Positions 1 to 25,922 of a stretch of 25,922 bases of DNA are shown one piece after another (position 1 is the first letter of the stretch; each line of letters opens with the position of its first letter). The position numbers and the translations under genes are program-made. The stretch is from IMG/VR virus record IMGVR_UViG_3300027533_000082, positions 1 through 25,922 of that record; one strand, 5' to 3'. The notes below the pieces were generated by a model that was not told the origin of the DNA, made no database searches, and saw only the letters and a list, made by a program, of their open reading frames with translations. The stretch comes from a virus. Lineage: Duplodnaviria; Caudoviricetes.

Positions 1-53
1 GGGAATAGGCACTGGGGTATTATTACCCGCTGTATTCATACAGTTCCCGGGGC

Positions 54-89
54 AAATAAAAAAGGCACTGCCAAATGAATGACAGTGCC
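54..89 (-). terminator. Rho-independent terminator for the leftward gene
   Basis: Minus strand reads GGCACTG-TCA-TTCATT-TGG-CAGTGCC (10-bp stem including one G-U pair) followed by TTTTTTATTT, about 50 nt downstream of the 140-598 stop. Confidence 0.8.
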
Positions 90-103
90 CAATAGCATAG
101 AGT

Positions 104-130
104 CCGGGTGGGACGGTATGCCCCACCCGG
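104..130 (-). other. GC-rich stem-loop in the 3' UTR of the leftward gene
   Basis: CCGGGTGGG (104-112) / CCCACCCGG (122-130) perfect 9-bp inverted repeat, extendable by G-U and C-G pairs on the minus strand; no U tract. Confidence 0.6.
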
Positions 131-139
131 TATCGTGTC

Positions 140-598
140 TTACAGTCCGGCGACCAATGACGCAACCAGTCCGTCCGGCGACTCGTGCGCGCGAGTCTTT
201 TCGATGGTTTCCCGCGCAGTCGCCATGTATGACGGGTCGGCGGTAATCAAAGCGATAGCACGCTGGCGCAAAAGCTTTGCATCGATCTGCGACTTCTTCT
301 TACCCGACTCCGCGACCAATTTGTCAGTGGCACTTTCCAATGCCAGTTTCCGCGCGGGGTCGCCAGTCCGGCCCGATGCAACACGGATATCCCCGGTATA
401 CATTGCGGCCAGTTTTTCTTCGACAACGGCCAACGAGTCGATTGCCCAATTATCGCCCGCTTCTTCTTTTGTCACGTTGGCATGGGCGTCCGTCAACATG
501 GACTTAATTCCCAAATCCATCGCGTGGTTTTTTACGTTTTCCGGCAGTTTCGAATAGTCAACATCAATGGTGATATTTTTCCCACAGTTTACAAGCAT
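140..598 (-). CDS. Hypothetical phage protein, 152 aa, transcribed divergently from the late operon
   Basis: ATG preceded by GGAG (GGAGTCATCCG-ATG), natural helical/charged composition, downstream terminator. The + strand ORFs here look like shadows. Confidence 0.85.
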   Translation of the reverse strand: MLVNCGKNITIDVDYSKLPENVKNHAMDLGIKSMLTDAHANVTKEEAGDNWAIDSLAVVEEKLAAMYTGDIRVASGRTGDPARKLALESATDKLVAESGKKKSQIDAKLLRQRAIALITADPSYMATARETIEKTRAHESPDGLVASLVAGL

Positions 599-783
599 CG
601 GATGACTCCATTATCATCCGGGGCCGGGATGACCCCGGGCAAAAAGACCATCGCATATTCCCATCGAGTCCACAACAAAAAACAACACCGACTCGATCAC
701 AATAATGTGATCGCCCGGGTGGGAATGGTGGCACAGTCTTTGATATGGACGCCGCGCCATGCGTCCAATGCATACCGAACACT

Positions 784-843
784 GTTGCATAAATGCAACG
801 CGAGTCCTTGTGCAATGCACAACGCCAATGGTGCAACGCACAA
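784..843. promoter_or_regulatory. Cluster of TGCA-centred palindromic operator-like sites
   Basis: GTTGCAT-AA-ATGCAAC (784-799), TTGTGCA-A-TGCACAA (808-822) and the imperfect copy GTGCAACGCACAA (831-843), all in the non-coding divergent region. Confidence 0.5.
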
Positions 844-1032
844 AACCACTGCCACAATTCGCGGCCCCACCGAACGGGGTGGCGGCCCCCCTTTCGCGCG
901 GGCTGGCGCGGCCCAGACCCCCTGCGCAAATTTTGCGAGTTTTTCTTCATCATCCCTCTCTTTCACTCGTCCAAAGATCACGAGTGATCGAGCGGGTGCG
1001 ACAAAATGCCGCATTGACAACATATTGTGGCC

Positions 1033-1061
1033 CTTGCTTTTTCCGGCACAAGATGTATACT
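1033..1061 (+). promoter_or_regulatory. Candidate sigma70-type promoter for the packaging/structural operon
   Basis: TTGCTT (1034-1039), 16-nt spacer, TATACT (1056-1061), about 40 nt upstream of ATG 1099. A TTGACA at 1014-1019 has no matching -10. Confidence 0.35.
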
Positions 1062-1098
1062 TGGACTTCAGGTGTGGTTCGTTCACTTGGCGGGGCCT

Positions 1099-1758
1099 AT
1101 GGATTTAGGACTGGACACTGTTAGGACGACTGGAAGGGCTGCGCAGCCACTCGTGGCCGAGGTGGTCCGCGAGCTAAGCGCGGTGGACATGGCCTTGCTC
1201 GAAACCGAGCGGGGCATCAAGCCACCTGCCATCAAAGTCCTCCGGGACTCCCATCACGCGATAGCAAGATGTGTGGCAGAGGGCAGACCGAATACAGAGA
1301 CCATGCTCATCACGGGCTACAGTGCTTCCCGCATTAGCATCCTCAAGGGTGATCCAGCGTTTCAGGAACTCGTGGAGTTCTATCGGAAGAACGTGGAAGA
1401 GACACGGACGGAACTCGCCACCGATGGCATCGCCAAGGCCACAGCGATCCGCAACGACGCTATGGAAATCCTCCACGACAGGCTCATCGACACACCAGAG
1501 GCCTTCGATATCCCTGACCTTCAGGACACAGTTAAACTCTTCGCAGACCGCTCGGGCCTCGGCCCACAGACAAAGTCCACTAACCTCAACGTGACCATGA
1601 ACCTCGCTGCTCGCGTCTCGGCAGGGCGACAGCGGGCAGCGCGACTAGTCTCAGCTCCAACGGTCTTGGCCGTGCCACAGGGACAGTCTGCGCCGATTGA
1701 GGGGGAGGTGGTCGCTCGCACTCCTCCATCTCCCCCTCTCGCGCCGAAGGAGGATTAG
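1099..1758 (+). CDS. Putative terminase small subunit (HTH DNA-binding protein)
   Basis: Lies upstream of TerL. HTH-like segment HHAIARCVAEG..ITGYSASRISILKGDPAFQE, helical middle, beta-like TNLNVTMN and a Pro-rich tail. ATG 1099 preferred over GTG 1027. Confidence 0.6.
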   Translation: MDLGLDTVRTTGRAAQPLVAEVVRELSAVDMALLETERGIKPPAIKVLRDSHHAIARCVAEGRPNTETMLITGYSASRISILKGDPAFQELVEFYRKNVEETRTELATDGIAKATAIRNDAMEILHDRLIDTPEAFDIPDLQDTVKLFADRSGLGPQTKSTNLNVTMNLAARVSAGRQRAARLVSAPTVLAVPQGQSAPIEGEVVARTPPSPPLAPKED

Positions 1759-1760
1759 CT

Positions 1761-1886
1761 ATGCTAACTATCGCAACGATATCTATTGAGTCTATTCTTC
1801 TCTGGTTTGTTGGTGGGTTCTTCCTCGGCTTGGGCTGGACCCTCGGCGCATGGGTTATCTCTCGCACGGTAGGTCGTATCCCTTGA
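1761..1886 (+). CDS. Small membrane protein, 41 aa (MLTIATISIESILLWFVGGFFLGLGWTLGAWVISRTVGRIP); not in the ORF track
   Basis: Strong SD AAGGAGG just upstream, ATG 2 nt after the TerS stop, hydrophobic Gly/Trp-rich helix, stop overlaps an in-frame TTG of terL (TTGA). Confidence 0.7.
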   Translation: MLTIATISIESILLWFVGGFFLGLGWTLGAWVISRTVGRIP

Positions 1887-3427
1887 TCGAAGAAGTCGAA
1901 ATTGCTGTTGAGCTTGGGGCGTTCGTTAACGACCCCCTTGGCTTCGTAGGGTTCGCCTTCGAGTGGGGTGAGCCGGGGACGGAACTCGAGCCGTACCTCG
2001 GGCCGGAGCAGTGGCAGTACGACGTACTCTCATACATGAGAGAGCGGCTCATGGCCGGTGAGGCCAAGGGCGCAGTCCTTGACGAGGCCATCCAGATCGC
2101 CACGACCTCGGGCCACGGCATTGGCAAATCCGCCTTGGTAAGCTGGCTGATGCTCTGGGCGATCTCCACCTTCGAGGACACCAAGGGCGTGGTCACTGCC
2201 AATACCGAAACGCAGTTAAAGACAAAGACTTGGGCCGAACTCGGCAAGTGGTATCGCCTCTTCGTTGGCAAGGAGATGTTCCATCTCACGGCAACTGCTC
2301 TGTTCTCAAAGGACCCTGAACATGAACGGACTTGGCGGATCGATATGGTCCCGTGGAGTGAGCGCAATACTGAAGCATTTGCCGGTCTCCACAATAAAGG
2401 CAAGCGTGTCATTCTTATCATGGATGAAGCATCGGCGATCCCGGACCTCATTCATGAAGTGGCAGAGGGAGCACTCACTGACAGTCATACGCAAATCATC
2501 TGGGCCATGTTTGGAAACCCAACTAAGGCGACGGGTAGATTCCGCGAAGCGTTCGCTGGCGGCAAATTCGCGCACAGATGGAAACAGTTCCAAGTAGACT
2601 CCCGCACCGTCTCGATCACGAACAAGGGTCAATTCGAGAAGTGGATTAAGGACTATGGAGAAGACTCCGACTTTGTTCGAGTTCGTGTTCGAGGCATCTT
2701 CCCGCGTGTCGGCTCCATGCAGTTCATTGGAGAAGAACTCGTCAGTGAGGCTATACGACGGGACGCTGATGTACACTTTCATGACCCCCTTATCATCGGG
2801 GTCGATGTGGCGCGTTTTGGGGAGGACGAGTCCGTTATCTACTTCCGAAAAGGTAGAGATGGCAGAACAATTCCTCCAATCCGTATGCGGGGTCTACGGG
2901 GTGCCGTTGATACAATGACTGTCGCGGGCAAGGTCGCGGAGGTTTCTCTGCAGTACCGCGCCGATGCGATCTTCGTGGACGGCGGTGGAGTGGGCGGTGG
3001 TGTCGTGGATAGACTGCGCCAGCTTCAGGTCCCCGTGTGGGACATTCAGTTCGGCGGGAAGTCCGATGCTGTGGACTTCCCCGGACAGCAGGATCAAGGC
3101 GTTCGCTACGCTAACAAGCGCGCGGAGATATGGGGCAAGATGCGGGAGTGGCTCTCCATCGGGATGATCGCAGATGAGCCGCAGCTGCTTGAGGAACTCA
3201 CCGGCCCCCAGTACGGCTTCAACAAAAACAACGACCTTCAGCTCGAGTCGAAGGACGACATGAAGCGGCGCGGGCTGGCCTCGCCAGACATTGCTGACGC
3301 CCTCGCACTCACCTTCGCCTACCCTGTAGTCCCCCACGCCTTCGCCGGTGGCCTTCACGATCTTCCAAGGGCCACCATTTCCGACTACGACCCTATCAAA
3401 CTCTTTGAACAGGAGATGCTCTCATGA
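1883..3427 (+). CDS. terL: Terminase large subunit
   Basis: Walker A SGHGIGKS, Walker B LIMDEAS, coupling motif FGNPT, RNase H-like nuclease motifs IGVDVARFGEDES and SPDIADALALTF. Start is TTG 1883 (overlapping the upstream stop) or ATG 1850. Confidence 0.96.
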   Translation: MIEEVEIAVELGAFVNDPLGFVGFAFEWGEPGTELEPYLGPEQWQYDVLSYMRERLMAGEAKGAVLDEAIQIATTSGHGIGKSALVSWLMLWAISTFEDTKGVVTANTETQLKTKTWAELGKWYRLFVGKEMFHLTATALFSKDPEHERTWRIDMVPWSERNTEAFAGLHNKGKRVILIMDEASAIPDLIHEVAEGALTDSHTQIIWAMFGNPTKATGRFREAFAGGKFAHRWKQFQVDSRTVSITNKGQFEKWIKDYGEDSDFVRVRVRGIFPRVGSMQFIGEELVSEAIRRDADVHFHDPLIIGVDVARFGEDESVIYFRKGRDGRTIPPIRMRGLRGAVDTMTVAGKVAEVSLQYRADAIFVDGGGVGGGVVDRLRQLQVPVWDIQFGGKSDAVDFPGQQDQGVRYANKRAEIWGKMREWLSIGMIADEPQLLEELTGPQYGFNKNNDLQLESKDDMKRRGLASPDIADALALTFAYPVVPHAFAGGLHDLPRATISDYDPIKLFEQEMLS

Positions 3428-3615
3428 TGAGCGCGCCCGATCCCCCGCCAATCCCAAAGCCTATCGCGCCTCCGAAGCAACCGGCACCTCCGGTAGACCT
3501 TGGAAAGAACAGCGCGGCCAAGGCTGGTGTTATGTCCACCATCTTGACCTCGACCCAAGGTGACCTGACGCCATCCAAGACCTCGAAGAAATCACTCTTA
3601 GGCGGGGCTGGCTAA
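3424..3615 (+). CDS. Small Pro-rich virion/assembly protein (positional analogue of T7 gp7.3)
   Basis: ATGA overlap with terL, SD AGGAG, abuts the portal; Pro-rich N-terminus and the TILT...KKSLLG ending seen in small pre-portal podovirus genes. Confidence 0.7.
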   Translation: MMSAPDPPPIPKPIAPPKQPAPPVDLGKNSAAKAGVMSTILTSTQGDLTPSKTSKKSLLGGAG

Positions 3616-5304
3616 ATGTCAAAAGACCTTGATCTTCTTCGGTGCGCCGACGCTCGCATTGACTCAATGTACCAAGACCGCTACTCGTGGTGGGTACACT
3701 GGGCAGAGCTTGCTCGGTACATTCTCCCTCGGCGCTATCGCTGGCTCGTCACCGCCAATCAGATGAACCGTGGGCAAGAGATCAATCAGGCTATCATCGA
3801 TTCCACTGGTACTGTGGCGGCAAGGGTCCTCGGCTCAGGCATGATGAGCGGAATGACCTCGCCAACGCGCCAGTGGTTTCGCTGTCGCATAAACGGCTTC
3901 GAGGGCGAAGAGACGCACCCCGTTAATGTGTGGCTCTCTGAGGTTCAGGCCCGGATGATGAGGGTGTTTCAAGAGTCGAACTTCTACAACGCCATCGCAG
4001 TGGTCTACATGGACATGGCTGTCTTTGGCACCGCCCCCATGCTGATCTACGAGGACTTCGAGAACGTCATCCACTGCCACAACCCCTGCGCGGGCGAATA
4101 CTTCGTAGCTAACAACGACCGTGGAGAGGTGGATGTATTCGCGCGGGAGTTCGTGCAGACCGTGGCACAGCTGGTCCAATGGTTCGGGGTGGAGAACTGT
4201 TCGAAGAACGTGCAGGACGCCTTCAAGGCCGGTGGGGCTCAGCTGCAGCAGGAGATCGTCATTCGGCACCTCGTCGAACCGAACCTGAGGAAAGAGAAGG
4301 TAGTCCCGGAGAAGTTCGCCTACCGCGAAATGTACTGGGAGAAGGGCGTCGCGGATCAGAAGAATATCTTCCTAACGAAGCGGGGATACCACGAGTTCCC
4401 ACTGATCTGCCCCCGTTGGGATATCTCTGGCAACGACGCTTATGGCCGGAGCCCCGGCATGGATGCACTGGGCGACATTAAACAGCTTCAGATGGAAACA
4501 AAGCGCAAAGCGCAGGTCATCGACAAGATGGCAAACCCTCCGATGGTGGCCGACGTGGAGCTGAAGAACGCGCCCGCGAGCACTATCCCCGGTGGCGTCA
4601 CCTACGTCGCGAAGAAAGACGGAGCGGGGTTCAAGCCCGCCTATGAGAACTTCCGCCCGCCAATCGTGGAGTTGATGAACGACATTCAAGACGTGCGGGA
4701 ACGCATCCGCTCGATCTTCTTCAACGACCTGTTCCTCATGTTCCAGCAGCTTGAAGCGGAGCCACGTTCCGCCACTGCTGTCGATGCCCGCCGAGAGGAA
4801 AAGATGGTCATGCTTGGACCAGTCCTCGAGCGGTTCCAAACCGAGGGCCTCGACAAGATCATCGACCGGACCTTCGCAATCATGGACCGAGCGGGCATCC
4901 TGCCTGAGGCCCCGGAAGAAATCCGCGACAAGAACATTCAGATCGAATACATCTCCATGCTGGCCGCAGCGCAGAAGGCCGTGGAGACCGCTGGCATCGA
5001 GCGCATCTTTGGCTTCGCGGGCAACATCGCTGCTCTCGATCCCAACGTGATGCTCAAGCTAAACGTTGACTACTCGATGGAGAAATACTCTGCCCTCTTG
5101 GGCAACGATCCGAAACTCTTGTTCCCGCAAGAGATGGTCGATAAGAAAAAGGCCGAGGCCGATAAGGCCAAGCAGATGCAATACCAAACTGAAATGGGTC
5201 TCGGTGCTGCCAAGGCCGGTAAGACCCTTTCAGAGACTGACGTTGGTGGCGGCGTGAACGCCATGCAAGCTATACTTGGTACAGCAGGAGTGCAACAGCC
5301 ATGA
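3616..5304 (+). CDS. Portal / head-to-tail connector (T7 gp8 / BPP-1 Bbp21-like)
   Basis: 562 aa; motifs WAELARYILP, GMTSPTRQWF, SNFY..FGTA, PRW..YGRSPGMDALGD, REEKMVMLGPVLER, IEYISMLAAAQK. Confidence 0.93.
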   Translation: MSKDLDLLRCADARIDSMYQDRYSWWVHWAELARYILPRRYRWLVTANQMNRGQEINQAIIDSTGTVAARVLGSGMMSGMTSPTRQWFRCRINGFEGEETHPVNVWLSEVQARMMRVFQESNFYNAIAVVYMDMAVFGTAPMLIYEDFENVIHCHNPCAGEYFVANNDRGEVDVFAREFVQTVAQLVQWFGVENCSKNVQDAFKAGGAQLQQEIVIRHLVEPNLRKEKVVPEKFAYREMYWEKGVADQKNIFLTKRGYHEFPLICPRWDISGNDAYGRSPGMDALGDIKQLQMETKRKAQVIDKMANPPMVADVELKNAPASTIPGGVTYVAKKDGAGFKPAYENFRPPIVELMNDIQDVRERIRSIFFNDLFLMFQQLEAEPRSATAVDARREEKMVMLGPVLERFQTEGLDKIIDRTFAIMDRAGILPEAPEEIRDKNIQIEYISMLAAAQKAVETAGIERIFGFAGNIAALDPNVMLKLNVDYSMEKYSALLGNDPKLLFPQEMVDKKKAEADKAKQMQYQTEMGLGAAKAGKTLSETDVGGGVNAMQAILGTAGVQQP

Positions 5305-5987
5305 ATGGAATGAGAGACACTAGACCACTCGTCGCCATCGGTCTGCCTTGCGGCGACATGATGCACAGTGAAACCGCGCAATGCATCTGGGGCATCGGGC
5401 GAGGAAACGCGAATTGTCGGCAGGGCATCGTGATGGCCCATAGCTCTATCGTGGCGAACGCGCGGAACAACTGCGTGGGTGGCGCTCAGCGAATCAACGC
5501 AGACTACATCATGTTCATTGACTCGGACATGATATTCCCTCCCAACACGATTGACCGGCTGTTGGCCCACAAGAAGGATATCGTGGGAGGGACTTACGTT
5601 CGGCGAGGCCCTCCTTTTGACAACTTAGGCTCAAGCATCCCCGAGCATATGGATCGCCAGTCAGGCCTCGTCGAAATGACTCATATGCCTACCGGAGTGC
5701 TTTTGATAAAGACTTCGGTCTTTGACAAGTTCAAGCGCCCGTACTTCCGCTACAGCATAGACGAGGATAAAGAACAGATCGGTGGCGAGGATATGCTCTT
5801 CTCCGAGATGGCCCGCGAGCGGGGCTTCCGAATCTTCTGTGACCTTGACTTGTCAAGCGAGCTGCGCCACATCTACACTTATATGCTTTCGCCCGTGGAC
5901 CCCTCGACCCGCGCCGTCGCGGATAACTTTAAGAAAGCCGAACTGGCCGAGAAGGCTAGACTGGTGGCCGCCAATGGCCGAGGATAA
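5301..5987 (+). CDS. GT-A fold glycosyltransferase (GT2-like)
   Basis: VAIGLP first strand, ARN, DXD motif YIMFIDSD, TGVLLIKTSVF, GED catalytic-base motif and C-terminal His; ATGA-coupled to the portal. Confidence 0.85.
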   Translation: MNGMRDTRPLVAIGLPCGDMMHSETAQCIWGIGRGNANCRQGIVMAHSSIVANARNNCVGGAQRINADYIMFIDSDMIFPPNTIDRLLAHKKDIVGGTYVRRGPPFDNLGSSIPEHMDRQSGLVEMTHMPTGVLLIKTSVFDKFKRPYFRYSIDEDKEQIGGEDMLFSEMARERGFRIFCDLDLSSELRHIYTYMLSPVDPSTRAVADNFKKAELAEKARLVAANGRG

Positions 5988-6282
5988 CCCATATGACTCC
6001 GGAGATCAAAAGGCGGTTGAAGCGGCAGCGAAAGCTGCGAAGCAAGCTGAGAAAGACCGAGTTGCCTTTCTCGAAAGCGCTATGTCCATACCGAATGGAA
6101 GGAAGTGGTTTTACGATCTACTTGCCCGCACCGGAGTGGGGCGGAATCCATACTCGGCGTCTGATCGAGGAACTGCATTTAGTTGCGGGGAACTCAACAT
6201 CGGACTGCCGATAATGGCTGACTTGCTAAACCACTGCCCGAAGATGTACCAGCTCATGATGGAGGAGAACTCAAATGGCTGA
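5974..6282 (+). CDS. Bbp19-like small head-module protein
   Basis: MS.PNGRKWFYDLL..TAFSCGELNIGL pattern and position between portal and scaffold. ATG 5974 preferred to the ORF-track start at 5782. Confidence 0.75.
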   Translation: MAEDNPYDSGDQKAVEAAAKAAKQAEKDRVAFLESAMSIPNGRKWFYDLLARTGVGRNPYSASDRGTAFSCGELNIGLPIMADLLNHCPKMYQLMMEENSNG

Positions 6283-6940
6283 AGCTGCACCTGCCCCGGC
6301 ACCCGACAAGCCAACATTCGCTGCCGAGCCCACTTCACTACTGAACCAGCCGCCCCCGGCTGATCCACCGAAGGACGGCGAGCCGCCAAAGGACCCTGCA
6401 CCGAAGGATGGCGAAAAGCCTCCGGAGAAGCCGCCTGAGGCCCCGCCCGTAATTGACCTCGCCGCAGTGAAGCTCCCGGAAGGGATCACCGCTGACGACG
6501 ATGCGTCCAAGGCTGCGATGAAATCCGCTTCGGAAATCCTCGCAGACGACAAACTGCCTCCGCAAGAACGGATGCAGAAGCTTATCGACGTTTATGGAGG
6601 TCTGGCTAAAGCCGCCGCAGACAGCAATGGCAAAGCATGGAACGACCTCCAAGACCAGTGGCAAACAGAAGTCAAAGCCGATCCTACTATCGGCGGCGAT
6701 AAGCTGGTTCCCACTCAGCAGATGATTTCAAAGGCAATCGATACGCTAGGCCCAGACAGCGCCAAGGCGTTTCGGTCCGCCCTCGACTTCACAGGTGCTG
6801 GAAACAACCCGGCTATCATCAAGGGCTTAGCGGCGTTCGCTAAGCTTGCGGTGGAGGGCGGGCACGTAACCGGGGCTCCTCCAAAGGTGGCACCCACCAC
6901 TGCGCAGGAGTTCTTTCCCAACTCACCTGAAATGAAGTAA
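6275..6940 (+). CDS. Capsid scaffolding/assembly protein
   Basis: Pro/Lys/Asp-rich disordered N-terminus, KLPEG, W..EVKADPTIGG and TGAGNNPAII motifs; SD GGAGGAG; directly before the major capsid gene. Confidence 0.8.
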   Translation: MAEAAPAPAPDKPTFAAEPTSLLNQPPPADPPKDGEPPKDPAPKDGEKPPEKPPEAPPVIDLAAVKLPEGITADDDASKAAMKSASEILADDKLPPQERMQKLIDVYGGLAKAAADSNGKAWNDLQDQWQTEVKADPTIGGDKLVPTQQMISKAIDTLGPDSAKAFRSALDFTGAGNNPAIIKGLAAFAKLAVEGGHVTGAPPKVAPTTAQEFFPNSPEMK

Positions 6941-6949
6941 GGAAAACAC

Positions 6950-8002
6950 ATGGCTACGTTAGCAGGTGCTCTTACCTATGCTGACTGGGCGCGGCGTTTC
7001 GAGGATGGCAAGATTGCCAAGATCATCGAAATCCTCTCCCAGTCAAACGAGATTCTCTTGGATATGCTCACGATCCAAGCGAATGGTATCACGGGGCACA
7101 AGACTACCATCCGTACGGGCCTGCCCACGGCAACGTGGCGCTTGCTCAACTATGGTATTGTGCCTACGAAAAGCACGACCGCTCAGATCATCGACACTCC
7201 CGGCAACCTCGAAGCCGAGAGCCAGCTCGATCTGGACGTTGCGAAGCTGAACGGGAACAGCGCGGAGTTCCGGCTTTCGGAATCCCGAGCCTTCCTCGAA
7301 GGCATGAACCAGCAGATGGCGGCAACGCTTATCTACGGGAACACCTCAGTTAACCCGGAACGCTTCACCGGCCTCGCCCCGCGCTATAACACAGTCACGA
7401 CCACAGCGGCACAGACCGCCTACAACGTGATTGATATGCTCGGGACCGGCTCGGACAATACCTCCATCTGGATCGTCACTTGGGGTGAGTCCACTACCCA
7501 CGGCTTCTTCCCCCCTGGCTCGATGGCTGGCCTCCAGCACTCGGATATGGGCAAGCAGCGTGTGCAAGACACTTCCCAGTCATTCGCCACCGGCGCATAT
7601 TTCTGGGCTTGGGTCGATCACTACAAGTGGGAACTCGGCCTGTCAGTCCGTGACTGGCGGTACAACGTCCGTCTGGCCAACATTGACATTTCCGATCTGG
7701 CGACTGTCAATGCTGCTAACCTCATTAACGGTCTGGTCCGCGGCCTCAACCGCCTCCCGACCACGATGAGCGGCGTCGCCACGACTCAGACGTCTGACGC
7801 GCCTTCCATCTCAGGTTCGATGGGTAAGACGGTTATCTACTGCAACCGTACTATCAAGACCTACCTCGAGTTGCAAGCGATGAACAAGACCAACGTCTTG
7901 CTCCAGCTGTCGCAGTTCAACGGTATGCCCATCACAACCTTCCGTGGTGTTCCCATCAGGACCGTTGATGCGATCCTGAACAACGAAACGAGGGTGACCT
8001 AA
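6950..8002 (+). CDS. Major capsid protein (BPP-1 Bbp17 / epsilon15 gp7-like, HK97 fold)
   Basis: 350 aa; IIEILSQSNEIL, TTIRTGLPTATWRLLNYG, FTGLAPRY, DNTSIW, GLSVRDWRY, FRGVPIRTVDAILNNE. Confidence 0.93.
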   Translation: MATLAGALTYADWARRFEDGKIAKIIEILSQSNEILLDMLTIQANGITGHKTTIRTGLPTATWRLLNYGIVPTKSTTAQIIDTPGNLEAESQLDLDVAKLNGNSAEFRLSESRAFLEGMNQQMAATLIYGNTSVNPERFTGLAPRYNTVTTTAAQTAYNVIDMLGTGSDNTSIWIVTWGESTTHGFFPPGSMAGLQHSDMGKQRVQDTSQSFATGAYFWAWVDHYKWELGLSVRDWRYNVRLANIDISDLATVNAANLINGLVRGLNRLPTTMSGVATTQTSDAPSISGSMGKTVIYCNRTIKTYLELQAMNKTNVLLQLSQFNGMPITTFRGVPIRTVDAILNNETRVT

Positions 8003-8049
8003 TGCGGAAACTCAGCGTTGAAACCCTGTTCACTGGAGAACACTCATGA
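8002..8049 (+). CDS. Possible 15-aa mini-ORF (MRKLSVETLFTGEHS) bridging the capsid and cement genes
   Basis: Start overlaps the capsid stop (TAATG) and stop overlaps the cement start (ATGA). Confidence 0.3.
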   Translation: MRKLSVETLFTGEHS

Positions 8050-8489
8050 TTATCGATGGCTTGTTACTCTTCTCCTCGGCCCAGAACCTTACGACCGGCA
8101 CCGAGGCGTCCACAAACATCGTGGACCTGAAAGACGCGAGGGATATCGGCCCCGGCGAACTGCCGCTGCGCATTGCGGCCTACGTCGTTACCGCCTTCGC
8201 AACGACCGACTCGGCCACTCTGACGATCCAAGCACAGGGATCGACGGACGCCTCGACATGGGTTGTCTACGCGCAGTCTCGCGCGTACACGGCAGCCGAA
8301 CTGACCGCCGGTGCCAAGCTCGCACCGATGGACTGGCCGAACGTAGCGGCGGGCGCTCTTCCCCGCTACATCCGGCTCGCGTATGTCCAAGGTGCGTTGC
8401 ACTTCACCCCCGGCTCGATCACTTCGATGCTCGTGATCGATCGGCAGGATGACCGTGCATACCCCGCTGGCATCAACATCTCGAACTAA
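8046..8489 (+). CDS. Capsid cement/decoration protein (Bbp16-like)
   Basis: MIIDGLLLFSSAQ..STNIVDL..RDIGPG..RYIRLAY beta-rich pattern; SD GGAG; follows the major capsid gene. Confidence 0.82.
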   Translation: MIIDGLLLFSSAQNLTTGTEASTNIVDLKDARDIGPGELPLRIAAYVVTAFATTDSATLTIQAQGSTDASTWVVYAQSRAYTAAELTAGAKLAPMDWPNVAAGALPRYIRLAYVQGALHFTPGSITSMLVIDRQDDRAYPAGINISN

Positions 8490-8495
8490 CCTAAC

Positions 8496-8525
8496 TGGGG
8501 GAGCGCAAATGCTCCCCCACCTTTT
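8496..8525 (+). terminator. Rho-independent terminator after the head genes (probably leaky)
   Basis: TGGGGGAGC-GCAAAT-GCTCCCCCA 9-bp stem followed by CCTTTT (short U tract), immediately before the next SD AGGAG. Confidence 0.7.
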
Positions 8526-8538
8526 CAGGAGTTCTGCC

Positions 8539-8907
8539 ATGCAGTTCCGTCTCGACGAGAATCACTACATCGACGACCGCTATCTCGAAGCGGGCACAGT
8601 CATCGGCGATGACACTCCCTACCCCTTCCGTTATCTGAAAGACACTCCGGTCAAGGATGAAACCGGCAAGCCGCAAGTGATCAAGTCCGGCACCGCCCAA
8701 ATCCCCTCGCGCGCGATGACGCCTCTCGACGACGAGGCGAAGAAGATGTATGATAAGGCCTTCCCCGGCGCGGTCAAGCTCGACCGTGATCCAACAGTCC
8801 CGGTGCCAGTGATGGGCAGCACGAAGCAGACAAACTTCACCCCTGCCAATGGACCACCCAAGGCTAAGCCCGACATTCCTGTCGGTTCCCCTCTGACGAA
8901 GGACTGA
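8539..8907 (+). CDS. Hypothetical phage protein (MQFRLDENHYIDDRYLEAGTVIG...)
   Basis: SD AGGAG at 8527-8531 supports ATG 8539. The longer ORF-track start (8449) would run through the cement gene and terminator. Confidence 0.75.
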   Translation: MQFRLDENHYIDDRYLEAGTVIGDDTPYPFRYLKDTPVKDETGKPQVIKSGTAQIPSRAMTPLDDEAKKMYDKAFPGAVKLDRDPTVPVPVMGSTKQTNFTPANGPPKAKPDIPVGSPLTKD

Positions 8908-8911
8908 TACG

Positions 8912-9466
8912 ATGTGGATGAATAGACTCTTTCTGGCGCTCGGTCTTGTACTGGTCGCCACGATAGCTGCTTCGCAGAACCTCCCACAGCCGGGACCACC
9001 TACCCCGATTGCGGGAGCGTTCAATCCGACCCCACCGACACTGACCAACGGCCAAGCCGGATGGGCTCAGGTTGACGCCAATGGCTACTTGATTGTAAAA
9101 GCGGCCCTTGGTAGTCAATACCCACTTGGCGCGGTTATCTACACTAACTCCGCGACCGGCACTACCGGCGCTACCGTGGCCACACTGGCCGGTGCGGCAT
9201 CAGTCACCACCTATATCTGCGGCTTCGCTATCCGTGCGAACGCCACGGCTGCGGCGACTGGCAACGCAGTTGTCTCCGGGACAATCTCGGGGTCGATGAA
9301 CTTCACTCAGTGGACGGCCCCGCTGGCCTCTGGCATTGGCACAATCGAAAAAGACTTCTTTCCGTGTATCCCGGCTTCAGCCGTGAACACTTCTATCGTT
9401 GTGACCTCTGCTGCTCCCGGCTCGGGCGGTGTGATCTCTGTCTCTGCTTGGGGCTATAAGTTGTAA
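8912..9466 (+). CDS. Hypothetical Thr/Ala/Gly-rich beta protein with an N-terminal signal-peptide-like segment
   Basis: MWMNR-LFLALGLVLVATIAA-SQ, Pro linker, FNPTPPTLTNGQ..QVDANG motif, beta-rich C-terminal domain ending WGYKL. Confidence 0.8.
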   Translation: MWMNRLFLALGLVLVATIAASQNLPQPGPPTPIAGAFNPTPPTLTNGQAGWAQVDANGYLIVKAALGSQYPLGAVIYTNSATGTTGATVATLAGAASVTTYICGFAIRANATAAATGNAVVSGTISGSMNFTQWTAPLASGIGTIEKDFFPCIPASAVNTSIVVTSAAPGSGGVISVSAWGYKL

Positions 9467-9467
9467 C

Positions 9468-11459
9468 ATGGCACTCCCGGCCCTTCTTCCAGGTGTTGAC
9501 ACCGTTACGTCAACAACGGAGTTTGAACCATCTGGTGATGGGCCGTGGAGTATTGTCGTTGCGTTGGACGGCGACCTTCACGAGCCGTTCTTCCCTGTCG
9601 GTGGGTCTGCGTTTATCGCTTGGCAGAAAGACAACAGCAATGTTTGGATTTTTGTTAAGATCAACGGATGGGACCCTGACACGCTGACGCTGAGCTTCAG
9701 CAAAGTTCTTTCCTCGGTCACTCCCACGACGACCACAGGCCCATACTCCGAATGGTTCGTGAGCGTGATCGACGGCCCACCTGAGGGCTTTCCGTTCCTC
9801 GGTATTATTGGGCTTCGCATTTCAATCGCCTCAGGCGCTAATGATTTCACAGTTAGTGCGGGCTCGATCCGCGACTCCACAGACACGGTGAACCTCACTC
9901 TTGATAGCGAGACAACAAAGTTCATCTCGAACGAGTGGTCTGCTGGGGATGGTGGCGGGGCTATTATTCGTTCAACTGATTTGCCTCTCGCCTTCGGCGG
10001 TGGTGGAACTATCTCAAGTTCCGGTGCTACTGTTGTTGGTGTTGGTACTAGGTTCCGCGACGACTTCGACGCGCGCTCCGCTATCCCTGACAAGAAGGGT
10101 GGATGGCTTAGAGACTTCACTCGGCAAGTTGCTGGGAGTGACACCTTTATTGGCAGTGTCTACTTCACCCCCGCGATCATCTCTTCCGGCGGGATCGATA
10201 CAACTGTCGTAGATGGATCAGTCACTAGTCAATCCGATCTAAGCACAACCGTCAACCTTGGCGTGACAGACGCGACTTATCGCCGGGGTGGTATCTGCGA
10301 TTGCACCTACGCTGTCGTTCTGATGCTGGCTGACGCTACTGGCGTCTGTGACGTTGGGGTTTCCTCCTTCACTGGTGATGGCGATGCTCCAGACCTACCT
10401 GTCGGTTACACCTACTGGCGCGTTCTCGGCGCACTGACAAAGACCGGGGCAGACCGGATCGTTTACCAACCTCTCTACGATCTGCTTGCAGACCCGAGCA
10501 AGCTCAACGCCCCGGACCCGTGGACTGTTGCTATCGGAGATATGTACTACGCGGCAGACACGGATAAGGCTAACGCGGCCCTGCCGATTGGTGACGAGGC
10601 CGATGTTCTCACAGTTGCCTCAGGACTTCCTGTATGGCTTCCACCGACGAGTGGTGGCGGGGTTGATGTTCAGACCTTTACCGGAAGCGGTACTTGGAAC
10701 AAGCCATCCTCTGGCACAGTCGCGCTGATTCGCTGTTGGGGCGGTGGGGCCTCAGGTGGTAAGGGAAGCTCGAGCCAGCCCGGATCAGGCGGTGGTGGTG
10801 CAGCTTGCAATCAACAGATTATCCCGTTGGCATTGCTTGGTTCAAGCGAGAGCGTGACTATTGGCGCGGGTGGCACTGGTCAGACAGTGGCTGACACAGC
10901 CGGAAATCCCGGTGGCACAACTACCTTCGGCGCTTTTGTAGCTGCTTATGGCGGTGGTGCTGGCAATCGCGGTGGCACAGGTGCTGGTGGTGGTGGCGGC
11001 GGTGGTACTGGCGGTGTTGGTCAGATCGGGACTACTGGCGGTGGCGCTGGGCCGTTTGCGGGTGGCGCTGGTGGTTTCGGCTATGCCGCTCCTCAACCCA
11101 GTACTGAAGGTGGTGGTGGTACAGGCGGCATTGGCGGTGCCACTACCGATGCGACTGCTGGCAGAACTGGTGGGTTGAACGGCGGTGGCGGTGGTGGTGG
11201 AGGCATGGACGGCGCGGGTGTAGCTGCACAGGTTAAAGGTGGCGATGGTTATTGGGGAGGCGGAGGCGGTGGTGGTGGTGCCAACTCCGTCACAGGCGGC
11301 AGCGGTGGACTGTCACAGTTTGGTGGTGCTGGCTCTGCTGGTACAATCGACACTAACGCAAGCTCGAATGGCTCTGTCCCCGGTGGCGGATCAGGCGGAA
11401 CGGAAGGCGGTAACTCTGGTAATGGCGGCGCGGGCAAGTGCATCGTGTATGTTTGGTGA
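9468..11459 (+). CDS. Modular fibre/spike-like protein with a C-terminal glycine-rich domain
   Basis: 663 aa; fibre-type modules (DSTDT..WSAG..PVGYTYWR; GDMYYA..LPIG..VLTVASGLPVW) and a Gly-rich domain from QTFTGSGTWNKP..CWGGGASGG to GGAGKCIVYVW. Confidence 0.75.
   Translation: MALPALLPGVDTVTSTTEFEPSGDGPWSIVVALDGDLHEPFFPVGGSAFIAWQKDNSNVWIFVKINGWDPDTLTLSFSKVLSSVTPTTTTGPYSEWFVSVIDGPPEGFPFLGIIGLRISIASGANDFTVSAGSIRDSTDTVNLTLDSETTKFISNEWSAGDGGGAIIRSTDLPLAFGGGGTISSSGATVVGVGTRFRDDFDARSAIPDKKGGWLRDFTRQVAGSDTFIGSVYFTPAIISSGGIDTTVVDGSVTSQSDLSTTVNLGVTDATYRRGGICDCTYAVVLMLADATGVCDVGVSSFTGDGDAPDLPVGYTYWRVLGALTKTGADRIVYQPLYDLLADPSKLNAPDPWTVAIGDMYYAADTDKANAALPIGDEADVLTVASGLPVWLPPTSGGGVDVQTFTGSGTWNKPSSGTVALIRCWGGGASGGKGSSSQPGSGGGGAACNQQIIPLALLGSSESVTIGAGGTGQTVADTAGNPGGTTTFGAFVAAYGGGAGNRGGTGAGGGGGGGTGGVGQIGTTGGGAGPFAGGAGGFGYAAPQPSTEGGGGTGGIGGATTDATAGRTGGLNGGGGGGGGMDGAGVAAQVKGGDGYWGGGGGGGGANSVTGGSGGLSQFGGAGSAGTIDTNASSNGSVPGGGSGGTEGGNSGNGGAGKCIVYVW
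10735..11435 (+). repeat. Low-complexity GGT/GGC glycine-codon runs
   Basis: Many (GGT/GGC)n tracts encoding GGGGGGG segments. Confidence 0.8.
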
Positions 11460-11464
11460 GATAG

Positions 11465-11806
11465 ATGGCTAAGTACGTTCTGAAACAGGGCAACGTAATA
11501 GTGAATGTCATCGAAATCGAGGACGTTAACGATTACACTGTACCTCTCGGCCATACCATCGAACTCGAGGGCGCGGTCACCTACAACCCTCCACCCACAC
11601 CGGAACAGGTGGCGGATTCCGCGCAGCTTGCTTCGTTCATGGCAGACCCTCAGGTGATAACATTCTACAAGAACCTAAAGGTAGCAGACCTCAACGGTCT
11701 GGTCACCTACATGACGAACAACGTCACTGACTTGGCTTCTGCCCGCTCGATGATGATTCGAATATCCGCTGTGCTTTCAGTGATCCTGAAGCGCGGCAAC
11801 ATATGA
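11465..11806 (+). CDS. Hypothetical protein, possible fibre chaperone/accessory
   Basis: 113 aa directly after the Gly-rich fibre; MAKYVLKQGNVIVNVIE start resembles small genes that follow such fibres. Confidence 0.65.
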   Translation: MAKYVLKQGNVIVNVIEIEDVNDYTVPLGHTIELEGAVTYNPPPTPEQVADSAQLASFMADPQVITFYKNLKVADLNGLVTYMTNNVTDLASARSMMIRISAVLSVILKRGNI

Positions 11807-11815
11807 GGACATGAT

Positions 11816-12595
11816 ATGTCAAGCGACACCGATATCGCCAACGAAGCCCTCGTCATGGTGGGCTCCCGCGAGAGCATCGCGTCTCTCGACGAGGAGAGCA
11901 ACGAGGCGAGAACCTGCAAACGGTTCTACTCAGGCACTCGTGACGAAGTCTTGCAGATGGCCCATTGGGGCTTCGCTAAAAAGACGGCGATCTTAGCGGT
12001 CTTAAAAACCGCTCCGGGAACGCCGGGGAACACGGAAAGTCCCTCCACGTGGTCCTCGGCGTACCCCGCACCGCCTTGGCTTTTCGAGTATGCCTATCCG
12101 GTGGACTGCTTGCAGGTTCGCTGCATCGTGCCGCAGATCGAAACCGGCTGGACTGGTGACGTTCCGCTGTTCTCGAACTCACAGGGAATGTACCCATACG
12201 TCCTCGGCCCCACCGCGCGGTTCGAGGTTGCCTTCGACGCTACTGATAGCGGCGGTGAGCGGAAGGTGATTCTGACGAACCAGTACCAAGCCATCGGTGT
12301 GTACACTCGCGCGGTCACGAACCCGCAGATATTCTCCCCCCTATTCTCCACCGCGCTTTCAGCGGCCCTCGCCGCGAAGATCACGATGGGGTTGACAGGG
12401 GACAAAGACCTGATGAAGGCTAACTACGCCTTGGCCAATCAGTCTATCGTGCAGGGCCGCGCCCTCGACAGCAACCAAGGGGTTGAGGTTATCGAGCAAC
12501 AGGCTGAGTGGATTCTGGCCCGAGACAACTATCTCCCTGTCGTCTCCGGTCCGTTCCTCGCGCCGTATCTTCCGCTCTACGGGATGGGTGTGTAA
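11816..12595 (+). CDS. Tail adaptor / tail tubular protein A (T7 gp11-like)
   Basis: DIANEAL..IASLDEESNEARTC..HWGFA..WLFEYAYPVDCL..F..ALSAALAAKI; SD GAGGA. Confidence 0.82.
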   Translation: MSSDTDIANEALVMVGSRESIASLDEESNEARTCKRFYSGTRDEVLQMAHWGFAKKTAILAVLKTAPGTPGNTESPSTWSSAYPAPPWLFEYAYPVDCLQVRCIVPQIETGWTGDVPLFSNSQGMYPYVLGPTARFEVAFDATDSGGERKVILTNQYQAIGVYTRAVTNPQIFSPLFSTALSAALAAKITMGLTGDKDLMKANYALANQSIVQGRALDSNQGVEVIEQQAEWILARDNYLPVVSGPFLAPYLPLYGMGV

Positions 12596-15159
12596 TGTCT
12601 ACGAATTTCTTCCAGCCCGCGTTATCGTCTGGAGAGTTGTCCACGCAACTCTTCGGTCGGGTCGATCTGGAGAGGTATCACTCCGGCGTCGCCCTGATGC
12701 GGAACTTCTACGTTGACTACCGTGGCGGAGCCTCCACCCGCATGGGCACGGAGTATATCAACGAAACTGGGAACATGGACTTCCCCGGTCGGCTGATTAA
12801 GTTCCGGTTCAACGACGATCAGAACTACGTGCTGGAGTTTGGCGAGGGCTATATCCGTGTGCTCCGAGACGGAGGTATGGTCATTGCGAACTCGATGGTG
12901 ATTACCAACATCACTCAGGGCAACCCCGCGATAGTGACCTCGTCGCACAATCAGACCATCGGTGGCGATAACGTGTATATCTCTGGCGTGGCCGGGATGA
13001 CGCAGGTTAACGGGCGGGTGTTCCAAGTGGAACCCATCGACGTTAACACCTTCTATCTCAAGACTACTTCCGGCGCGAACGTGGACTCGACCGCGTACAC
13101 CGCATATACCTCCGGTGGCATTGGCGAGCGGTATGTTCGGATCGGCGCACCCTATCTAGCCGAGGACCTGCCACTGCTAAAGTACACCCAGTCCGGGGAC
13201 ATTATGACCCTGACCCACCCGGACTACCTCCCATACGACCTGAAGCGCTACGCCGAAGATGATTGGCGGCTGGAACTCATCGTCATCGGCACTGACATTG
13301 ATCCGCCCACAGGTGTCACTGGAACGAAGTCCGGCAACGGCAAGACCGCATACTCTTACGTCGTCACCGCGATCAGTGAGAGCGGTCAAGAGTCCATCGC
13401 ATCGTCATCTGCCTTGGTTACACAGGCTGGTAACTGGGCAGCCAATCAAGGGCATAATGCCATTAACTGGGAACCTGTCGTGGGAGCGACTCGCTACCGT
13501 GTATACAAAGCCGATCCGGTATCCGGGAAAGATGTGGACATTCCTCTTGGGAGCCTTCATGGCTACATGGGAGAGACAACGGGTACGGAACTCGATGACA
13601 CGAATATCCTTCCGGACTTCGAGCGGACACCGCCAGAGCATGATAACCCGTTCGAGGACGGAAATAACCCTGCCTGTGCGGCGTACTTCCAGCAGAGGAA
13701 AGTATACGCAGGTGGGAACGACCTACCTGAAACCTTCTGGATGAGTGTGACCGGGGCGTTTGATAACTTCGACGCCTCGATCCCATCCAAGGATGACGAC
13801 GCTATCGAGGGCACACTCGCCTCCCGCGAGATCAACGCGATTAAGCAGATGGTCCCGATGCCCGGAGGCCTGATCATGTTCACTTCCGGTTCAGCCTTCC
13901 AAGTCTCAGCAGGGCAGCAAAATGACGCGGTCACACCTTCGGCGCTGGTCGCCACTCCACAGGGATACAACGGCGCGGCTGACATTGAACCAATCCCGAT
14001 TGACTACAACATTCTTTACGTTCAGTCTCGGGGTTCTATCGTCAGAGCGCTGTCATATAACTTTTACACGAACATTTATTCGGGAGTGGACCTCTCAATC
14101 TTCTCGAACCATTTCTTCGTAGACTATCAAATCCTTGATTGGACCTACGCGGAGGAGCCGCACAAGATTGTTTGGGCGATCCGCAGCGACGGAAGGTTGC
14201 TCTCGCTGACGTATCTTGCGGAACAGAAGATATCTGGATGGGCCTTGCATAGCACTAAAGGTCTGTACGAGTCCTGCTGTGCAATCCAAGAGGACGAACA
14301 GAATGTCACCTACTTCATCGTCAAGCGCTACATTGATGGCAGATGGGTCCGCTACATCGAGCGGATGGCCGAACGTATATTCCCCTATGGAAGTGAGGAT
14401 GCTTGGTGTGTCGATGCTGGCCTCGAGCGTGTACTTACTACGCCTGATGCCACTGTCACCGCCTCGGCCTCGACCGGCACAGTCACGTTTACAGCCGACT
14501 CGGCGGTATTCACCGCTGGTGATGTTGACAAAGTCCTACGAATGGGAGGCGGGATCGCGACGATCACTGGGTTTACCTCATCTACTGTGCTAACTGGCAC
14601 CTTCACGCGGGACATGACTCATGTTATTCCAGAGGACCCTGCCAACACCCCGATCGAGTCGGAGAGTGGAACGTGGACTCTTGACGCGAAAGTGAGCAGC
14701 GTCTCCGGTGCCGATCATCTGGAAGGTGAAACCGTTTCCGCACTGATCGACGGTAACACCGCAATGGGCTTGGAGGTAATCGATGGCGAAGTCGCTCTCC
14801 CCTTCGAGGGGACCAAAGTCATTATCGGTCTACCATACAAATGTCAACTGCAAAGTCTTCCGCTGGACACTGGAGAGCCCGCCATCGGCGGCAAGCGGAA
14901 GCGCATCAATGCACTCACTATCCGCGCGAGTGAGTCCAGAGGACTTCAAGTTGGAATGGACTTCGATAACATGGTCCAGTTCAAAGAACGGAACTTCCAA
15001 GCCCTCGGCCAACCGATTGAGCTAATCAACGGTGACATGAGGATTGTGATGAACCCGAACTGGACAGTGACGGGGCAGTACTGCGTTGAGCAAGCCTACC
15101 CGCTTCCGGCCACCGTCCTCGCGTTCATTCCGGAGATTACTGTGGGGGATACGAAATGA
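12595..15159 (+). CDS. Tail nozzle / tail tubular protein B (T7 gp12-like) with inserted domains
   Basis: SSGELS..LFGRVDLERY..RNF..RGGASTRMGT, YVLEFGEGYIR, YTQSGD, YFQQR, DGRLLSLTY..QKISGW, DHLEGETV, IGLPY. ATG 12595 via TAATG overlap. Confidence 0.88.
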   Translation: MSTNFFQPALSSGELSTQLFGRVDLERYHSGVALMRNFYVDYRGGASTRMGTEYINETGNMDFPGRLIKFRFNDDQNYVLEFGEGYIRVLRDGGMVIANSMVITNITQGNPAIVTSSHNQTIGGDNVYISGVAGMTQVNGRVFQVEPIDVNTFYLKTTSGANVDSTAYTAYTSGGIGERYVRIGAPYLAEDLPLLKYTQSGDIMTLTHPDYLPYDLKRYAEDDWRLELIVIGTDIDPPTGVTGTKSGNGKTAYSYVVTAISESGQESIASSSALVTQAGNWAANQGHNAINWEPVVGATRYRVYKADPVSGKDVDIPLGSLHGYMGETTGTELDDTNILPDFERTPPEHDNPFEDGNNPACAAYFQQRKVYAGGNDLPETFWMSVTGAFDNFDASIPSKDDDAIEGTLASREINAIKQMVPMPGGLIMFTSGSAFQVSAGQQNDAVTPSALVATPQGYNGAADIEPIPIDYNILYVQSRGSIVRALSYNFYTNIYSGVDLSIFSNHFFVDYQILDWTYAEEPHKIVWAIRSDGRLLSLTYLAEQKISGWALHSTKGLYESCCAIQEDEQNVTYFIVKRYIDGRWVRYIERMAERIFPYGSEDAWCVDAGLERVLTTPDATVTASASTGTVTFTADSAVFTAGDVDKVLRMGGGIATITGFTSSTVLTGTFTRDMTHVIPEDPANTPIESESGTWTLDAKVSSVSGADHLEGETVSALIDGNTAMGLEVIDGEVALPFEGTKVIIGLPYKCQLQSLPLDTGEPAIGGKRKRINALTIRASESRGLQVGMDFDNMVQFKERNFQALGQPIELINGDMRIVMNPNWTVTGQYCVEQAYPLPATVLAFIPEITVGDTK

Positions 15160-15587
15160 AGCATATCATGGTGAGGCCAGCCACCTTGGCTGATGTTAAG
15201 CCGACTATTGATAAGATCAGTGGGACACGGGAAATCCGTGGCGATCCTGAGAAGGTTCTCTCCGATGCCTTGAAGAAGGCCGACTGGGCTTGGGTCGGCA
15301 CGGCCAACGGAGAGATAGGCTGCGTGTGGGGTCTGCAATACACCAACATCTTGTTGGGTCATGTCTACATCTGGGTGCTAACCACCAAGGTGGCTGAAGA
15401 ACACCAGTTCCGTTTCGTGCGCGGGAGCAGGCTTTTCGTGGATCAGTTAAAAACCCGCTTCCCGTATATCTGCGGTTGGGTAGATGCGAGGAACCCGAAG
15501 TCGGTTGTTTGGATTAAATGGCTTGGATTTGAACTTGGGCCTGTGACCGATAAAAAGGTCAGGCCCTTCTGGATCGGTGAGCGCTAA
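15156..15587 (+). CDS. T7 gp13-like / GNAT-fold protein
   Basis: VRPATLAD start, GCVWG, YIWVLT, GWVDARNPKSVVWIKWLGF; sits between the nozzle and the ejection proteins. Confidence 0.72.
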   Translation: MKHIMVRPATLADVKPTIDKISGTREIRGDPEKVLSDALKKADWAWVGTANGEIGCVWGLQYTNILLGHVYIWVLTTKVAEEHQFRFVRGSRLFVDQLKTRFPYICGWVDARNPKSVVWIKWLGFELGPVTDKKVRPFWIGER

Positions 15588-16093
15588 TGGACCCATTTAC
15601 CTTAATCGGTGTTGCGCTTAGTGCGGGTGGCCAATTCATGGCTGGCACCCAACAGGCCCAACAGGCAAGCTACCAAGCACAGGTCGCTCGGCAAAACGCG
15701 AAGATCGCGAAGATGAACGCGAGCACTGCGTTGCAGACCGGGCTCGACAATGCGAGGACCAAGGGCCTCGAGACGAGGGACTTGATCGGCAAGGAGAAGG
15801 CCGCGCAGGGTGCCTCCGGGATTGACGTAACCTCCGGTTCGTCGAAGATGGTCAGGGACAGTACGTATGTACTGGGCAAGATGGACGAAATGACTATCAT
15901 GAAGGGGGCCGCTCAGAAGGGCGATGCCTACATGGCACAGGCCATGAACTATCAGGCCGAGGCCGGACTGTACGATATGAAGGCCGATGCGGCTGAAACG
16001 GCAAGAAACTTCGCAGTAGCGAGCACGCTTGTTGGGGGCGCTCAGAGCCTTTCCCAAAAGTGGGGTAGCTATCAAAGTGTAGGAATGGCATAA
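15587..16093 (+). CDS. Internal virion (ejection) protein, T7 gp14-like
   Basis: MDPFTLIGVALSAGG hydrophobic start, Ala/Gln-rich helices, GASGIDVTSGS motif. Confidence 0.8.
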   Translation: MDPFTLIGVALSAGGQFMAGTQQAQQASYQAQVARQNAKIAKMNASTALQTGLDNARTKGLETRDLIGKEKAAQGASGIDVTSGSSKMVRDSTYVLGKMDEMTIMKGAAQKGDAYMAQAMNYQAEAGLYDMKADAAETARNFAVASTLVGGAQSLSQKWGSYQSVGMA

Positions 16094-19000
16094 TGGCAAA
16101 GGTTCCATATAAGGGGTCTCCGAGCGTTGACGCTTCGATGACGCCTCTGCCTCCGCAGAATATGCCGCACGTCGATCTGTCGGGTCCGGGGCAAGAGCTG
16201 GCCAATCTTGGTAAGTCCTTCCAAGGCCTCGGTGCCTCGATCACGGCCAATCAGGTCGCGATGCAGGGCCGCCAGAACGAGGCTGTGGTCAGCGATCTCG
16301 TTGTGCAAGCTGACACTGAGATGGGGCTTAACCACGCTGACTACAGCTCGCTGCAAGGCGAGACTAAGATGACGGAGTACGATCCTTATGTAAAGAAGCA
16401 AGAGGAAACCGCACAACGCTGGCAGCTAAAGGCTGATAGCTACGGAAATCCAGAGGTGTCTCGTCGGTTCAGGATGCACCTTGATCCGAAGCTTGGAGCC
16501 TATGTGGTTAGGGGTGCGACAGAGAAGGGCGTCGCACAGAAAGACTATGAGAACAAATCAGCTATTGCTCTTGAAAATAATGCAGTCGATGACGCGCACG
16601 CTAACTACAAAGACGATTATGCCTTTGATCGAAGCATGAACGCTGTTCGTCAGTCCGTTGACTCTCGTGCGAAAACGATGGGCTGGGATGAAGAACAGAA
16701 GAAAGCTGAAATGAGGCGGGCCACTGATCGAGTGTTCGATGCTCGTGTCAGGGGTTATGCGAGACAAGACCCAACAACCGCACGAAAGATTCTGGACGCA
16801 AATCGCTCGATAATCGGTGGCAAGACTCAGATCGATCTTGACTTGCATCTTAACGAGCAGGATGCAAACATCAAGTCTCTAAATGACGGTGATTACTTTC
16901 GGGATCATGGTGAGTGGCCTGATGCTGCCCCGGTCGTAGTCCAACCCGATGCGCCCGGACCTCGAAGCGAGGCCGCTCCAGTTGACGGGGTATCCCCTGC
17001 TCAACAAGTCGCAGCAGTGAAAGGTGATGATCCCGCGCAAATTGCGGAAGATGCATCAAAGCCTCCGGTTGAAGGACAACTCCAGCCCGGAGCGCCCGCA
17101 GCACCTGATCAAAAGCAAGACGCAAGCATTGGTTCGGAAGAACTGATCGGGGAGAAGGGTGTCCAGTACGCACAGGCAGACACGGGAACAAAGTCTGATG
17201 CGAGCGGCTATGAGCTGACTAACCCTGTTCAGAAGGGTGATCCAAAGGATCAGTTCGAGGTAACTCACCCACTTCAAAAAGGTGATCCGAGAGAGCAATA
17301 CGAGGCGAAGCCACTTAAGATGGCTGCGCTTGGTCCGTTGAAGGATCAAGGCCCAAGGCCGTCGAAATACTCTGGCGAGATTTCACTGGGCGACAGCAAG
17401 TTCTCCTTTGTCAGCGGCGGCGGTCGAACCCCCTCTGCGCCTTACGGCACCTACCCGATCACACCGGGGAAGGAAGGGCCGATTATCAGGCAGATGGGTG
17501 GAATCACGCTGAACAACAACGTGGTCTGGGACCCTGCATTAGGCCGGGACCGCCACGGTATTGCCTTCCACCCCGCTCAGGGCGCAGACCAATCCGCGGG
17601 CTGTTTCATCATTCCCGATGGACAGTGGCCGAAGTTCAAAGCCGAGCTGCAATCGAAGATGCAGACCGAGGGACCACAGTACCTGACTGTGAACCCGGAC
17701 GGAAGTGCGTTTATCTCCGGTAAGCCGGGGCGGCTTGCCAATGATCCTATCGGTTCCCCGACTAAGTCCTTCGGGCTGAACCAGAAGCGGATTAACGAGG
17801 TCACTCAAAGCCCCCATGGACAGACCATTATCACGGAGGCGAATAAGCTCGGTTACGACACCAACAAGCTTCTGACGTACATCTCGATTGAGAGCAGCGG
17901 TAATCCGCGGATGGTAACTGGAAGTTATTATGGGCTTGGACAACTCTCGAAAGAGGAGTTCGCGAAGTACAGTTCTCCCGGTGAGAACATCTATGATCCC
18001 GGCGCGAACACTCGCGCGACGATCAAGCTGTTGCAAGCCAACTCAGCGATGTTCGAGAAGAAGTTTGGCAGGGAGCCATCTTCGACTGAGCTGTATATGA
18101 TCCATCAGCAGGGATGGGGCGGGGCACAAGCGCACTTCGCAAACCCCGATCGCCCTGCATGGCAGAATATGGCTTCGACGAAGGAAGGCAGGGAGAAGGG
18201 TGAGAAGTGGTCGAGAGATGCGATCTGGGGAAACCTCACAGATAAGGAAAAGAAGCAGTACGGCTCTGTTGAGAACGTAAGGTCAGCGGACCTTGTCGGC
18301 ACGTTCGAGCGGAAGATCACGGGCAATGGATACTCACCCGCAGATCAGGGCACAGCTATTGCGTGGGATGCTTCGCAGGGGGACAGCGCTCAACGGACTG
18401 GACTGATCCCAACACGGCTGACCTCTCCGACCGCTCGCGGCATGGCTATTCCGACTCGTGTAGGCGAGGGCGTCCGCGCCAGTGACCAGACTGCGATGGT
18501 TGTCACGCCACCGGCTGACGCATCCCCCGCAGCTATTGACACTCACATCAACAAGTTCCTTGAACAGAACGCTCTCGCCCCCGGAGATGTGTTTAAGGTT
18601 CAGAACCCTGATGGTGGACAGCAAGCTTATGAGGTCACAGCATCGGAGAGTGGGGAGAAGAGCTATAAGAAGGCTGAGATGCTCTCTGGTGAGGGCGGCG
18701 CTATCCAGTATGCCCAAGCCGATACTGGAACCGTCTCTGACGCCAGCCCGAATGTTGGGAACGACGTCACTCCGGTGCCCGCCGACAAAGGGCCAGCCGT
18801 TTCTCCCGGCCCACTGCGAAAGGACTCCGATCAGAAGTGGCTCGACCAAGCTTTGATTATGGCTGAAGAACGCGCGAATAAGGTTGCACCCGGAAATATC
18901 AAGTATAAGGATAATCTGAGGCGGAAGCTTATCACCGACTTCTATCAGGCACAGCGGATGGGTGTTCAGGAACAGCGGGCGAATTATAACAACGTGTTCG

Positions 19001-19737
19001 CTGCTGTCATGGGCGACTATGACGAGAAGATGATCCGCTCGATGGATCAGATTTATGCGAACCCAGTTCTGCACGAGTCATATAAACAGCTAGATCGAGC
19101 AAGGCAGACTCAGATCGACGCACAAGTTGCGGCCAACTCGAAGAAAGACCTTTTGCCTACGCCAGAGCGGGATGCGCGGGCTGACTATCTGACAGGATTG
19201 GCAGGAGATGATCCGGATGCGTTCTTGGACGAGCCGCTTACAGGCATGACTAAGAAAGATATTGAGAGACTGTTTAAGATGAAGCTGAACATTAAAAAGC
19301 ATCTGACAGAGAACCGCGCTACGCAGACCGCTCTCCGTGATGTAGGCAGACTTGTCAAAGCTGCTGGCATTGAGCAGTTCGGTGATGATGAAGAAGTGAA
19401 GGTTTACACTGAGTTCGCTGGTGCGATGCATAACAAGGTGCAAGAGTTTATACAAGATAATAAGAGAAAGCCTAACTGGGAAGATGCACAGAAGATTGCG
19501 ACGCAACTTCTTGCGCCGAAGGGTGGCGAGAAGAGGTTCCTCGATCCAAGGACTTGGTTCAACGATAGCACTCCGAAGTTCCAAGCCCCGAGTAGTTGGA
19601 CCGGCCCGGATGGAGTTAAGCGTTCTAAGGATGAGTGGGTGAAGGAGTTCCAGCTTAGGAAGCAGCGCCCACCGACTCCGAGTGAAATAAACAAACTCTG
19701 GCAGGACAGTACAGGCAATGCCCGTAACCAACCTTGA
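16093..19737 (+). CDS. Internal virion (ejection) protein, gp15-like position, with L,D-transpeptidase-like (Tlde1/DUF2778-type) and lytic transglycosylase domains
   Basis: Helical N- and C-terminal parts; SG..P.GTY..R.GIAFH-x7-SAGC (~17370-17700); IESSGNP / GLGQ / LYMIHQQG (~17820-18320). Confidence 0.8.
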   Translation: MAKVPYKGSPSVDASMTPLPPQNMPHVDLSGPGQELANLGKSFQGLGASITANQVAMQGRQNEAVVSDLVVQADTEMGLNHADYSSLQGETKMTEYDPYVKKQEETAQRWQLKADSYGNPEVSRRFRMHLDPKLGAYVVRGATEKGVAQKDYENKSAIALENNAVDDAHANYKDDYAFDRSMNAVRQSVDSRAKTMGWDEEQKKAEMRRATDRVFDARVRGYARQDPTTARKILDANRSIIGGKTQIDLDLHLNEQDANIKSLNDGDYFRDHGEWPDAAPVVVQPDAPGPRSEAAPVDGVSPAQQVAAVKGDDPAQIAEDASKPPVEGQLQPGAPAAPDQKQDASIGSEELIGEKGVQYAQADTGTKSDASGYELTNPVQKGDPKDQFEVTHPLQKGDPREQYEAKPLKMAALGPLKDQGPRPSKYSGEISLGDSKFSFVSGGGRTPSAPYGTYPITPGKEGPIIRQMGGITLNNNVVWDPALGRDRHGIAFHPAQGADQSAGCFIIPDGQWPKFKAELQSKMQTEGPQYLTVNPDGSAFISGKPGRLANDPIGSPTKSFGLNQKRINEVTQSPHGQTIITEANKLGYDTNKLLTYISIESSGNPRMVTGSYYGLGQLSKEEFAKYSSPGENIYDPGANTRATIKLLQANSAMFEKKFGREPSSTELYMIHQQGWGGAQAHFANPDRPAWQNMASTKEGREKGEKWSRDAIWGNLTDKEKKQYGSVENVRSADLVGTFERKITGNGYSPADQGTAIAWDASQGDSAQRTGLIPTRLTSPTARGMAIPTRVGEGVRASDQTAMVVTPPADASPAAIDTHINKFLEQNALAPGDVFKVQNPDGGQQAYEVTASESGEKSYKKAEMLSGEGGAIQYAQADTGTVSDASPNVGNDVTPVPADKGPAVSPGPLRKDSDQKWLDQALIMAEERANKVAPGNIKYKDNLRRKLITDFYQAQRMGVQEQRANYNNVFAAVMGDYDEKMIRSMDQIYANPVLHESYKQLDRARQTQIDAQVAANSKKDLLPTPERDARADYLTGLAGDDPDAFLDEPLTGMTKKDIERLFKMKLNIKKHLTENRATQTALRDVGRLVKAAGIEQFGDDEEVKVYTEFAGAMHNKVQEFIQDNKRKPNWEDAQKIATQLLAPKGGEKRFLDPRTWFNDSTPKFQAPSSWTGPDGVKRSKDEWVKEFQLRKQRPPTPSEINKLWQDSTGNARNQP
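17164..18747 (+). repeat. Dispersed 14-aa direct repeat QYAQADTGT(K/V)SDAS at 17164-17205 and 18706-18747
   Basis: 13 of 14 residues identical; 9 of those 13 codons differ at the third position. Confidence 0.9.
17209..17319 (+). repeat. 15-aa tandem repeat, about 2.5 copies
   Basis: YELTNPVQKGDPKDQ / FEVTHPLQKGDPREQ / YEAKPLK. Confidence 0.85.
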
Positions 19738-22700
19738 TGATCTTTTTAACAACGCAGTGGACCCAGTAAGTCCACTCGACGAGTTGTTCAAGCCTTATAA
19801 GCCCGCGTCTCCTGTGAGACAACAGGCGGTTGGGGACAGCCTTGCTAACCCTGAAAACGCAGCGAAAGCGTTGAAACTTGGGAAGCAAATGAACACCGCG
19901 CCTGTGGTGGTCGAGGGCGATCCGACGCTATTCGAGAACGATCTGAAGGCGCAGCAAGCTGCGACGGCTTCGGAGAACCCTGCCATTGCGAAATACATCG
20001 CTGGCAATCCGATGGCCGCGAAGGTGTCGAATGATGACTGGGAAGTGATGAAAACGATCTCGGACAAGCTTGATTGGGCCGAGGCGGCAACTGGGAGTAT
20101 CTTCGATCACACCCTTCAGGGTTTTAAGCAGGGCTTTGGCCCCGGCGCACTGGGTATGTCAGACGAGAACAGGCGGAATTATCCGTTGACAGCCACGTTG
20201 GCGCAGCCCTTTCTCGCCCCGATCGATCTCGCTCTTCGCGGGCTTCGCGGAAGTGTCGGTGGGCTCGCAGCCCTTGGTGGTGAAACCGCTCGACAGACCG
20301 GGGAGTGGAAATATACAGTAGACCTGCCCCTCTTTGGCAAGCAGACGTTTGAAATGAACGACGCTTGGGCGAACCGGCTTGAGCGGGACTTGCGAATGGG
20401 TATCGAGATGGGCCTTGTCGAGGCTGGCAAGCCCGGCATGGGACCAACTGGGTTTACCCCGAAAGGCCTGAATAATCTCGCGAAAGAGGCCACGAAGGAT
20501 CGGCTGCGAGTTGATGCTGGTGATCTCACTGTTAAGGAGTTCCTCGGTACTGCGGAGGGGATCAAGTCGAGGAAGGAGATCGACGACTACATCGCTGGAA
20601 GAGAAGCGCCACCGGCACCATTGCGGCTCAGTCCTCCTGCGGAAGTAATGATCAGGAATGGGGAGATGCCACCCCCTAAGATGGACCCGATCATTGACGA
20701 ACTTCATATTATGCAGCAGGGGCTTGACTTAGCCCAATTCGACTCTGCTTACAAAACCATTCAAACGGAGTCTAAAACGCAGGGCCGCTCGCCGGATATG
20801 ATGGCGGAGTTTCTTGGGCATAAAACTGGGGACCGACAGGTTTATATCCCTGCCGATAAGGTGGTGGAACTGTACGAGTCTGCGAAAGATGTTAGCAAGG
20901 TGGGCGATCCAACTGACGGTGTATTTGGGTATGTGCCTGATCTAATGGATCAGCTTGTCCGTGCCGGGGCGACTGGAGGGGATATCGCGATCCCTATGTC
21001 GGAGTTCCTCGCGCGAACGGATGAAAAGACTTATGAGGCGGTGAAGGACTCGATTAGGTTTAGGAAAGAGGGGATCACGGCGGAAGAAGGGAAGGAGCTG
21101 AAAGCCTGGCATGGTACGGCAAATGAGGTTGATAAGTTTAAGACAGAAAAGATTGGAACCGGGGAAGGGGCTGCGTCGTATGGACATGGGCTATACTTTG
21201 CAGAGAATAAAGCAGTTGGGCAAGAGTATGCCAATAATCTCGCTCGTGCACGACACGAGCCTGCGCCCGAAGGAAGCATTGCTGATAAGGTTTATAAGCT
21301 TTTAGAGGCTGGTGATCTTCAGTGGGGCGATATTACAAAACTTCATGGAGGAGTTCTTGATACAGAGAACTCAGGTTATGTTAATTTCCCTGACAAATCA
21401 TCTATGTATGCCACTCCTGAGTATTGGGAACCAATTAAGACCCCGACAAGAAATCTTTATGAGGTTAATCTTAAGGTAGATAAAAACCTGTTGCTTGATT
21501 GGGATAAGCCTCTTAACGAACAAACACCTGAGGTTATCGCAGCACTGAAAAAGGCTGGCATAGACGTATCAGATGCTACCAGTGGTGAAGATGCATATCA
21601 TCAGTTGGTAAATATTCACGGAAAGTTAATGTCCCCGAATGATAGGGGAATGCGTTATAGCACTGGACCGAAAGAAGCTTCGAGAGTTTTGAAAGAGGCT
21701 GGTATTCAGGGGATCAAGTATTTTGACCAAGGGTCTCGCCCAGACTTTAGCCCAAAGTCCACAAGAGACGCACTGGCAGATCGAAAGAAGAACCCGGACC
21801 TTTATTCAGATAACGATACAGCAATTCCAATGCTTGAGGCTGATCTTGCAAAGTTAGAAAAAGCGACCAGTAACTTTGTTATCTTTGACGAGAGCAAAAT
21901 TGAGATTCTTTCCAAGAACGGCGAGCCCGCCAACATCTCGAAAGAAGAACGGGAGCAGATTCTTAAGCCGGGGCCGAAAGAGACCGATTTCGACGAAGAT
22001 GTTATGTCAGCGGAGGACCTGCAAAAGGACGCCGAGCTAGATATGGCGGGCATGGATGCGCTTACGCCCGAGACACCAGCCGAGGCCGCTGTCAAGGCAG
22101 TGAAGAAATCCCTCTATCTCGAACCGATGATAAAGGACGGAAAGACCGTCAACATAACTCAAGGCGAGTTCTCGAAATACTCGAAGAAGATTGAGACCGC
22201 AGACGCGAAGGCCGCTGAGAAGGTCGCTGCTGCGGCGGAACGAGAAGCAAAAAGGCGGCTGACGCCGGAGTGGAAAAAGAATGAGGCAGAGATTCGCGCG
22301 GAAGTCGAGTCTGATCTCCGGAGCCGTCCGGATATTGCTGCTGATACTTATTTTAGAACTGGTAAACTCCCAACAGGAGAACAGCGCCCGCGCCCGTACC
22401 TTAATCGGGACGCTGTCGAGACTCTTATTGGCCCGCGTCTACGCTCTATTACGAGTTCTACTGGAGTTCTTCCAGACGAAATTGCGCCATTCCTCAACTT
22501 TGAGAACGGTGCGGAACTTGTTAAGTCTTTAGACTTGCTCCACTTCGCGCGCGAGGCGAATAAGGAATCCGCGGACGCTTACATCAAGCGAGTGGTAGAT
22601 CAGGAAACCGAACTTCGGATGAACGATAAGTACGGCGATCTAGAGCAGGCTATCGCAAACGCCGCGAGCGAGGCCGCACAGGACGCTGCGAGACTCGATA

Positions 22701-25453
22701 TTCTTATCGATGAGCTAAAGTATATCTCAGATGCGGCTGGTGTTGCCCCTGTCTCGAAAGAGGCATTGGTGAACTTTGCTAGAGAGATGTTCAGTCAGCA
22801 GAAGGTAAAGAACATCTCGTATGAAGTCGCGAGACGGAATACGGAAAAGTCTGGGCGGGCAACTGAAAAGGCACTGCTGTCCGGGAAGTTCGACGAGGCA
22901 CTGAAAGAGGTTGAGAGGAGGGTGCTTTCCTTCCTTGAGGCGAAGCTGTCAAAGGCTTTCGAGCGAGAGAATAAGTCAGACCGAAGAAGGTTCGACCGAC
23001 TGGGTGGGGATGAAACAATTAAGAGTATTGACCAGCAGTACCTGAACCAGATTCATGTGCTTCTAGCCCGTGTCGGCCTCGATGTTTCTCGGTCGGAGCA
23101 GAGCCTTGGTCATGCCGCACGGGTTCCACTGGAAACCTTCATCGCTGCGAAAGAGGCAGACGGTCATCTTATGATCCGGCCTGATCTTCCAGCGAAGAAC
23201 TCTTATGAGGAGTTCACTGTTGACGAGGCCCGCGCCTTCGCGAATGTGATTAAGAACCTTGAGCACATTGGGAAGGAACAGAAAAGTATTCAGGTTGGGA
23301 AGGACAAAGAGGCCTACGAAACGGCAGTAGCTAGGGCAATCTCCAATCTCGATGCGATGGCCGGGAAGTTCGACCCGAAGGGAAAGAGCAAAATACGCTC
23401 GATAAACAGTTATCTTGTAAAGATGGAACAGCTGTTTGATTGGGCCGACGCTCGTGACCATAATGGTCCCTTTAACCAGATTGTTTTCAGGCCGCTTAGC
23501 GAAGCGAAGCACTGGAAGTCGGATAAGATTAGAGAGGTCGGTGCCGCGCTCAATGCTATTCCTTCCTCGTTCGAGTGGAGGAAGGGCTTGTATGAGCGGG
23601 TTGAGAATAAGACCCTGATCGATCCAAGAAACGACCAGCCGATGGTCCTTAATCGCGAGGCCATGCTTGCGATTGCGCTGAACTCTGGGAGCAAGAGCAA
23701 CTTCGGTGTGCTGACTAAGGGGTATAAATGGGACCCTGAGGACGTTCATCGATTTCTCACTGAGAATATGACGAAGGAAGATATTGCCTATGTCAATGGT
23801 GTCTGGAAGATGTTTGCAGATCACCTTCGGGATGATATCTCGCGAGTGACTGAGCAACTCTCCGGAGTCCCAGTCGATCTCGTTGACGCTGTGCCGTTCA
23901 ATACCAAGGGTGGAGAAGCCACGGGCGGATACTATCCGTTAATCGCGGATAGACTGCACTCGCTTGAGCATCGAGCCTCTAAGATAGAGTTGGAGGCGTT
24001 TGAATACTCCCCACTTCCATCTCCTCGCGCGACAAAGGAACGGACTGGTGCGGCGTATCCTCTTCAGTTAGATATCTCCGGGCTTCCGGGAAGGTTGAAT
24101 GAGACCATTCATAACCTTGCTTACCGTGCGCCACTGATTAACGCGAAGAAGTTTCTGGATGATCCACTAGTCCGTGAGGTTTTCACCAACGCCTTCGGAC
24201 AGGAATACACTGAACTGCTTACACCATTTATGCAGCGAGTTGCCAAAGGTGGCTATGGTGATGATATCGGTGCGCTTGCACAGTTAAGCCAGTTCGTTCG
24301 TATGAACGCACAAGGTATGATGATCGGCTTTAACCCTGGGACTATCGTGATCCACGGTGGCGCTGCGGCGGCGAACTCCATCGCAGAGGTTGGGTTCATG
24401 CCACTGATTAGGGCAGCGCATCCGGCCTTGAGAGAAGCTATCGGTGCCAAGATCAATGACTTTTTCTCAAGTGAGGAAAGGGCAATGACGATGACTGAGG
24501 AGGCTTATGCTCAGTCAGGTGAATTAAGGAACAGGCGGCACTATATCGATGACAACCTGAACGCAATGGCGGAGCAGGTGTTGAGACAGAGCAGCGTGCT
24601 TGAGGCCGGGGCGCACCTGTTGAAGGGAAACCTTAGCTTGACAGAAGCCAAAGATGTTCTCATGAACGCGAGACAGCGGCTCTTGATCTTCTCCATGAGC
24701 GGGGTTGCCCATTTCGATCAAATGTCTGCAGTACCGACTTGGCTGGCGATCAGGGATCGAGCGTTACTGGATGGAAAGGAATTGCCCGAGGCTATTTACA
24801 TGGCGGATAAGGCTGTGCGTAACGCCCACGGAGCCAACGGACTGATCGACACTGCACGGATTCAGAATGTGGGCGAGATTATGAAGTGGTTTACCATGTT
24901 CTATGGGTACTTCAGCCATAACTATAATCGTAACTTCGATACGGTGAAGGTGATTCAGGGCAAAACCCCACCACCTGCTGACGGCGGGAAGTTTATGACT
25001 TCGTTCTCTCGAGCATTTTGGTACTTGGTCATTCCTGCGCTGATCCATGAAGCGATTAGAGGACATGGTGATGGGAAGGAGAACCCATTGCAGTGGATCG
25101 CTGGAACACTTTCAACCCAACTCCTTGGAATGTTCCCGTTCGCCAGAGATGTATCTTTTGCCGTGTCCTCTGGAAGGCAAGCATCTTCCACACCTCTAGG
25201 TGATGTTGCACAGGGCTATGCCGCGGTGGCTACTGATGTGCTAAAGGCACTGAATGTCATGGAAGGCAAGCCCTCGAAGCTATGGTTACAGCACGCGCTT
25301 GATCTGCCGGGGTACTCTGTTGGAATAGGGACTCGGACAACCTCTCGTGCGAGTCAGTTCTTGTTCGATACTGCTGCGGGTAAGCAGCATCCTCAAGACG
25401 GTGTAGAATATCTTCGGGGACTTATCACTGGAAAGGCAAAGGCTCACAAATGA
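19718..25453 (+). CDS. Large internal virion/ejection protein (gp16-like position, polyvalent-protein type) with an inserted ADP-ribosyltransferase-like domain
   Basis: 1911 aa, mostly helical, with hydrophobic segments near the C-terminus; AWHGT..GTGEGAASYGHGLYFAE..LYEVNL..GIQGIKY..NFVIFD at ~21101-21920. Confidence 0.82.
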   Translation: MPVTNLDDLFNNAVDPVSPLDELFKPYKPASPVRQQAVGDSLANPENAAKALKLGKQMNTAPVVVEGDPTLFENDLKAQQAATASENPAIAKYIAGNPMAAKVSNDDWEVMKTISDKLDWAEAATGSIFDHTLQGFKQGFGPGALGMSDENRRNYPLTATLAQPFLAPIDLALRGLRGSVGGLAALGGETARQTGEWKYTVDLPLFGKQTFEMNDAWANRLERDLRMGIEMGLVEAGKPGMGPTGFTPKGLNNLAKEATKDRLRVDAGDLTVKEFLGTAEGIKSRKEIDDYIAGREAPPAPLRLSPPAEVMIRNGEMPPPKMDPIIDELHIMQQGLDLAQFDSAYKTIQTESKTQGRSPDMMAEFLGHKTGDRQVYIPADKVVELYESAKDVSKVGDPTDGVFGYVPDLMDQLVRAGATGGDIAIPMSEFLARTDEKTYEAVKDSIRFRKEGITAEEGKELKAWHGTANEVDKFKTEKIGTGEGAASYGHGLYFAENKAVGQEYANNLARARHEPAPEGSIADKVYKLLEAGDLQWGDITKLHGGVLDTENSGYVNFPDKSSMYATPEYWEPIKTPTRNLYEVNLKVDKNLLLDWDKPLNEQTPEVIAALKKAGIDVSDATSGEDAYHQLVNIHGKLMSPNDRGMRYSTGPKEASRVLKEAGIQGIKYFDQGSRPDFSPKSTRDALADRKKNPDLYSDNDTAIPMLEADLAKLEKATSNFVIFDESKIEILSKNGEPANISKEEREQILKPGPKETDFDEDVMSAEDLQKDAELDMAGMDALTPETPAEAAVKAVKKSLYLEPMIKDGKTVNITQGEFSKYSKKIETADAKAAEKVAAAAEREAKRRLTPEWKKNEAEIRAEVESDLRSRPDIAADTYFRTGKLPTGEQRPRPYLNRDAVETLIGPRLRSITSSTGVLPDEIAPFLNFENGAELVKSLDLLHFAREANKESADAYIKRVVDQETELRMNDKYGDLEQAIANAASEAAQDAARLDILIDELKYISDAAGVAPVSKEALVNFAREMFSQQKVKNISYEVARRNTEKSGRATEKALLSGKFDEALKEVERRVLSFLEAKLSKAFERENKSDRRRFDRLGGDETIKSIDQQYLNQIHVLLARVGLDVSRSEQSLGHAARVPLETFIAAKEADGHLMIRPDLPAKNSYEEFTVDEARAFANVIKNLEHIGKEQKSIQVGKDKEAYETAVARAISNLDAMAGKFDPKGKSKIRSINSYLVKMEQLFDWADARDHNGPFNQIVFRPLSEAKHWKSDKIREVGAALNAIPSSFEWRKGLYERVENKTLIDPRNDQPMVLNREAMLAIALNSGSKSNFGVLTKGYKWDPEDVHRFLTENMTKEDIAYVNGVWKMFADHLRDDISRVTEQLSGVPVDLVDAVPFNTKGGEATGGYYPLIADRLHSLEHRASKIELEAFEYSPLPSPRATKERTGAAYPLQLDISGLPGRLNETIHNLAYRAPLINAKKFLDDPLVREVFTNAFGQEYTELLTPFMQRVAKGGYGDDIGALAQLSQFVRMNAQGMMIGFNPGTIVIHGGAAAANSIAEVGFMPLIRAAHPALREAIGAKINDFFSSEERAMTMTEEAYAQSGELRNRRHYIDDNLNAMAEQVLRQSSVLEAGAHLLKGNLSLTEAKDVLMNARQRLLIFSMSGVAHFDQMSAVPTWLAIRDRALLDGKELPEAIYMADKAVRNAHGANGLIDTARIQNVGEIMKWFTMFYGYFSHNYNRNFDTVKVIQGKTPPPADGGKFMTSFSRAFWYLVIPALIHEAIRGHGDGKENPLQWIAGTLSTQLLGMFPFARDVSFAVSSGRQASSTPLGDVAQGYAAVATDVLKALNVMEGKPSKLWLQHALDLPGYSVGIGTRTTSRASQFLFDTAAGKQHPQDGVEYLRGLITGKAKAHK

Positions 25454-25922
25454 CCATCTCCAATACCGATACCGCAGTTAGCTACACCGGCAACAGTGTA
25501 ACGACTGTATTCGACTTCGACTTCAACATTCCACTGGCCGCGGACGCCACGGTTACGCTGTTCGACAGCACCGACGACTCCACGGTCACGCTCGATCCAG
25601 CGGATTATACGATCACTGGACTGGGAGTGGACGCTGGCGGGAGTGTGACGTACCCGCTTGTCGGCTCACCGATACCGGCCACGCAGATCATCACGATCAT
25701 GCGGGTGCTGGACATTGTGCAGGAGACGGACCTTGCCAATCAGGCGGGGTTCTACCCTGAGGCCATCACGGATGCGCTGGATTATCTCACGATGGTTTGC
25801 CAGCAGCAACAGACGGATATAGATAACTGTCTGGCGTTTCCGTTAGGGTCCACAACGTCGGCGGCGGACTTGATCGCGGCGATCCTGAATGGTGAGGCCA
25901 ACGCCGATGCTGCGGAGGCTGC
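25450..25922 (+). CDS. Tail fibre/tailspike N-terminus (T7 gp17-like adaptor), truncated by the window end; not in the ORF track
   Basis: ATGA overlap with the upstream gene; MTISNTDTAVSYTGNSVTTVFDFDF..DYTITG..GGSVTYP..QETDLANQAGFYPEAITDALDYLTMVCQQ; frame open to the window edge. Confidence 0.88.
   Translation, partial: MTISNTDTAVSYTGNSVTTVFDFDFNIPLAADATVTLFDSTDDSTVTLDPADYTITGLGVDAGGSVTYPLVGSPIPATQIITIMRVLDIVQETDLANQAGFYPEAITDALDYLTMVCQQQQTDIDNCLAFPLGSTTSAADLIAAILNGEANADAAEA

Follow-up and report, generated by a model that had tools for sequence, protein, structure and literature searches.

An open question about short-tailed phages is how their wall-digesting enzymes come to be activated and positioned only once ejection has occurred; the divergence among ejection proteins is too great for them to be compared. 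The locus described here raises this question through a predicted protein of 1214 aa, in which two near-identical 14-aa segments lie on either side of a block of putative enzymatic domains. In a preliminary description of this DNA, the segments were regarded as a functional pair enclosing exchangeable cargo. The comparisons presented below indicate that they belong to an undescribed, host-like short linear motif of injected proteins, broader in occurrence than such a pair of bookends.

Gene Order and Domain Organization

The window (the whole stretch of 25,922 nucleotides that was analyzed, 25.9 kb) represents a complete virus record with genes for terminase, portal, GP7 capsid, Bbp16, adaptor, and nozzle proteins of the BPP-1 type. 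The Bbp11 slot is occupied by the 1214-aa ORF, with the nozzle gene and two small internal-virion genes on its 5′ side and the gene of a 1911-aa protein on its 3′ side; PHROG matches upstream were phrog_376, 308, and 418. The ORF follows the adaptor and nozzle genes and precedes the gene of the largest internal protein, as is the case for podovirus ejection proteins of the gp15/Bbp11 slot, and because of this Bbp11-like slot its product was taken to be an ejection protein. Pfam, PHROG, and tblastn matches of the protein itself were confined to its lytic transglycosylase (SLT) domain, the helical halves having no match to a characterized ejection protein. A locus search with the N-terminal half returned one near-identical contig and nothing else. 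Feature coordinates are collected in Table 1.

The slot, which follows the nozzle gene and the small internal-virion genes, is shared with BPP-1 Bbp11 and with the epsilon15- and T7 gp15-gp16-type systems. Helical halves combined with an SLT domain are likewise reminiscent of gp15-gp16-type ejection proteins with virion-associated hydrolases. What sets the window protein apart from the BPP-1 Bbp11 type is a long disordered insert that holds three cargo domains. None of the five regions searched for the 14-aa motif (BPP-1, DC33, RpY1, TRX32-1, and Polewnik) yielded a match.

Several other ORFs of the window were also annotated. The 1911-aa protein (19718-25453) contains LPD22 (aa 35-116) and ART-PolyVal (aa 456-507, slightly below the cut-off) and resembles a polyvalent-type largest ejection protein; it lacks the motif. 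A 663-aa Gly-rich, tail-fibre-like ORF (9468-11459) precedes the adaptor and nozzle genes instead of trailing the ejection genes. A glycosyltransferase-2-like ORF (5301-5987), located between the portal gene and a Bbp19-like gene, may serve in modification of the virion or the host surface. The preliminary description had seen no protease gene in the window, and the Pfam search of all 19 ORFs agreed with this, yielding no protease match. A 221-aa ORF in the scaffold position (6275-6940) matched PHROG 458, labelled "protease", yet had no Pfam match, and no protease domain was detected in it.

Table 1. Features of the 1214-aa protein and its coding region in the window.
Feature	Residues	Position	Strand	Basis or remark
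Predicted ejection (internal virion) protein, 1214 aa		16093..19737	+	Slot and BPP-1 gene order
N-terminal conserved half, common to P0002-P0004		16093..16902	+	34-58% identity
Additional short linker motif, GPRSEA	aa 289-294	16957..16974	+	4 observed vs. 0.6 expected
Motif copy 1, QYAQADTGTKSDAS	aa 358-371	17164..17205	+	Predicted disordered, pLDDT about 30
Tandem repeat, 2.3 units × 15 aa, [YF]E.T.P.QKGDP..Q	aa 373-408	17209..17316	+	Sequence
Half-motif KMAALGP (first half alone), directly before first cargo domain		17317..17337	+	KVASIGP at equivalent place in P0002
Putative L,D-transpeptidase/Tlde1-like domain	aa 414-546	17332..17730	+	Weak assignment
Lytic transglycosylase (SLT) domain	aa 561-746	17773..18330	+	Glu600 at expected catalytic position
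Small alpha/beta domain, no family	aa 801-862	18493..18678	+	AlphaFold fold
Motif copy 2, QYAQADTGTVSDAS	aa 872-885	18706..18747	+	Predicted disordered, pLDDT under 50
C-terminal conserved half, common to P0002-P0004		18799..19737	+	33-45% identity

An AlphaFold model covering aa 340-900, built on a shallow alignment of 17 rows, predicted three folded domains (aa 414-546, 561-746, and 801-862) and placed both motif copies below a pLDDT of 50. The second domain is a lytic transglycosylase: the Pfam match (E 1e-3) was accompanied by a fold match to phiKZ gp144 (Z 15.4, rmsd 2.8, 159 aligned), and in the predicted lysozyme-like fold Glu600 takes the position of the catalytic Glu that ends the second helix. 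The first domain was only weakly assigned as L,D-transpeptidase-like. Its YkuD match (E 0.0037) was below the Pfam cut-off, and two homologues gave Tlde1_dom matches at E 0.002 and 0.008. It contains H493..S501-A-G-C504-F, with a His-Cys spacing of 11 compared to 10 in Tlde1a and with Ala in place of the middle His of (S/T)HGC, and neither Foldseek (E ≤ 0.001, model with pLDDT 71) nor phmmer matched a solved L,D-transpeptidase. The third domain belongs to no Pfam family and is missing from the orthologues P0002-P0004. The cargo listed in the preliminary description was confirmed for the SLT domain, the small familyless domain, and the repeat, its L,D-transpeptidase part remaining weak (sub-threshold YkuD, no structural match).

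The two copies, QYAQADTGTKSDAS and QYAQADTGTVSDAS, are identical at 13 of 14 residues, and their flanks show no similarity. In 88,644 shuffles, the best 14-residue self-match reached 10 after global shuffling and 11 after shuffling in 40-aa blocks (44,322 each), so the repeated segment first noted at these positions stands. The pair was not among the repeat families listed by DNA repeat finders on the window, and a search of the ESM Atlas with aa 345-385 gave nothing usable. Synonymous codons differ at 9 of the 13 identical residues, compared to 8.5 expected from independent draws. The codons show selection at the peptide level, and the motif is probably functional, both as had been proposed; since the observed and expected differences nearly coincide, an old duplication and convergence are indistinguishable.

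Conservation among Relatives in the Same Slot

In the orthologue P0002, the first motif copy is good and the second is decayed. P0003 and P0004 retain both conserved halves and the first cargo domain, the second domain being different, and they carry half-motifs alone, with no full-scoring motif. In L070, L073, and P0019, a cargo unlike that of the window protein lies between two copies of the motif; L070 and L073 have scaffold, small internal-virion, and nozzle genes in common with the window, and their second copy has a longer spacer. In another family (L061, P0016, and P0018), the motif flanks a lysozyme.

Because P0002-P0004, L070, and L073 differ in cargo and share the slot or the halves, cargo is exchanged in the Bbp11-type slot; the motif often brackets this cargo and has been both gained and lost. 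The claim of a paired bookend around swappable cargo thus held for the window, L070/L073/P0019, L061/P0016/P0018, and, with a degenerate second copy, P0002.

Two further segments were found in the linkers. The pattern G[PQK]R[ST][ED]A, to which GPRSEA of the window protein belongs, was also found in L003, L070, L073, L089, L196, P0002, P0003, and P0013. It occurs upstream of the main motif in relatives and in some unrelated carriers, at a distance of 16-75 aa in several of them. A small domain (GNIDL..RP.VKN.DGSIST.R...) with no Pfam match directly follows the motif in L003, L018, L070, and L073.

Occurrence and Consensus of the Motif

DNA was first scanned for exact QYAQADTG and then with relaxed DNA patterns. 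The exact scan returned two unrelated phage contigs in which the match continued into TxSDA or TxTDA, unasked by the pattern. The relaxed scans returned 26 and 77 viral, 32 genomic, and at least 119 metagenomic stretches. After removal of duplicates, 168 rows (77, 26, and 65) were available; 30 were dropped by eye (ORFs that were short or in the wrong frame, rows in which −5 was polar, Haemophilus RnfC, a repeat of the Bacteroidetes type, and one duplicate), and 137 ORFs were left. These at least 137 carriers formed at least 72 families upon motif-masked clustering (over 40% coverage), or 36 groups when any shared domain was allowed to link them.

Among the matches listed, the consensus was [VTI]-Q-[YLVF]-A-x-[AL]-[DN]-T-G-T-x-[TS]-D-A, with the two halves separated by a spacer of 0-4. 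The Q, A, TGT, and DA positions were imposed by the search patterns, and these apparently invariant positions are for that reason no independent evidence. At the free positions of 114 distinct sites, −7 was V, T, or I in 73, −5 was Y, L, V, F, or M in 108, and −2 was A or L in 89. Codons of the motif were fully mixed across carriers, and a mobile repeat acting at the DNA level was rejected on this ground.

Other searches were of limited yield. A motif-profile search of 1.84 billion representatives gave no match at E ≤ 0.001, the profile being too short; a word-index search with the motif alignment gave 8 matches among 8000 scored, of which P0022 was spurious. Neither tblastn with 20-aa motif peptides against cultured phages and plasmids, an insensitive method for this purpose, nor motif profiles against PDB sequences returned a match or anything meaningful, respectively. 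No description of the motif was found in the literature searched, which was mostly open-access and rarely searched by motif letters; supplements of toxin surveys could show it.

A second full copy was present in 3 of the 72 family representatives listed (0.0 expected), and the other 69 had a single copy. Bracketing is accordingly the layout of a minority, and a bookend specific to this cassette is not supported, since portal-toxin fusions and bacterial exported proteins carry the motif too. The same count bears on the narrow form of the original proposal, a paired device peculiar to this ejectosome that acts by autoprocessing or by self-pairing of the copies. The near-identity of the copies here and the pairs in two further families would suit such a device; the prevalence of single copies speaks against it, as does the AlphaFold model, which leaves both copies disordered, albeit from a shallow alignment of 17 rows. 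We consider it scarcely credible.

Viral Carriers and Their Cargo

The motif is carried by proteins that occupy the ejection slot in several podovirus types, by fusions of a portal with an RNase toxin, and by proteins that bacteria export, as well as by one RHS and one PAAR-like effector and by a protein resembling DarB. In 22 of 38 viral family representatives, the preceding gene matched PHROG categories tail, head closure, virion structural, or DNA ejection (in five of the 38, the range covered contained no long gene upstream), and genes so placed were read as presumable ejection slots.

Pfam domains in the carriers comprised SLT, lysozyme, amidase, Hydrolase_2, VanY, M23, and VgrG3-type domains. 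Of 24 hydrolase-bearing carriers, some of them related, 16 had the motif no more than 80 aa away from a peptidoglycan hydrolase, compared to 6.4 expected; it was C-terminal to the nearest hydrolase domain in 21 of the 24, several again being related. A single motif follows an N-terminal hydrolase by 7-33 aa in L004, L135, L202, and P0020, and precedes a C-terminal lysozyme by 19 aa in L177. Internal cargo is bracketed by the motif in three families, and an internal hydrolase is accompanied by one full copy alone in L015, L016, L022, L051, and L060.

These distributions make it hard to regard the segment as devoid of a specific function, as either a product of linker sequence grammar or DNA spread via recombination. 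Fast turnover of the motif among orthologues and the weakness of the half motif as a pattern would be in keeping with that view; the convergence of the free positions, the mixed codons, the 72 families listed, and the non-random position beside hydrolases oppose it, and it is given very little credence.

An 18-member carrier family is made up of portals that are extended at the C-terminus and of orphan modules, the motif preceding an RNase or another variable tail. It resembles the MuF and other phage-head polymorphic toxins (PMC5576092, PMC3482391) in that a linker joins the portal to a C-terminal toxin that varies, with orphan modules in addition. The difference is that the toxin is fused to the portal instead of to MuF, and the window protein itself is no such toxin. 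The word "motif" is absent from the main text of PMC5576092. In the fusions L093:2927-5122, L131, L133, L033, L044, L105, and L036, the tails include CdiA-like RNase A and ribonuclease domains, with orphan modules downstream, and a conserved segment, PDQPRVPAG..GGQWT, follows a Lys upstream. In a further set of phage proteins of 390-450 aa (L028:7350-8525, L043:2105-3466, and L065), TonB-box-like strands form an array after the motif. L185 was considered as a TonB-dependent receptor, and Pfam assigned it a beta-propeller instead.

That carriers are mostly virion-internal proteins could indicate a signal on the phage side, either a packaging tag or a procapsid site for a phage maturation protease. 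Portal-toxin fusions would need release from the portal, and few hosts have the full motif, which was found in 8 genomes out of 301 and in 6 out of 300 with the seeds included. Against this, the carriers come from unrelated head and tail types, the motif also occurs on exported host proteins, just one of the four ejection-slot ORFs of the window has it, no protease domain was found in the window, and the PDQPRVPAG..GGQWT segment could fill the role in the portal fusions. A signal of this kind is rated as unlikely.

Bacterial Carriers and the Half Motif

Named genomes with the motif belong mainly to Alphaproteobacteria, with additional beta-, gamma-, zeta-, and delta-type members. The cellular carriers comprise an NlpD-type LysM-M23 lipoprotein, CoxII, autotransporters, a BapA-prefix protein, and small secreted proteins. 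In autotransporters, the motif is located between passenger and barrel, a loop that is periplasmic. Approximately 9-13 chance matches were expected in the genome collection, compared to the 32 stretches seen, so that single host matches may be due to chance. The profile search behind the two host frequencies given above (the order of G001 and the class of G003) matched three NlpD-type proteins, three two-domain cytochromes c, one RlpA-type protein, two autotransporters, one sulphur-transport protein, and four chance-like proteins.

Two groups of carriers should be mentioned separately. L204 and L211 are HEAT-repeat and protein-kinase proteins with the motif in a linker and are apparently cytoplasmic, contrary to a periplasmic reading. 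L145, L179, and L217 are secreted proteins of 105 aa with no Pfam family and with the motif near an aromatic C-terminus.

The half motif was defined as the first half, [QRKE]-Phi-A-small-aliphatic. It was present in 20 of the 29 NlpD linkers parsed from 30 loci (25 matches vs. 3.3 expected) and in 17 of 24 TolA segments (31 matches vs. 5.3 expected, 10 of them being one recurring AALLNK-like segment). Linkers of NlpD, TolA, and CoxII contain several half-sites each, from which Ser/Thr is often missing. Export bias was evaluated with 1291 predicted proteins from 1.6 Mb of two genomes (G021 and G022), using home-made gene and signal-peptide calls. No enrichment was observed in 196 signal-peptide proteins (26 vs. 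22.3 expected); 748 cytosolic proteins gave 85 matches vs. 61.7 in the shuffle, and 28 Hydrolase_2 proteins showed no clear enrichment (6 vs. 3.3 expected). The half motif is consequently not supported as a general mark of exported proteins or as a mark of all wall enzymes, and the cytosolic excess together with the lack of clear enrichment in the other two sets makes it, taken alone, a weak signal.

Exported linkers are typical targets of O-glycosylation, and an enzyme of the host or the phage might attach glycans to the Thr/Ser residues of the motif or modify them in some other way. Three Thr/Ser within a Pro/Ala/Gly-rich linker and the glycosyltransferase-2-like ORF of the window would accord with modification. 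On the other side, virion proteins are made in the cytoplasm, remote from periplasmic transferases, Ser/Thr is often lacking in the host half-sites, and none of the 64 motif-bearing viral loci has a homologue of the 5301-5987 ORF, although most loci may end short of it. Modification is rated as very unlikely.

Comparison with Known Signals

Several known signals were compared with the motif. The colicin TolB and TonB boxes are likewise short motifs in a disordered region of a protein entering via the periplasm, and a T-G-x-x-S-acid core is shared. The TolB box has the core DG(S/T)GWSSE, whose Trp contacts TolB, according to the section of PMC2821528 dealing with it. The phage motif differs in having no Trp, an Asp one place closer, an extra Q-Phi-A half, and an occurrence on host proteins. 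Since the TolB box needs the Trp, which is absent from the window copies (Thr stands there in 114 of 114 sites, a position fixed by the pattern), the motif was rejected as a TolB box.

The TonB box is a strand of the form acid-x-hydrophobic-x-V-T-A/G; it had no match in the window protein and five among the 72 representatives listed, four of them in L043, and the motif was rejected as a TonB box too. Signal peptidase I cuts at A-x-A right after a membrane-anchored hydrophobic segment. The sites here are internal to polar linkers and have Ala at −2 in just 53 of 114, and this signal was rejected as well.

In an HtrA-type site-1 cleavage, DegS cuts RseA at V148/S149 (PMC7400510); the residue before the cut is small and aliphatic and the one after it is small, similar to the cut proposed below for Q-Phi-A. 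The corresponding rule, a small aliphatic P1 and a small P1′ in an unfolded periplasmic stretch, agrees with the Ala followed by A, Q, or S in 90 of 114 sites and is too loose to discriminate. The residues flanking V148/S149 presumably also resemble the motif.

Docking without cutting has to be weighed at this point: the motif would mimic a host ligand and tether the ejected protein or toxin to some periplasmic protein (for instance a chaperone or a protein of the Tol system or of division) and so place the hydrolases at the wall, comparable to the way in which TolB and TonB boxes serve colicins. Its two halves with a spacer of 0-4, the multiple half-sites per linker in NlpD, TolA, and CoxII, and the expectation that host linkers remain intact would suit docking, as would the motif ahead of the TonB-box-like array in the L028/L043 family and the loose likeness of T-G-x-x-S-D to the TolB-box core (PMC2821528, in the part cited above). 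Docking is opposed by the missing TolB-box Trp, by 30 tolB loci in which no ORF had a motif match above 1 bit, and by the recurrence of one segment in 10 of the 31 TolA matches; moreover, it names no partner and leaves the bracketing of internal cargo unnecessary. It comes close to cutting, since the motif is bipartite, half-sites are repeated, and host linkers should mostly stay whole, and it is judged possible but rather unlikely.

Proposed Role of the Motif

The reading favored here, tentatively and with less than even confidence, is that the motif would be a site for a host periplasmic protease that frees the adjoining cell-wall enzymes after ejection. The 1214-aa protein, going by its gene slot, would be ejected into the periplasm, where a host factor may read the motif in the disordered linker, as its spread across phage types and its presence in host proteins suggest. 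This factor would then cut, probably beside the Ala of Q-Phi-A, so that the neighboring cell-wall enzymes are released and the helical halves remain in the channel. As the cargo of this phage is internal to the chain, two sites would be needed for its excision; cargo at a chain end would require one, which is the layout of many single-copy carriers.

A host partner was preferred to a phage enzyme or autoprocessing because the motif spans unrelated phage types and host envelope proteins. A protease was preferred because terminal cargo has one copy, on the inward-facing side, internal cargo is bracketed in some cases, and P22 gp20 offers a precedent: this ejection protein may have to be cleaved by an enzyme of the host, as suggested in a passage of a review (PMC8954989). 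The case here differs from both P22 gp20 and RseA in that 13 residues recur across unrelated families. The convergent free positions, the mixed codons, the proximity to hydrolases, and the copies on exported host proteins all count in favor of cutting.

When considering the opposite side, certain inconsistencies with cutting were noted. Many internal hydrolases stand beside a single full copy (the five carriers named above), P0003 and P0004 have no full copy, and cutting seems unhelpful in the loops of host CoxII, cytochrome c, and autotransporters. A stretch of 13 residues whose spacer varies and whose half-sites are repeated resembles a docking motif more than a protease site. RNase toxins act in the cytoplasm, beyond the reach of a periplasmic protease, and the half motif was unenriched in signal-peptide proteins and not clearly enriched in Hydrolase_2 proteins.

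In a wider form, an undescribed proteobacterial periplasmic system would read a bipartite linker tag on its own wall-remodelling proteins of the NlpD and RlpA types. Unrelated podoviruses by the dozen, toxins fused to portals, and type VI effectors would have converged on a strong version of this tag, and the host itself would cut loose or position their enzymes once they are injected. We regard this as a real possibility, approaching but not reaching an even chance.

A 13-residue tag on many unrelated families amounts to one bait toward the host factor and may point to a host dependency common to phages and antibacterial toxins. The motif can serve as a marker to annotate ejection genes of uncultured phages, and it may reveal that wall enzymes of bacteria bear a control signal so far unknown.
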